Assembly: GCF_018350175.1 (NCBI RefSeq)
Contig: NC_058381.1
Coordinates: 60,512,001-60,576,000, forward strand
Origin: Felis catus
Taxonomy: Eukaryota
Direction of reading: 5' to 3'
DNA: 64,000 bases
Below the pieces are notes generated by a model that saw nothing but the letters and a program-made list of their open reading frames with translations, did not search any database and had not been told where the DNA came from. A program made the position numbers and the translations under genes. Below, in pieces: positions 1 through 64,000 of this stretch; positions within the stretch are counted from its first letter, which is position 1; every line of letters begins with the position of its first letter.

Positions 1-438
1 TTCTGGAATGTTCTGAAGCTTGAGAAGTCCTTCTATTTGAGCATCTGCAACAGGGCGGAGTCCAGGTTTCTCAACTAAACCCAGTATTTAACTCCAACAA
101 ACGTAATTTGTACCGAGGGAAGTTCTAGCTTGGTCTCTGACACAGGCCACAAAATGGAATACACAAGGAGAGGCAGAGACACACAGCCTCCTGCTAACTT
201 AGGTTTCACTATCTAGAAGAAAACGAGCCCGGAACACTTCTTGGAGAGTCCAAGCATTAGCAACATAAAAATCAGTTACACCCACAGTTTCTCACCTAGC
301 CTTACACTCACCAGTAGAAAAATGTCCTTTTCTAAAACATGTTTGTCCGTGGCTACTTGAACTAAAAGTATGACAGTAAAGAGAGGTTAAAAGTAGATCT
401 GAATGCTGATTCTCATCCCTTTTTTAGAAGTTACTGAC

Positions 439-673
439 GGGGGTGCCTGGGTGGCTCAGTCGGTTCAGTGTCCGACTTCAGCTCGGGTCATGATCTCACG
501 GGTTCGTGAGTTCGAGCCCTGAGTCAGGCTCTGTGCTGACAGCTCGGAGCCTGGAGCCTGCTTCGGATTCTGTGTCTCCCTCTCTCCCAGCCCCTCCCCC
601 ACTGGTGCTCTGTCTGTCTCTCTCTCAAAAATAAAAATTAAAAAAAAAAAAAAGCATTAAAAAAAAAAAAAAA
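439..673 (+). mobile_element. Can-SINE (felid SINEC-type) with CT tract and poly(A)
   Basis: tRNA-like head GGGGTGCCTGGGTGGCTCAGTCGG with A/B boxes, (CT)n and an A tail. Confidence 0.9.
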
Positions 674-675
674 GA

Positions 676-862
676 GGGGCGCCTGGGTGGCTCAGTCAGC
701 TACGCGTCTGACTTCAGCTCAGGTCATGATCTCATCACTCCGGAGTTCTAGCCCCGCGTCGGGCTCTGTACTGTCAGTGTGGAGCCCGCTTCAATTCCTG
801 TCTCCCTCTCTCTGTGCCCCTCCCCAGCTCACGCTGTCTCAAAAATAAAAACATTTAAAACA
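676..862 (+). mobile_element. Second Can-SINE directly after the first one's poly(A)
   Basis: Head GGGGCGCCTGGGTGGCTCAG and AATAAA-containing tail. Confidence 0.88.
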
Positions 863-1419
863 AGAGTCAATTTCTCTTAAGTTTCTCTTGAGGCATTTGT
901 TCCCTCTGCTCCTCCATGGGAAACATGGAGGAGACACCAGGGGGCCTGCGTGGCAGCTGAGGGAGGGCTAGAGGAAAGCCTCCAAATCCAGAGCTCCTTC
1001 CTGTAGACCCAAGACACCCAGAAGGGAGAATCCAGGCCAGTCTGGACCCCCCAGCCAAACTGCAGAAGCCATCACTCCACTAAAGCAGGAATAGTACCTG
1101 CCACCCAATACTGCTTTGCTTCCCCCCCAGAAATCCCAAATATTCCTTAACATTAACCAAAATTCTTCTGTCCACCTGGTCTGTTGATTTTTTTCCAGCC
1201 ACATTTACTTCTGAGAGGGAACTTGCTACAAGTAAAGGTAGGACTGTTTTGTTTTCCGATTTGGTTTTGTTTTGTTGTTTCCTCCTCGTTTCCACGGACT
1301 TCTTTAAGGGGCACGGCGGGGGGGGGGGGGGGGGGATGGGGGGAGGGCATGCCAATTCCTAATTCCTGGTCACAAGTCAAATTCTAAAACGTCCCCTTTC
1401 AAACAGGTAGCTGTCAACC

Positions 1420-2260
1420 TGTCCTTGCCCGGCACCCCGCGTCCGCGAAGGCCCCTCTGGACACAGAGCTCTCTCCTCACGGGAACTCTGAGCCGGCACC
1501 TCCGGGGCCCGGTGCGCGAGCAGGGGCGCACCCCGGCTCCGAGGGCCCGCCGCCCCGCAGCCCTGCCCCGCGCCGGGGACGTGGTGGCGGAAGGCCCGCG
1601 GCCCCGCACCCGGCCCGGCCCGCCCGGCTGGGCCCGCGCGGCCCGCGTCGCCAACGGCCGGGGAGGGGCGGACGGGCGGACGGACGGGAGGGCGGGGACG
1701 GCGCGAGCCCTCGGCCGGGAGGCGGCGGCGGGAGGCGGACTCCGCCGCCCCACAGGCCGCGCCGGTAAATCTGCTGCCTCATCCCGGCGCCCCGCTCGCG
1801 CTGCCGCCCCACTCACGATGCTCTCGGCCATGGCGGCCGATCCCGCCTCCGGGCTCGAGCCCCGGGCCGCCGCCGCCTGCCGCCCCGCGGGCCTCGCAGC
1901 CCCGGCCCCGGCCCCGGCCTCAGCCCCGGCCTCCCGCCGCCGCCGCCACCGCCGCTCCAGCTTCGCCGCCGGCCGCCACCGCCGCGACGTCCGGCGCCTC
2001 ACCCAACGCGTTCCGCCGGCAGCGCAGCCCCGAAACTGAGTTCCGGCCCTCCAACGGCCCGCGCATGCGCAGGCGCGCGGCACCGGAGCCCGCCTCGGAG
2101 CCGCGCGCGGAGCCCAGGGCCCCGCCCGGCAGGCGGGAAGGACGCCCCGGGGACGCGCTGCTTTCTGAAAGCGCGGGCCGTGCGGAGAAAGTCCGACTCT
2201 CACCCAGAAGCCATCCCTGCTGGCTGATAATTGAGGAAACTAGCACGCCCTCCGTCTTGC
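1420..2260. promoter_or_regulatory. CpG island / NPLOC4 promoter with NRF1 palindrome GCGCATGCGC (2061-2070) and ETS-type TTCCGG (2041-2046)
   Basis: Very high GC and CpG density around exon 1; motifs read directly from the sequence. Confidence 0.8.
1817..1831 (-). CDS. NPLOC4: NPL4 homolog, ubiquitin recognition factor; first coding exon only (MAESI), rest of gene lies left of the window
   Basis: Minus strand reads gccgccATGGCCGAGAGCATC|gtgagt, with a strong Kozak context and a canonical donor, inside a CpG island. MAESI matches the recalled NPLOC4 N-terminus, and synteny with TSPAN10/PDE6G supports the call. Confidence 0.88.
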
Positions 2261-3026
2261 CGGTAGCATGCAGAGAAATAATTTCAGGAAGGTAACGTCA
2301 CACTTTCATGCTACGAAAAACGAAAAAAGGTATTGCCAGGAATCCGACAGAAGAGAAACAACTGAATTTAAACTGCATTGAAGGTCAACATTTCTCCGCC
2401 CCAGAAATGTAATATTCTAAACTGTGCCGCCAGGGCCAGCCTCACGGGCCACCGACTGGCCCAGAGGCCCCGCCCCGTGCTGGGTTCGACGTTCAGCTGC
2501 CAAGGGCTGGTAACTCTTCATAACGTTCAGCTAGGAGCCCCTCCTTGTTTTGCACTGGGCCCTGCAAAGTCCGTGGCTGACCTTGCCCATGACTGTGGGG
2601 GAGAGTTATGAAAACTTTTAAAGGCCAAAATCCGTGTTTTTTAACCCCGTGGCTCAGCTTCAGGTTGTATTTATCCCCTGTGCTGGAAAGTTCAGGGGAC
2701 TGCCACTCTCCTTTCCTCCCTGCCGGCGCCTCCCACCTTCCCCGGCTCTGTTATTACTGCTCCAATACCAACGTTTACACCACCATCTGTTCTATAATCT
2801 CAATCTCAACAGTCATTTGAGCTTGCCTTGCTCAGTCTGTCAACAGATAACTTTTCAAGTGTCTTCTCTGTGTGTGGCTTGGCTAAGCTAATGCCGGGAA
2901 TAGAGCAGAAAGAGATCCCCTGGGGGAGTCTTCCCAGCAGGAGGCAGGTTGTAGGTATACATGTAGGTATACGATGTCCAGTAATGGACAACCAGAGCAG
3001 GGGAGGGGGTGGAGGGTGATAGAGAC

Positions 3027-3246
3027 TATTTTATTTTTTTCAGTTTGTTTATTTCTTTTGAGAGAGAGAGAAGGAGAGCGAGAGCACAAGCACGGGAAGG
3101 GCAGAAAGAGAGAGAGAATCCCGAGCAGGCTCCATACTGTCACTGTCAGAGCCTGATGCAGGACTCCAACTCATGAACCGTGAGATCGTGACCTGAGCCT
3201 AAATCACGATTCGAATGCTTGACGGACTGAGCCACCCAGGCGTCCA
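3027..3246 (-). mobile_element. Can-SINE
   Basis: Reverse-complement head ...ACTGAGCCACCCAGGCG and a (GA)n tract. Confidence 0.88.
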
Positions 3247-3254
3247 GAGGCTAT

Positions 3255-3760
3255 CTGAAAGCAGATGGTCAACAAAGACCTCTCTAAGGAGATGATGTGT
3301 GAGCGGGTCCTAGGTAAAGTGAGCAATATGGGTATCTGAGAGAAGAGTGAAAGGATGAGGGAAAAGCATGTGCAAAGGTCCGGCGGCGACCCGAGAAGTG
3401 CTGGGTGCTCCAGGAGCAACAAAGCAGCCAGCGTGACTGGAGTACCATGAGTGAGGGCAGGGGAGGGCTGGGTCAGGAAGAACCACGTGAGACGTGGAAA
3501 GGCCTTTAAATTCTATTCTAAATAGAAGTTAGGAAGCCTTTGGGGGGAAGAGAGCAAAGAAGGCATGCTCTCCATTATGTTTCAGAAGGATTCTCCGGAA
3601 GCTGAATGGACAAGAGACGGCGGGGAGAAGCAGGGAGACGGGTGAGGAGGCTGATGCCATAGTCCAGAGGACAGCGGGGTGACAGCAAAGGCTGAGAAGT
3701 GTCCAATCCAAGACAAACTCCGGAGGGAGAGCCAAAAGGGTTGCCTGGAAGATCAAGGTA
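3255..3760. mobile_element. Ancient L2 (LINE2) fragment
   Basis: Purine-rich, L2-like phrases (agcatgtgcaaaggtcc, aggcctttaaattctattct); recognised by eye, approximate ends. Confidence 0.55.
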
Positions 3761-3869
3761 CTGGGTTTTATTCTACCAACACGCACCCTTCTATTTCCTG
3801 CTCCTCTTTTTCAGAATGGCCTCTGGTGTTTTTGCTTCTCTTCTATCCAAACGTATTCATTAAAAAAAA

Positions 3870-4074
3870 TGTTTTAATTTTTATTTATTCGAGAGAGAGA
3901 GAGAGAGACAGCAAGCAGGGGAGGGGCAGAGAGAGAGGGAGACACAGAATCCGAAGCAGGCTCCAGGCTCCGCGCTGTCAGCACAGAGCCCGATGCGGGG
4001 CTCAAACCCATGAACCATGAGATCATGGCCTGAGCCTAACTCGACGCTTAACTGACTGAGCCCCCGGATACCCC
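3870..4074 (-). mobile_element. Can-SINE
   Basis: GCTGTCAGCACAGAGCCCGATGCGGGGCTCAAACCC core. Confidence 0.88.
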
Positions 4075-4102
4075 TAGTACACTGACTCTTTAAAGTTCTA
4101 TG

Positions 4103-4345
4103 GTGGTCGTTTCACTTTGCTAGGGCTGCCGTAACAAAATCCCACAGACTGGAGAACTTAAATCTGTTTTCTCATGGTTCTGGATGCTGGAAGCCTGAGA
4201 TCAAGGTGACCAAGTTCGGTTTCTTCTGAGGCCGGCCGCCTTAGCTGGCAGACAGCTGTGTCTTTCCTCTGTGCTCAGGCATCCCTGGTGTCCCTCTTTG
4301 TGTCCCAATTTCCTCTTCGTACAAGGCCATTGGCCCATTTGCCTC
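4103..4345 (-). mobile_element. MLT1 (MaLR) solo LTR fragment
   Basis: ctagggctgccgtaacaaa...ttctggatgctggaagcctgagatcaaggtg is typical of reversed MLT1. Confidence 0.7.
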
Positions 4346-4364
4346 ATTTTAAGTTGATAACCTC

Positions 4365-4596
4365 TTTTTTTTTAAGGAAATTTCAAAAAGAATTTTGACA
4401 TTTATTCATTTTTGAAAGAGAGAGAGAGAGACAGAGTGCAAGCTGGAGAGGGGCAGGAAGGGAGACACAGAATCTGGAGCAGGCTTCAGGCTCTGAGCTG
4501 CCGGCACAGAGCCCAATGCGGGGCTCGAACTCACACACCATGAGATGACCTGAGCCGAAGTCAGCCGCCCAACCGACTGAGCCACCCAGGCGCCCC
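4365..4596 (-). mobile_element. Can-SINE
   Basis: Typical core and head. Confidence 0.88.
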
Positions 4597-4626
4597 AGAT
4601 TTAAATATATTAAGATGAAATTCTCA

Positions 4627-4830
4627 GGGTGCCTGGGTGGCTCAGTCCCTTGAGCATCCAACTGTTGATTTCAGTACAGGTCATGACCAGGGTCATGGGA
4701 TCGAGCCACATCAGTCTCCGTGCTGAGCATGGAGCCCATTTAAGATTCTCTCTGTCCCTCTACCTCTCTCCCTCACTCACACACTCTCTCTCCCTAAAAT
4801 ATGAAATGATATGAAATGAAATGAAAATGA
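4627..4830 (+). mobile_element. Can-SINE (older subtype) with (ATGAA)n tail
   Basis: GGGTGCCTGGGTGGCTCAGTC head and CT tract. Confidence 0.8.
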
Positions 4831-5330
4831 AATTCATGTAACATGCTGTTAACCATTTTAGAGTGGACAATTCAGGGGCATTTAGTGCTTTCAAAATGTG
4901 GTACAACCACGTCCTCTGTGGTTCCCACACATTCCCATCACCCCCAAAGGGAAACCCCACCCCATTCAGCAGCAGCCCCCCCTCCCCCTCCCCCAGCCCC
5001 TGGCAGCCACTGATCTTCGTTCCGTCCTTACAGATTTACCTATTCTGAATATTTCACGCGACGGCATCCTACAGGGTGGGCTTTTGTGTCTGGCTTCCTT
5101 CACTGAGCGCGAATTTTCCAAGGCCCAGCTATGTTGTAGCAGGTGTCAGAGTTGTGTTCCTTTCCGTGGCTAACATTCCATTGGGTGGATGGAGCACATC
5201 ATTTGGATTATCTGTTCTCCGCGATTCACACCTGGGCTGTTTCCACCTTTGGGCAGTTGTGAATAGCACTACTGTGAATATGCGTGCATGTGTATTTGTT
5301 TGAGTCCCTGTTTGCAGTTCAGGACATACC
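4830..5330 (-). mobile_element. L1M (L1MB-like) 3' end fragment
   Basis: Contains ttttgtgtctggcttccttcactgagc and ctgggctgtttccacctttgggcagttgtgaatagc, typical of antisense L1 3' ends. Confidence 0.7.
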
Positions 5331-5569
5331 TGGGGGCCAGATGCCTCACAGTGGGGCTCTCCCTCAGCACCTTAGGTAAGACAACACCCCTCCCCCAACT
5401 CTCCTGCCTCCTTTCCTGGCTTCATAACTCTGGCGACCATATAAAATCACATATATTCACGTATCTATTTGCCTATTTGGGACTTCCGCTTCCAGCTGAA
5501 GCTCCGACAGTCCCTGGCATATATCCGTGATCTCTTGCGACAGTTATCTGTCGTAGGATTGTGTATCTA

Positions 5570-5710
5570 TTGTAAATCCATTGTGACGGTAATGGGGTGA
5601 AACAAACTCTTCCAAAACTTAGCGGCTTCAAACGACAGCCACTCGTTTGCCTCACGGTCCTGCAGGTCAGGAACGTAGACTGGGCTCAGTTGCGTGATTG
5701 TCGCATGGGA
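5570..5710 (-). mobile_element. MLT1-type LTR fragment
   Basis: ccaaaacttagcggcttcaaacgacagc...ggtcaggaa...gggctcagttg resembles older MLT1. Confidence 0.5.
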
Positions 5711-6683
5711 ACACGAAGCCGGAACACAGATAATTACAAAACGAAGCCAAAAGGAGCACATTAGAAGTGAAAAGTGCCCCCCAAAAGCCCAGGAGAGGGG
5801 AGGCCTCCGCTCGCTGGGCAGGATGTGGTCTGGAACTGGACACAGGAAGGAGATTTCAGGGGGTGGCAAAGGTCAAGGGCACTTGAGTGCTTGGCAGGCA
5901 GCCCATGGGACTGGACTGTAAGGCGATGGCGGGGGGGGGGGGGGGGGCTTGGATGTCAAACCGAAGCAGCCAAGAAACACCAGAGGAGAGGATGGTGAAG
6001 ACAGCAGGGCCTGTGGCATACCTGCCCCGGAGGAAGCCCCCCAACTTTCTCCTGCCATGGAAACATGTGCTCCCCCAACTTCCAGAGATCCCCGCGAGCC
6101 AAGGACTCACCTTCGTATCATAATCCCACACATCACGAGGGAGGGAGGCGTGGAGAGGTATGCGCCCTTGTTCTCAAAGCACTGGTAGCGGGTGGGCATC
6201 TGCTCTGAGCCTTGCTTCCCCCCGCCATCCAAGCCAGGGAGAGGGGCCAGGAAGTACAGGGCCAGAGAGCACCCTGTCTGCACAGCAGCTGCGTGGCCCG
6301 GGTTCATCCAAGCTCTAGGGCCCAGTGGACACGGTGAACACAGTCCTGCCCCTGAGAAGACAAACTCAGAGGGAGTGGGGAGCCCACGTACCTCAAAACC
6401 AGGAGGGACGTGATCTGGCCAGTGGACACGGCCTCGTTCTTGCGGTGAATGAATCAGGGGGATAACCTGGCATCTAGCTGCTGGCGGGTCTCCCAGGATT
6501 GTTTCTGGGAACCAGTTCGCGGGTCTGATTCCCTGGGTGAACTGAGGGAGCCAACCTGCCAGGCCGAGGCCCACCCTGGGGGCCTGCAGTGGTCACCACG
6601 AGGTGGCAGCCAACCCACATCACGCCTGCACGGAGCCTCAGGGAATCCACAGAGGCTCTCCGTCTCAACAAGCAGAGGCTGCC

Positions 6684-6725
6684 TTAAGCCCTAAAATGTG
6701 ATGCCTCACATGATCTGGTCATGAC
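6684..6725 (+). promoter_or_regulatory. Putative TSPAN10 proximal promoter module: K50 homeodomain site TTAAGCC (6684-6690), M-box/E-box TCACATGA (6706-6713), GTCATGAC palindrome
   Basis: Motifs lie about 140-180 bp upstream of the TSPAN10 ATG; factor assignment is inferred from known consensus sequences. Confidence 0.5.
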
Positions 6726-6861
6726 TGTGGCCTCCTGGCTCGGTTCACAGCTCAGCCGGCCCCGACTGCACAGCTCACAGACCGGCCAAGGACACGGCAC
6801 CAGCTCTGCGTCCCAGCTAGAGAGGCCAGGCGGGGGCCCAGCGCACCTGTCCTGCTGGAGA

Positions 6862-9800
6862 ATGGAGGAAGGGGAAAAGAGCCCCCTGCTGGTCCAGGTA
6901 AGCCAGTGCCCTGTTGGCCTCAGCCCCGGATTGGAGGTGTCTCCACCCCCCGCTCAAGGTTCTTGGGAGGACCTCAGGCTGGGTTCACCCCCACCCTGAG
7001 CCTTGCGGTGTGCTCGGACCGGCCAGTAGGTGGGCGCCCATGAGGAGCTAAGTTTAGGATGGGGGCTTACTGATCAGGCACCTGACCGTCACCCCACACC
7101 TTGCTCCAGCTCCGAAACGTTTCCTGTTGTTGCCTTGTGTTTGATGTGGCTGCGTCCATGCTCTGGGAACGGGGGGATGGTGCCCACTGGGGCCTTCGGG
7201 ACCTCCCTCCTGTCCTGCTCATCCACCTCCACCTGTGACTACGCCCCCACCAGCCTCTTGGCCTTCTTACCCACCCTGGTGCCCCCTTCCCCCCCCCCCG
7301 CGCCCCCCTGCCCCCCACAACCTGGTGCCAGCAACCTGCCCTTTTGCTCCTACTGACTGTTGGGGTCTCAGGGGCTGATAAATAGTTCTCTTCTCCTCAG
7401 CCCCAAGTTCATAACGGATGAGGTTTTGATGCAGAGTCAGATGTGGGGGCAGGGGAGGGGTCAGCACTTCCCGACAGTCCACACCTGGCCCGGCCAATGC
7501 CCCAGAGGGTGGCTGAGTGTCCTGCTGGAGGGCCCTGAATCCCACAGAGCCCTGGTCTCAGGCCGCCCTTCTCCCTGCCCTGGGAGCCTGCCTCCTACAG
7601 CCGTAGGCCCGGTACCACGTCTGTGCTCCGACAGTGGGACCAGCCCAGCAGATCCTGGGACATTGGGGCTGGTCTCAGAGGGGGGAGCAGAAAGGGCAGT
7701 CCCCTGGGCCAGCCCTTCTGCCTGACAGGCCCCCACCCCCCTGGCCTGGGTGGGGAAGCCCCTCTCTCCACTGCGCGTACAGACCAACCCACACAGATGC
7801 TTTTCCAAACCCGGGGTCACCGGCTGCCTGCCCCGTGCCTGCGCTGCGGGAAAGTCGGGGGGCCTGACCCACATCCTTCATCACACGGGTGGGCGGGGGG
7901 AGATAAAGGGCAGGAGCGTGTTGGTGGAACGGCTGCTTCTCTGGATCCCCTTGCTCAGTCTGGACCGTGAACTGGCAGGGTACAGGCAGCCCTTGTTCGA
8001 AAGGAGGTGGGCCCTCACCGTCCCCTCTGCCGCCTGGCTGAACGCGACGAGCCCGGAGGCCACCATGTCTCCGGACTCCGAGGGTCTCTGAGCACCCCCT
8101 TCTCTATGCACTGTCCAGCCTCTTTCCCGCTGCCGGGCTCTGACCCCTGGCCGCGAGGAGGAGGCCACCTCCCACCTCCCTGTTGGTTATCGCATCGTGC
8201 TGGTGAAGTCTCCCTGTTCATCCCTCCCTCCTCTGCAGGACCCCGGGTGCCAGGAGGGGCCGCTCACTTCAAGCCGTCCGGGTCCGGTGCCCCAAGAGGA
8301 GCAGGTCTGGAGGGCAGGCCACGGGGGAGGCCCGGCCTCCTCCCTCTCCTTGGGAATCAGCTGCCTGAAGTGCCTGACCTTCCTGCTCAACTTCCTCTTC
8401 TCTCTGCTTGGTCTGCTGGCCCTGGCCATCGGGCTCTGGGGCTTGGCCGTCAAGGGGTCTCTGGGGAGCGTCTGGGGGGCGGCCCTGCCCGAAGACCCCA
8501 TTCTGGGACTGGTACTGGGGGGGCTGGCCGTCAGTGCGGTGAGCCTGGCGGGCTGCCTGGGGGCCCTGTGTGAGAGCGCTTTTCTGCTCCGCTGCTTCTC
8601 GGGGGGTCTCGTCGCCTTCCTGCTGCTGGAGGCCGTGGTGGGTGCCCTGCTGGTGGCCCTCTGGGGCCCACTGCAGGATGGCCTGGAGCACACCCTGCGT
8701 GCGGCCATCACCCACTATCAGGATGACCCGGGCCTGCGCTTCCTTATTGACCAAATCCAGCTTGGGCTGCAGTGCTGCGGGGCGTCTTCCTACCGGGACT
8801 GGACGCGGAACCTGTGAGTCCCGGGCCCAAGGGGGAGGGACGGTCCCCAGCGGCCAGCAGACCAGGCCACGCACTCGCTCGCGTGGGCACACTCACTCAT
8901 GCACGTGCTCACGTGGACACGCTTGCATGTATGCACACACACGTGCACGTACACACTCTTGGGCCCGTGTTTCTGCTCCCTCTCGTGGACCAGGACCAGG
9001 TGGACCGAGATCGAGCCAGCAGAGTCAGAAAGTCACTTTTGGGGGTGTTTTTGTGAAGGTCAACGTACAGGACATCTCAGTGTCAAATGAAAATGACTTT
9101 TAGGTTACTTGGGGACACGGCTCTGGGCTCCACGGTTCTCCCTCAACAGCGTGTGCACGCCGGTGTCCGTGTGCGAGCGTGCGTCTGTGTGTGCATGGAT
9201 TTAGGAACACGGTGTAGTGTACAGCCATCTGTATCCAACGGTCACTCAGACATGCCAGGCATTCCAGAAGCATCCATGTGTGTGTTCTCACTCACGGGCT
9301 GTGTCTGACTTCGGATTGGTAGCGGGCCCCTGTGGGGTCACGTTGCCACCTATCCTGCCGGCTTTCGAGTCCTTGTCTTGGTGAGGCCCACTCTTCCGGG
9401 AGATGAGAGCAGGCCTGTGAGGGAGGGCAAGGGGGGTGACCTGGAGGCACAGGACCCTGGACCCCGGGGACGCTGGGCTGCTGCCTGGAGGCGGGGGCCG
9501 TGAGGAGAGCAGCTTCCTCCCGCCTGGCGAGCTCCTCCCAAGTGCTGCCCCTCACTCCCCGTTGTGACCCCCCGCAGGCTTCCGCCCACCTGCCCCCTCC
9601 AGTCCTGCCTGTTCAGACCAACTCTGCAGCCCCCACCGAGCGAGGCGGTCTTCACTCCCCCCCCCCCCCACGAGCTTGTCTCCCCTTGAACCCTGTCACC
9701 AAATACGTCCCTTCTAGCCGAGATTTTACAGGTGCCCGCATGTGCGCAGGGCTGCTGGGTGCTGGGATAAGCTCCGGAAACCTGGGCACTGTGTGTGCAC

Positions 9801-10377
9801 AAGTATGTGTGCGGGCGTGCACGCATCTGTGTGTCTGCGTGTGCCCCCCAGACTGACGCCCAGGTGTGCCCGCCCTTACAGGTCCTTTAACTGCAGCTCC
9901 CCGGGGGTCCAGGCCTGCAGCCTTCCTGCCTCCTGCTGCGTCCACCCCGGGGACGACGGAGCCTCTGTCAACGACCAGTGTGGCTCTGGAGCCCTGCGCC
10001 TGGACGAGGATGCCGCTCGGAGAGTGGTGCACCTGGAGGGCTGTGGCCCTCCTCTCCGGCGGTGGCTGCGCAGGAACGTGCGGGCCGCGGGCGCCTACGC
10101 CATCGTGGTTGTGGCAGTCCAAGGGGTGGAGCTCCTGTTGGCCAACCAGCTGGTGAGGGCCCTGGCTGTCCGCCGGGGGGAGGTGGACAGCCCCAGAGCC
10201 GCAGGGACGGTGGCCTTGTCCACCCGCGCCTCACACTCCGTGAAACGGCCCCTGCCAAACTGGCCCAGCGCTGACAGCCCAGGAGGACCCCCAGGGAAGG
10301 TGTCCTACGGCATCCCAGACGCCCTGGCCTCCTCCACCGGCTGTGCCTCCGGCCCCCCAGGGCCCCCCTTCCCCTGA
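6862..10377 (+). CDS. TSPAN10: Tetraspanin-10 (oculospanin, TspanC8 subfamily); exons 6862-6897, 8239-8813, 9882-10377
   Basis: Exon 1 encodes MEEGEKSPLLVQ followed by gtaag. Exon 2 encodes hydrophobic TM1-3 and the CCG motif. Exon 3 (phase CT|G) carries the rest of EC2 and TM4. EC2 has 8 Cys in total. All junctions are GT-AG and in frame. Confidence 0.93.
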
Positions 10378-10921
10378 GGGCAGAACACGTCCGCCTCCTT
10401 CCCGGTTCCGTCAGGCCCTGCTAGAATGAGTCCCTGTGCCACCTCCCGATTTCACGATCTTTTGGGGACTTTTGTTCTCCACCGCTGAGTCGGGCACTGC
10501 CTGCTCCCTGGCAAACACCGCTGTGACCTGAGCGTAAGCTGAGCCTGGCGGGTGCTGCTGGCCACTGTCTGCCTCCTCCGGGGACGCCAGGCAGAGCCAC
10601 CCGGCGGGCAGGGAGCGTGTGGGGTATGGAGACCGGATGAAATCCTGCTGCCAAGCCCCCAACTCCAACCTCCACCTCCGACCGCCTCTGATGCCTACCT
10701 CCAAACCCTGCCTCTGACCTCCACTCTGACCCCGCCTCTGACGCTTTGCCTAGGATGTCACCTGTGACCCCCAGTCTTGATCCCAGCCCTGATGCCTCAC
10801 TCACTCACCACGGCCTGGGTACCTGCCCTCCTCTGGGGTCACCTCGCCCTTTCCCACCCATTGTGGTGGTTGAGGTGGGGCCCAGGCGGGAGTAAACTTG
10901 AGCGAGAGGCAGCATCCACAC

Positions 10922-10927
10922 AATAAA
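10922..10927 (+). terminator. Polyadenylation signal AATAAA, likely TSPAN10
   Basis: First AATAAA after the stop at 10377. Confidence 0.65.
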
Positions 10928-11223
10928 CAGCGCCGGTGTTAAGCGGGCAGCGTGAGGAACCCTTACCTAGCTAAGCACCTGCAGATCGGCTGCCAGGTCA
11001 GGAGCCAGCCTCTGCCAACTCCTCTGCCCCCTCGCTGCGGGCACCCCGATCGCACTTCATCACCGTTGGTGACCCTTTCACGTTAACGGGACCCCAGAGG
11101 GCCCTTCCCAAGAGTCACGTCTGCACCGTGCTGTGTGCAGACGCCCACAAACGCACCTGGCCTGTGTGGATGCACACTTGGGTGGCTTCCGGATGGTGAC
11201 TGCTGCTGGGGACAGGTCCACAC

Positions 11224-11225
<2 letters not shown>

Positions 11226-11268
<43 letters not shown>
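11226..11268 (+). repeat. (GT)n microsatellite, about 21 units
   Basis: Direct observation. Confidence 0.97.
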
Positions 11269-11273
<5 letters not shown>

Positions 11274-11735
11274 GCAGGTGCACCCACTTCCCCCGGGTGT
11301 GGTGTCAGGGGCGGAGCTGCTGGGTCACGGGTGGGCGCCCATCCAGCTTTCGTGGACCACCGAGGACAGGCTGGCTGGGCCACTGAGCAAACTCCATAAT
11401 CTCTGTGCCTGTTTCCTCACCTGTGGGGCAGGGCTAAGCGTCCTTCCTCCCGGCAGGAGCTGTGGCTGGGCCCCATCCACCCCCTGGCGGGTGGGCTCCG
11501 GCAGCCGGGCGTGCGCGCCCTGCCCCCCAGCGTGTCTGGCCTCGCCGGGCGTACCCCCAGCCACCACAGGCCCAGGCTCGGCGCCTCGTGGGCGTCCCTC
11601 CCCCTCAGCCCGGCCAGGCCCCTGCGTCCCCCGACACCCTGCACCTGTACCCGTGCACTCCGGCTGGAGACCCACACCTTTGGGCCCTGCCCGCACCACG
11701 GCACACTCTAGACGGGCGAGGGGAGGCATGCTGAC

Positions 11736-11741
11736 TTTATT
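11736..11741 (-). terminator. Polyadenylation signal AATAAA (minus strand), likely PDE6G
   Basis: TTTATT on the plus strand, about 500 nt downstream of the PDE6G stop. Confidence 0.7.
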
Positions 11742-12240
11742 TTGCAACACGGACAGCAAGCATGGGCCGTGGCGGGGAGGTCAAGTTTCCTGCTGGCGTG
11801 ATGGGTTTGGAGGGGTGCCGCGCTCTTGCTGATGCCACCGGGACACCGCCCCCGCCCCTCCCCCGCCACCAACCCAAGGGCACCAGCTGGGAAGGACTGG
11901 CGAGGGGGGCTTGTCCTCACCACCAGATAGCAGGACGGGAGCAGGGGGTGAGGGACGTTTCTGGGAGCCCTGCCCTGGCTCTCCAGCCCTAAAAGAAGAT
12001 CTGCGGGCCTCTGGAAGTTAAGCAGGGCCTGACCGGGCCCGAGATGTCCTGCAGGGAGACGGGGGGCTTCTGGTAACTAGCATGTAGGGTCCCAAGGTTG
12101 TCACCTTGCAAGGGTCTCCAAACACAAACTGGGCAATCCGGACACCCTCAGGGGGATGGGCTTCCTCACAGGAATCCTGACCAGGGGTCGGAGCGGGCAG
12201 CGGGGGGTAGGGCCCTGGGACTCCGGGTCAGGCTCTCGCG

Positions 12241-13297
12241 CTAGATGATTCCGTACTGGGCCAGTTCGTGCAGCTCCAGGTGGTTGAAGGCCTCCCATGG
12301 GCAGATGACCGTAATGTCTGCAGGAGAAGGGACAGTGGGACCAGGAGGGTCATGGCCCCAGGGGCCACCATCCCCTTGGGGTGAGAGAAGTCCTGGGTGC
12401 AGAGCCCTCCCCACCGGGGCACGCCAGCCAGAGGGGGCCGGGTGGAAGTCAGTGGGTGCAGCAGGCCAGGTGGGGAGAGGGACGGCAAGAGCTCCCCATG
12501 CCTTTCCAGCCCCTCCAAGTCCACAGTGAACCCACCGAACGGGAGGTCTAAAGCTCGATATTGGGGCAGAGAATGAAGGACAGGCTTGGGGCGGCGCCCT
12601 AGATAAGCTTCCGCCAGAGGAAGGAGAGGAGGGGTGGGACGGCAGGCAAGCCCACAGGTGGGGGAGTGGGGGGGACCTGGGAAGACCCTCGAGGACATCA
12701 TACCTGTTCCCAGGCCTTCCATTCCAGGGATGTCATCCCCAAACCTACAGGACAGAGTGGTCAGGGCCAGCGGCCAGGAAAAGAGGAGTGGGGGTGTGGG
12801 AGGGTGTTCATGCACTTGACTGCAGACCCCTGAGTCACCCAGCGTGCCCTGGCTGTGAGTGTGTGTGCAGGGACACACGTCAGTGGGTGGCCTGTGGCTG
12901 AATCCCTAGGTGGCAGTGAGCATAGTCTCCAGACCCATTTGGCAGTAACAGGTAGAGGGGGACAGGAGCCCCGGAGCCCTCCCGCACCCCCATGCTGAGG
13001 GGGACCCTCAGGCCCTCCAGAACCACCCCACCCTATTAGGACGATGGGACCACCCTCAGCCAGGACAGGACAGCTGAGCACCCACTCAAAGTGTAGCCCC
13101 GCCTCCTTCCTGTGTAGCCTGGGGCTGGGCCCCTCCCCAAGCCTTGCTTACCCTTGGACGCCTTTCTTGGGGGGTTTGCTCTTGAACTGCCTGGTTTGCC
13201 GCTGCTTAAATTTGGGGGGCCCTTTCCTGGGAGTGACAGGCCCCCCAATCACCCTGGTGGCCGACCGGATCTCGGCCTTGGGTGGCTCCAGGTTCAT
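12241..13297 (-). CDS. PDE6G: Rod cGMP phosphodiesterase 6 gamma subunit, 87 aa; exons 13297-13152, 12744-12704, 12317-12241
   Basis: Spliced 146+41+77 = 264 nt gives [87 protein letters not shown], with canonical junctions. Confidence 0.98.
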
Positions 13298-13774
13298 GGC
13301 CAGGATGGCGGAGACCTTTGGCTTCTAGACTTCCTCACGCTGTGGGCTGGGGGCACACCAGGCCGGTGGGGGGAGGGGATCCCAGTCAGCCCCCTTGCAG
13401 GTCTCAACCCAGAAGAACAGAGGAAATCCTGAAACACGAGATCCTGGGCATGACCCCGACAACAGCCCCCTCTCATCTCCAGGTGGGGCTCCAGCTGGGG
13501 TCAGGCAGAGGGAATGAGAGTCCTGGGTGGCCCTGCAGGTGCACCCCCCCTCGGGTGGGTGGGGACACTCTGTCTCATTCCTGGTGGCATGCCAGGCAGC
13601 TAGTACTGTCAATGAAGAACGACTGAGAAAGGGAGGGCAGCGGGCTGGCCAGGGAGGGGCGTGTCTCAGAACAAGTCCAGAGCTCAGCTGTGCAACCCTC
13701 CCCTCCACCCCAGCAGCTTCCTCTCTCAACTAGTAGACTCTTTCACCCCCCACCCCACCCCCGGCCACTCGCTG

Positions 13775-13996
13775 TGCTGAGGGACTGCTCCGGGCACCAG
13801 TGCCACCTGCTGGTGTCCCTGAACCCACTGCATAGGGTGACCTCCCCTCTGCCCCTCCCGCAGAACCTCTCCCTGGATGCCCTAAGCCCCCTGACCCTGC
13901 TCAAGGGCAACTCAGCTTCCCCTAAGCCTATTAGCTCCGGAGGGAGACCCTAATCCCTCAGGGCCACTGTGAGCCTGGAAGGTTCTGGGGCTAAGC
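13775..13996. promoter_or_regulatory. Candidate photoreceptor enhancer in PDE6G intron 1: TGCTGA (13775), TAAGCC (13883), TAAGCCTATTA (13923-13933), CTAATCCC (13950-13957), TAAGC (about 13992)
   Basis: Four CRX/OTX-type sites within about 115 bp in otherwise GC-rich DNA. Confidence 0.6.
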
Positions 13997-14770
13997 ACAT
14001 GACACAGACAGGAGCCCCTGGCACTGGATACCCCAGGCACCGCCTCTTGGGACCCATCCCTGGTATTGTGGGCTGCAGTGCCTGAATCCAGCCTTGGGCC
14101 ACTGCCAGCTGCCTGCTAGAGCACCAGGGCTGGGACTGGCAGGCGAGGACAGGTGGGCCCACCCCGAGGAAGGCTGGGTGGTGGGTGTGGGCACCCGGTA
14201 CCAGAGGAACCCCACCATGGACCTTCCCTCCCTAAGATTCCGCCTCCATGCCAAGAGGACGTGCACGGGGCCCAAGGTGCATGGCAGCGGGCCTGGTGGT
14301 CCTGGCTGCTCAGACCCTGTGATGCCCACTCCTCACAGCCTAGACGGTGTAGGCTCAGCCAGACCCTTCCCCATTCCCAGGCCGTGGGCCTGGTGTGTGC
14401 AGCCCTGGCCCAGACCGAACTCCTACTCTCAGATGCTGGCCTCATGGAAACCGCCGTCTAAGCTCTCCCAGCTGCCCCGGCCCCAGCCCAGCCTGTGGCT
14501 GATGCCCACTCAAGTTGGCTGGGAGTGTGTGGCCCAAGGTCCCCGGACCATTGCTGGCCTTGGGGGCTGCCTGCAGCCACTGTTTGATATGGGGGAGCTG
14601 AAAATGATTGGCTGGGCAACCTCTCTGAATAGGACAGCAGGCAGACCCCCACAGACCCAGTCCTCACGCTGGTGAAAAGCCCGCCAGCTCCCCATCCTCG
14701 GGGCAGATCCCCACCAACACCCTTGGGTAAGTGGCCACCAAGAAAGGCAACCAGGAAGGTCACTACTCAC

Positions 14771-14875
14771 CACGCACTGGGCAGGTCTCAGGGGGCCATG
14801 GGTGTGAGTGACCAGGTCTCCCTCAGCAGGGTGCGACTGGAAATTTATCCTGCCTCTGGCTAAGCCGATTAGGAT
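14771..14875 (-). promoter_or_regulatory. PDE6G: PDE6G non-coding exon 1 (about 14820-14771, donor gtgagt at 14770) and core promoter: GATAAA TATA-like box (about 14844-14849), paired K50 site TAAGCCGATTA (14861-14871), MAF/NRL half-site TCAGCA (14823-14828)
   Basis: Donor, TATA-like spacing and CRX-type motifs are read from the sequence; PDE6G is known to have an untranslated first exon. Confidence 0.7.
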
Positions 14876-15823
14876 CGTTCCCTGACGCTACACTAATGAG
14901 ATCATCAGGGCCATTCGGAAGGGCAGAGGGAGGGCGCCACCTCCGAGGATTCAGGGAGAGGAGGGAAGGGGCTCGGGTGTGGTCTGGGGCCCAAGGCATG
15001 AGCCAGGGATGTGGTCGGGACAAGGGATACGATGTGCGATCACAAACAGCTGGGGACAGACAAGACCCTCTCCTGAAGCTGCTCATCTCTGAAGCGAAGA
15101 AGAAACTGGCTGCTGTCCTGGGTCTCCCCTGCTTTCCATCCTCCGACTTGTAAAGAAACTGCCTTCACGGCCCCCAAGTCCCGCGTAGTGTGGACACTAT
15201 CCACTTCTCTGACTTCATCTGTATCCCTCCCCCTCGCTCTCCCCCTTTGCACCGGCTGCCCCCTCCGGTGGGTGTATTCTGCACCTGTCCTCATTCCCCT
15301 AGCTCCCTCTTCAGAGCTCCGCACCAGGATCCCTTCCTCAGGGTGACCCCTCAGGCTAGGCCAGGATACGTATTTCACAGAACCTCATGGCAACCGGAAC
15401 TTTCCTTCATCACTCTTACGTAGTCGTTCGTCTGAGCAATGCTTGTGTTAACCTCCGTCTTGCACGTTACAGTGGAGTGGGGCAGACATTTCTATTGGAC
15501 CCCGGCGGCTAGCCCAGTGCCAGAACATCACAGATGGTGAAGTACCTGGGAAACCAACAGATGCACAAGGACGAGATCCACACCCGCATGCGTCTCAGCA
15601 AGCCTGGTGTTGTGCTGCCCTGGCACGATTGCCGCGTTCCACGTGCAGGAGGGGCCTGCCTCGCTGCCAGGGCCAACGCCAGTGGCTTCTTGATGGGGAC
15701 AGCTCACATCACACAGGCCTCTGCTAGGACTGTTGAGCTCTGAAGCGAGGCCAACTGAGTAGCATGCACTCGAGGTGTACGTATGTGCATACACAGGTAC
15801 GTATACAAAACCTCCATAAATCT

Positions 15824-16010
15824 GATTTTTTTAACATCTATTTTGAGAGTAGGGGAGAGGCAGAGAGAGAGGGAGAGAATCCCAAGCAGACTCTGCACTG
15901 TCAGCACCGATGCTGACGTGGGGTTTGATCTCACAAGCCATGAGACTATAACCAAAGCTGAGCCAAAACGAAGCTTCGGTTGCTTAACTGACTGAGCCAC
16001 CAGGAACCCC
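15824..16010 (-). mobile_element. Can-SINE
   Basis: GGGGAGAGGCAGAGAGAGAGGGAGAGAATCCCAAGCAG...ACTGAGCCAC. Confidence 0.85.
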
Positions 16011-17127
16011 ATAAACCTGAATTGTTGAGAAAAATACAGAAAACCTCTATGTCTCTGAGATAAGCTACCCCTTCAGGGAGGCCCAGAGCCCACCAAGCTT
16101 TGCTGTGCTGCTGTCTCGGGAAAATCTTTCTCTTCCTGGGCCGTTTTTCAGTCTGTGTGAGGATGCGGTTAAATTAGATGCTCTGAGATATAATCTAATA
16201 AATGTGTCACCATAAATCAGGTTTCTCTGAACCAATCAAAACCCTGTTTCTGGAGGGCAAAGGGGTCTCACTAGGCTCACATTTTCTCCCACTCCCTGGC
16301 CCACACATCGCCATGTGATACACTAGCTTTACATTAAAGCCCCTACTTGGGAAGACCTATCAGCTCCAACCTCTCACCAAATTCTAGTACAATCTTAGCT
16401 TTTTCTTTAAATGAGAAGAGATAAAACAGGCATGAATTCTTTTAACCCCCGCCTCGTCCAGGCTGCTCGTATCAGCGCTTGGAAATGCTGGGGGAGGGAC
16501 AGAAGGTGGGACAATTTCCATGCTGGCGGTGAGCAGGAGAGGTGGGCAGTGAGGACCCTAAGACAAAGTCCTACCTGGGCTGGATGGTCCAGCAGCCAGG
16601 TCTGCAGCCGACCAGGCTGGTTGCCTGGAGGCTGATTCTAGGGCTGATGCCCTGGCCAATCGCCCCGATCCTCGGAGCTAAGCGGGTTGGAAGGACTGAA
16701 GGCTCAGGCCCCAGCGGTGTATCTACCGCCTCCCCCCTGGCTGAATGGGTATCTCCCCAAGGATCCCTGCAGCTGGAACAAAGGGGCCCTTCCGAGGCTG
16801 CCCGCGGGCGTTCATGCCTGCTAGAGGCCTTGCCAATAGCAGCTTCGAGGGACCAGATGGCCCTCCCTCTGCTGCAGCACTGAGAATAACCAGAGCTGAC
16901 CTCGGGGCAGGACTTCTGGGACGCTGGGAGGCAGAAGGGGGTTCCTGGGGTCGTCGTCACATAATTATTCAAAAGAATGGAGCTTACGTTACCCTTACAG
17001 GTTGGTAAAGCTGTAGGCCCTCAACGAATGTTCGATTGCAACCTGTACCGTCTTTCTGTGACAACGCAACGTCAGTCCTGCAAACGACAACACGGAAGCC
17101 TCCGGTCTGAGCACCACAGAGAACTTA

Positions 17128-17133
17128 TTTATT
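17128..17133 (-). terminator. Polyadenylation signal AATAAA (minus strand), likely OXLD1
   Basis: TTTATT about 150 nt after the OXLD1 stop. Confidence 0.65.
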
Positions 17134-17279
17134 CCCAGATGAGGTCAATAAATAATTCTTCCTACTCCTGTCTGACACCAGCCTCGTGAAGGGCTGTGAA
17201 TGAAGCTCCGTGTTGCTTCCCGAGGAGGAAGGAGCTGCCAGGCCGGGGCCTGTCTGCGTGCGGGTGTGGGCAAGCCGGC

Positions 17280-18567
17280 TCAGCCTCCACTCCTCGCTCG
17301 GAGCTGGATCTCCATCCTGAGGAAGGCCTTGAGGTTCTCGTCAGCCACGTGTTCCTCCAGGGCGGCCAGGGCCCGCTCCCCGCCATCCTGGTAGTGCTGC
17401 AGCAGCGCGTCCGCATACTCCACCCACACGCACTTGGGGCAGCCACTCATGCAGCAATTTGTGGGGGGTTCGAGCCCGGGGGGCAGGGGAAATGGGGGTT
17501 CCAAGGGGCCCCCGCCAGGCAAGGAGGACTTGTGCTGCCTGGTGCCCTCCGCACTGGACTGAGAGCCCACCTCCACGTGGTCCTTCCCGAACTCTCCGTG
17601 GCCTTCCCGGGCTTGGACCCAGGCACAGTGCTGGTAAAGAGAGCTGCTGCCTCCAGGAAGCCTTCGGCACCAGCCCCAGCTGGAGAGTCGCCGTGGCCCC
17701 TAAGGAGACAGAGGCTGGTAAGGCCTTGCCTGCCCCCGGCTCCAGGGGAATTTCGGCCCCTGTCATTGGCAGGGGGCCCCAGGTGCTTCTCCACTCCCTC
17801 ATTTCCCATGAGACCTTACACAAGTTACTTCACCTCTAGACTCAGTTTTCCCTCTGTAAAGTGGACATAAGGGCTGCTAGAACACACAACTCATGAGAAA
17901 TGCTGGCTTCGGGTACAGGCACTGGGTGCGCCCTCCAGCAGATGGTGCTGTGGGGGGTACCTTGGCACCTCCAGCTAAGAACGCTCTGCTCCTTTGGCAG
18001 AATGGGGGCGGGGCGGGAGCCTGTGAGCTCCGGCCACACAGCTGCTTCTCCCTCTCCAACCAGCGCAGCCGCGTCCCTGTCCTACCAGCCTGATTGTGGA
18101 CACCGCCCCTTCATCTCTGTTTTCCCCCAGGTCATCCCCCAAAGGCTCCGAGGGCAGCCCTCCCGCTTCCTATCCGTTCTCCGGTCCCAGGGTCCCCTCC
18201 CCTCTCCACTGTGTCTGGGGCCCTCAGCAGTGACAGACGCGGCCCTGACTCTATTTATCCATTTCCCTAACTCTTGCGAGGAGCATCAGCTCCTTGTTCA
18301 CCGCAGCTTCCCCAAAGGGCTCGCACACAGTGGGCGCGCAAGGGACACTGCTGAGCGGGTGGGTCCAGCGCAGGGCGGTCCTTCCCGTGGAGCCAGGGCA
18401 GGCAGCCACGGTCCCCTGCAGGCGGGGAAGGCAGGACGTCTCCAGTCCCTGCCGGCCCCGGCCTCCCGAACGCGCCCAGCCCCGGCCCCCGACCCGCTGG
18501 TACTTGCCGGACGCCGGGCAGCGGCGGCCACCGGCCGGCCTCCCCGGGCCAAGCTCCCGAGCAGCAT
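17280..18567 (-). CDS. OXLD1: Oxidoreductase-like domain containing 1, 159 aa; exons 18567-18508 (GC donor), 17699-17280
   Basis: Exon 2 encodes GPRRLSS...[20 protein letters not shown]...[14 protein letters not shown]. Exon 1 ([20 protein letters not shown], 60 nt) joins it in phase 0 through GCAAGT...ctccttag. Confidence 0.9.
17810..17860 (+). mobile_element. MIR fragment
   Basis: gaccttacacaagttacttcacctct...cagttttccctctgtaaagtgg is the MIR core. Confidence 0.55.
17935..17948 (+). promoter_or_regulatory. Possible CTCF site CCAGCAGATGGTGC in the OXLD1 intron
   Basis: One mismatch to the CCASYAGRKGGCRS core. Confidence 0.35.
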
Positions 18568-19130
18568 CACACCCGGCCCGACCCACGCACACGCGCGCCT
18601 CACCTCGCCCACCGAGGCGTGAGGGGCGGCCATTCTGGCCAATCCTGGCCCGCCAGGAAGCGGCACCGCCCCAATGGGCGCGGGGCTGAGCGCAGGAAGC
18701 GGAAGTGGCGGTCGTGGGGCGGGACTGTGCGGAAGGGCGGAAGTGGCTTCTTCCTGGAGCGCCCGGCGTGCAGATGGCGGGCGCCGGGCGTAGAGGGGCT
18801 ACTACGGTGGGGACGGCGGGGCCTGGGGGTCCGGGGCGGCCGCAGGGGAGAAAGCAGCAGCTGCCGGGGAAGCAGCGCTCGGCGCCGTGGCCCGGACCGC
18901 GCAGGTGGGTCTCTACCCGGCCCCCGCTGTGTCCGTGCCATGGGCGCGACGGGGGACCGGCCGGGTGAGGGAAGGCGTGAGCGTCTCCAGCGTGGAGGCA
19001 CTAGCCACCTTCCGGGGTGCCGTGTTTGCCATCCTAGTGGAGGTCAGGGACGAGTCCTCCTGGGGCTGTGGGAGCGGCCCTCCACCCCAGCGTCCTGCGA
19101 GAACGCAGCGCAGGGACGGTCTGCGGTGAG
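18380..19130. promoter_or_regulatory. Bidirectional CpG-island promoter OXLD1/CCDC137: CCAAT at 18639 and 18671, tandem ETS/GABP sites at 18693-18706 and 18730-18744, YY1-like ATGGC motifs facing each gene
   Basis: The ATGs are 207 bp apart, head to head; motifs read directly. Confidence 0.85.
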
Positions 19131-22100
19131 GATGCCTCCTTGCCTGGCACGCACCCCAGCAGCCAGGTGGCCTGCGAAATTCCCGTCCCAGGCCCGGCTT
19201 CAGTTTCTCTGATTCTGCTTATGCCGAGCTTAAGTCTCGTCTCACCCTCCTGTTCTCCCTCCCAGCAAAGAAAAAAAGAAAGTAAATTGCAAGCCCCAAA
19301 ACCAGGACGAACAGGAAATCCCTTTCCGGCTCCGAGAGATTATGAGGAGCCGCCAGGAGATGAAAAATCCCATCAGTAACAAAAAGAGAAAGAAAGAAGG
19401 TAACGCGCAGGTCCATGCTGGGTGGTAATAAAGCTTTGTGTGTTTGAATCCACTTGCCGTGTTTCAGGCAGAAGAAATCTGCCAGGACCCAGTGGTTTGA
19501 GGGTGCAGGAACATGTGGGGCACTAACCAAGGGCTGGTGTCACCAGGGCCAAAGAGGTGGCTGGCAGCAGGTGGTAGTGTGGTTTCAGATGAGGCTCCAG
19601 AACAACCCCAAGGGGCCTCCTGTGAGGATCGTGGATTCCCCTCCCAGAAGTAGTGGAGATCCATCAGAAGAGAGATCACTGTGTAACAACTGAGGGGGTG
19701 GACACGACAGGCCAGTGAAGCTCTTGCAAGTGAGAAATGGCAGTTTCCTGGATGGGAGTGCGGAAAGGATGGTGCAGCGAAGTGGATGTTTTCCGGAGGT
19801 TAAAGAGAGAATTGATCGGACCCCCTGAGAAACTTACCTTTCCAACCCTCACCCAAGGCCAGGCTGGGCGCCCACCTGTCAGCCTCTGCCAGAAACAACA
19901 CTCAGGGCGTTTGAGGGGGATGGAGTCCAGCATGTTCTGTGTATGTAAATGTTTTCCCAAATGTGAGATTGATTTTACAGCAGTGCTGTTCTAGAATTTC
20001 TCTGTAAACCTCCTGCTTTTCATTGGGGTTACGTGACTGCCAAAGAGAACGTGAGAGAGGCACGGAAGGGGAGAATTGGAGGAGGCGCGCTGGCCCCAGT
20101 GGCAGATGGCACACTTTGAACTGTGCCCTCCTGAGCTGGCCCTCGTTTTTGGTTATTTAAGAGCTATACGCTCACGTACACGGTAAATCAAGCAGTTCTG
20201 AAAGGTATGAGACACGGCATAGCCTGGCTCCCTGTCTCTGAATCCTGCTGTCACCCTTTGAGAGAAAGCACCGTTCATCTTCCCAGATGCCTTCCCAAGA
20301 GAGAGGGTCTGCCTATTTTCACGTATTAACGGCGGTAAAGCTATGCCTTCATCCCGTGCTTTGCTTACCGTCCTCGATTTGTGTGATAAAGTCTTCGCAC
20401 GAACATAGGGTGCTCCCTCGAGCAGCCATGTTTTGGTAGATGTTTAGGTTATTTCCTGTTTTGTTTTTCAGCCGAGCCGTGGCGGACGTCTTTGACATGG
20501 AGCGGTGGGCCATGGGGACCCCATCCGCAAGGGTGCCCGAGCTGGGCATCGTGCATCCTCTTTAGCTACTGTGGTTGGGCTGCTCCCACTGGGTCTGGTC
20601 TTCCTTCCCCGTGGCCTGGGGCAGAGGCACCAGCACGTGCAGCCAGCCTGGCACCGTCTCCCTCCTGCCCCTCACCCCACGCCCGCTTTGTCCTCAGCCC
20701 AGATGGCCTTCAGAAAGACATTGGAGAAGGAAGCAAAAGGAGTGGAGCCGGACATTGCTGTCCCCAAATTCAAGCAGAGGAAGTGGGAGTCTGACGGGGC
20801 CTACATCCGGCGTATGGAGCAGGAGGCCCAGCATGTGCTTTTTCTCAGCAAGAACCAGGTGGCCCGGCAGCCTGAGGTGCAGGTGGCTCCCAAGAAGGAG
20901 AAATCTGAGCGGAAGAAAGCGTGAGTGGGGGCGGGCTAGGGGCTGGGGTCCCACGACTGTCTCCTGCGGTGTCAGAATGGGGAGCGCAGAAAGAAGTGAA
21001 AAGCTGGTCAGTCGGTGAGTGTTCTCTCTACACCCGAGCCTCTTAACCTTGGGGTGCAGGGAGCCTCTAAACCCACGGAACTCTGAAGGCCTAGCTCTGT
21101 CTTTGCCTTTCTCTGGAAAAGCATCCAGGGGGCCCAAGAGCCAGATGAGGTCAAGGGCCGGCCGTCCTCCTGGCCAGTTGCAGTAGGGAGGTGGAGAAAA
21201 GACGAGGCCCCGTGCTCTCTCGGGAGGGCTTGCTGAACACCAGGGGACCATGCCGCCTCTGCCGGAGATCGGTACTACATGTGGGTTCCCACGCAGCCCC
21301 GGGGTTCCCCTGCCTCTGGCTGGGAGATGCCACGTCATCTCTGAGTGCCTTCAGCTGTGCCATATGCACAAGTTCTGTGACCTCTCTCAGCTCCCGTGTC
21401 CCGTCCGCAAAGTAGGGACACCAGCATCTCCAGGGTGGTTCAGGCGGCATCTGGGGCCAGGGGGAGCCCGCTGCCAGGTACTGCTCCCCTGCCTCCCAGC
21501 CCTGGAGTCTGGGAAGGAAGCCATGTGCCACCTCCCTGGGCTTGGGGGCCGGAGCTGGGAGGTGGTTTTGACAAACAAGGGCTTTTCGAGATGTTTCTGC
21601 CACAGCTGCGGCTTTTGAGTTGCACCAGCCCGGGCTTCATCAGCAGTTCCCTCAGCACCTGTGAGTTGGGGATGGTCTGCAGCCTCGTGGGGCTTCCCCG
21701 TCTGAGCACTCTTTGTGCTTGTAGTCGGGTCAGGTGACCAGAAGCCCATCACAGGAAACCTGTCCCACGTACCGTCTGGAGCCGCAGCGATGCCCCGGAC
21801 ACAGGGCCGCTTTGTGAGACCCTTTAGACACAGTCGCACAGCTGACACTCGGGGCCGGTCATTCTCTGGGGTGGGGGCCGTTCTGTGTGGTGTAGGGTGT
21901 GGGAGCACCATCCCCGGCCTCCACCTGAGGTGCCAGGAGCGCTCCCACCCGCTGTGACAACCCAGAACGCCTCTGGATGTTGTCATACGTACCCCGGAGC
22001 ACCGTCGCCCCCACTGAGAAGCACTGACTTGGAACTCTGGGCGCCTGCCGTTCGGAGCCCTCTCTGGCGCACAGCTGTGGGGACACGGTGGCAGCTCACT

Positions 22101-22892
22101 GGGGTCCACTCTAGGGCACCCTCCCGGGCAGGGTGATCTCCACCTTCGGAATCCAGAGAAATGAGAGTTTAGGAATCTGAACAGCATCGTGCTTTCTTCC
22201 CCAGGTTCCAGAAACGGCGACTCGATAGAGTCCGACAGAGAAGGGAGGAAAAGGCAGCGGAAAGGCTGGAGCAGGAGCTGCTCCGAGGTGGCTCTTCCTG
22301 AAGCGACTGCGTCGGCCTCGGGCCCCGCTGTCTTCCCGGGGTCAGCAGAGGGGGGTCAGCGGATGGGGCCGCGGCTGTGTGGGCAGAGGCCTCACTTGTG
22401 CTCCTCTGCCCCTGCAGACACGGTGAAGTTTGGCGAGGTTGCCCTGCAGCCCCCAGAGCTGACCGCCCAGCCCAGGATGAGCAGGGGCGGGGGCCAGGTG
22501 AGCAGGGGCGGGGGGTGGCCCTGTGTGTCCCCCAGTGCTGCCGGGTCCACGGCCTGCAGACGGAATGCCGCGTTCTCACCGGGCGTCCAGCTGTCGGACC
22601 AACGTGGGCCCTTCCTCATCTCCCTCCTTCCCGAACCTGTGCCTCAACTTCTATCTCTGTTCTTTAGCCTGGGAAGAAATCGCTGATGCTGAGGATGCTT
22701 CTGAGCCCTGGTGGTGTGTCCCAGCCTCTGACCGCGTCGCTGGCCCGACAGCGGATCGTCGGGGAGGAGAGAGAGCGGGCTGTGCAGGCCTACCGGGCAC
22801 TAAAGACACGGCAGCGGCAGGCGGCTCAGTCCCCACGGCCACCCTGTTCACCCCACCCCGCTTCCAGGAAGAAGGCAGAGACCTGTCTGTGA
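18774..22892 (+). CDS. CCDC137: Coiled-coil domain containing 137, 291 aa; exons 18774-18904, 19266-19399, 20698-20920, 22205-22287, 22418-22497, 22668-22892
   Basis: 131+134+223+83+80+225 = 876 nt in frame. Peptides SKEKKKVNCK.QNQDEQEIPFRLREIMRSRQEMKNP, FQKRRLD, DTVKFGEV and ASLARQRIV match recalled CCDC137. All junctions are GT-AG. Confidence 0.95.
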
Positions 22893-24869
22893 CGGTGCGA
22901 CCAGGGCCTCCACACCTGGGTCGGGGAGGACACGTAGACGGCCTGTACACAAGGGTCCTTTCCCTGGAGCACACTGGGACTCCCAGGCCCCCGTGTACCG
23001 GCTCTCGAGTGTAGAACAGGGCTCCAGGTCTCTGCTCTCTCGTTTTTTCCTCCCCGAAGAGGGCTGTTCTGTGACTGACCGTCTGCTGGGCCATCTCCCA
23101 CAGGGCATTGTCCATCCCAAGTCCCCAGAGACAGACCAGCACCTGTTTGGGACACAGCCAGTCGGGCATCACGCACGGCTTTGTGCTGAACACACAGGTC
23201 CAGCCTGAGACAACCCACGGTCGCTTCGGGGAGGGCCGGTCCCGTAATCCTGTCCTTAAATGCCGACTAACTGTAGACACTGCAGACTTGGCCAGCCAAG
23301 CCGATAACTGGGGGCCCGTTGGGTTCAACAGCGCGGCACGGGTGGAAACACAGCCTAGGTGGGGGTGGGCTCAGTGCCTCGGCCACCTGGACCCTCTCCT
23401 GGTGCCTTGTCCCTGATGCCACACCCCCACGTGGACTGGGTTTGAGGAGGTCTATTCCTGGCGTCCCCAAGGACTCGGGAGAGGAGAGCAGGTGTGAAGC
23501 AGCTGGACGGCAAGGACAGGACCCCGGCCCCACGACTTTCTCGTAGCTAAAGAGGCTGCGTGAGAATTCCTGCCGAAGGAGGGAGCCCAGATGTTCTGAG
23601 GGTGCTCAGCTGTAGGACTGGGGGTGCGGGGGGGGGGCGGGGGTTGAGCATTAAGGGGAGGAGTCCTGCTCACATCCCTGTGAAGGCACCCGGCTCCTCC
23701 CTCGGCCTCACCAGCTCAGGTGCCTCTGGCTGGCAGAGCTGGGCTGGGACAGCTCAGGAAGTGCTGTCTCCATCTTGGCCAGGGTGGCCCTGCACGACGT
23801 GGGGGGGGGAGGGGGGGTGTTTCTGTGGAATCCTTTTTTGCCCTTCCCTAAGTTTGTATCCCTTATAACATTTATTTTCGAATCAAGAAATTTTACGTTG
23901 AAGCTGTATTTGAGATCAGAGCTACTACCTTCTCAGGAACGTGTTTCTGCGTGGCAGGGCCCGTCCCCTGCATGGGGTGGCAGGGGTGCTGGCTGCCATT
24001 ACTGTAGGCAGGGGTCCCCCCCAGAGCGCAGCGGGTAGGCAGGGGCAGGACCAGGGGTGAACACAGTCCCTGAGAAATACCCACGTCCCTGGGCTCCTCG
24101 CCAAGCACGGCACAAAAGCAGGAAGGTAGAAATGGGTTGTGGTGGGAGGAAATTTGCCTTTCAAAACCGAGTTCACGTGTCAGCTTTGCTCAGGCCTGTC
24201 AGTCACCCCCAAACTCACCGACTCGGCCCGTGGCTTTGCCGTGAGAGATTACCAGGCCCAAATCTCAGAGATGGACCCTGAGCCGGGGGTCACCCCTAGA
24301 GACAGAACAAAGTGCATGTCCCCTGAGTGCACGGAGCTCTCTGAAGGTGGGAGGTGTGAGGAAAGCCCATTCACCCTGGATGCCAGGTTGTCCGTGACAT
24401 CCACCAGGACTCGCCCACGGGATGGAGACCACCGCGTCTACAGCCGCACAGTGGGACCCCTGGAGCAGTGGTGCCCTTCCCAGAGAGGAGGGGGTTTGTC
24501 GCTTCCACGGGGTGGGGGTGGGGAGAGACTCGAGCCCAAATTACCCCGCGGTCTATGCAAGAGCCTTTCTGGGGCATCACTTGCAACCCCCGAGCGAACA
24601 CCCCAGCAGAGCGGCCAACAGGAAACCGTGTGCAGGAGGAGGCCCTGGGCCTGGTGCCCTGCACACAGGAAGCGAGACAACAGATGCCTGGCCTTCTTTC
24701 GTGGTCCAGCCAGCCCCTGCTGCCAGCTGAGATGGAGAAAGCCGTTTGTCGGAAACTCAACCACGCCCAGGAGTAGAGGCTTCTTGGCCAACTGCAGTGG
24801 GCTGGACGGCGGCCCTAAAGAGGTCTCCCTGCGACCGGGAACACGCATGTGTCCCCTTACTTCAGAAAA

Positions 24870-25190
24870 GGGCCTTTGCACGTAATCGTGGACCTCAAGA
24901 GATCATCCTGGATTTAGGGAGGCTTCTAAATCCAGTAACGGGTGTCCCCATAGGGAGCAGCAGCCGTGGGAAGACAGGGACCCTAGTTCCGTGTGTGACA
25001 AGCCAGGTCACGGCAAGAAGTGCAGCAGCCGCTAGAAGCCAGGAGAGGCAAGGAACGCGCTCTCCCCTCAGAGCCTCCAGCCCTGCTGACCGATTTCAGC
25101 TTTGGCCTCCAGAACTGTCAGCACAAATTTTTGTTTTAAGCCACCAGGTTTGGGCTAATTTGTTACGGAGGCTCTAGGACACGAATACAC
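24870..25190 (+). mobile_element. MLT1 (MaLR) LTR
   Basis: ggcctccagaactgt...ttttaagccaccaggtttgggctaatttgttacgg...aataca is the classic MLT1 3' end. Confidence 0.8.
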
Positions 25191-25749
25191 CAGTAGGTGT
25201 CCCCCCTCCCCCCCCACGTGAGCTCCCTCAGCTGAGCACAGCACCCCCTGTGCTCTAGCAGGGCCGCTCCCACTCGCACCGACCCGCGGGAGCCCCGTGC
25301 CCTCCTCGGGGCGATGTGCGTTTGCTGAACGAATGGAGACACTACTCTTGTCCTGACTCCAGGCTCGGTTCTTCCTAAGATGACGGCCTCACACAACGGA
25401 GGCCACATTGTCGGCATGTGGGAAACTCCACAGGTACGGCTTTGTGCCACAGTCCCCAGAGCAAGTCTGCTCCCAGGCGGTGCAAACACCGTCAGGAAAG
25501 TAGAGCTGCTTTCCCAGCGGGCGGGAAGCACATCCCAGGATAGCGGCAGGACACGCAGCCGCCCGCAAGCCTGTCCTCCTCTCCCAGCCCTGGGGACGAT
25601 CTTTTCGTTCAGAGGCCAGTTACCCATCACCGCCACTCAGGACAGGAGCCCATCTCCTAGGCTCACGTCGGGTCGTCCTGTCCCTGATGAGAACAGATCG
25701 CCAGAGGCCAAGCGGTGCCATTCTCTGCCTCCTCCCCAGAGCCGGCCGG

Positions 25750-27666
25750 TCACGGTTCTCCTCCTGGCAGTCGCCTGTCAGTTCTGTGGGTGTCCTGGAG
25801 CCAGCGCAGCACCTCCGATAAGCCAGTGCCCTTCTGGGCGCTGATTTCGGCCGTGGTGATGTTCTGCTTGGCACAGGCAATGATGTCTGGGAGCCTGATC
25901 AATGACTTCATCTCGTCTACGGTCATGTAACAGGGCAGATCGCTAGGGCAAAAGAAGCGCCCCGTCACGGCGGGCTGCCACAAGTGCATCCCAAACCCCA
26001 CGGTACCCCCCCACCCCCCAAGCCACGAGCCACCGTCCCGGCTCCACCCCAAGGGAGCTCCTCCCAGGACTCGCGGCCGTGCTCTCCTCCACGAAGACAG
26101 ACCGTACATCTTATTGAAGAGAATCAAGACGGATGCTTCTGCGAGTTGTTCTGCAGAAAGGAGGCCCAGGAGTTGCACACAGGACGCGGACAGCTGAGTG
26201 GGGTTAGCGGCGTCCATCATGAACTGGGGAGGAAGAAAACAGAGATGGGACCACCCCGTGATGGAGACAGTCCTTCCCAAATCCCCTCCCTGGGGCAGCA
26301 AGACCTGGCTCAGGAAGAACAAAAGGACTTTTAAACAAAGGATTTGGGGGGACAGCAGAAGTTAGGGGAAATGACTTTCATGAGAGCGACCTGATATCAT
26401 TTGCTTTCACCTACGTGGAAGTCCCTCTACTCACGTGGTCATCAGTTCTTCCAGGAAGGGTCCTGGAATCTGGGGCACAGGCCTTGCCAGGATGGGACAG
26501 ACCCAAGAGATGTGGGATTCAAACACAAACATAAAAACACACCCAGAGGATCAAGGCAGAGAGCAAGCGCCAGTTACTGGCAGAGAATAAACGCTCCCCT
26601 CAGCAAACCTTGCGTGAGCTTTTATGTCCGCTCTGAAGCAGAAGCATTTAGGGATCAAGCTATTCGGAAAAGGAAGCAACTCGAAGTTCGGTCATGTTTC
26701 CTTGCCTTCGCGTAATTGCTCAGGAACCCAAACTTCAGCCTATGCAGAGTGAGGTCCAGCACCAGACAACGCTTAAGTGCAAAGGATTACGACCTACCAG
26801 GAGAGAGTGGCAATTTCCAAAGTAGCTGGACCAGATGGGGCCCATGCACCCCCCCAGCTCCCGGATGGTAATCTTTCTCTGGACGACGATGTCAGTAAGG
26901 TTGGTGCCCACCTGTGGAAAAACTCGAGCTGCACAAAGGACACAAGCACTTTCCCATTGGGAACTCCTGGCTAGCAGCTCTCTACACTGTGATCCAAACC
27001 CCAAAACGTCCCTTGTCAAGGGCTTAGCCCCTAAAACACAGTCCTACGTAAGGAAGACTAAACTGGGTTCCAACGCCCTAACCCTCAGAGCGGACTGTGG
27101 CCGCAGCACCCACACCCATCGGGGGATTCGCCCTCCGAGGCGACCAGAAAAAGCAGTCTCAAGAGTGGTGAGGGGTGGGCGGCTCTGGGCCTCTGTCCCG
27201 CACCCACTTCCCCTGCAGCTGTGTCCCCAGGAGGCAGTCTCCTTCCCAAGACACCCCTCACCTCCTGAGGGTTGGGTCTAACACAGGGACCGGCCGGACT
27301 CCAGCATCCGCTTAGAACAGCCCAAAGCACTTTGCAAACCGCGAAGGGTACCCCCTTCTCGTAGCCCCGCGAGAGGGCGGGTGCCTACCGTGGGGCGCGT
27401 CGGAGGAGCATCGCCCAGGTCGCCCTTCCCATTCCCGGAGCTCAGCTGTGCGCGCGGTCAAGGATCCCCAGAGCCAGGCAGGGAAGGCGGGCGGCAGCCG
27501 GACCCCGCCCGGGGAAACCCCCCCGTCCCGGCGCCCCCAGCCCCGCCCCCCCCTGGGAGCACCCCACCCCCCACTCCCGGGCCCTCGCCCGACGCGGAAG
27601 GATAGTCTGCAGCCTTTTCACCAACAGCGTTTTCCCGACACCCGAGGCTCCCAGGAGAAGACACAT
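25750..27666 (-). CDS. ARL16: ADP-ribosylation factor-like GTPase 16, 180 aa; exons 27666-27606, 27447-27389, 26911-26798, 26223-26108, 25942-25750
   Basis: Contains the P-loop GASGVGKT, RELGG (G3-like) and ILFNKID (G4). 61+59+114+116+193 = 543 nt in frame. Intron 1 is U12-type with CT-AC ends; the others are GT-AG. Confidence 0.93.
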
Positions 27667-28270
27667 CGCGTCCCCCGACTCCACCCGGCACCCGTAGCCC
27701 GCGCAAGTCCCGCCCTCCACCCCGCTTTCATTGGCTAGGCCTCACGTCCAAGTTCTTCATTGGTTCGCGGCGCTCACGACCTGGTGCAGCCCAATCGGCG
27801 CACAGCCTCTGGGGCGAGCCGAAAAGGCCGCCTCCTCGCCGCTCGCGGCCCGGCCGGCGCCGCGCGCGTGCGCGCGCCCGGGGAAAAGGCGGAAGCGGAA
27901 GTCGGGGGCGCGCCGGTTCGCAGCGGGGAGCGCAGCGGCGTCGGGTCGGGGTCCTGGGGCGCCATGGGGCGCGGCAGCGGCACCTTCGAGCGTCTCCTAG
28001 GTAACGTGTCCCCAGCCCCCCGCGGCTCGGCCCGCGTCCTGGGAGCTGAGCCGGGAGGCGGCCGCCGAGCCCCCGGGGTGGGTGGGCGCGCCCGCGCTTT
28101 GGGGACCGGGCAGTCCCGGGTGCTGGGCGCGGGCTCCGACTCGAGTAGGTGAGGGTCCGCGGGGGAGACCGGGCCCGCGCCCGCGGCGACTGCGCTCGGG
28201 GCTCTGCTCCTGGGCCGGGAGCGGGCCGGTCCCGGGGAAACAAGCATCTGACTGAGCGGGCCACAAGTCC
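27330..28270. promoter_or_regulatory. Bidirectional CpG-island promoter ARL16/HGS: three CCAAT boxes about 30 bp apart (27730, 27759, 27791) and tandem ETS site CGGAAGCGGAAGT (27890-27902)
   Basis: The ATGs are about 300 bp apart, head to head; motifs read directly. Confidence 0.85.
27448..27605 (-). other. ARL16: U12-type (minor spliceosome) intron of ARL16, 158 nt, CT...AC termini
   Basis: 5' end CTATCCTTCC, branch site TCCTTGAC with the A 10 nt from the 3' end, no polypyrimidine tract. Removing it gives an in-frame alignment to the recalled orthologue. Confidence 0.85.
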
Positions 28271-31200
28271 TGAGTCACGGAAACGGGTGACCTGGTCACA
28301 TAGACCCGCTCCCCCAAAAAACCTAGGTTGCATGGGGTTTGAGGCTGCCCCAAACATTGGGCTCCAAAGGGTGGAACCAGTAGTGTCTTCACTGGGACCT
28401 GCCACGCTCTTATGAGCGCTGCTTCCCTGGGGAACCAGGCCGGCGCTGTCTGTCCCCACTGGGCTCCCGGAAGGCCGCGGTGGTTTAGGAAGGCGGGTTT
28501 TCTGTTTGCCGGAGGTGGAGCTGATCCTTTGGGAGCCTCCTGGAGGTCACGAGTTTTAGCAAAGAAAATGAATGTTTAGGGACGTGTCCTCTTCTGCCCC
28601 CAGTGAGACTGCGTTGCGTGGGCTCTGTTTGGGGCCAGTGCTCCCTGTGCTCCGGTGGTCAGTCTGAGCCTGTCACGCTTTCCCCTTGAATACGGTTTTG
28701 GAGAAGACCTCAGATGAGGCACCTTCCTTGTTCTGAGCACACGCAGCTGAGCAGTGGCTCAGCCCCCCAGAGATCAACCCCGAAGTTACTGCCAGACCAG
28801 TACTGCGAGTGGGTGCACCTTGTTAGATCACCTGTGTGTCCCCGGGAGGAGAGCCAGCAGGGCTGGAGGACAGAGCATGTGTGTCTGCCTGAGGCAACTG
28901 TGATGTGGAGAGTGTGGAGGTATCATTCGGAGAGTACTTCTTCCGGGTCAGTCCTGTCCTCATCCCACGAAACACTTGGCATCTTCTCCAGCCTCGCCCT
29001 TGCTGGGATCTCATCAACTAGGCTAAACTTGGGGGAGAACCAGGGACTCTGCGGGATGAGGTGGCCGAGTGTAGTGTTGAACTCTGCCTGGCTCTGCCCC
29101 AGCGAGCCGTGTGACCTCACTTCTCGGCTTCCTTGTTTTTGTCGGTAAAGAGGATGGAAACAGGACCTTGCTGGCGAGGCTGTGTGAGAATTCAGCATTT
29201 GCATAAAGCCTTTGAAACGGCATTTGGTCCACAAGTGCATAACCGGTGTTCCGTATCGTTATTTTTTAAGCGGTTTGTCCTTTCTCTGAGGACAGTGCTG
29301 TCATCATCAGGTGGCAAGAGGATTTTCATGTGCCTTTCCATTCAGTCCAAATGTTTTAAATGGGAAGGAGACGGTCTCTCCTCCCTGTTGCGGAGCTCTG
29401 GGGCCACCTAGGGCATCAGACGAATGCCGAGCCCCAGTAATGATGCGTTTTTGCTTTAGACAAAGCTACCAGCCAGCTTCTGCTGGAGACCGACTGGGAA
29501 TCCATCCTCCAGATCTGTGACCTCATCCGCCAGGGGGACACACAGTAAGTGAGGCGGGCCTGTGCCGCCCAGAAGCGAGGGGGCGGCACCATGGCGCGCT
29601 CGGGGTTGCTTGGTGCCCTCTGATGCGCCAAGATCCGTGCCCTCATGGGAGCAGGTCCCGAGGTGGAGAAGTAAATGGTCTCCACACTGGGAGTTTTGGG
29701 ATCTGGGGACAACGAAAGGGCTTTCTCTGTATGGTCTGGAGGCGTGTGATTCCCTTACCGTTTGCTTGGGGGTTTTGAGGACCAGAGGGCGGGTGGGCTC
29801 TCTTCACGTTAGCTTCTGAGGTGGTTCGTTTTTCTATTTGTTTTACCAACGTCCTTTTCTTTCAGAGCAAAATACGCAGTGAGTTCTATCAAAAAGAAAG
29901 TCAACGACAAGAATCCCCACGTGGCCTTGTATGCCCTCGAGGTAACTAGCACTGCCCCCCCCCCCCAACCCCGCGCTCTGGCCACCTCAAGAGTCCCCAC
30001 CCCGGTGTCCGTGTCAGGAAGGCAGAGACGAGTTGAGTCTGGGGCCTTGCCCACCTGCCTGGGGAACGAGGGAGATACGAGCAACCTGATAGAGGTCATG
30101 CCTCCGCTCTCCCACCTGCAGCCGGCTGACTTAGGGCCCAGAGATGGACTCTAGTCTCTGTCCCTGGTAGTAAAAAATGGAATCAGAAGGGGCGCACGTA
30201 GCAGCGGTTGCTGCCCGACCCAGAACTGCCACGTGGATCCCTCGACAGGCTGGTTTGCCCGAGGGGCCTGTCCAAGAGGGGCGTCCCACCCTGACCGGTG
30301 ACTTGGCCCGTCCCTTCCTCGGGTCCCGCAGGTCATGGAGTCTGTGGTGAAGAACTGTGGCCAGACGGTCCACGATGAGGTGGCCAACAAGCAGACTATG
30401 GAGGAGCTGAAGGAGCTGTTGAAGGTGGGCTCTTGGAAGGGACAGACGGTTCTAGACTGTGGGGAGTGCAGTGGCCCCGAGGCCGGGCTCTTCTGGGTCT
30501 TTGCCGGCACTTGGGGCAGAGCAGTGCCGGGCGGAGCAGAGGACAGGAAGGTGAGCACCTCAGCCTCAGGAATCCCAGCTGGGTGAGGTCGGGGTGTCAC
30601 CAGAAGTGAGCCAGGCTGCTGCGTCTGGGGACACAGAGGAGACCCTGCCGTTCCTAGGGGAAAGGCTTCCCAGGGGCTGGGCTCAGAGCCTCACTGGGTG
30701 GTGGGGAAGGAGCTGTGTGTGCGTGAGTAGCTGTGGGCAGGGTGTGCGGGTGGAGGCCTGCGGGGAGCCCCGAAGCGTGGGCGGGGGGGGGGGCTGTCCC
30801 ACGCGCAGAGCCAGGATTCTGAGCAGGGAGGCACGTGAGTCTGACGTGTTCGTGGAGGGAGAGCTGGGGGAGACGGCATACCGGGGACACCTTGGGGAGT
30901 GGGTTTCACACTCTCTGTTCTTAGGGGAGGGACGGTCCTCCAGAGTCCCTAGAGAGAGTGTCCTGCACAGGCCACCGCCCAGCTGCAGGGATTGTGATGT
31001 GGGTGGTGACAACATGAGGTTGGGTGATACAGAGCAGGTGGTGCGGCCATTCTTTGAGGTGAAAGGGCATTTCGCAGGGGTGAGGCCACCTGGGGGCGGC
31101 CAAGGAGCCCAGCCCCATATACCGGCTCTGTCACCACTGGTGGGCGGGGCCGCCGCTTCCCGGCCCGGGTGGGCACCCGTGGGCTCACGTGGCCAAGAGC

Positions 31201-34200
31201 CCATCTGGGGCCTGAGGTGGGCTCCGACTGGTGACCCAGGCAATCCTTAGGGTGGCCTGGCTACAAGGTCAGAAGGGCTAGCCCTGCCCCTCGTGCTATC
31301 GTGGCCACGTCCCATGTGCCACACGTGGCTTGTGCCTGTTAAACCCGTTTTGTAGAGGGAGGGTAACCGTAAGAAAAAGGGCTCCGCTCACTGGATGCAG
31401 GTTACGGGAGAGAACCGGAGGCCTCGTGCGTGAGTCTAGTTGGCATCTCCAGGAAGCAGCTTACTCGCCCTGCTGTCTTCCTGAGCGTCCCCGAGAGAGC
31501 TCTGGAGATGTGACTGGCTGTGCTGGAACCTGGTGGAAATGGCGGCTGTGCACGCGGGGAGGTTCCTGGAGCGGCCGGCCCCCGCCCACACAGGCTGGCT
31601 GTGACCAGAGGAGAGGCAGCTGGCCGCGCGCGTGTCCGCGGACTCAACGCAGTCCTGCCCGGCTCTGCCTGTTGCGGCCTGGCATTTGCTGGAGCCACAG
31701 GGGGTTACAGACTGAGGGGCCTCTGGGCTTGGTTAGGGCGCCTTGGGGTAGGGCAAGAGGAGGCAGGGTAGTGGATCTGGGGAGCTGGGCTTCAGGGAGG
31801 CCCCAGCTTTTTCTAGGGGACTGAGGACAAGTTCGGTCCTGTGTGGGTAGATGGCTGTGATGGGCTTGTCCTCGGGGCCGGGCTTCACAGAGGAGCATCG
31901 GGCCTGGGGAGTGGGTCCGTGCGTGGCCCCTGTGTCCCACGCAGGCCCTCCCCCCCACACACACCCCTGCCGGCCCGTGCGCTCAGAGTGGCGCGGTCTC
32001 CCTGCCACTTCCTCGCAAGGCACCTCTCTGCTGTTCCCATTTCTCACGGCCCTCCTCGTTCTCTGTTCTCCTTTCTCTTTTCTCTGCAGAGGCAGGTGGA
32101 GGTAAATGTCCGAAACAAGATTCTGTATCTGATCCAGGCCTGGGCGCATGCTTTCCGGAATGAGCCCAAGTACAAGGTGGTCCAGGACACGTACCAGATC
32201 ATGAAGGTGGAAGGTGAGCTGGGCGGGGTCTGTCAGGTCCCAGGCTCGGGACACAGCCTCTAGGAGCTGAGGGGCCGCTCTGCACCAGGCCATCCCAAGG
32301 AAGGCTGTGTGCACCGTGTGCGGGGCAGGGGACGGCATCGTGCTGCGTGATCGGTGGCGGGAGCGTGAGGTGGTATCGCCGTGGGGCAACCCGACACCCC
32401 CTGGGTGAGGCAGACGACACACGAGTGAAGGGTTAGTGAAGGAGCCAATTCCCGAGCGTCAGGTCCTAGGAAGGAAGTAAAGCCTGGGAACCCTGCCTCT
32501 AAACCCTGGTGCTGGTTTAGCCCGAGGGCTGGAGAGCGCCTGGGGAGCAGGCAGCTCGCACACCAGACCTGAACACGAGAACGGGCAGTGAGAAGGGCTG
32601 GGCCCTGGAATCCCACAGAGGATTCCGTTCCGAGGCCCTGGAGCCACGGCAGGCCGGTGCGAAGGCATGGGAGGTGCCAGCCCGCAGGAGAGCTCAGGCA
32701 GAGCTGGTCCCAGAAGGGCTTTAAGCTGGGCCGTGACAGCTGAGGTTCCTCCCTGCCGCCACGTTGGCGGTGCCGAGCTGGTGGGGTCTGGCAAGGGCTG
32801 GGCCACCATGGCTGAGCGGGTGTGTCCCCCACCTGTGCAGAGTCCTCTGGCCCTGAAAATGAGGCCTGGGGCAGGGGCAGGGTCTGGTGGCTACGGGTGG
32901 GTAGGAACCTGTGGAGAACCTGTGACAAGGGTCCTGCCCGTGTTGGTGAGTTGGCCTCAGGCCCGCAGTCCCTGGACCTCAGACCTGGGATGGTGGGTAT
33001 ATGCTCACGTTCACTTTGCTGAGGAGAGCATCCGCAGCTCGAATTCTCGAGGGATCTGCGTCTCAGAAAAGCTTGGGAACTGGTTTTAAGAATCCTGAGA
33101 GGTACAGGGGGCTGGAGCGTGGGGCCAGGAGCCAGATGGGAGGTACAGGGAGGATCCATGAGGCCCTGGTGTGGTGGGAGTGCGGCCAGGCTCCATGCCG
33201 CAGCCCCGGAATGGCGCGGCCTTGGGGGAGCCACCCCGGGTACCGGGCAGGCCCACTCGTGCACCCAGGCGCACTCACCTGGTGCCGGGTCGCTGCTCTC
33301 TGCTCCCAGGGGCTCTAGGCCTCCTTTTGTAGGTCTGTTTGGGGAGGCGGAGGCCAAGAGTTAGAACGTGGCTCCTAAAGGTCTCGGGGCAGACGGGGTG
33401 AGGACAGGTGAGGCGGTCAGGGTCTCGCGTGCCAGGGTAGCACCGGCGGTGACCGCGGGCTCTTCTCCCCAGGACACGTGTTCCCGGAGTTTAAGGAGAG
33501 CGATGCCATGTTTGCTGCAGAGAGAGTGAGTTCACCGGTGGGTGGGTGCTGGGCATCTGGGAGTTAGGCTGCTTTGAGGGAGCCGAAGGGAAGCCCGGGG
33601 GCCCGGCTTGTTGGGAACCTTGGTGGGGGAGCTGCCGTCTCCACGAGAACGTGCCGCTGGGTCTCGTCAGGCTGGGGTCGGAAGGTCGTTCGAGGTGCCT
33701 GTGGCTGGCGGGCTCGCGTAGTTAAGACCCGCCGTTGTGTCGCTGCGGCCTGCAGGGAGCCTGGCTGCCACGTGCTTAGAGCGGACAGGGTGTCCTGGAG
33801 CGGCCTCCCTCCTCGCGTCTGCGGACTTGGCCCCCAGCCCCTGCGCTCTCTGGGGTCTCCCCCCATTTGTGGGGAGTGGGCATGTCGGCAGGGAAGGCGG
33901 GGGCCACGTGACCCTGACTCTGCCTGTCCCCCAGGCCCCCGATTGGGTGGATGCCGAAGAGTGCCACCGCTGCCGGGTGCAGTTCGGGGTGGTGACCCGC
34001 AAGGTGAGCGTGCCCCCCCGGGGCAGCCCCCAGACCACCCGCTGTTGCCGTGAGGCCGCTGCACCCACTCGAGGTCCTTTCCCTCTTGGCTGTGACCTCA
34101 TGGTGCGGGGGGGAGGGGGGGCAAGTCCATCCCCAGCCGTGCGGTCATCGTGGTCACCGAGGGGTCCTGAGTCTGATGGCCTGTGCTGTCGGAGGAAGCT

Positions 34201-37200
34201 TGGGCGAGGCTGCGTCCCCCAGGGGACAAGAATGCCGTGGGCTTGGGGCCGCGGGAGGCTCGGGCGTGTGTTTCCCGGGCCTGCTGCGCCCTTAGCTGCA
34301 CCTCACGGCCGACAGCCTGTGCGCTCCAGCCCCCCGGCTGCAGCCTCCCTTCCTGTTGAGGCACAGATGGCAATGGTGCAGGCTGGGGCCGGGGGCGGGG
34401 GGGGGGGTCTCAGCTGACGCCCCGGATCTACTGTCCCGCAAGTACTCATCCCCGAGCACAACTCACGCGTGGGTTTTTTTAATTGGACTTCTTCTCCCAC
34501 AACAGTGGCTGCAGTCGGGAGCCTGGAAGCGTGCTGCTTCCCGAGGGTCTTTGTGGCCACTCAGGCCTGCCTTCTGCCCGCTCTTGGCCCAGCTCCCACC
34601 CGGGGAGGCCCGGCCGGGGGCACTCAGCAGCAGGCGGAGGTGGGCAGGGTGGGCGCGAGAGGGCAGCGGCCCGGCGGCGGGCCGCGCCCTGACCCGCCCC
34701 GTTCACAGCACCACTGCCGGGCGTGCGGCCAGATCTTCTGCGGCAAGTGCTCCTCTAAGTCCTCCACCATCCCCAAGTTCGGCATCGAGAAGGAGGTGCG
34801 CGTGTGCGAGCCCTGCTACGAGCAGCTGAACAAGTGAGTCCCCGCCGGCTGCCCCGAGGGCCTCGTGTGCTCCGGGTCCTGGCTGTCCAGGAGGGGGGCC
34901 GGCACGCACCCAGGCTCTCAGAGCTGCCAGCCGGGTGCTAGGGTTTGTGTGCTTCTTAACTTTTTAGCTTGGACGTAAAACTTAGGGAAAAGACGCAGGG
35001 GCGGTAAGCAGACGCCATGTGGTGTGGCCTCCTCCCGGCTCCCTCAGTGTTGAGGCCGCCACGTTGGCATAATTGCACGGTCCCCCTTCCCCACCCACCT
35101 GCGTGTTCACGCACACCGTGTCCGTTCTGGATCTCTGCGAGCGAGCCGCGGGTAGCCCCCCGCCCCCCTGTACCCCAAGCCCCGTGTGTTTCCCTAGAAG
35201 TGCGCGCTCTCCTGGGAGCACAGCACAGTTGTCACACCGGGCCACGTGACATCAGCACGGGGCCAACACCTACTTTGCGCTCCCATTCTGGTTCCACTGC
35301 GTCCCTGTCAGGTCCATCCAGGTCCGTGGCACATGACAGGTGGCCGTCCCACCTCCTCGGCTGCCTTAGAGTCTGGTTCTGTGCTCCTGGTTCCGTCCCG
35401 GGAGTGAGGCTTCGTCCCTCTCGGTGTGACCCGTCTGGAGGCCCGTGCTGTCCATCCTCCGGCGTCTGCGATGGTGTCTGCAGGCCGCTCCCCTGAAAAC
35501 TTCCTTTCCCACGTGTGAACCTCATTTTCAGGAGAGGGGGCTGGGGCTTAGGCCTGTGACTTGCCCAGGGTCCCACATCCCAGAGGCGACAGCTGGTTTG
35601 AGGGACCGGCTTTTCTCTAGAGCATGGCCTGTGGCACTTCTGTCGTCATTCTGTGGGGATGCTGGGGGCTGGGGTGAGGTGCTCGGCCACCCAACGTTCT
35701 CTCGCCTCCAGGAAAGCAGAAGGAAAGGCGTCGTCCACAGCGGAGCTGCCCCCAGAGTACCTGACCAGCCCCCTGTCCCAGCAGTCCCAGGTACTCCTGG
35801 CCCCAGACCCCGCTCACCGGCCTGTCTGTCCCCAGCTGCCCCCAGAGTACCTGACCGGCCCCCTGTCCCAGCAGTCCCAGGTACTCCTGGCCCCGGGCCC
35901 CGCTCACCGGCCTGTCTGTCCCCAGCTGCCCCCCAAGCGGGACGAGACGGCCCTGCAAGAGGAGGAGGAGTTGCAGCTGGCCCTGGCCCTGTCTCAGTCA
36001 GAGGCTGAGGAGAAGGAGAGGATGGTGAGCCGAGGGAGGCTCCCCCGGTTCGGGGGCACCGGGGGAGAACGTCCCTAGACGTTTGGGGAGGGCCGAGGAG
36101 TGTGGAGGCTTAGTCCGCCTGCGCCCTGACGCTTCCCTGCTCCTGCAGAGACAGAAGTCTGCCTACGCCGCTGCCACATACCCCAAAGCAGAACCCGCGC
36201 CCGTGGCCTCGTCGGCGCCCCCTGCCAGCAGCCTGTACTCCTCGCCAGTGGTGAGCCCGTCCCAGGCCGGGCCGCGGTTCTGTGCCGGGGTGGGGGGGGA
36301 GGCAGACTGGAGGGCTGCCCCAGAAAAGACAGCGCCTGATGGGGTGGGTGAAGGTCGAGGTCCGGGCTGGCCCTCCCTGGCCTTCCTGCCCCTGGCCGGG
36401 GTCCCCTGTGGGGGAGAGGACATGGGAAGGCTGGAGGCATCCCCCCCCCCCCGCCCCCGCCCCGAGCAAGAGGAGATGGGTGAACCCTGGGGTCAAGAGG
36501 GGTCTGCCTTTTTCTGGCTTTAGTTTCCTCTGTAAATAGGGGGTGGGTGGCAGGTGGAGCGGAAGATTTAGGAAGTCATCGTGGGCTCTGTGGGGCTGCA
36601 CGAGCAGGGGGGCCAGCTGGCCAAGGGCCTAAGGAGACCCTGCACCTGCCATTGGGCCGTTACAGTGTGGTTTCTGGGAAGTGGCGTGGGGGTACCACAC
36701 CCAGAGCCCCGGGGGCCCGTCAGACAGACTGGCCGGTGCTCAGTGCCCACTGTCACGGCCGTGGCATCCCAGCATCCTGAGCGATGGCCTGGGAGGAGCT
36801 GGGTGAGTGTTCGAGCCCGTGGGTCACTGCTGATCTGGCCTGTGTCTCCCTAGACCTCGTCGGCGCCTCTGGCTGAGGACATCGACCCTGAGGTGAGGGG
36901 GCGAGGGTGCCTCTGCGCGTGGTGCTTTCCCCTGCAGCTCCCTGGCCCTCGGGAGTGACCTCTGTTGCCCGTGCAGCTTGCCCGGTACCTCAACCGGAAC
37001 TACTGGGAGAAGAAGCAGGAGGAGTCCCGGAAGAGCCCCACGCCGTCTGCCCCCGCGCCCCTGACGGAGCCGGCTGCCCCGCCCGCGGAGGGGCACACAG
37101 TCCCTGCCAGTGCACTGGAGGTGAGCTGCTCTCGGCACTCCAGGCCCACGGTCCTGGGGGGGCGGCGCCTGGGATAGGCCGGACGCCCCTCTCACCCTCT

Positions 37201-40200
37201 GGCCTCTTCCAGACGCCCCTCCCGGAGACAGACTCTCAGCCTGTGGCCCCCTCCAGCGGCCCCTTTGGCGAGGTAAGCCGTGGCCCCCTCTGAGGGCCCC
37301 ATTACGGGCACTACTCCTGGTGGGGCCAGGGCCCTGCCCACAGTGACCTCCCGGAGGTGAGCTGTTCCAGCCGAGAACTCCATGGAACCCCTGCGCACCA
37401 GCTGGCTCTTGGCCACCTGCTGCCTGGCGTGGGTCAGAATATTGTAGGGCAGCCCAGAACCACCCGGATGAATCTTTGTTTGCCGTGTCCTGGGGCTTGG
37501 GGGCTCTGTGGGCCATTGACTAAGAGACCAAGGCCTCTTCAAGGGAATCAGGCCACCTTGAAGGGTTCCGAGCCAGGCCGCCCAAGCTCGGCCAGCTCCG
37601 TCCCGGCCGACACGGAGCCCAGTGCAGGAGGCGCTCCTGGGGCTCCTTGGGGCTCAGCGGCACCATTGGGAGGATCGAGTCAGATGCACAGCAGGGTCGG
37701 AGCGTAGCGCCTGGAGTGGCGGGTCCTGTCTGGGGGCCCTGGAGGGCACGGGGAGGGGCGGGGACGCTCAGCAAGGTCCCACGTGTGTCCCGAGCAGCAA
37801 TTCCAGAACGGGGAGTCGGAGGAGAGCCACGCGCAGTTTCTGAAGGCCCTGCAGAACGCCGTCACCACCTTCGTCAACCGCATGAAGAGCAACCACGTGC
37901 GCGGCCGCAGCATCACCAACGACTCGGCCGTGCTGTCCCTGTTCCAGTCCATCAACAGCATGCACCCTCAGCTGCTGGAACTGCTCAACCAGCTGGACGA
38001 GCGCAGGCGTAGGTGCCGCGGCGCACGGGGGACCTTCCGTGGCGGCCTCGCTGCGCCCCTCGGGGCAGTGCCGGCCCGATCACCGCGGGCGCGGCAAAGG
38101 TTTTTAGGGTGGGGGCGGGGCCGGGCCGCGGGCAACTCGGGGAAGTGCCCCCAGCGGTGGGAAGTACCCCGCTGAGCATAGGGCAGTCCGCCCAAGGAGG
38201 AATCCCACCCCCGGCCCTGCCCCTGAGGAGCCCACACCCTGGCCGTGCCCTGTCGCCAAGCCCTTGGCTGGGCAGAGGCAGGCCCGGTGGCCATTGTCCA
38301 GAGTGGGAGCCCAGCCCCGGGCGGCCAGCGCTTCCCACCCACTCCAAGGGCTCCCGGCTCCGCCCTCTCCCCACAGTATACTACGAGGGGCTGCAGGACA
38401 AGCTGGCGCAGATCCGCGATGCCCGGGGGGCCCTCAGCGCCCTGCGGGAAGAGCACCGGGAGAAGCTTCGCCGGGCAGCTGAGGAAGCCGAGCGCCAGCG
38501 CCAGATACAGCTGGCCCAGAAGCTGGAGATCATGCGGCAGAAAAAGCAGGTGCGGCGGTCGGCCCCAGGGCGGGGGGGGACGGGGAGGGGGGCGCCCAGG
38601 TTGCGGGCAGCCCTGACCCCTGCCTCGTGGCCCGCAGGAATACCTGGAGGTACAGCGGCAGCTGGCCATCCAGCGCCTGCAGGAGCAGGAGAAGGAGCGC
38701 CAGATGCGCCTGGAGCAGCAGAAGCAGACCATCCAGATGCGGGCCCAGATGCCCGCCTTCTCCCTGCCCTACGCCCAGGCACGCCCCCCCCCCCCCCCCC
38801 CCCCCCCGCTGGGCCTACCCCTAGCCGGGGACGCCCGCGACCAAGTACTGCCCTGACCGCCCTGACCGTGGTCTCTCTCTGTCTGCAGCTCCAGGCCATG
38901 CCCGCGGCCGGGGGCGTGCTCTACCAGCCCTCCGGCCCAACCAGCTTCCCAGGCACCTTCAGCCCAGCAGGCTCGGTGGAGGGCTCCCCCATGCACACCG
39001 TGTACATGAGCCAGCCGGCGCCCGCCGCCGGCAGCCCCTACCCCGGCATGCCCGGGGCCGGAGCAGGTAACAGGGCGGGCACCTCCGATGAGCCCCAGAC
39101 CACCAGCTTGTCCTTCTTCGTTCTGGAGTAATTTTGGATTTACAGGAAAGTGGAAACAGCACCGAGAGCTTTCCAGGTTTTCCCCACGTTAACGTTTCGT
39201 TACGTTTGTGCTCTCTTTTCATACGGGCACGTGTGCTCTCTCCTGAACCTCTTAGGGTAAGGGGCAGGCACGATGCCCTTTGCTCCTCGTGGTCTCGGCG
39301 TGCATGTCCTAAAACCAGGTCACTCCCTCACGGCCTGGGCACGGATGCCACGCTAGGAGCCCCTGAGGCCGTGGTGTGACGTCCTTCGTAGCCGGGTTCA
39401 GCTCTCACACATCCCTTTGTGCCAGTAGGAACCCCACGGTTGTTGTCTTTACTCGTTCTGTTTCTTTTTGTCCCTAACCTAGAATGTTCCTACTCTGTGT
39501 TTCATGACACGGACTTCTCAAAGAGCCCTGGCCCATGTCTCAGTGGGTTTTGTCTGGTCTCGGTCAGCGTGACGGCCCGTGGCTGTGTTTGGGCCAGTCA
39601 TCAGGGGGGCTACAGTGTTCAGCAGGAAGGCACAGCCGGCCGCTGGCCACGTGGTGCGTGGGCCGTCTGTTGGGTGTCCTCCCTGGAGGGAACGGTTTTC
39701 CCGTAACCAACAAGACCCTGGCGAGGGGATAAGACGCCTACATCCTTGTTCTTCTGCAGGTTTTAGCTCGTGGTTTTAATGTTTTTTGCTAGTCTTGTCT
39801 GAGTTTATCATGACATTTGCCAAACGGTGACTTTATCTCGTTCCTCCTTTTGATCAGAGGTCTGTTCAAAATAAGGCACTTTTTCTTCTCTCCTGTTTAC
39901 TTTTTCATCAGGCAGACCTATTTTATTCAAATTTCACTGTGTTTGGACGCTCAGATGGTCACAGGGTTTCCTGTGGCCCCAGGAAACCCCTTCGGCTGCT
40001 CCATTTCCTGAAATGTAGCTCCCGTCCAGCGAGCCCCTGGTCCTGATAGCGGAGGCTCTTTGGCAACCCGGGCCCAGGTGCGCTCAGCGCAGGGGACCGC
40101 CGGGACGTGTAGACGCACACGCGCGGTTTATCTTCCGGCAGGCAAAGCTTCAGTGATACCGCACGGGACTCCCTCCCCTTCCCACGCCTCTCGCTCCTGC

Positions 40201-41726
40201 CTCTCGTCCACTCCACATGTGCTGTTTTGTCCGTTCCTGGGATACACACAAAGTGGCTCCGGGAACGCCAGCCCGAGCCACTGGGGACAGGCGCTTGCTG
40301 ACAGGTTCACTAGGTCTGTGGTCCTCTCGGCCGAGGACACAGGGTCCGGACGCTGAGTTTCCGAAGGCCCGAGGGCTCATTTTCACCAACTTCACGTGTC
40401 CTCCTGTCACTGTCAGTACAGTTTGGTTCATCTCTTCTGATTTCGTTCTGTTTTAGAACTCCTCTCCTATTCTCGTTGATTTTGTTGCTTTTCTTTTTGG
40501 GAGAACGTGAAACACGAACTCGCTCCCAAAAGTCACGACAAAAAGGGAGACTCCGAAGTGCTGCCCCTCCCCACCCCCCACCCTGTAGGACAGCCAGCTT
40601 GCTCCTCTCCCCCGCAGATCCCGGCATGGTGAGCGCCTACATGTACCCAGCAGGAGCCGCCGGTGCGCAGGCGGCCCCCCAGGGCCCGGCCGGACCCACC
40701 GCCAGCCCAGCCTACTCCTCCTATCAGCCCACCCCCACGCAGGGCTATCAGGTAGGCAGGTGGGGCCGCTCCCTCTCCCGGGGAGAGGACCCCAGCCTTT
40801 GTCACATCACGCCCTTCCCTCCACAGAACGTGGCCTCCCAGGCCCCACAGAGCCTCCCAGCCATCTCCCAGCCTCCACAGTCCGGTGCCATGGGTTACAT
40901 GGGGAGCCAGTCAGTGTCCATGGGCTACCAGCCGTACAGCATGCAGGTGAGAGACTGTGAGGCGTCCACACGGAAAAGACGCCAGGGGAGCACTGGGCAG
41001 GGCAGGCCATCCTGCTCAACACCCCTTCCCCACCGTTAGGGTCCCCTAGCTGGTGGGCGTTTGGTTTTTCAGGTCAGAAACGCCCCCCCTTTATTGTCGG
41101 CAGGACTCCTTAATGTGAGTTTCGCTTCATTTTCACAGAACCTCATGAACACCCTTCCCAGCCAGGACACACCGATGCCGCCCCCACAGCAGCCCTACAT
41201 CTCAGGGCAGCAGCCCATGTACCAGCAGGTGAGCCTCTCCCAAGGCTGCCGGCGAGGCTCAGGACGCTGAGGGTGGTCGGGCTGCCCTGGGGAGGACAGA
41301 CAGTGCAGGCCAGGACTGGTTCTCAGCAGCGAGGACATCAACACACACCGCACGCCCACCACGGCACCCACAGATATCCACGCTATGCACGTTTCCTTAA
41401 AAGTTCGAGGCCAAGTCAGCTCAACTCCACAGACGTTGGTTGGGAACGCGTGGGGTCTATGCTGGGGCAGGAAGAGAACCGGGAACCGGCCACACGCTGG
41501 GAGGAGGGAGTGGGGCGGGGGCCTCACTGGGGCTGAGACCAGGGCAGAGCATTCTATAGAACAGCCAGTAGAGGGTGGGAAGGCGGGGCCAATGGTTCCT
41601 GTGTGTCCCCTCCAGATGGCGCCCTCGGGGGGACCCCCCCAGCAGCCGCCCCCCGTGGCCCAGCAGCCGCCGGCACAGGGCCCTCCGGCACAGGGCAGCG
41701 AAGCCCAGCTCATCTCCTTTGACTGA
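27964..41726 (+). CDS. HGS: Hepatocyte growth factor-regulated tyrosine kinase substrate (Hrs, ESCRT-0), 22 coding exons: 27964-28000, 29460-29544, 29866-29941, 30332-30424, 32090-32213, 33473-33525, 33935-34003, 34709-34833, 35712-35790, 35926-36024, 36149-36250, 36854-36892, 36977-37120, 37213-37272, 37798(or 37795)-38008, 38377-38549, 38638-38778, 38889-39066, 40618-40751, 40827-40946, 41139-41228, 41616-41726
   Basis: Encodes VHS (MGRGSGTFERLLDKATS...), FYVE (RKHHCRACGQIFC), UIM (EEEELQLALALSQSEAE), PSAP, coiled coil and the C-terminal clathrin box LISFD*. Phases are consistent across all exons; one donor is GC (38779). Confidence 0.97.
35746..35925 (+). repeat. Two-copy 90-bp tandem duplication across the HGS exon 9/intron 9 boundary
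   Basis: 35746-35835 and 35836-35925 are identical except for 3 A-to-G differences. Confidence 0.97.
39129..39960. mobile_element. Degraded L1MC-like fragments in HGS intron 18
   Basis: taattttggatttacaggaaagt and tttcatgacacggacttctcaaagag-type phrases; approximate ends. Confidence 0.5.
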
Positions 41727-42264
41727 TCCCCAGCTGGGAGCTGGCCATCCAGAACAACACTACGGTTCTCTGAAACCCCTGCCTCCGTCTCTAACTAGCG
41801 TCGTCCTGCCTTGCTCTCCTCTTACCGCCATGTAGTGTCCCTGCTACAGGCAGGGGGTGGCCCTTCCCCCTGGCCCCTTCCCCCTTTCTGTCCTCTTCTG
41901 CTGACTCCTCGTGCTCCAGGCCCTACCCTCGTCCCCATCTCCCTGAGTTGGGTCTCTGACCTCTTTCCCCAGGGCCAAGCCTCAGAGGGTGGGAGGGAAG
42001 GACCTTCTCTGAGAGGGAGCCCCCAGCCCAGTGTGTCAGGTCCTGTGAGGGCTGCTGGAGTGGGGCCCTTCTGTCCCATGCAGCCTGTGCCCTCCCATCT
42101 GCACCGTGAGCCTGTGCAGCCTGTGGTCTGACTAGTGTGCGTGCCCCCCAGCGGTCAGCAGGCACTCCCGGCCCTCACGGGAAGGTGGGGGTTCGTCTCC
42201 AGCTTCTCTGCTTTTGAGCTGCCATCTCATCCAGTGCCCTGAGTAGACGGAATGGAACACTGAA

Positions 42265-42270
42265 AATAAA
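42265..42270 (+). terminator. Polyadenylation signal AATAAA of HGS
   Basis: First AATAAA after the stop at 41726. Confidence 0.8.
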
Positions 42271-43049
42271 ACGTCTTTCAACAAGTATTGGAGTGTCTGT
42301 TCAGAAAGAAGGTGGTAGGCAGCCGGCCCAGGTCCGGGCAGGGGCGTGTGGGCACGTGTCCGTAGGCCAGCCTGTCCTCCAAGCCTGGCACAGCTCCACA
42401 GGCAGTTGCCAGGGGTGGATACTCTCTGGCAGCAGCTGCAGATCTGCTCCCGCCCTGAAAACTGGGCGCCATCGAGCTGTGCCCTTGGGGACCCAGCAGC
42501 AGCCCTCTCCACCCTGCTCTGCTCTGCCCTGCCCAGACTCCTCCAAGACTTGCAAAGCCCAAGGATCTGGTCTGATTCTACACCAGTCGTAGTCTGGAAG
42601 AAAATATTTTAAGAATGTAAACTCACAGCCCTTTGCGTCTAGAGTTCAAAACATTTCACACCTTAAATACCAAGTCTCTTAGATGACCCGGCATTAGCTC
42701 TTCTGAGAAAGAATGGACTAGTTTAATAGGCAGAGAGGTGATCTGAGTGCAGGTCAAAAGCAGGGCCAGGAGAGCAAAACGTGGAGGCAGAGGATGGCTC
42801 TGCTTTCGTGATCTAAAGTGCGGTTCCATGCCTGGCTCTTGGAAAATGAGCTGGAAGAGGAGAGACCCAGGGCCCTCAGGGCAGGTGTTGGCTGAGCGGG
42901 GTGGAGCTAGAGGTCTAGGCAGAAGAGCAGGTGCGGAATGTCTGGGAGCTGGCTAGAAAGGCAGCTGGAGACAAAGCCAGGTGTACGGCTGGCCCTCCCG
43001 TCCAGGGCTCCATCCCTCGACCCTTCAGAGCTCAATCACAACCCTTGGC

Positions 43050-44040
43050 AACGCTGTAAGGGGAGAGCCCCCAACTCAGCTGCCGAGGCGCTCCCGAGGC
43101 TACGGGAACCGCGCGGGCGGGAAAGGCAAACCTTCAGAAGGAGGAGGAAACCAAGGAAAAGACTGCCCAGAGGGCAGCGGGGGCTCCCCGCACTAGGTGG
43201 CTCCTGGCTGCGGGCAGCCAAGGCCCCCAGCACGGACCTGCGGAGAAAGGACACCTGGGATCCCCGTGCCCGCCCTGCGGCGGCGGAAATTCGTTGTCAG
43301 CCGCCGCGAGGCTTCCCCAGGTTCTCCCTGGCCGGGCTGCCCGGGGGCCGGGACCGCCTCCCCGAATCGGCCGGAGCCTGGCTCCAAGCGTCGGCCTTTT
43401 CTGGCCTTGATTCCCCCAGCGAGTAGAGGGCCCTCAACCGGTCACCGTCCAGCCCCAGGGCCCCGGCCGCCACCAACGACCCTCTACGCCTGCGCGGTTC
43501 GCCGCCTAGAGGGTAATCTCGGGAAGCGAGCGCGAGGTGCGGCTAGAGCGTCCTCTCCTACTCGTTTGCCCGGCGGCTTCGTCGGCTAGAGCGTCAGTCC
43601 CCAACCTTTCGCCCGTCGGGCCCGCGCGGCTAGAGCGCCCTAGCGCAGCTCGTATGCTCGGCGGCCTCGGCGGCTAGAGCGTCCTCACTCAGCTCGTATG
43701 CTCGGCGGCCCTGGCGGCTAGAGCGTCCTCCTCCTGGGGAGCCGCGTGTGACCTTCCCGCCCGCGGACCGATGCTGCCGGCGGCCGCTCGCCCCTTTTGG
43801 GGGCCGTGTCTCAGACGTCAGGGCGCTGCGCTCCGTCTCGCCAGGTACCACGGTCCGCCGAGGGCTGGCGGGGCGGCAGGGTCGGGGCCCTGGGCCGGCA
43901 ACTGAGGGTGCAAGTTGGGGGCGGTGTCCGCGTGCGGCGGGCGGGATGCCACCCCCGACTCCGTGGGGCCCGGAGGCGGTGCAGGTCGCGGGGGTCCCCA
44001 CTTGCCGGCCCCCTAACCACGCGTGCTGCGCAGAGTGCTA
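43050..44040. promoter_or_regulatory. CpG island / MRPL12 promoter
   Basis: CpG-dense region around exon 1. Confidence 0.8.
43541..43733 (+). repeat. Degenerate minisatellite with about 44-bp period and invariant core GGCTAGAGCG (43541, 43584, 43628, 43672, 43716)
   Basis: Five exact 10-mer cores spaced 43/44/44/44 bp; the last two units are nearly identical. Confidence 0.9.
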
Positions 44041-47000
44041 GGGGTGGTCCCAGATGACCTTGCTCAGGTCCCTGCCACTCTGCGGGCCTCAGTTTCCCCT
44101 GCAGGCCTAGTGACGTTGGAGGTCTTCCATCGGTGGGCCCGGCATTGTGCCGTCCGAGGGCCCCAGGTTCTGAAGGCCTTAGTGTAGCAAAATGCCGTCA
44201 GGTTACTGCCCTGCTCCCGTGGGTTGATAGAGAGTTTTCCGACATGGAAACTTAACGGTGTGGGTAGTCTGTCTGCAGATAATTGCGTGCATTTCTACGG
44301 CTCTTTGAAGTGCTTAAGGTAGCTGGGAAATCCCCTTATTCGCGTGGACCCTGGAATCTGAGAACCCTGGGTTGGGACCTAGGAGCTAGAACTGCGCTCT
44401 TAACATCAACCTGTATGGTCTGTGTCACTGGCCTGTGCCAGGCTGACAGCTTTGTTTGGGGGGCTAGGCAACAGGTGCCCCGTGTCTGCGCTGTGCGGCT
44501 GATGAGATGCAGCAGCCCTCGAATGGGGGAGGCCCTCGCCGGCGCACCCCTGGATAACGCCCCCAAGGAGTATCCCCCCAAGATCCAGCAGCTGGTCCAG
44601 GACATCGCCAGCCTCACGCTCTTGGAGATCTCAGATCTCAACGAGCTTCTGAAGGTACCACAGGCCCTGGCCTGTGTCTTGTTCCTGGTGTATTTGGGGT
44701 GTGTAGTAAATTGCCCAGAGTGTGCCCTCTGAATGTGAGGATCCTGCCAGGCTGTGTGTTTATCTTGGGTGTGATGGGCAGCTACTGAGATTGCTCTCTC
44801 CCCTCCCTGCAGAAAACCCTGAAGATCCAGGATGTTGGACTCATGCCAATGGGTGGCACAGTGCCTGGTGCTGCCCCTGCTGCAGCAGCCCCAGAGGTGA
44901 GCCCAGGCCAGGGTCCTGTGCAGAAAGGCTCCCGTCTTGCCTCATGTCACATGGCCCGACGCCCAGATTTCTCTCATTGTCCCTTGTCTTGGCCCTGCAT
45001 CAGTCAGCGCGTCCTTCAGACCTGTGTGTGCTGGCTGTGGGCTCCCCTGCGGCCCTGCCAAGGGTGTGCAGGTCCCTGCCCGCATGGAGACCACGTTTTC
45101 GCGGGGGGGATTGACAATGAGTCAAAGGAGAAGAAAATTTTTGTTGAATAGCAGGACTTGAACTTAAGTGCTATGAGAAAAAAGTAGGGAAGAAGCTGAG
45201 GGGAGAGGAGGGTTATGATGTCAAGAAAGGCCCTAAAGCCGAGGAGATGTGAGGATACAGGAGGCAAGCTGCAAGGGGGCTGCACGCGAGAGAGCCATGG
45301 GGGCATGTCAGGGGCTGGAGCGGCGAGGTGGGGAGGCACTGGACAGGCTGGGGTCTCTGTAAGGAAACCAGCAGACTTGAAGCCACATGTGAATTTGTTT
45401 TTTGTTTTCTAGGTTTTTTTGGTTTGGTAGGGCCTGTTGCAATTTTTACAAAAAGTTTCGAAGTTCTATCTGCAACTGCAGATAATGCCCTGTGTATCTG
45501 TCTCCAGTCTCAATAATTAGTAAGGTTTTGATATTTAATTCATTTGTCCTTTGAAGCTTAAGGCAAATTTCTTTTTTTTTTTTTTTGCTTTTTTTTTTTT
45601 CTTAACGTTTATTTATTTTGAGAGACAGAGACAGCACAAGTAGGGGAGGGGCAGAGAGAGAGGGAGACACAGGATCTGAAGCAGGCTCCAGGCTCTGAGC
45701 TGTCAGCACAGAGCCCGACGTGAGGCTCAAACCCACAAACCATGAGATCGTGATCTGAACCGAAGTCAGACACTTAACTGACTGAGCCACCTAGGTGCCC
45801 CTCAGGGCACATTTCTGATCTGTCCTTCTTGGTGCGCTCCAGCCCACTTCTCTAAGAACGCAGGTACTGACGTAGCCAGGAGCCGTTTGTACAACAAATG
45901 TAATTAGCAGTGGTTTTTATCTCAGTCTACTTAGATTTAGCTAATGGTCCCAGACTTTATAACAGTTGGTTTACCCAAATCTATATGAGGTCTGTGAATT
46001 GCATTTGGTCATTGGGTGTCTGAGGTCTGGATCACTGTCCTCGGTCTCCTTTCCCTGGCCATCCATCCCCTACCAAGGAGACCAGGTCAGGGGTCCCGTA
46101 GAGTGCCCTCCCGGGGCCATATGTGTCTGTGGCTCCCCTGGCATCACATCCACTCCCCCACCTGCCACGAAGTGGTAGCTTTACAGACTCATCATGTTCA
46201 GCCTGAACGTTTGGGACAAGGAGAGAGAATTACTCTGAAGTCTGTCATCTAAACTGGGACACCTTGGGGGACGAAGGAACACTGTTAATAATAGGGCAGG
46301 TGCAAAGCAGGACAGCCCCAGGCTGCCGGGCCGCGTGCCCCCTGCTCTCCGCGGTGCTGTATCTTCACATGTGGTGGGAGGGGCTCTGTCAACCCCAGTC
46401 CTCCACTGGTCACCTGGGGACGGCGCAGCTGCAAATGTGTCCATGTGATTTGGGGCTCGCCCGAGGATGGGCCGAGCACTGTTGGTGTCACCCTGACCGG
46501 CCACAAGTGACCGTTTTTAAGGGACGAGGGAACCTGAGCGGGGTCGGGGTGGGGGGAGGTGGTTTCAGAACCGCCTCCGGAGAGATGGCAAGGTTTCCAG
46601 CGACGGAGCAGGTGTCGCTGAGGAGCACATGAGGGAGGGGCCCCGGCGCTGGCGAGGCGGACCGGTTTGTCCTGAGCCCAGCTGCCCGGCGCGGCCTCCC
46701 GCTGGAATTGCGGGCCTTGCTGTGCCATCTTGGCGACTTTGGGGCCACAGGACCGAATGTGCCTGCTTTACCCCATCCTTTCTCTCTCCCTCTCCCAGGA
46801 GGCAGAAGAAGACATCCCCAGACAGAAAGAGCGGACGCATTTCACCGTCCGCCTGACAGAGGCAAAGCCTGTGGACAAAGTGAGGCTGATCAAAGAAATC
46901 AAGAACTACATCCAGGGCATAAACCTCGTCCAGGTGAGCTCTGCGCTGCACAGCCCTTTGGCTGTTGCCGCTAACGTGCTAATGGTACTCAGACCGGCCC

Positions 47001-47178
47001 CTCCTACGGCAGGTTTTTTGGGGGCAACATGGGCCCCATTTCTGACTTTGCTCTCTGGCAGGCAAAGAAGCTGGTGGAGTCCCTGCCCCAGGAGATCAAA
47101 GCCAATGTCTCCAAGGCCGAGGCGGAGAAGATCAAGGCAGCCCTGGAGGCGGTGGGCGGCACCGTGGTTCTAGAATAG
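43771..47178 (+). CDS. MRPL12: Mitochondrial ribosomal protein bL12m, 198 aa; exons 43771-43844, 44468-44654, 44813-44896, 46799-46933, 47062-47178
   Basis: 597 nt in frame. Arg-rich presequence, then [52 protein letters not shown] and [38 protein letters not shown]. Confidence 0.97.
45570..45801 (-). mobile_element. Can-SINE in MRPL12 intron 3
   Basis: T tract, (GA)n, typical core and head. Confidence 0.9.
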
Positions 47179-47412
47179 GCCAGCTCTGAGGACTGGTGGA
47201 CTGGGGTCCCTGGGACCTGACCTGGGGGAGGCCCCCTCCTGCTCCAGCCCTGGCATCCGGGACCCGTGGTGGGAGCGGCTTCAGGGCAGAGCTCTGGCAC
47301 TGGCTCTGCCATCTCTGCTCCGGGACAGACAAGGGACATGCTGAGACGGTGGGGGGGCAGCTCCTGTGTGAGCACCGGGGAGATGAACTCTGGAACATAC
47401 CAGAGGCAACAC

Positions 47413-47430
47413 GCGCCCCCTGGTGGCCAC
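47413..47430 (-). promoter_or_regulatory. Consensus CTCF motif (GTGGCCACCAGGGGGCGC on minus strand) in the MRPL12 3' UTR
   Basis: Exact match to the CTCF core consensus. Confidence 0.75.
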
Positions 47431-47437
47431 TGAGAAA

Positions 47438-47443
47438 AATACA
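47438..47443 (+). terminator. Variant polyadenylation signal AATACA, likely MRPL12
   Basis: Only PAS-like hexamer I found near the stop; followed by GT-rich sequence. Confidence 0.5.
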
Positions 47444-49071
47444 TTGTTCGGGCGCCGTGTGTGCAGTGGTGTGTCTGGGTCAGCGGCCAGTGGGCGGTGC
47501 AGGCTGGCTTGGAGCTCCTGCCCGCCAGGGAGGCCGCCCGGGGTGGCAGGGCTCGCTCCCTGCGGGGCACGTGGGGGTCGGCCAGCATTCCTTGTGTCTT
47601 CTCTGTGCAGGGGCCTGACCTCGGAGGTCCGGCAGCAGCGCACGGAGTGGGGGACGGGGGGGTTGGGGCAGCACCCAGCTTGCCTGAGTGGTGGCAGCTG
47701 CCGCGAGGCTGATGTCAGATCGTGACCTGGGAGGTGGGCGTGGGGCACCAGTGCTGGTCTTCGGCAGGAAGCGTAGCACTGGCCTACAGACAGGCAGGAG
47801 GTGAGGCGTGTACCTGAGAACGGCCAGCCCCCGTGTCCCCTCCCTGGCCATGCTGGAAGAGTGGTCTGCAAGGACAGGGCTGCGGGCCCAGAAGGAGATG
47901 TTGCATCTGGGAGTGCCGGGCTCTGGGTACCCTGAGGACAGGTCTGGGGAGCTGGCATGTGCCCAGGTGGGCATGCCCAGCACCCGGATGCCACCTGTGG
48001 GCCCTCCCAGAGAACCCTGCTGGACCTCCTTGTAAGAAGGCTGCTCCCTGACCCAGAGACCCCACCGGCCAAACCTGTGGCCCGCACAGTCCCAGGGAGT
48101 TAATGATTCACCATCAGCAGGTCTCTGGGCGTGCCTTCCCTCAGCAGAGGTGACTCCTGGGCCACCTGAGGCGGGTATGACCGGTTGGGTATCCTGCTGG
48201 CCCAACTGCCCTTCCCAGGGGAAGGGAGGATCTAAAGTCAGGGATAGCCTTCAGCCTCAGCCTCGCACTGGTGGCCCGAGTCTGTGTGTGCTCTGAGCCC
48301 CTTTGTCTTTCCAAGGGACTTGTGGGTGATGATTAGGACTCTCCTCCCCTCCCCTCTTCCTGGGATGATGACACCCTCGCTGCGTCCTGGACGTGCTGGG
48401 GCTGACTGCTCAAAAGCGCAGTTGACCGTGTGCCTCAGGCCATACTCATTTTGCTTCCCTGATGCTGAGTGTCACCTGGTGCCCCCCACCTGACCTTACA
48501 GTCCCTCATGGTCCTGCCCCCACCCCACCCACCCCACCCCAGCTGTGGTCTCCACCTGCTGTGGTGCAGTTGGCCAAGTGTCTCAGACCTGGCAGTAGAT
48601 GGGGTGTGCCCTGGGTCCCCGGAGGCCACTTGGCCTTGGCCCGTGGGCTCGACACCAGGAGGTAGGTCTACGCATCCTGCGTTGGCTTGATGTTACTAGC
48701 ACAGAACCTTGCGAGGTCCCGTCAGATCCTGGTAGGAATCCGCGTACTGCGTCTTCGTCCAGGCTGGTGAAATGGTCACAGAGGACCTGGCAGGGGGAGA
48801 TCTGAAGCTGACCCCTGGCTCCTGCCCGTTCCAGGAACCCTGGTGTCCACCTGGCCCCCGCGTGGTGCCATCCTAGCTCCCTAAGTGCCATGCAGGAGCG
48901 CTCAGGAACGGACGTCCTCCAGAGGCGTGGCCGGCAGCCTTGTTCTCGAGACCTCACCTGACCTCTGCATCTCAGAGCCCCTTGGATTTATGCAGAAGTC
49001 TTCATGACCCATTTGAGAACTTGGCTGGGGATCTTTTTGAGTCCCCCCTGACCTGCAGCTTGCAAAGTCCC

Positions 49072-49716
49072 ACCTTTTTCCTTTTTTGGTTGCCAAATGA
49101 TCCTTCACGGAAGTATTTTCCTTCGTAGTTCTTAGCTAGTGGGGCATCCCACTGCGCCGCTGTCGATGTCCTCTGTGGTGCCCTGAGGGTGGTAGCCATT
49201 GGTGTTGCAGCCCACAGACCGGGCCATCCCCAGGAGGTCTTTAATGGTTCCAGAGAGTTCTCTGGCTAAAGATCAGTGGCGCATCTGTCAGGCAACGTTG
49301 ACACTCTCATCAAAAGCGACATTGCCGCTGTGCTTAGTATTTTTCTGCTTCTTTCTGTCTCCGCGGTTCCTTGAGGGCTTTGATGAGCAGGACAGAGGTG
49401 GAAGGTACCACTTCAATCTGGGCCTGTCCCGAATGGTCAGTTTCACTGTAACCCCCAGACCCTTCCAGTCACTGGCTGCCTTGGCGATGTCATCACCAAC
49501 CTACCTTGGAGACAGGCCAGTAGGGCTGAGCTTCGGGGCCAGGGCGGATGTAGCCCCGACTCCCCCACTGGTGCGCCTCAGGTCCACGAGTTTGATTTCG
49601 TCTTGTTCGGGGTGGAACTTAGGCGGAAGGGTGGAGGCGGCCGCTGCCGGAGGAACTCGGACTGGGGACTGCTGAAGACAGTAGCACCTTCGCGCCCCTG
49701 AGCAGAAAGCCAAAAG
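49072..49716 (-). pseudogene. RPL12: Full-length processed pseudogene of cytosolic ribosomal protein L12 (uL11)
   Basis: Intronless. Pyrimidine-rich 5' UTR start, ATG changed to CTT (49627-49629), PPKF...[12 protein letters not shown], premature TAG at 49501-49503, later GDDIAKA and KHSGN segments, CPTS* at 49132, 3' UTR and decayed poly(A). Confidence 0.92.
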
Positions 49717-50364
49717 CTAGACCCCTTATTTCTTAAGAGGGCACCCCACACTCCACGCACTTACCATTTTCCAGGATTCCTCCGCACTTCTGGGGCTTCT
49801 CCCGTTCTAGGCGGGGCTTCGCGGATCGCTCGTGCTGTGTCTCATGTTCTGGGAGGCCCACCATCTGTACACAGCAAGCGCTGGCCCCTTGGCCCCTCAC
49901 CTTCTGGGCTGCCAGCTCCATGCCACTGACGTGTTTGCTTAGTCAGGAGATGATAACACTGCCCTCGGGTGATCCAGGATTCCAACCTCTCAATGTATCC
50001 TGAATGAGACCGGTGCAGGGGCAGGTTTTGTGCTGGCCTGGGTCTCAGAGAGGGAGCGGGCTCAAAGGTGCTCCTACTTCCCATAGGACCGTGGACAAGG
50101 AGGCCCCTTCTCTGCAGCCTACCAGTTCCATCTGGTAGCCCTGTTTTTTTTTTTTTTTAAACAAAGGGCCAGCTCAGCTGTGAAAGCCATCTCGCTGTTC
50201 GGTCACACATTTTCACATTTCCTTACGGAGCTGTGTCTCTCATCCTCTCTGGTTTCTTTTCTTTCTTTCTCTTTGATGGAATTGTTTCTCCTGATTTAAT
50301 TGTCAGATTGTAATAAACAATCTGTTTGTTTATTACAAACAGATTGTATAGAAATACAATTGAA

Positions 50365-50464
50365 TTTTTGTTTAAGTAAGCTCTATGCGCAACGTGGGGC
50401 TTGAACTCACGACCCTGAGATCAAGAGTCACATGCTCTTCCGCCTGAGCCAGCCAGGCGCCCCC
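50365..50464 (-). mobile_element. Short Can-SINE
   Basis: GGGGCTTGAACTCACGACCCTGAGATCAAGAGTC...CAGCCAGGCGCCCC. Confidence 0.85.
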
Positions 50465-51379
50465 TCTCTGGTTTCTTCTGGAGAACTGCTGTGACCCTTC
50501 CAACCCTTCCCTTCCGGCTCCGGGTCCCACTGGCCTGTGTTTTCATCCAGATGCAGCTCCCGTCTCTCCCCCTCCCCCCCCTTAAGAAAAAGCCGGATGT
50601 CTGTGTGGCCAACGCTCCCTCCACCTCCCCAGTCCACAGCATTTCTGGGCTATTCACTTCCCCAGATGATGACCTCAGGGTCAGAAGCCTCCTAGCCTTC
50701 TGGAGGGCAGTCTCCTTAGTCTTCAGGTGGCCACTTGAAGCAAATAGGTTTGCTGGCCCATCTTACGTCTCTGACACAGCGAGATAACTGCTGGGCGCTC
50801 AGAGGCCAGCTGGACTTGTTATTCAGGGTTCTCAGCAGGTGCGGAGAACCCCTGGGTCCATGTGGCCCCAGGGATTCCAATTTCCATCTTGCCCAGCAGG
50901 TGTGTCTTTGTCCAGCACTTGCACCTGCTGTTTGCTGGATGGTGAGGTGAGAGTGGGAACGTGTGCACAGGTGTGTTTCTCATGGGGACAGGCAGCCGGC
51001 CTCCTGATTGCCACTTCCCAGGAGCCTGAACCCCCGTGGCTCAGAACTTTGTCCCCTTGTCCTCCTCCGGGATGGCTGCCTGGGGCTGTCTGGTCACAGC
51101 AGACCTGAGGCTGGCCTTGGCTGGGAGCTCCGGAGAGTGGATTGTCTTCTGCCCCTAGTTTTCATGTAATTCGCAGGTTGGCTCCAAGAAGGTTTTGTGC
51201 CACCTCTTTTGGGTGCACGTGTCCCAGGGCTGACCCCAGGGCCTGTGTGGCTGCCTTGGGACACAGGGTGCAAGGTCAGGGCCTCGGCTGGGGCGGGGTG
51301 TTTGCAGGAGGCCGGGCTCCGGGAGTGGCGGGTACTGGCCGAGCGCAGAGGCCACTCCTCAGCCGTGACCTTCGGAGAC

Positions 51380-52200
51380 CTGCCCTAGGCGTGAGGGTGG
51401 CCCTGGGGGAGCTGGAGCAGGGCGGGGGAAGGACGCCCGGTCCTCGGGGAGAGTGGAGCAGCCCACTCAGCAAGCTCCCGGGGGTCCGCGCGGCCGCGCC
51501 CGTTCCCCTTCCCTCTCCCGCCGCCTGCTGCACACGGGGGGGCGGCTCGGAGGAGCCCTTTCCGCTGGCCAGCCGGAGCGCGGCCTCTTTAAGGCGCGGG
51601 GCCCGCCCCCCGGCTCGAGGCGGGGTCGCGGTGGCCCCGCCCCCAGAAGTGGTCCCGCCCCCAGGGCCGCGCGGGCGCATTGGCTGCGCGGCGCGCGGGT
51701 GGCGAACGGTGCTTTGAACTCGGAGCGGACGGCTACGCGGGCCGGGGTCCCGGACTGGGGTCGGGGTCCGATCGGGGCCTGGGCCTGAGCCGGGGTCTGG
51801 GCGGCGCGAACCGGGGCCGGCAGCCGGCGCTCCTGGGCGTCCGCGGCGCGAGCCATGGCGGCCGAGGCGCGCGTGTCGCGCTGGTACTTCGGGGGGCTGG
51901 CCTCGTGCGGGGCCGCCTGCTGCACGCACCCGCTGGACCTGCTCAAGGTGAGGTTGGCGCGGGCCGGGCGGGGGCGGGCGACGAGCGCTACGGGCCGGGG
52001 CGGTGGGGATGGGGGTGGGGCGAGGGGGCCCGCCCAAGCTCTGGGCGCCGACCAGCCTGGCGCTGCACTGCCCGGGAGGGCCTCGGACTTGGGTCGGCCT
52101 TGGCGCCGGGCCTGAGGGGCATCGGTTCACCGCCCCCGCCGGGAGATCCTGCCCACTCCCGGATGGAGGCGCCCCGTTGTAGCTCACGGGCCGCGGTTCC
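51380..52200. promoter_or_regulatory. CpG island / SLC25A10 promoter with reverse CCAAT and GC boxes
   Basis: CpG-dense region around exon 1. Confidence 0.75.
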
Positions 52201-55200
52201 CCCATACTACCTGTGTGACCTTGGGCTAGTCACTTGGCCTCTCTGAGCCAGTTTCCACCCCTCACTTTTGAGCACAGTTCTTCTGCCTGGTTGCAAGTTG
52301 AGGGGGTGGTTCTGTGAGGCGCACAGAAGTTGGCATCTAGAGACGAGCCAGGGCTCCAGCACACCCAGGGCCCAGGTGGCCTCCCTGCCTGGTGGGGACC
52401 CAGCACACAGTGAGGGAGTGCGGACTGCAGGTGGCTGCTTCCTCCTGGACCGGGTGGGCACCTGGAAGCCAGGGACCCTGCGCCCACGCAGGTCCTGCCC
52501 TGTGAGGGTGAGCAAGAAGTATTCATGCTCACTTTACTTCTTTTAGAAAATACGCTTATGGGGCAGTACAAGACAGAAGTTCTGTTGTCTCCCAGAGCCG
52601 GCGGGGGGTGTTTTCTGCCCCTTTCTCCCTACAAAGAACAAAGAAGAAAGGGCCAGTGATGCAAAGCATAGCCTGCCCAGGAGGCCCTGCCCCGGGGGAA
52701 CCTGGACTGGGGTCACATGGACCCATGGGCAAGGGACAGCAGCCCAGCCACCTCCTTCCCTGCCCCCACCCAGAGCAGCCTGATCCCCACACTGACCCTC
52801 TGGGAGGGACTGGCACGGGGGCCCTGTTGACCCAAACCTCAGCCTCACTTGCAGCCCTGCCAGGCCCCCACGCTATCGTCCCCCTAAGGTATTTTCCTTC
52901 CAGCGACTTTTCTGCTGAATGGAGGAAATTGACTTCTCTAGTAAAAATGCACCCCCTCCCCAGTCAAGGCAGCATTAGCAGATGGGGAGGGGGGCTGAGA
53001 AGCTGGTGGCCCCTGGGCTTCTCCTGGGAGAGGCCTGCATGGCTCCTGGTAGTCCCCAGGGCCTTAGCGCTGCCAGAGGAGCAGGGCCAAGTCAAGGCTG
53101 CTCTGACCCCCAGAGAGAGGGGAGGCAAGGTCCCCTCCTTGTGTTTAGTTTTGCTTTCCCCATGTCCCCTCCCCCGTCCCCACCGTGGGGCCCTGGAGGG
53201 TTAGGCTCTCATCCAATGGTGAGTGGACACAGCTCCCAGGGGTCCTTGGAGCCCTCACGGGCAGCCTGCAGTCATTTGTACCTGTCCACAGGCCCCGTGC
53301 CTGCCCCCCAGGTGCTGTTTTGCCACAGAATCCTGCAGGGGGAGGAGGTCGAGAGAGGCAGACAGCCACAGGACCGGGGCCACTGTTTGGCCTCTGCTGG
53401 GGAGCAGCAGGCAGTGTGGACAGCCACGGAGGCCAGCCTCAAGGGGAGGCCCTGGCTGAGGCTGTTGCCTCTTGGCCCTGTAGTCACTGGAAAAATTATT
53501 TTATAGCTCGTTGATCTCTCCCTTTGCCCCTGTGCCCTGGCTCAGTCCTCAAGGCTGCTTCTCGCCTGGACGAGGGCTGCTTCCTGCATGGCCACCTTGT
53601 CCCCAGGCCCAGTGCCCTCTGTCCTATCCAGCTCGGCTGATGTGGCTGTGCTGAGCACGAAGCCCTCTCCACCCCAACCCACCTTTGCCCCACCACCAGA
53701 GCCCCTGGGCAGCGACAGAGTGGGAAGGGAAGGGTCCGTCCACTGAGCTACTTAGTGCTCACAGCACACCGAGGAAACTGAAGCAGGAGGGTCGGTAACC
53801 TGCCCAGCAGGCCCAGCCAGAACATCACTGAGGCTGGACAGACTCCAGGGTGGCCGTGCCCTGGCCCTCCCAGAAGTGTCTCCCCTTCTCCCCCGCTGAA
53901 CTCCCACCACCTCTTCCCAGCCCACCGGGACTGTCTCTGAGTCCCCATGACTCTTGGTCCCTCTTGAGAAGGGGCATAGCTAAGAAACGGGGCCCTGCAG
54001 TCACCTGGTGGGTGTCTGCCTGGTGCCTCGGTGTCCTCATCTGTAAAGTGGGACTGCCAACCGCCATCCCAGTGGCAGGTGCCATGAGGACTCAGACACA
54101 TATGTGGAGTATTTCTCACGGGCCTGGCGGGCTCGCGTGTCAGCTGGTATTGTCCCTTGTCGATGAAGAGTGTGGGATCGAGGCTGGGGCCAGGTGTGGG
54201 CGTGGCGTCCCATCTCTACACCCCAGCTGGATGCCCTTAGGACACCTCTCTGCCTCCTCGTGCCTCAGTTTCCCGCCTCTAAACTGGGGTGCTGGTAATA
54301 GTCGGCCCGTGGGGTCTTCATGAGGACGTAAAGTGGTAGATGGTGGGAAAGGGCTCAGAGCAGAGCCGACCTGGGTGGGCCCTGGGGCAGGGGCCCTGTT
54401 CTGAGCAGGTGTGACCCCGACAGGTACATCTGCAGACGCAGCAGGAGGTGAAGCTGCGCATGACGGGCATGGCGCTGCAGGTGGTGCGCTCCGACGGCGT
54501 CCTGGCGCTCTACAACGGCCTCAGCGCCTCCCTGTGCAGACAGGTGCCCCTGGGGGCCCCCCTCCCAGGACACCGGGTGGGCAGGACGCATGGCCGGGGC
54601 ACTTCCGCCTCCCGGCCAGGGGCTTCCTTAGGTCCCGGCCCCAGAGCCCAGGCAGGTTGAAGGGAAGGCTGGCGCCCCCCCAGGCCTGGACTCAGACGCA
54701 GCCACGCCTCCTCGCCATGGGTGCCCCGTGGGCCCGGAAGTGACTTCTCCTCCTCTTCACGGTGGTTAGGACAAAGGAACCACGGGGCCCAGGGACGGCA
54801 ACTCCCAGATGGCACAGGGTGCCGTGGGATCGGGTGTGCTCTGCCTCCTACGGGGCTCAAGACCCTCCTTTACAGGTGGGGAAGCTGAGCCCAGGGAGGG
54901 AAAGAGAGAGGAAAGGGCAGGACTCTGGACTCCGCCAGCCCCAGATTTGCACACTGTCTCAGCCACTTGCTGACCGTGTGGCTTCGAGAGAGTCCCTATA
55001 TCCCCATGGCCCATTTGGTGATGACTGTGCACCGGCGGGGGCGGGGGCTGGAAGGGGGAGGCCCGACAGGTGTCAGACAGACATGCCCAGCAGGGTCCCT
55101 CCACCTGCGCCCTCTGAGCTGGGCCCCTTTTCCCCAGATGACTTACTCCCTGACTCGCTTTGCCATCTATGAGTCTGTGCGGGACCACGTGACCACGGGC

Positions 55201-58200
55201 AGCCAGGGACCCCTGCCTTTCTACAAGAAGGTGTTGCTGGGTTCCATCAGCGGTGAGCTGCCAACTGGGCTGGGCTGGGCGGGGGAGGGTGGGGGCACGT
55301 GGGCATCGCCAGTAGCCGCATGCTGGCTCCGGGGTCTGTCGCCCCAGGTTGCATCGGAGGCTTCGTGGGGACCCCTGCAGATATGGTCAACGTCAGGTCA
55401 GTGTGCACACCCACCCAGGTCGGGGTCTTTCCTGTCCCCTGACGGGACCGCGGTGTGTTCTGCTCGGAAAGAGCCGCTCACGCCTTGGGGTCCTGGGCGC
55501 TGGGGGGCAGGCTGGGGCGGGCCCAGCTGCTCACTGCCAGGGTGAGCCCTGGAGCCCGCTGACCTCCGTGCGGGGCGTGTGAGGCGCCCCCTGAGCCGGT
55601 GCCCCCCGTTCCAGGATGCAAAACGACGTGAAGCTGGAGCCCAGTCAGCGCCGAAAGTGAGTAGCAGGGCCGAGGTCAGCTCCTGGGGCTTCCTGGCGGC
55701 TGTGGGGGGCCAAGCAGGCGCCAGCGTGGACCCCAGTGGGCCGTGCTGCCTGTGGCGGCTGACGGCCCTGGGAAGCCCGCACGGGGCACGGCCGTCCTGG
55801 GTCAGAAGGCCTCCGGCTCTTTCTTTGGGGGAGAGTCTGGGATGGTGGCTGGGCTCCCAGGGCCCCCGAGGCCCGTGCTTGTCCTTGTTCACAGGGAGGA
55901 TGGTTTAGAAGTTTGAGTCTGGGCCTTCAAACAGGTTTGGAAGCTGGGATTTTTTTTTTTTTTTTAACGGTAAAAATCTTATTTTCCATGAAGTTTAAGT
56001 TCTTGTTAACTCCAAAGCTGCCTACGGTTTGCCGTCCTAGCTAAGGTGCAGACACGGGCTGCAGTCAGCTGAGCAGTGAAATGGGGCTCCAGGCAAGCCC
56101 GTTGTCCTCTCTGTGGCCAGACCGCGAGCCAAGGGAACGGGGTGGAAGGAGGTCAGGCAGGCCCCCTCCTCACCCTCAGCAACAGCGGGCAGACAGGACC
56201 AGCCCCAGAGCAAGGGTTTTCTGGTGGTAGTTGGGAGATCTTCAGGCTCCTTTGTCCCCTGACTCCTGTGAGAGCTGCATGGCTCTCCCCAGGGAGGACC
56301 CTCCCTCGGGGGCTGGCGGTCAGGGAGAGCCTCACGGTGTCCATTCTGTGTCCCTGGCAGCTACGCCCATGCCTTGGATGGCTTGTACCGCGTGGCCCGA
56401 GAAGGTAAGAGGAGGGGGTCCAAGGAGGCCGAGGGTGTGGGGAGCGTCGTGCAGGACCTGGGGGGGCCTCACCTCCTTCCTCCGGCATGGGGGGCGTGTG
56501 CGGGACCTGGGCGGGCCCGAGGGATCGGGCTGGGCGGGGCGCCTCACCTCCTTTCTCTGGCAGAGGGTCTGAAGAAGCTGTTCTCTGGCGCGAGCATGGC
56601 GGCCAGTCGCGGGATGTTCGTCACCGTGGGCCAGGTGGGGCTTCTGCTGGCCCTGGGGTTCGGTCAGCCCAGGTGGTGTCACTGTGGGCCCCCATCCGCT
56701 TTCCCCAGAGCTGGGGGCCCTCCTCCAGGCCCTGATCGCCCCTGCACGCCCACAGCTGTCCTGCTACGATCAGGCCAAGCAGCTGGTCCTCAGCACCGGG
56801 TACCTGGCCGACAACATCTTTACTCACTTTGTCGCCAGCTTCATCGCGGTGAGTGCTGGGTTCGCGGAGGTGGTGGGGGTCCCTCACCAGCCTTGGGAGC
56901 TGAGGGTACCCAGGACGAGGCCCGAGCCCAGAAAGCAGGAGGCTTGGGGCGAGTCTGGGGGTGTCCCTCCGGGTTGTGTAAGTGGGCACCGAGGCCCTGG
57001 GGAGGGAGGAGCTCACGGATGCCCTGCTGCCGAAGCCAGGACAGTCCCTGGTTGGTTCCTGGTGTACCCTCGGGATGCATCCGGGGATCCGGGCCGGGGG
57101 CTGTGAGGGGAGAGGGAGGGTGCTTGCGCACTCTGCCTGGCAGGCCCGTTGGTGATAAGTGCCCCCACCTCACCCCACCCCACCCAGGGTGGATGTGCCA
57201 CGGTCCTGTGTCAGCCCCTCGACGTCCTGAAGACCCGCCTGATGAACTCCAAGGGCGAGTACAAGGTGAATGGGGGCTGCAGGCACCACCCCCTCCCGAG
57301 TACAGACCCAGGGGCCCAGGGGGGCAGCGGGGAGGGAGGGAGTCCCCGTGCTGCCACTTGACGCTCCATGGCTGGAGGAGCCCCGTCCTGGCAGGTGGAT
57401 GAGGCTCTTCCCTCTGTGACTGCGTCCCCTCAGTTGTCCTCCCCGGCTGGCCCCGGGGCAGCGGTCGGCACTGTGTGTTTTTAAAGATTTTATTTTATTT
57501 ATTTTTTTTGAGTAGGTTCCATGCCCGACATGGGGGTTGATCTCACGACCCTGAGATCAAGAGTCGCAGGCTCTACCGATGGAGCCCGCCAGGCACCCCC
57601 CTGTATGTGTTTTTAAATCCGATTCCTCGATGCGTTCACAGAGGCAGCCGGTTCACTGTAGTCCATGAACTTTCGGGAAGTGCCCGGGGCAGACCCACAG
57701 CGCACGCCGCGGCTCCCCAGTCATTACGGTGCCCTGCTTCGTGCCTGCCCTGCCGCGTGAACAGTCCCCCACGCGCTGTGGGGGCCCGGCGGGTCGCCTG
57801 CCCTGGCTCTGGTTTTGCTGTGTCAGCAGACGGGGTGGCCATTCGCCCCCCCCCCCCTCCCCCGCACTCGCCTCCAGCTGTCGTTACCTTTGACCTCTCT
57901 GCACAGGGCTGCTGGCTGGTGCTGAGGGTGGGAGGGGGGTTGATTTGTGCCTTTCAAGCCAAAAGCAGCCTTTCTTTTATTGCTTTGCTTTGTTTTGTGT
58001 TTTCTGCAGGGTGTCTTTCACTGCGCTGTAGAGACAGCAAAGCTCGGGCCGCTGGCCTTTTACAAGGTTGGGCAGGGCTGAGGCGGCAGGGCTGGGGCGG
58101 CAGGGCTGGGGCGGCAGGGCTGGGGGTCCCTCTGGGGTCTTCTGACTCCCTGCTTCCCCTTTCCCCGCCCAGGGCCTCGTGCCTGCAGGCATCCGCCTCA

Positions 58201-58274
58201 TGCCGCACACCGTGCTCACGTTTGTCTTCCTGGAACAGCTTCGCAAACACTTTGGCCTCAAAGTGCTCTCCTGA
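51855..58274 (+). CDS. SLC25A10: Mitochondrial dicarboxylate carrier, 287 aa; exons 51855-51947, 54424-54543, 55138-55252, 55348-55396, 55615-55656, 56361-56404, 56564-56634, 56756-56848, 57188-57265, 58010-58066, 58173-58274
   Basis: 864 nt in frame; three carrier signature motifs (HPLDLLK, TPADMVNVR, QPLDVLKTR); all junctions GT-AG. Confidence 0.97.
52205..52270 (+). mobile_element. MIR fragment
   Basis: tacctgtgtgaccttgggctagtcacttggcctctctgagccagtttcc. Confidence 0.6.
54005..54330 (+). mobile_element. Two MIR fragments in SLC25A10 intron 1
   Basis: gcctcggtgtcctcatctgtaaagtggg and gcctcagtttcccgcctctaaactgggg. Confidence 0.55.
57478..57600 (-). mobile_element. Short Can-SINE
   Basis: GGGGGTTGATCTCACGACCCTGAGATCAAGAGTCGC...CCAGGCACCCC. 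Confidence 0.85.
58071..58126 (+). repeat. 4 x 14-bp G-rich tandem repeat (GGCAGGGCTGGGGC) in SLC25A10 intron 10
   Basis: Units start at 58071, 58085, 58099 and 58113. Confidence 0.9.
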
Positions 58275-59271
58275 CGGGGCCAAGGAGTGGGCTGAGCCAG
58301 CGCCAGCCCCCAGCGCCAGGCTCTTCCGGGGTCTGGGAGGGCCGTGGGCGAGCGCTGCCCTGAGCCCAGCATCTGCCCCGGCGCGCCCGGCCTCCCTGGC
58401 CCCTGGCCCCAGACCCCACCCTGTCCTTTCCCAGCAGGCTCATTCCAGTGACCTTCGCCCCCTCCATCTCCTACCTGCCCGCCCCAGCCTGTCCCCTGCA
58501 CACTGCTGACTCACCCAGAGGGGAGGTATCCAGGCCCCGGGTCCGGTTTTCTCTTCCTCCCTGGGTAGCTGGTTAACACTGGAGGTGGGAGAGCTGGGCT
58601 GGGGCTTCTAGGGTCTGGGGTCCCCTGCCCCTTCTCCTTTGGCCCCTGAGGGTTCTTCATTTCATCGAGCAGCCGCCTGGGGCCCTCAACACCATCTTCC
58701 AGCAGCTTCCGTGGAGGACCTGGGTGGCAGAGCAGTGGGGCGCAGACCCCCTGCAGTGCTTTACCAAATTGTGTGTGTGCACATGGCACTTTTATCCGTG
58801 GAGAGGGACCACCGCTTTTCCGAAGTTCTCGAAGGCGGCCACACTCTGGCCGCTCCAGGCCAGTGGGCAGATGGCACCGTGCAGAAACCACGTGCCCAGG
58901 AGGGAGGTGACCACATGGCCCGCGGGCGCCAGGTCCAGCCAGCCCCCGGTTGCTTTCACAAGTAGTTTCGCCAGAACCTCAGAGCCAGGAGGTCCTGCTG
59001 CCTTCAGGGAGCGTGCGGTGTCGTGCACGGGGTCCGCGCCTCCCCCTGCTCCCTGCACAGCACCCTCTGCGCAGTGTCCCTCAGGGGCCCTCTCTGTGTG
59101 GACGGCAGCTGTCCTCAAGGCCCCCCGCAGCCGAGACCCAGATGTCAGCACCTGGGTTCTGTCCAAGCAGCCTGTCCTCCCGCAAGTGGGCCGGGGCCAC
59201 GTCCATCTGCCTCCCCAGGACCCCCGGGTACTGCACCCCCACCCCAGCAAGGGGTGTTCCGCAGGGACACT

Positions 59272-59277
59272 AATAAA
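59272..59277 (+). terminator. Polyadenylation signal AATAAA, likely SLC25A10
   Basis: First AATAAA after the stop, about 1 kb downstream. Confidence 0.7.
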
Positions 59278-59924
59278 GGACCGTGAAGTGCTCTGAGTCT
59301 GGCCTCCAGGGCAACAGACCCACTCTGCATCCTCCAAGGAGGGCTCTCCAGTGTCCGGGGCGGTGGGGGAGGCGGGGGCAAGGCTGAGGGCCCAGAGTGG
59401 GAAAGAAGCCCCTGGATACATTGGGGCAGCCTGCGGGCAAAGGAATTGGGGGACACTGGGCTGACAGCAGCCCAAAACCGGGGAAGGAGAGAGGAAGGGT
59501 GTGCAGGTTGGAGGTCTGGTCAGCATTGAGTTTCCAGATCCAAGTTACCATGGACCCCCAGGGTTTCCCCTTTTCAGCAGGCACCTGAGCGCCATGGTTT
59601 GAGGGTCCCCTGTTGGGCCGGCCGGCTGCCCTGGGAGCCCTCCCTTTGGCTGTGGGAGGAGCCCCTGGAGTCGGAGTCCTGGGCTCTTGGGCACTGCCCG
59701 GTTGTCTGGCAAGCCCAGAAAGGGGCTGGGGAGACCCTGGCTCTCGAAGACTTCAGACCTTCGGGCAGACGGGCTGGGGCAGGAGCTGGTGTGAGTACCA
59801 CCTGAGGCCTTGAAGTGTTCCAGGACCTGTGGGCGCCGCCCCGGGGGCCACCTGCTCACCAGAGACTGACAGGTGGTCTGCTGGCAGCTCGTCCAGACAT
59901 GAGGACCTCCGACACCGTCCTGGA

Positions 59925-60240
59925 GCATTTCAAGTGTATAAAAAAATTAGTGGTGAGGGTCGCCCAGCTCTGCAAATGTACTAAAACCCGCTGTATCCTG
60001 ATAAAGCTGTTCCTGCAAAATCAAGCCTGTCCACCCCAGCTACAGGGTAAGCACCCACTGGGCTGTCCGTGACCTTCACGCCCCACAGCCCCGTCCCCAC
60101 CCACTGCATTATTTGGAAGCAAATCCCAGACTTTGAATCATCTGCAGACAGATACTTCGCACCTGTACCTGTACGTTAGTCTTTCAGAGCATGTGATCGC
60201 TGCGGTGGTAATCCACCCAAGATAGAAACTAACGGTCAGT
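59925..60240. mobile_element. Degraded L1M fragments
   Basis: AT-richer patch with L1 3'-like phrases (gcaaatgtactaaaaccc; attatttggaagcaaatcccagac); approximate. Confidence 0.4.
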
Positions 60241-61930
60241 CTTCACTACCCTCGGGTTTCCCGGCTGCCCTGTGCTGGCTGTGTGCAGAGCGGGGTCCCC
60301 TCCCTGCCGTTTCTCTGCAGCTCGTCCAGTGGGCTCTTTCCTAAATCCAGCAAGCGATCTGGATCCAGGCCCACTCCTGGGCGAGAGAACTTGGTGTGGG
60401 GCGTGGTTCCTGCCACATCCTTGCCAGGGGTCTCCGGGTCTGGCCACGTTTGGGGGTCAGCACAGAGCAGCCGTGTGCCCTGACATGCACAGAGGAAGCG
60501 GGCCGGCCCGGCTTGCTGTGTTCGAGGTGCGCTCTGGCCCTGCCCGGCTGTGCGGTGGCCTGGGGTTCACACAGGGTTCCCCAGCCCAGGCCACAGCCCC
60601 CCCATGGAGGGGACTAGAACCCACAGCCCAAACAGGAAATCAGGACAGGCAGGGGTGAGTGAATGAGCCGTAGGAAGGCTGCTGCTTCTCGGACCCCGGC
60701 AGCAAGTTTGGGCCACTTGAGGGGCAAGTTCTCGCCTCGAAGCCCGCTTGGGCTCACCACAGGATGGTCTGCCCTACGTGAAGCTGGCATTTCACCAGCT
60801 GCCTCCCAGGACCAGGGGGAGGAAGTGCCCTGACTGGTTTGGTAGGGACAGGACAGGCCTGGCAGGGACGTGGCAGGACGCGGAGGAGGGAGGGATACTA
60901 CCTTTCCTGGAGCAGAGATGTCCACCCGCCCACCCCGTGGCTTCCCAGGGCGGAGCTTGGGGCGGAAGGGCGGCTGGAAGGCCTGGGCCCCTCGATCTCT
61001 GTGCGGCCTCAGAACCCAGGCTCCACCTGCGGTCTGGCCCCAAGCCGATTAATTTCACACTCGGGCCTGAGGGCATGTCAGCATTTCCAGGGTCTGCCTC
61101 AGCCCTTTTTTTTAAAGAAACACATTATAATTTACAAAAAGTTACGTGACGGGCATTATCAATTTCCAACAAGGGCGCCGAGACCAGTCCCGGGGAGAGG
61201 GCAGTCTGTCCACGAGCATCGCGGGGCAGCTGGGCGTCCGCGTGCTGAGGCGTGCGGCCGGACCCTCCCCTCGCACGTCCACAGTCTCACCGGCAGTGGG
61301 TCTTCCACCCCCGTGTCAGAGCTGACACGGTGACCCTGGCGGGAACCAGCAGGGGCCACGCACCCAGAGCTCGCTCTGGCAGGGGCCAAGAAGCGTGTGT
61401 CCACACAGACACTTGTGCACAGACGGTCACGGCCGCCTGTGGTGTAAAACCAACCGAACGTCCACCACCTGGCCGGGGGACCACGTGTGTGTTCGCCTAA
61501 CGCAGTATTCTTTGGCCATAAAAGAACGAAGTCCAGACGGCCGGGAGAATCCAGCGTGTGCTGTGGGGACACCGGAGGACCCCAGCCCCGGCTGCAGGGC
61601 CCGTCTCTCCGTCTGCACCCCGAGGCCGCCCCCCTCCCCCGCCCCTAGCGCAGCACCCGCAGCACCCGGGGCGGTGGAGGTCAGGTCACCCTGGACTTTC
61701 CCCCATTGCAATAAGGGGAAGTTACCGAGTGATTACTGAGTCAAGCCTCCTGCTTTGGGCCGTGGTTGTCCTTGCCAGTGGACGCTGTCTCAGGAGTGAG
61801 GACAGCCAGGCGCAGGTCCACAGCCGCGCACAGAAACGGGGGAAGGTTAGCGCGGCTCCAGCACCAGGACCGCACGCAGAGAGAGGCATCCTGTAGTTTC
61901 CCAACTAAAAACTGGGTTTGAAAAAAGAAA

Positions 61931-62030
61931 GGGGCACCTGGGTATCTCAGTGGGTGGAGCCTGCGACTCTTGATCTCCAGGTTGTGGGTTCGAGCCCCAC
62001 GTTGGGTGTAGAGACAGCTTAGAAATAAAA
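61931..62030 (+). mobile_element. Short Can-SINE
   Basis: GGGGCACCTGGGT...GTGGGTTCGAGCCCCACGTTGGG. Confidence 0.8.
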
Positions 62031-62035
62031 TGCTA

Positions 62036-62255
62036 GGGGTGCCTGGGTGGCTCCGTTGGTTAAGCATCTGATTTTGGCTCAGGTCATGACCTCAGGGTTT
62101 GTGAGTTCAAGCCCCACGTTGGGCTGTCTGCCGTCAGCACAGAACCCGCTTCAGATCCTCTGTCCCCCTCTCTGCCCCTTCCCTGCCTGTGCTCTTTCAA
62201 AAATAAACATTAATAAGCAAGTAAGTAAAATGCCAGAAAGAAAAAAAAAAAAAAA
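62036..62255 (+). mobile_element. Can-SINE
   Basis: GGGGTGCCTGGGTGGCTC head, core and A tail. Confidence 0.88.
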
Positions 62256-62499
62256 ACACTTCAAGCAATACACAAAACTACAAAGGGAGCCAAACAGGTC
62301 GAAATGTCCCTCCCACCCGCACATTCCCCAGTAGTAGTGTTGGTAACACAGAAACGGGACCATCTGTCGTAATGGGACCGTAACATATGGGAGCGTTTAT
62401 AATGCTATATGGAAACATTAAATAAGACATCCATTTCATATCTTGCTTAGAAGGGAGATAATTATATTTAACTTTGAAAAGAGAATTTCCTTTCCAAGA

Positions 62500-62598
62500 T
62501 TTTACTTTTAAGTAACGTCTACGGCCGACGTGGGGCTCAAACCCACAACCCCGAGATTGAGAGTCACACGCTCTGCTGGCTGAGCCAGCCGGGTGCTC
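62500..62598 (-). mobile_element. Short Can-SINE
   Basis: GTGGGGCTCAAACCCACAACCCCGAGATTGAGAGTC. Confidence 0.8.
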
Positions 62599-63177
62599 AC
62601 AGGAATAAGTGATGGACTAGGGACCCGGTGAGCGGCCACACTGAAGTCGGGGACGCGAGGGGGCGTTGGGGGCACGGCCTTGTGACGAACACACTGCCCT
62701 CCCCGCCCAGTCCCTCCAGGAACTTTGGATCCCTGCGTGAGGCTGGTGGGCGTTTGGGGCAGTTGGGGACAAGGGCGGAGCCCTGAAACCAGCCCAAAGG
62801 AGTGTAGAGGGCAGGCTGGCGGGCAGGGAGAGCCTTCTCCGCGACCCCGCCACCCTGGGCCACCAGCCTCTTCCCGCTCTGCTCCCCCGACCCATTAGTT
62901 CCTCTGTCCGTTTAGGGGTTTTAAGGGACCTTGCACCTCGACACAAACTCCACATCGGGAAGGCTCTTCTTGGGACGGTACACACACCTCCCTCCGACCA
63001 GACCCTCCCCGGAAACACCCCGCCCGCCTGACCTGGGTACTTTCCCCGCTTCGCTGGGCTGTGACAGAGCAGGGGACAGACAGACACGCCACGGGGAATC
63101 TCCACTGCTCAGGAAACGTTCCACGAGATGCTAGTTCCCAAAAAATGATGGAAAACAGGGCAAAGTGGAGTCATGTG

Positions 63178-63660
63178 CCTTTTCTCCTCCCGGCCCTTCC
63201 CCTCCTCTCCCCTCCCCTCCCCTCCCCATTCTGTCTTCCTCCCTCCTCCTCCCCTTCTCTTCCCCTTCCCCTCCTCCTCCTCCTCCCCCCTCTCCCTCCC
63301 TTTGTCTCCTCTCTTTACCCTCCCTTCCTCCCCCTCCCTGCTCCCCCTCCCCCTCCCCTTCCTTTCCCCTTCTCCCCTTCTCTTCCCCTCCCTTCCCCCC
63401 TCTCCCCCTCCCCTCTCTTATTTCTCCTCCCCTCTCCCCCCTCCCTTCCCCATTCCTAGTCCCCTCTTCTGCCTCCCCTCCTTCCCTCCCCCTCCTCTTT
63501 CTCCTCTCCCTCCCCTTCCTCCCCACCCCTTCCCTTTGTCCCCTCTCTCCCCTCACTTCCTCCCCCTCCTCCCCTCCCCTTTCCCTCTCTCTCTCTCCCT
63601 CACCTCCCCTTCCCTTCCTCCTCCTCCCTTTCTCCCCCTCCCCTTCTTCCCCTGCTCCCC
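63178..63660 (+). repeat. About 480-bp nearly pure C/T low-complexity tract
   Basis: Direct observation; almost no purines on the plus strand. Confidence 0.95.
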
Positions 63661-64000
63661 AGGCCACCCAACCACCTGACACCCAGTGGTCAACCTGTCC
63701 TCTGAGACCAGTGGCTGTCCTGCTGGTGCATAAGCCAGAGGGGTCTGTCCCTGGGCTCAGGCCCACACTCTGCGACCAGCAGGACCCCTTCTGAGGGTTG
63801 GGCACAGGCGACCCTGGAACTTGCCCCTCCTGTAGTGTGTGTTCTCCAGCACGGAAGCTTGCCTCTGTCCTGCCCTTGAAGGTGCCCCTGGCTCCCCGGC
63901 AGCCCCGTCTGGACCCTGCCCTGTGGGTCTCCAGGACCCTCACCCTCTGCCCCCTGGGACCTGGACCCAGGGGGACAATCGGCGGGAGGCGCCCCCAGGC

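Follow-up and report, generated by a model that had tools for sequence, protein, structure and literature searches.

ARL16 and HGS at the locus

The window, by which we mean the whole 64-kb stretch of DNA analyzed here, carries ARL16 on the minus strand and HGS on the plus strand, arranged head-to-head, their ATGs 298 bp apart (27667-27964). ARL16 is a cilia gene and is required for ciliary traffic, while the product of its neighbor on the opposite strand has VHS, FYVE and Hrs_helical domains. The interval between the genes is a CpG island of 70-74% G+C, and three CCAAT/ATTGG boxes are found between the ATGs, at approximately 27731, 27759 and 27791. An Rfam scan of positions 27000-28300 detected no RNA family, and so no intron-hosted snoRNA or miRNA. 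The coding features of this region are as follows.

27965..28000, plus strand: coding start of HGS exon 1, MGRGSGTFERLL, then a GT donor; ATG at 27965
27606..27666, minus strand: coding part of ARL16 exon 1, 61 nt, ATG at 27666-27664; encodes MCLLLGASGVGKTLLVKRLQ and the first base of the next codon
27448..27605, minus strand: ARL16 intron 1, 158 nt, phase 1, CT-AC termini, U12-type, 80% G+C
27389..27447, minus strand: ARL16 exon 2, 59 nt, encoding (K)LSSGNGKGDLGDAPPTRPT; opens AG CTG AGC, in frame
27388, minus strand: GT donor of ARL16 intron 2, an ordinary GT-AG intron
26798..26911, minus strand: ARL16 exon 3, VGTNLTDIVV...NCHSLL

The identity of the gene is supported by 265 ARL16 proteins matched by the read-through translation of window exons 4-5, and the Leopardus ARL16 protein (P0005:1-78) matches the window exon by exon. 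On the minus strand exon 1 ends in CTG CAG A at 27606, and joining exons 1 and 2 gives MCLLLGASGVGKTLLVKRLQ-K-LSSGNGKGDLGDAPPTRPT (...VKRLQ-K-...). The same junction is present in the NCBI ARL16 models of three felids (P0003, P0005 and P0006), which read ...VKRLQKLSSGDGKGDLGDAPPTRPT... at this point. When the window's own genome was searched in six frames for a processed ARL16 retrocopy, which would preserve a fossil copy of the spliced junction, the sole match was the gene itself, exon by exon.

Several features of ARL16 outside intron 1 were also noted. The felid C-terminus (window positions ~25750-25775, minus strand; P0003, P0005 and P0006) ends in ...THRTDRRLPGGEP and gives a protein of 180 aa. 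This exceeds the 173-aa protein of most mammals by seven residues, indicating that the usual stop was lost in Felidae. Intron 4 (25943-26107, minus strand) is open in the ARL16 frame, within a 203-aa frame 1 ORF, and a felid-like Logan contig that is 97% identical (P0001) encodes the form that reads through it. The bear and stoat models use an alternative donor at intron 4 that adds six nucleotides (NKTYGDLP and NKMYGDLP versus NKTDLP and NKIDLP). Another Logan contig (P0127, 1087 nt) contains an ARL16-like ORF with exons 1-3 joined, many substitutions (LLVKWHQKLSSQYEKGDLGNPPPTWSMVGTNL) and an intron-3-like read-through, and may represent a transcribed pseudogene or a divergent ARL16 copy.

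U12-type motifs at the boundaries of ARL16 intron 1

Three sequence elements define the ends of the intron.

27597..27605, minus strand: 5' splice site CTATCCTTC; +2 to +9 match the U12 consensus and +1 is C
27457..27464, minus strand: U12 branch-point sequence TCCTTGAC; presumed branch A at 27458, 10 nt from the intron 3' end
27448..27449, minus strand: 3' terminal AC of intron 1; invariant in all 12 orthologues

The first 10 nt of the intron (27605-27596) read CTATCCTTCC. The branch-point sequence begins 133 nt beyond this block and is followed by 9 nt (CGCGCGCAC) to the intron end. The intron thus carries most of the features by which U12 introns are recognized: TATCCTT at +2 to +8, a branch-point sequence that fits TCCTTRAC, and a distance from branch to 3' end in the expected range of ~10-15 nt with no polypyrimidine tract, the last 30 nt being only 20% T. 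Where it departs from the class is in its terminal dinucleotides, which are neither AT-AC nor GT-AG; the 3' AC is canonical and the +1 position is C. Terminal dinucleotides are regarded in the literature as non-defining for the U12 class (PMC2831892). In addition, the intron is orthologous to an established U12 intron that has AT-AC termini and full motifs in other vertebrates (see below). Full U12 motifs, CT-AC termini and canonical AT-AC orthologues are what characterize the CT-AC subtype of U12 introns, and all are found here.

The sequence TATCCTTY occurs once in the 64-kb window compared with 0.95 expected, and TCCTTRAC-N5-12-AC once compared with 1.19 expected; chance alone would account for either U12 motif in a sequence of this length. 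Yet both of these lone matches are on one strand, in the correct order and exactly where the ARL16 reading frame breaks off and resumes. By our own arithmetic, assuming equal base frequencies, the chance of both motifs falling at fixed boundaries is approximately 1e-9.

No GT, GC or AT donor is found at the exon 1/intron 1 junction. The sole nearby GT (TTG|GTGAAA) is 16 nt upstream of the junction and its use would remove conserved residues. Every coordinate and letter that an earlier preliminary description of this DNA had given for the intron was correct, and its statements that the intron has no polypyrimidine tract and that the junction offers no GT donor were both borne out.

Transcript evidence for CT-AC splicing

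Direct support for removal of the intron as a CT-AC unit is provided by a bat mRNA contig (L007; Logan, run SRR25884826), which encodes the full ARL16 protein. When this contig was mapped on the bat genome (L006), intron 1 was excised exactly as CTATCC...CGCAC, with no alternative placement. Introns 2-4 in the same alignment are GT-AG and lie on the same strand as the CT-AC intron. The spliced LQKLSS junction was also present in transcript-derived proteins from pangolin-like (P0018), bovid-like (P0036) and bat (P0055) sources, encoded by contigs of 1.2-3.1 kb. At the level of annotation, NCBI models that use the CT-AC junction are available for three felids, bear, mink, pangolin, goat and bat.

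Not all transcripts are spliced at this position. Two Logan transcript contigs of 1.05-1.14 kb, one pangolin-like (P0023) and one bovid-like (P0147), have ORFs that run straight through intron 1, suggesting that splicing efficiency may be low. In the window, retention of the intron leads to a stop codon shortly after the start of exon 2 (frame 1 ORF, 27699-27445). A search with P0005:1-78 found no felid transcript-derived N-terminal ARL16 fragments, and the NCBI models of felids may be based in part on protein homology instead of RNA evidence. By analogy with the bat, precise CT|AC splicing very probably also takes place in the species of the window.

Orthologous introns and the origin of the C at +1

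To place the intron in an evolutionary context we extracted ARL16 intron 1 from the genomic loci of twelve orthologues. The loci compared with the window are listed by their termini.

CT-AC (Leopardus, Hyaena, Ursus, Manis, Capra, Hipposideros): CAGA (CTGA in Ursus) followed by CTATCCTTC; intron of 156-259 nt
AT-AC (Papio, Mus pahari, Elephas, Choloepus): intron opens ATATCCTTC; 86-120 nt
AT-AC (chum salmon): intron opens ATATCCTTT, branch site CCCTTAAC, ends AC; ~380 nt by motif positions

The comparison divides the loci cleanly, with CT-AC termini in all seven Laurasiatherians and AT-AC termini in the five outgroups. The Leopardus intron is identical to that of the window at both ends, and throughout the CT-AC group, window included, the 3' part consists of CCTTGAC, 8-9 nt and AC|AG. 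The baboon, mouse, elephant and sloth introns agree with this group in position, phase, branch site and terminal AC, and the salmon intron interrupts the same codon as in mammals, again in the same phase. In the orthologues the branch A is 10-11 nt from the 3' end, and among the 11 mammals both +2 to +9 of the 5' splice site and CCTTGAC are invariant.

AT-AC termini extend from teleosts to placental mammals, indicating that A at +1 is ancestral. The distribution of the C then indicates that it is a single derived A-to-C substitution, common to Feliformia, Caniformia, Pholidota, Ruminantia and Chiroptera. By parsimony, in a sample without Eulipotyphla and Perissodactyla, the change would date to the Laurasiatherian stem or near it, and at least to the Scrotifera stem. 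Since the C is common to several orders, it is neither felid-specific nor an assembly error. The preliminary description had proposed a functional U12 intron with C at +1, or an AT-AC intron with a lineage-specific A-to-C change, and had suggested aligning the orthologous introns. That alignment, together with the bat mRNA contig, supports a functional U12 intron that derives from an AT-AC form; the lineage concerned is not the felids, as the change is shared by five Laurasiatherian groups.

The pattern of conservation within the intron is also informative. Among the six Laurasiatherians compared, whose lineages have evolved separately since the A-to-C change, 100% of columns are invariant at +1 to +9 of the 5' splice site and 89% at the branch site, versus 14% in the intron interior (pairwise identity 0.32-0.67) and 60-67% in the coding 15-mers that flank the intron. 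Retention of the U12 motifs beyond the level of the flanking codons, while the interior diverged, indicates that selection for U12 splicing persisted after the A-to-C change.

The CT-AC and AT-AC forms differ in G-run content as well, with 11-19 G-runs in the Laurasiatherian CT-AC introns versus 4-7 in the mammalian AT-AC versions; the window intron has 13 runs of at least three G. These G-runs might act as intronic enhancers that compensate for the C at +1. The longer, G-richer CT-AC introns trace to a single evolutionary event and so do not allow a statistical test.

Alternative explanations for the CT-AC junction

An error of assembly or base calling at 27605 would leave an ordinary AT-AC intron, and a single base in a hard-to-sequence region of 80% G+C is all that separates the window from the canonical state. 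The same C, however, recurs in six further assemblies, which are independent and represent four orders, one of them from a second felid whose 5' region is identical, and this effectively refutes an error; we assign it practically no weight. All sampled 31-mers of 26800-28000 are likewise present in many DNA runs (at least seven studies and a second organism), with the proviso that a sampled word may not cover 27605. It is only marginally easier to read the interval as a U2-type GT-AG intron of an antisense transcript directed towards HGS. The plus strand does read GT...AG and the region is a bidirectional CpG-island promoter, but the donor (GCT|GTGCGC) and the acceptor, which follows the purine-rich GGAAGGATAG, are both poor U2 signals, and the plus-strand intron would begin within ARL16, over 360 nt before the HGS ATG is reached. 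The plus strand of this interval would read GT...AT in five other species, and the U12 motifs on the minus strand are invariant. In the bat contig, intron 1 is spliced out together with three GT-AG introns in the ARL16 sense orientation, and the ARL16 ORF is preserved. We have rejected the antisense reading as very improbable, since the intron is assigned to the ARL16 strand by its U12 motifs, by the coding frame, by its AT-AC orthologues and by the sense mRNA contig alike.

The remaining alternatives accept the C and the strand and concern what the C does to splicing. The change could have disabled the U12 site in felids, leaving the intron mostly retained or removed through a cryptic U2-type pair, TTG|GTGAAA with the AG 2 nt past the AC. 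This pair (the GT 16 nt upstream together with CACAG|CTG) would give an in-frame product without VKRLQK, and the Hyaena model does take the downstream AG. Retained-intron contigs from other Laurasiatherians, and the stop that retention meets just inside exon 2 of the window, are also compatible with a disabled site. On the other hand, VKRLQK is missing from none of the ARL16 proteins retrieved, the bat splices the same CT-AC intron precisely, and unused U12 motifs would not have stayed invariant for this long. The Hyaena model, for its part, is out of frame across exon 2 and can recover only by way of a second shifted site, as is typical of an annotation artefact. On these grounds the cryptic pair was rejected, and loss of the U12 site as a whole appears improbable. 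A milder version, which refines the main reading rather than opposing it, is that the intron is correctly spliced but slow, a detained intron that makes Laurasiatherian ARL16 output unusually sensitive to minor-spliceosome activity. The two retaining contigs are consistent with this, as is the content of RNA-labelled runs, which hold ~75% of whole-gene words, above the exon-only share, several of these runs being only guessed to be RNA. Minor introns are, however, often retained regardless of their termini. Reduced efficiency of a CU-AC intron relative to wild type, with correct splicing, is described in the mutational study as quoted in PMC2831892. We consider detention unlikely on balance.

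A probable U12-dependent intron with C at +1

We therefore favor, with considerable confidence, the explanation that ARL16 intron 1 is an ancient U12-dependent intron of the AT-AC class in which the +1 A became C in an early Laurasiatherian ancestor, and that it is still excised precisely before the C and after the AC. Following this change of the first nucleotide, the unchanged TATCCTTC element at +2 to +9 would be bound by U11 and then by U6atac, and the branch site TCCTTGAC would pair with U12 at 10 nt upstream of the terminal AC. Cleavage exactly before the C and after the AC would join ...CAGA to AGCTG... and keep the frame of the ARL16 GTPase (LQ-K-LSS). Motifs and orthology point to the minor spliceosome as the machinery responsible. 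That the C may cost some efficiency and yet be tolerated is suggested by analogy with the mutational study, in the form in which PMC2831892 cites it. Human ARL16 is treated as a minor-intron gene and is spliced abnormally when the U11/U12 protein ZCRB1 is lost (PMC13216214).

A stronger version of this explanation can be put forward tentatively, as somewhat more doubtful than probable: that no other natural CT-AC minor intron is as widely shared or as long-lived as ARL16 intron 1, the A-to-C change having become fixed a single time, on the stem of Laurasiatheria, and been held under selection in every descendant order, with lengthening and G-run enrichment of the intron as possible compensation for a weakened 5' end. 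If true, the intron would offer a natural system for the study of cleavage-site choice without a purine at +1. The ARL16 case shows that a U12 5' splice site can keep a pyrimidine at +1 throughout an entire mammalian superorder, and it supports the view that the minor spliceosome defines the 5' site by +2 to +9 rather than by the terminal base.

Opposite-strand reading and annotation of ARL16

According to Larue et al., who filter for them, CT-AC introns are usually wrong-strand GT-AG artefacts (PMC10639083); the aligner STAR has a separate motif code for CT-AC (PMC13149111). ARL16 intron 1 reads GT...AG on the opposite strand, as the preliminary description pointed out and as follows from its termini by construction, so that strand assignment by motif, and filters which discard CT-AC junctions, can mishandle the gene. 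The mis-annotation that was foreseen has one visible case. The Hyaena hyaena ARL16 model (P0009; L002:1501-1830, GCA_003009895.1) reads LQ-TELRGWEGRPGRCSPDAAHVFPQ-VGTNL and is frameshifted through exon 2, where TELRGWEGRPGRCSPDAAHVFPQ replaces KLSSGDGKGDLGDAPPTRPT. Its sequence fits use of an AG located 2 nt beyond the true AC, followed by a shifted exon 3 acceptor that restores the frame. The CT-AC intron probably misled the annotation here, which would make the frameshift an artefact. The hazard extends to the genomes of cat, dog, cattle, pig, bat and other Laurasiatherians.

Comparison with known CT-AC introns

Natural CT-AC introns of the U12 type have been described before. Lin et al. 2010 reported them in Trappc9 of mouse and rat, the orthologous introns of other species being canonical (PMC2831892), and Larue et al. 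2023 count 24 CT-AC introns among ~73,700 conserved minor introns of animals but do not name the genes (PMC10639083, Table S1). We found no paper in the searchable literature that links ARL16 with CT-AC. The caution in the preliminary description that novelty would drop if such an intron was already catalogued is nonetheless apt, as RefSeq models already use the junction and CT-AC U12 introns are published.

With respect to the ancestral form, the CT-AC intron and the AT-AC version of primates, rodents, elephant, sloth and salmon share the same gene, position, phase and TATCCTTC element. Both have CCTTGAC (CCTTAAC in salmon) 10-11 nt from the terminal AC, and neither has a pyrimidine tract. 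They differ in the +1 base, which is A in the AT-AC version and C in the window, and in length, with 156-259 nt in Laurasiatherians versus 86-120 nt.

The closest engineered counterpart is the CU-AC mutant of Dietrich, Fuller and Padgett 2005, which, as quoted in PMC2831892, gave the correct product with reduced efficiency. The mutant and the ARL16 intron both have C at +1 and C at the last position, and according to the same quotation the mutant was correctly spliced via the U12 pathway; the mutant, however, was an artificial reporter with reduced efficiency. The Trappc9 and ARL16 introns are both natural U12 CT-AC introns with canonical orthologues, and both are explained by tolerance of C at +1. 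Reports of the Trappc9 case are confined to two murid rodents, whereas the ARL16 change is present in at least four mammalian orders. Overall, the ARL16 intron is a member of a rare but known subtype of U12 intron and calls for no new mechanism; at most, this particular case had yet to be described by name, and the only fresh element in it is its spread across at least four orders.

Follow-up and report, generated by a model that had tools for sequence, protein, structure and literature searches.

The window, a 64,000-nt stretch of the Felis catus genome, contains HGS on its plus strand, between about 27.96 and 41.72 kb, as placed by mapping the Felis catus HGS protein model XP_003997318.4 (P0226) onto it. 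The translations of exons 9–11 are identical to this model, and the translation of exon 10 matches the UIM peptide of the solved Hrs structure at 21 of 21 residues (PDB ID: 2d3g, chain P). This mapping bears out the exon numbering of an initial annotation of the same DNA, which had placed a repeat at the boundary between exon 9 and intron 9, adjoining the UIM exon. A retrocopy of this part of HGS was looked for in the cat's own genome (2.43 Gb, 71 contigs) and none was found; the stretch occurs there once, at the locus itself. In Neofelis nebulosa (L011:1-202), Leopardus (L013:1-2) and dog (L014:1-68), an Arf-family gene (PF00025) lies head-to-head with HGS on the minus strand, and it is presumably also found upstream of position 27964 in the window. 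The features of the exon 9 to exon 10 region, in window coordinates, are as follows.

35712-35790, plus strand: HGS exon 9, 79 nt, ending in LPPEYLTSPLSQQSQ, assigned by sequence, translation and match to P0226
35746-35835, plus strand: repeat unit 1, comprising the final 45 nt of HGS exon 9 and, after these, a 45-nt GT-AG segment
35791-35796, plus strand: donor 1, GTACTC after CAG, identical to donor 2 and the probable working 5' splice site
35791-35925, plus strand: putative functional intron 9, 135 nt, first donor to last acceptor
35813-35817, plus strand: branch-site-like CTCAC of unit 1, matching the YTNAY branch-site consensus (PMC4463651); its A at 35816 lies 25 nt downstream of donor 1, with 19 nt to acceptor 1
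35836-35925, plus strand: repeat unit 2, which consists of an internal pseudo-exon copy, with Gly for Ser at 35857, and a 45-nt GT-AG segment
35881-35886, plus strand: donor 2, an identical copy of donor 1, probably unused
35903-35907, plus strand: branch-site-like CTCAC of unit 2; its A at 35906 lies 115 nt downstream of donor 1 and 25 nt downstream of donor 2, with 19 nt to the final acceptor
35924-35933, plus strand: third copy of the microhomology AGCTGCCCCC, at the acceptor/exon 10 boundary
35926-36024, plus strand: HGS exon 10, encoding the double-sided UIM (21/21 identity to 2d3g_P)

The repeat is detected by Tandem Repeats Finder as a 90-nt period at 35744-35933 (2.1 copies, 97% matches, 0 indels, score 359). 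The 45-nt exon part of each unit codes for LPPEYLT(S/G)PLSQQSQ, with Ser in unit 1 and Gly in unit 2, and the 45-nt GT-AG segment of unit 2 would end at the working acceptor. A 10-nt microhomology, AGCTGCCCCC, is present at 35744, 35834 and 35924 and opens both units as well as exon 10. Both the anatomy of the duplication (45 nt of exon 9 plus 45 nt of GT-AG sequence, twice) and the microhomology had been described in the initial annotation, and the Tandem Repeats Finder result and a direct reading of the sequence show that description to be correct. The two units differ at only three positions (35767/35857, 35805/35895 and 35807/35897), each with an A in unit 1 and a G in unit 2; the first of these is the Ser to Gly change in the exon part. 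With head-to-tail units that fall within roughly 10-100 bp (a 90-nt period, present 2.1 times in the window and 5.1 times in Neofelis), the array has the structure of a minisatellite, or VNTR. The reading frame runs across the repeat without a stop for 104 codons (35713-36024). This open frame had been pointed out previously and is real, but it says little about coding, since two non-coding frames are open across the same GC-rich stretch (35445-36008 on the plus strand and 35617-35958 on the minus strand; G+C of about 67%). The open frame is thus compositional, and it was rejected as evidence of coding. Mechanical ORF calls on such GC-rich DNA also explain the read-through "proteins" of the HGS locus in the protein collection.

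Contigs were found by a word search with the read-through ORF, and the identifier of a full-length macaque HGS led to felid protein models and then to their genomic loci; later protein searches covered residues from 222 onward, and positions 34762-34846 were masked or left out in alignment and mapping. Two MEGAHIT metagenome contigs, L003 and L004, carry the two-unit ORF and match the window at 100% identity, over 1697 and 1085 nt, respectively. Past 36301, the window has no counterpart of the tail of L003 (1698-2492); the junction is at a G run and the tail closes with a dispersed repeat that is present several times in the window, which has the look of a chimeric join that leaves the first 1697 nt unaffected. 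Five other contigs, four from the same metagenome series as L003 and L004 (L002, L005, L007 and L008) and one Logan contig (L006), have a single unit, in which exon 9 is followed by a 45-nt intron. The 45-nt, single-unit form of the intron that the initial annotation had raised thus exists, in these Felis contigs. Every one of the five has G at 35575, where the window has A, all four that reach 36178 differ from the window there, and other differences are found in the flanks as well. The intron type of L005 and L008, with G at site 2 and A at site 3, is present in neither unit of the window. One further difference lies in exon 10: the Gln that precedes the acidic run of the UIM (ETALQEEEE, window 35958), which is the second residue of the crystallised UIM peptide, is His in L008 and Leu in Neofelis (L011:8711-8713).

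That five contigs from related samples carry a single unit could be taken to mean that the true genome has one unit and that the duplication is an artefact of assembly. This explanation is barely credible: the two-unit form recurs without change in two independent MEGAHIT contigs, two or more units are present in three other felid assemblies, and the single-unit contigs have different flank alleles, two of them in combination with an intron type that collapse of the window allele cannot yield. For the same reasons, the different flank alleles and the distinct intron type, it is unlikely that the single-unit contigs are collapsed versions of a two-unit allele, an argument that is weaker for the short k=31 contig L006. 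Over 651 flanking nt, the single-unit contigs differ from the window at 1-4 positions, relative to 14 in Prionailurus, 18 in Leopardus and 20 in Neofelis, which places them inside Felis. The difference between one and two units is probably a polymorphism within one species. Because two or more units are the shared felid state, the single-unit forms look like secondary contractions, which probably arose in more than one event.

The number of units varies among felids. One unit is present in the five Felis-like contigs, two in the window (90 and 90 nt), in Prionailurus (L012) and in Leopardus (L013), and five in Neofelis nebulosa (L011; 90, 90, 81, 90 and 90 nt). Dog (L014) has one copy, with a 73-nt intron. 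These data provide the comparison of orthologous intron lengths that had been proposed in the initial annotation. The intron part of the felid unit aligns with the dog intron with a single 29-nt gap, the felid unit being without those 29 nt, and the dog counterpart of the AGCTGCCCCC repeat is shorter. Intron lengths of 66-87 nt are implied by the read-through ORFs of about 20 other species. In the four felids, every unit length, whether 90 or 81 nt, preserves the open frame. The 81-nt unit 3 of Neofelis (L011:8420-8500) is without CAGTCCCAG, a 9-nt slippage between two TCCCAG repeats at the exon end, and these are the same 9 nt that are extra in a cat protein model, P0273, described below. 

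The exon part of unit 1 is unchanged in the four felid lineages and in the five single-unit contigs. In contrast, 8 of 8 internal units, among them every one in Prionailurus, Leopardus and Neofelis, have G in place of A at unit position 22, which replaces Ser by Gly, and the internal exon copies additionally carry three lineage-specific substitutions (C20G in Leopardus and Neofelis, G18T in Leopardus and A38C in Prionailurus) and the 9-nt deletion. This free drift, relative to the frozen first copy, fits an intronic status of the internal exon copies.

The presence of the Ser-to-Gly marker in every internal unit also indicates that the array predates the split of the sampled felid lineages. 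This split is usually dated near 11 million years. Judged from these sequences, the duplication is older than the felid radiation and is common to the cat family. The outgroups further allow the three differences between the window units to be polarised. The change at the exon site is A-to-G in copy 2, whereas those at 35805 and 35807 are G-to-A changes in copy 1 that are found only in the Felis lineage. Thus, of the three A-to-G changes in copy 2 that had been claimed, the one in the exon holds and the two in the intron occurred in the opposite direction and in the other copy. Likewise, the two AG dinucleotides thought to have been lost from copy 2 were not: none was removed from its intron part, and copy 1 gained one. 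The 97% similarity of the two copies is the point in favour of a recent, private duplication caught in the act, which the initial annotation had presented as a possible snapshot of intron or exon birth. This scenario is very improbable, as the arrays of Prionailurus, Leopardus and Neofelis have the same boundaries and the same Ser-to-Gly marker as that of Felis, and the differences between units, which number 2-4, agree with an old duplication of an age near 11 million years.

The sequence of events may be outlined as follows. A carnivore intron of about 73 nt would have lost 29 nt, and slippage or unequal exchange would then, before the felids radiated, have duplicated the 90-nt segment between two AGCTGCCCCC repeats. 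As both units share the 45-nt form of the intron, the 29-nt deletion would, with dog as the non-felid carnivore in the comparison, have occurred before or together with the duplication. The array would later have expanded to five units in Neofelis and contracted to one unit on some Felis haplotypes.

Both units have letter-identical CAG/GTACTC donors and acceptors that consist of a pyrimidine tract plus CAG; the duplicated segment therefore carries donor and acceptor signals, as in an intron extended by tandem duplication. The canonical Hrs junction, SQQSQ/LPPKRDE, can be obtained from only one pairing of these sites, 35791 to 35925. This junction is present in 16 of 17 felid HGS protein models, from nine species (Felis catus, Neofelis, Panthera uncia, P. 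onca, P. leo, Leopardus, Prionailurus, Acinonyx and Lynx), which are predicted proteins that lean partly on homology and are for that reason weak evidence on real splicing. The spacing at the junction is canonical in 195 of 197 scorable full-length HGS orthologues. None of the annotated felid HGS protein models has an insert of 15, 30 or 45 amino acids, the alternative outcomes that had been anticipated in the initial annotation. One cat model, P0273 (UniRef A0ABI7ZLB4), reads LSQQSQQSQLPPKRDE, with an extra QSQ (9 nt) at the junction (window 35782-35790). To produce this QSQ from the window, either a 9-nt micro-exon from unit 2 together with a 45-nt intron or a 9-nt slippage allele would be required; it is also possible that the repeat misled the annotation and that the extra residues are an artefact.

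Together, the frozen exon part of unit 1, the drifting internal copies and the canonical models suggest that splicing joins donor 1 at 35791 to the final acceptor at 35925, with the internal copy serving as intronic filler. The 135-nt composite intron with an internal exon copy that had been put forward previously is consistent with these data, including the junction in 16 felid protein models. Mechanistically, only the exon part of the first unit in an array would be coding, and removal of the composite intron between these two sites would give SQQSQ/LPPKRDE. Between neighbouring donors and acceptors there are only 45 nt, of which 25 nt separate the donor from the putative branch A, well below the usual mammalian range. 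Due to this short distance, the internal copy would be skipped and would drift as intron. The 180-nt stretch is thus probably a two-unit allele of a 90-nt HGS minisatellite specific to felids, and this old array is probably spliced from its first donor to its last acceptor. Overall, the duplication first seen in the initial annotation is confirmed and its interpretation is partly supported, whereas the claims of a young event, of the direction of the changes and, among the annotated felid models, of protein inserts were not borne out.

A different use of the internal copy has also been considered. The Gly-bearing 45 nt or the intron could be retained to give Hrs isoforms with 15-45 additional residues in the FYVE-UIM linker, and the array could have been kept for these isoforms or as a decoy that tunes retention. 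All splice signals have been duplicated intact, the frame is open at every unit length in four felids, and decoy exons within introns are documented to promote intron retention (Parra et al. 2018, PMC6097662). Like the felid internal copy, such decoys are unproductive, exon-like elements with intact splice sites inside an intron (PMC6097662). However, the described decoys act mainly in introns of more than 1 kb (PMC7373989) and are tied to observed retention, whereas the felid intron has 135 nt and its retention would be hypothetical. In addition, no felid model contains such an insert, amino-acid-changing substitutions pile up in the internal copies with none in unit 1, and the open frame is compositional. 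Use of the internal copy is therefore distinctly unlikely.

Whether the array matters for splicing at all depends on how a 45-nt intron is handled. Human GT-AG introns of less than about 65 nt are uncommon (Shimada et al. 2015, PMC4463651), the A complex spans 79-125 nt of RNA, and validated human introns with lengths of 43-56 nt are few, most of them G-rich (PMC4463651). The GT-AG intron of each unit and of the single-unit contigs, at 45 nt, has the ends and the length of this ultra-short class (<=65 nt) and lies within the range of the validated 43-, 49- and 56-nt human introns (PMC4463651). Most validated ultra-short introns are G-rich with a G-rich enhancer; in contrast, the 45 nt of the felid intron are approximately half C, with one GGG and a putative branch site of canonical appearance 19 nt from the acceptor. 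HGS is absent from the list of human ultra-short introns (PMC4463651), and a literature search found no paper that links HGS with ultra-short introns.

These considerations bear on the possibility that the array is a neutral minisatellite without influence on splicing, with a 45-nt intron that is efficiently spliced alone and in no need of rescue. Single-unit haplotypes seem common (5 of 7 Felis-like contigs), and human introns of 43-56 nt can be spliced (PMC4463651). However, efficient splicing at 45 nt should yield the Gly copy as an exon in the two-unit allele, which no model shows, and the intron part of the unit, C-rich with one G triplet, does not resemble the G-rich introns that have been validated. 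A purely neutral array is therefore considered unlikely. As a hypothesis, a role of the duplication as a rescue of a too-short intron, as raised in the initial annotation, is plausible and compatible with the history outlined above. One-unit haplotypes appear to persist in Felis, which weakens the claim that 45 nt is simply too short and argues that the 45-nt intron is not lethal: it would either be spliced, or its in-frame retention of 15 residues would be tolerated. As a tentative and still doubtful extension of the old-array reading, the locus may represent a natural allelic series at an essential ESCRT-0 gene (45 and 135 nt, and 396 nt in Neofelis). The duplication would have been fixed early because the 29-nt deletion had over-shortened intron 9, and the one-unit Felis alleles would either splice the C-rich 45 nt or yield Hrs with 15 additional residues by the UIM.

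The felid array resembles known systems in part. Alternatively spliced introns have been reported to arise from tandem arrays with splice sites in their units (Zhuo et al. 2007 PNAS, pmid 17210920, as cited in PMC3488318). Those arrays reportedly share with the felid array a donor and an acceptor in each unit and splicing across units that removes whole repeats in frame, which in felids is the probable rather than the observed outcome. The units of Zhuo et al. 2007 reportedly consist of purely exonic sequence, whereas the felid unit combines a pre-existing intron with the end of an exon; unlike those arrays, which create new introns, the felid array would extend an old one through its presumed splicing. 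A second precedent is the one-step creation of introns by segmental tandem duplication (Hellsten et al. 2011, PMC3265369). In that model a donor upstream and an acceptor downstream are provided by the duplication, and the original mRNA is restored through use of the outer pair, as would presumably also apply in felids. In contrast, the model of Hellsten et al. 2011 starts from a duplicated exonic AGGT and ends in a brand-new intron, whereas in felids an existing intron would be tripled from 45 to 135 nt. A formerly exonic origin, as in the AGGT model, does not apply here, as the intron is already found at the same position in dog and many other species. The felid array is thus distinguished from the known cases in that its unit holds a whole pre-existing mini-intron, which the array lengthens.

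Should splicing prove canonical throughout, the array would be a harmless curiosity in the history of felid genomes. The cat model with the extra QSQ serves as a warning for annotation, since a tandem repeat over an exon-intron boundary can give odd gene models. Minimal mammalian intron length and the pairing of identical splice sites are usually studied with artificial minigenes. In felids, an essential gene presents the same donor, branch site and acceptor with spacings that range over 45, 135 and up to 396 nt; mis-spliced HGS products all remain in frame, and the one- and two-unit forms possibly segregate within one species. The felid HGS array would be valuable above all as a natural series on which minimal intron length could be tested.
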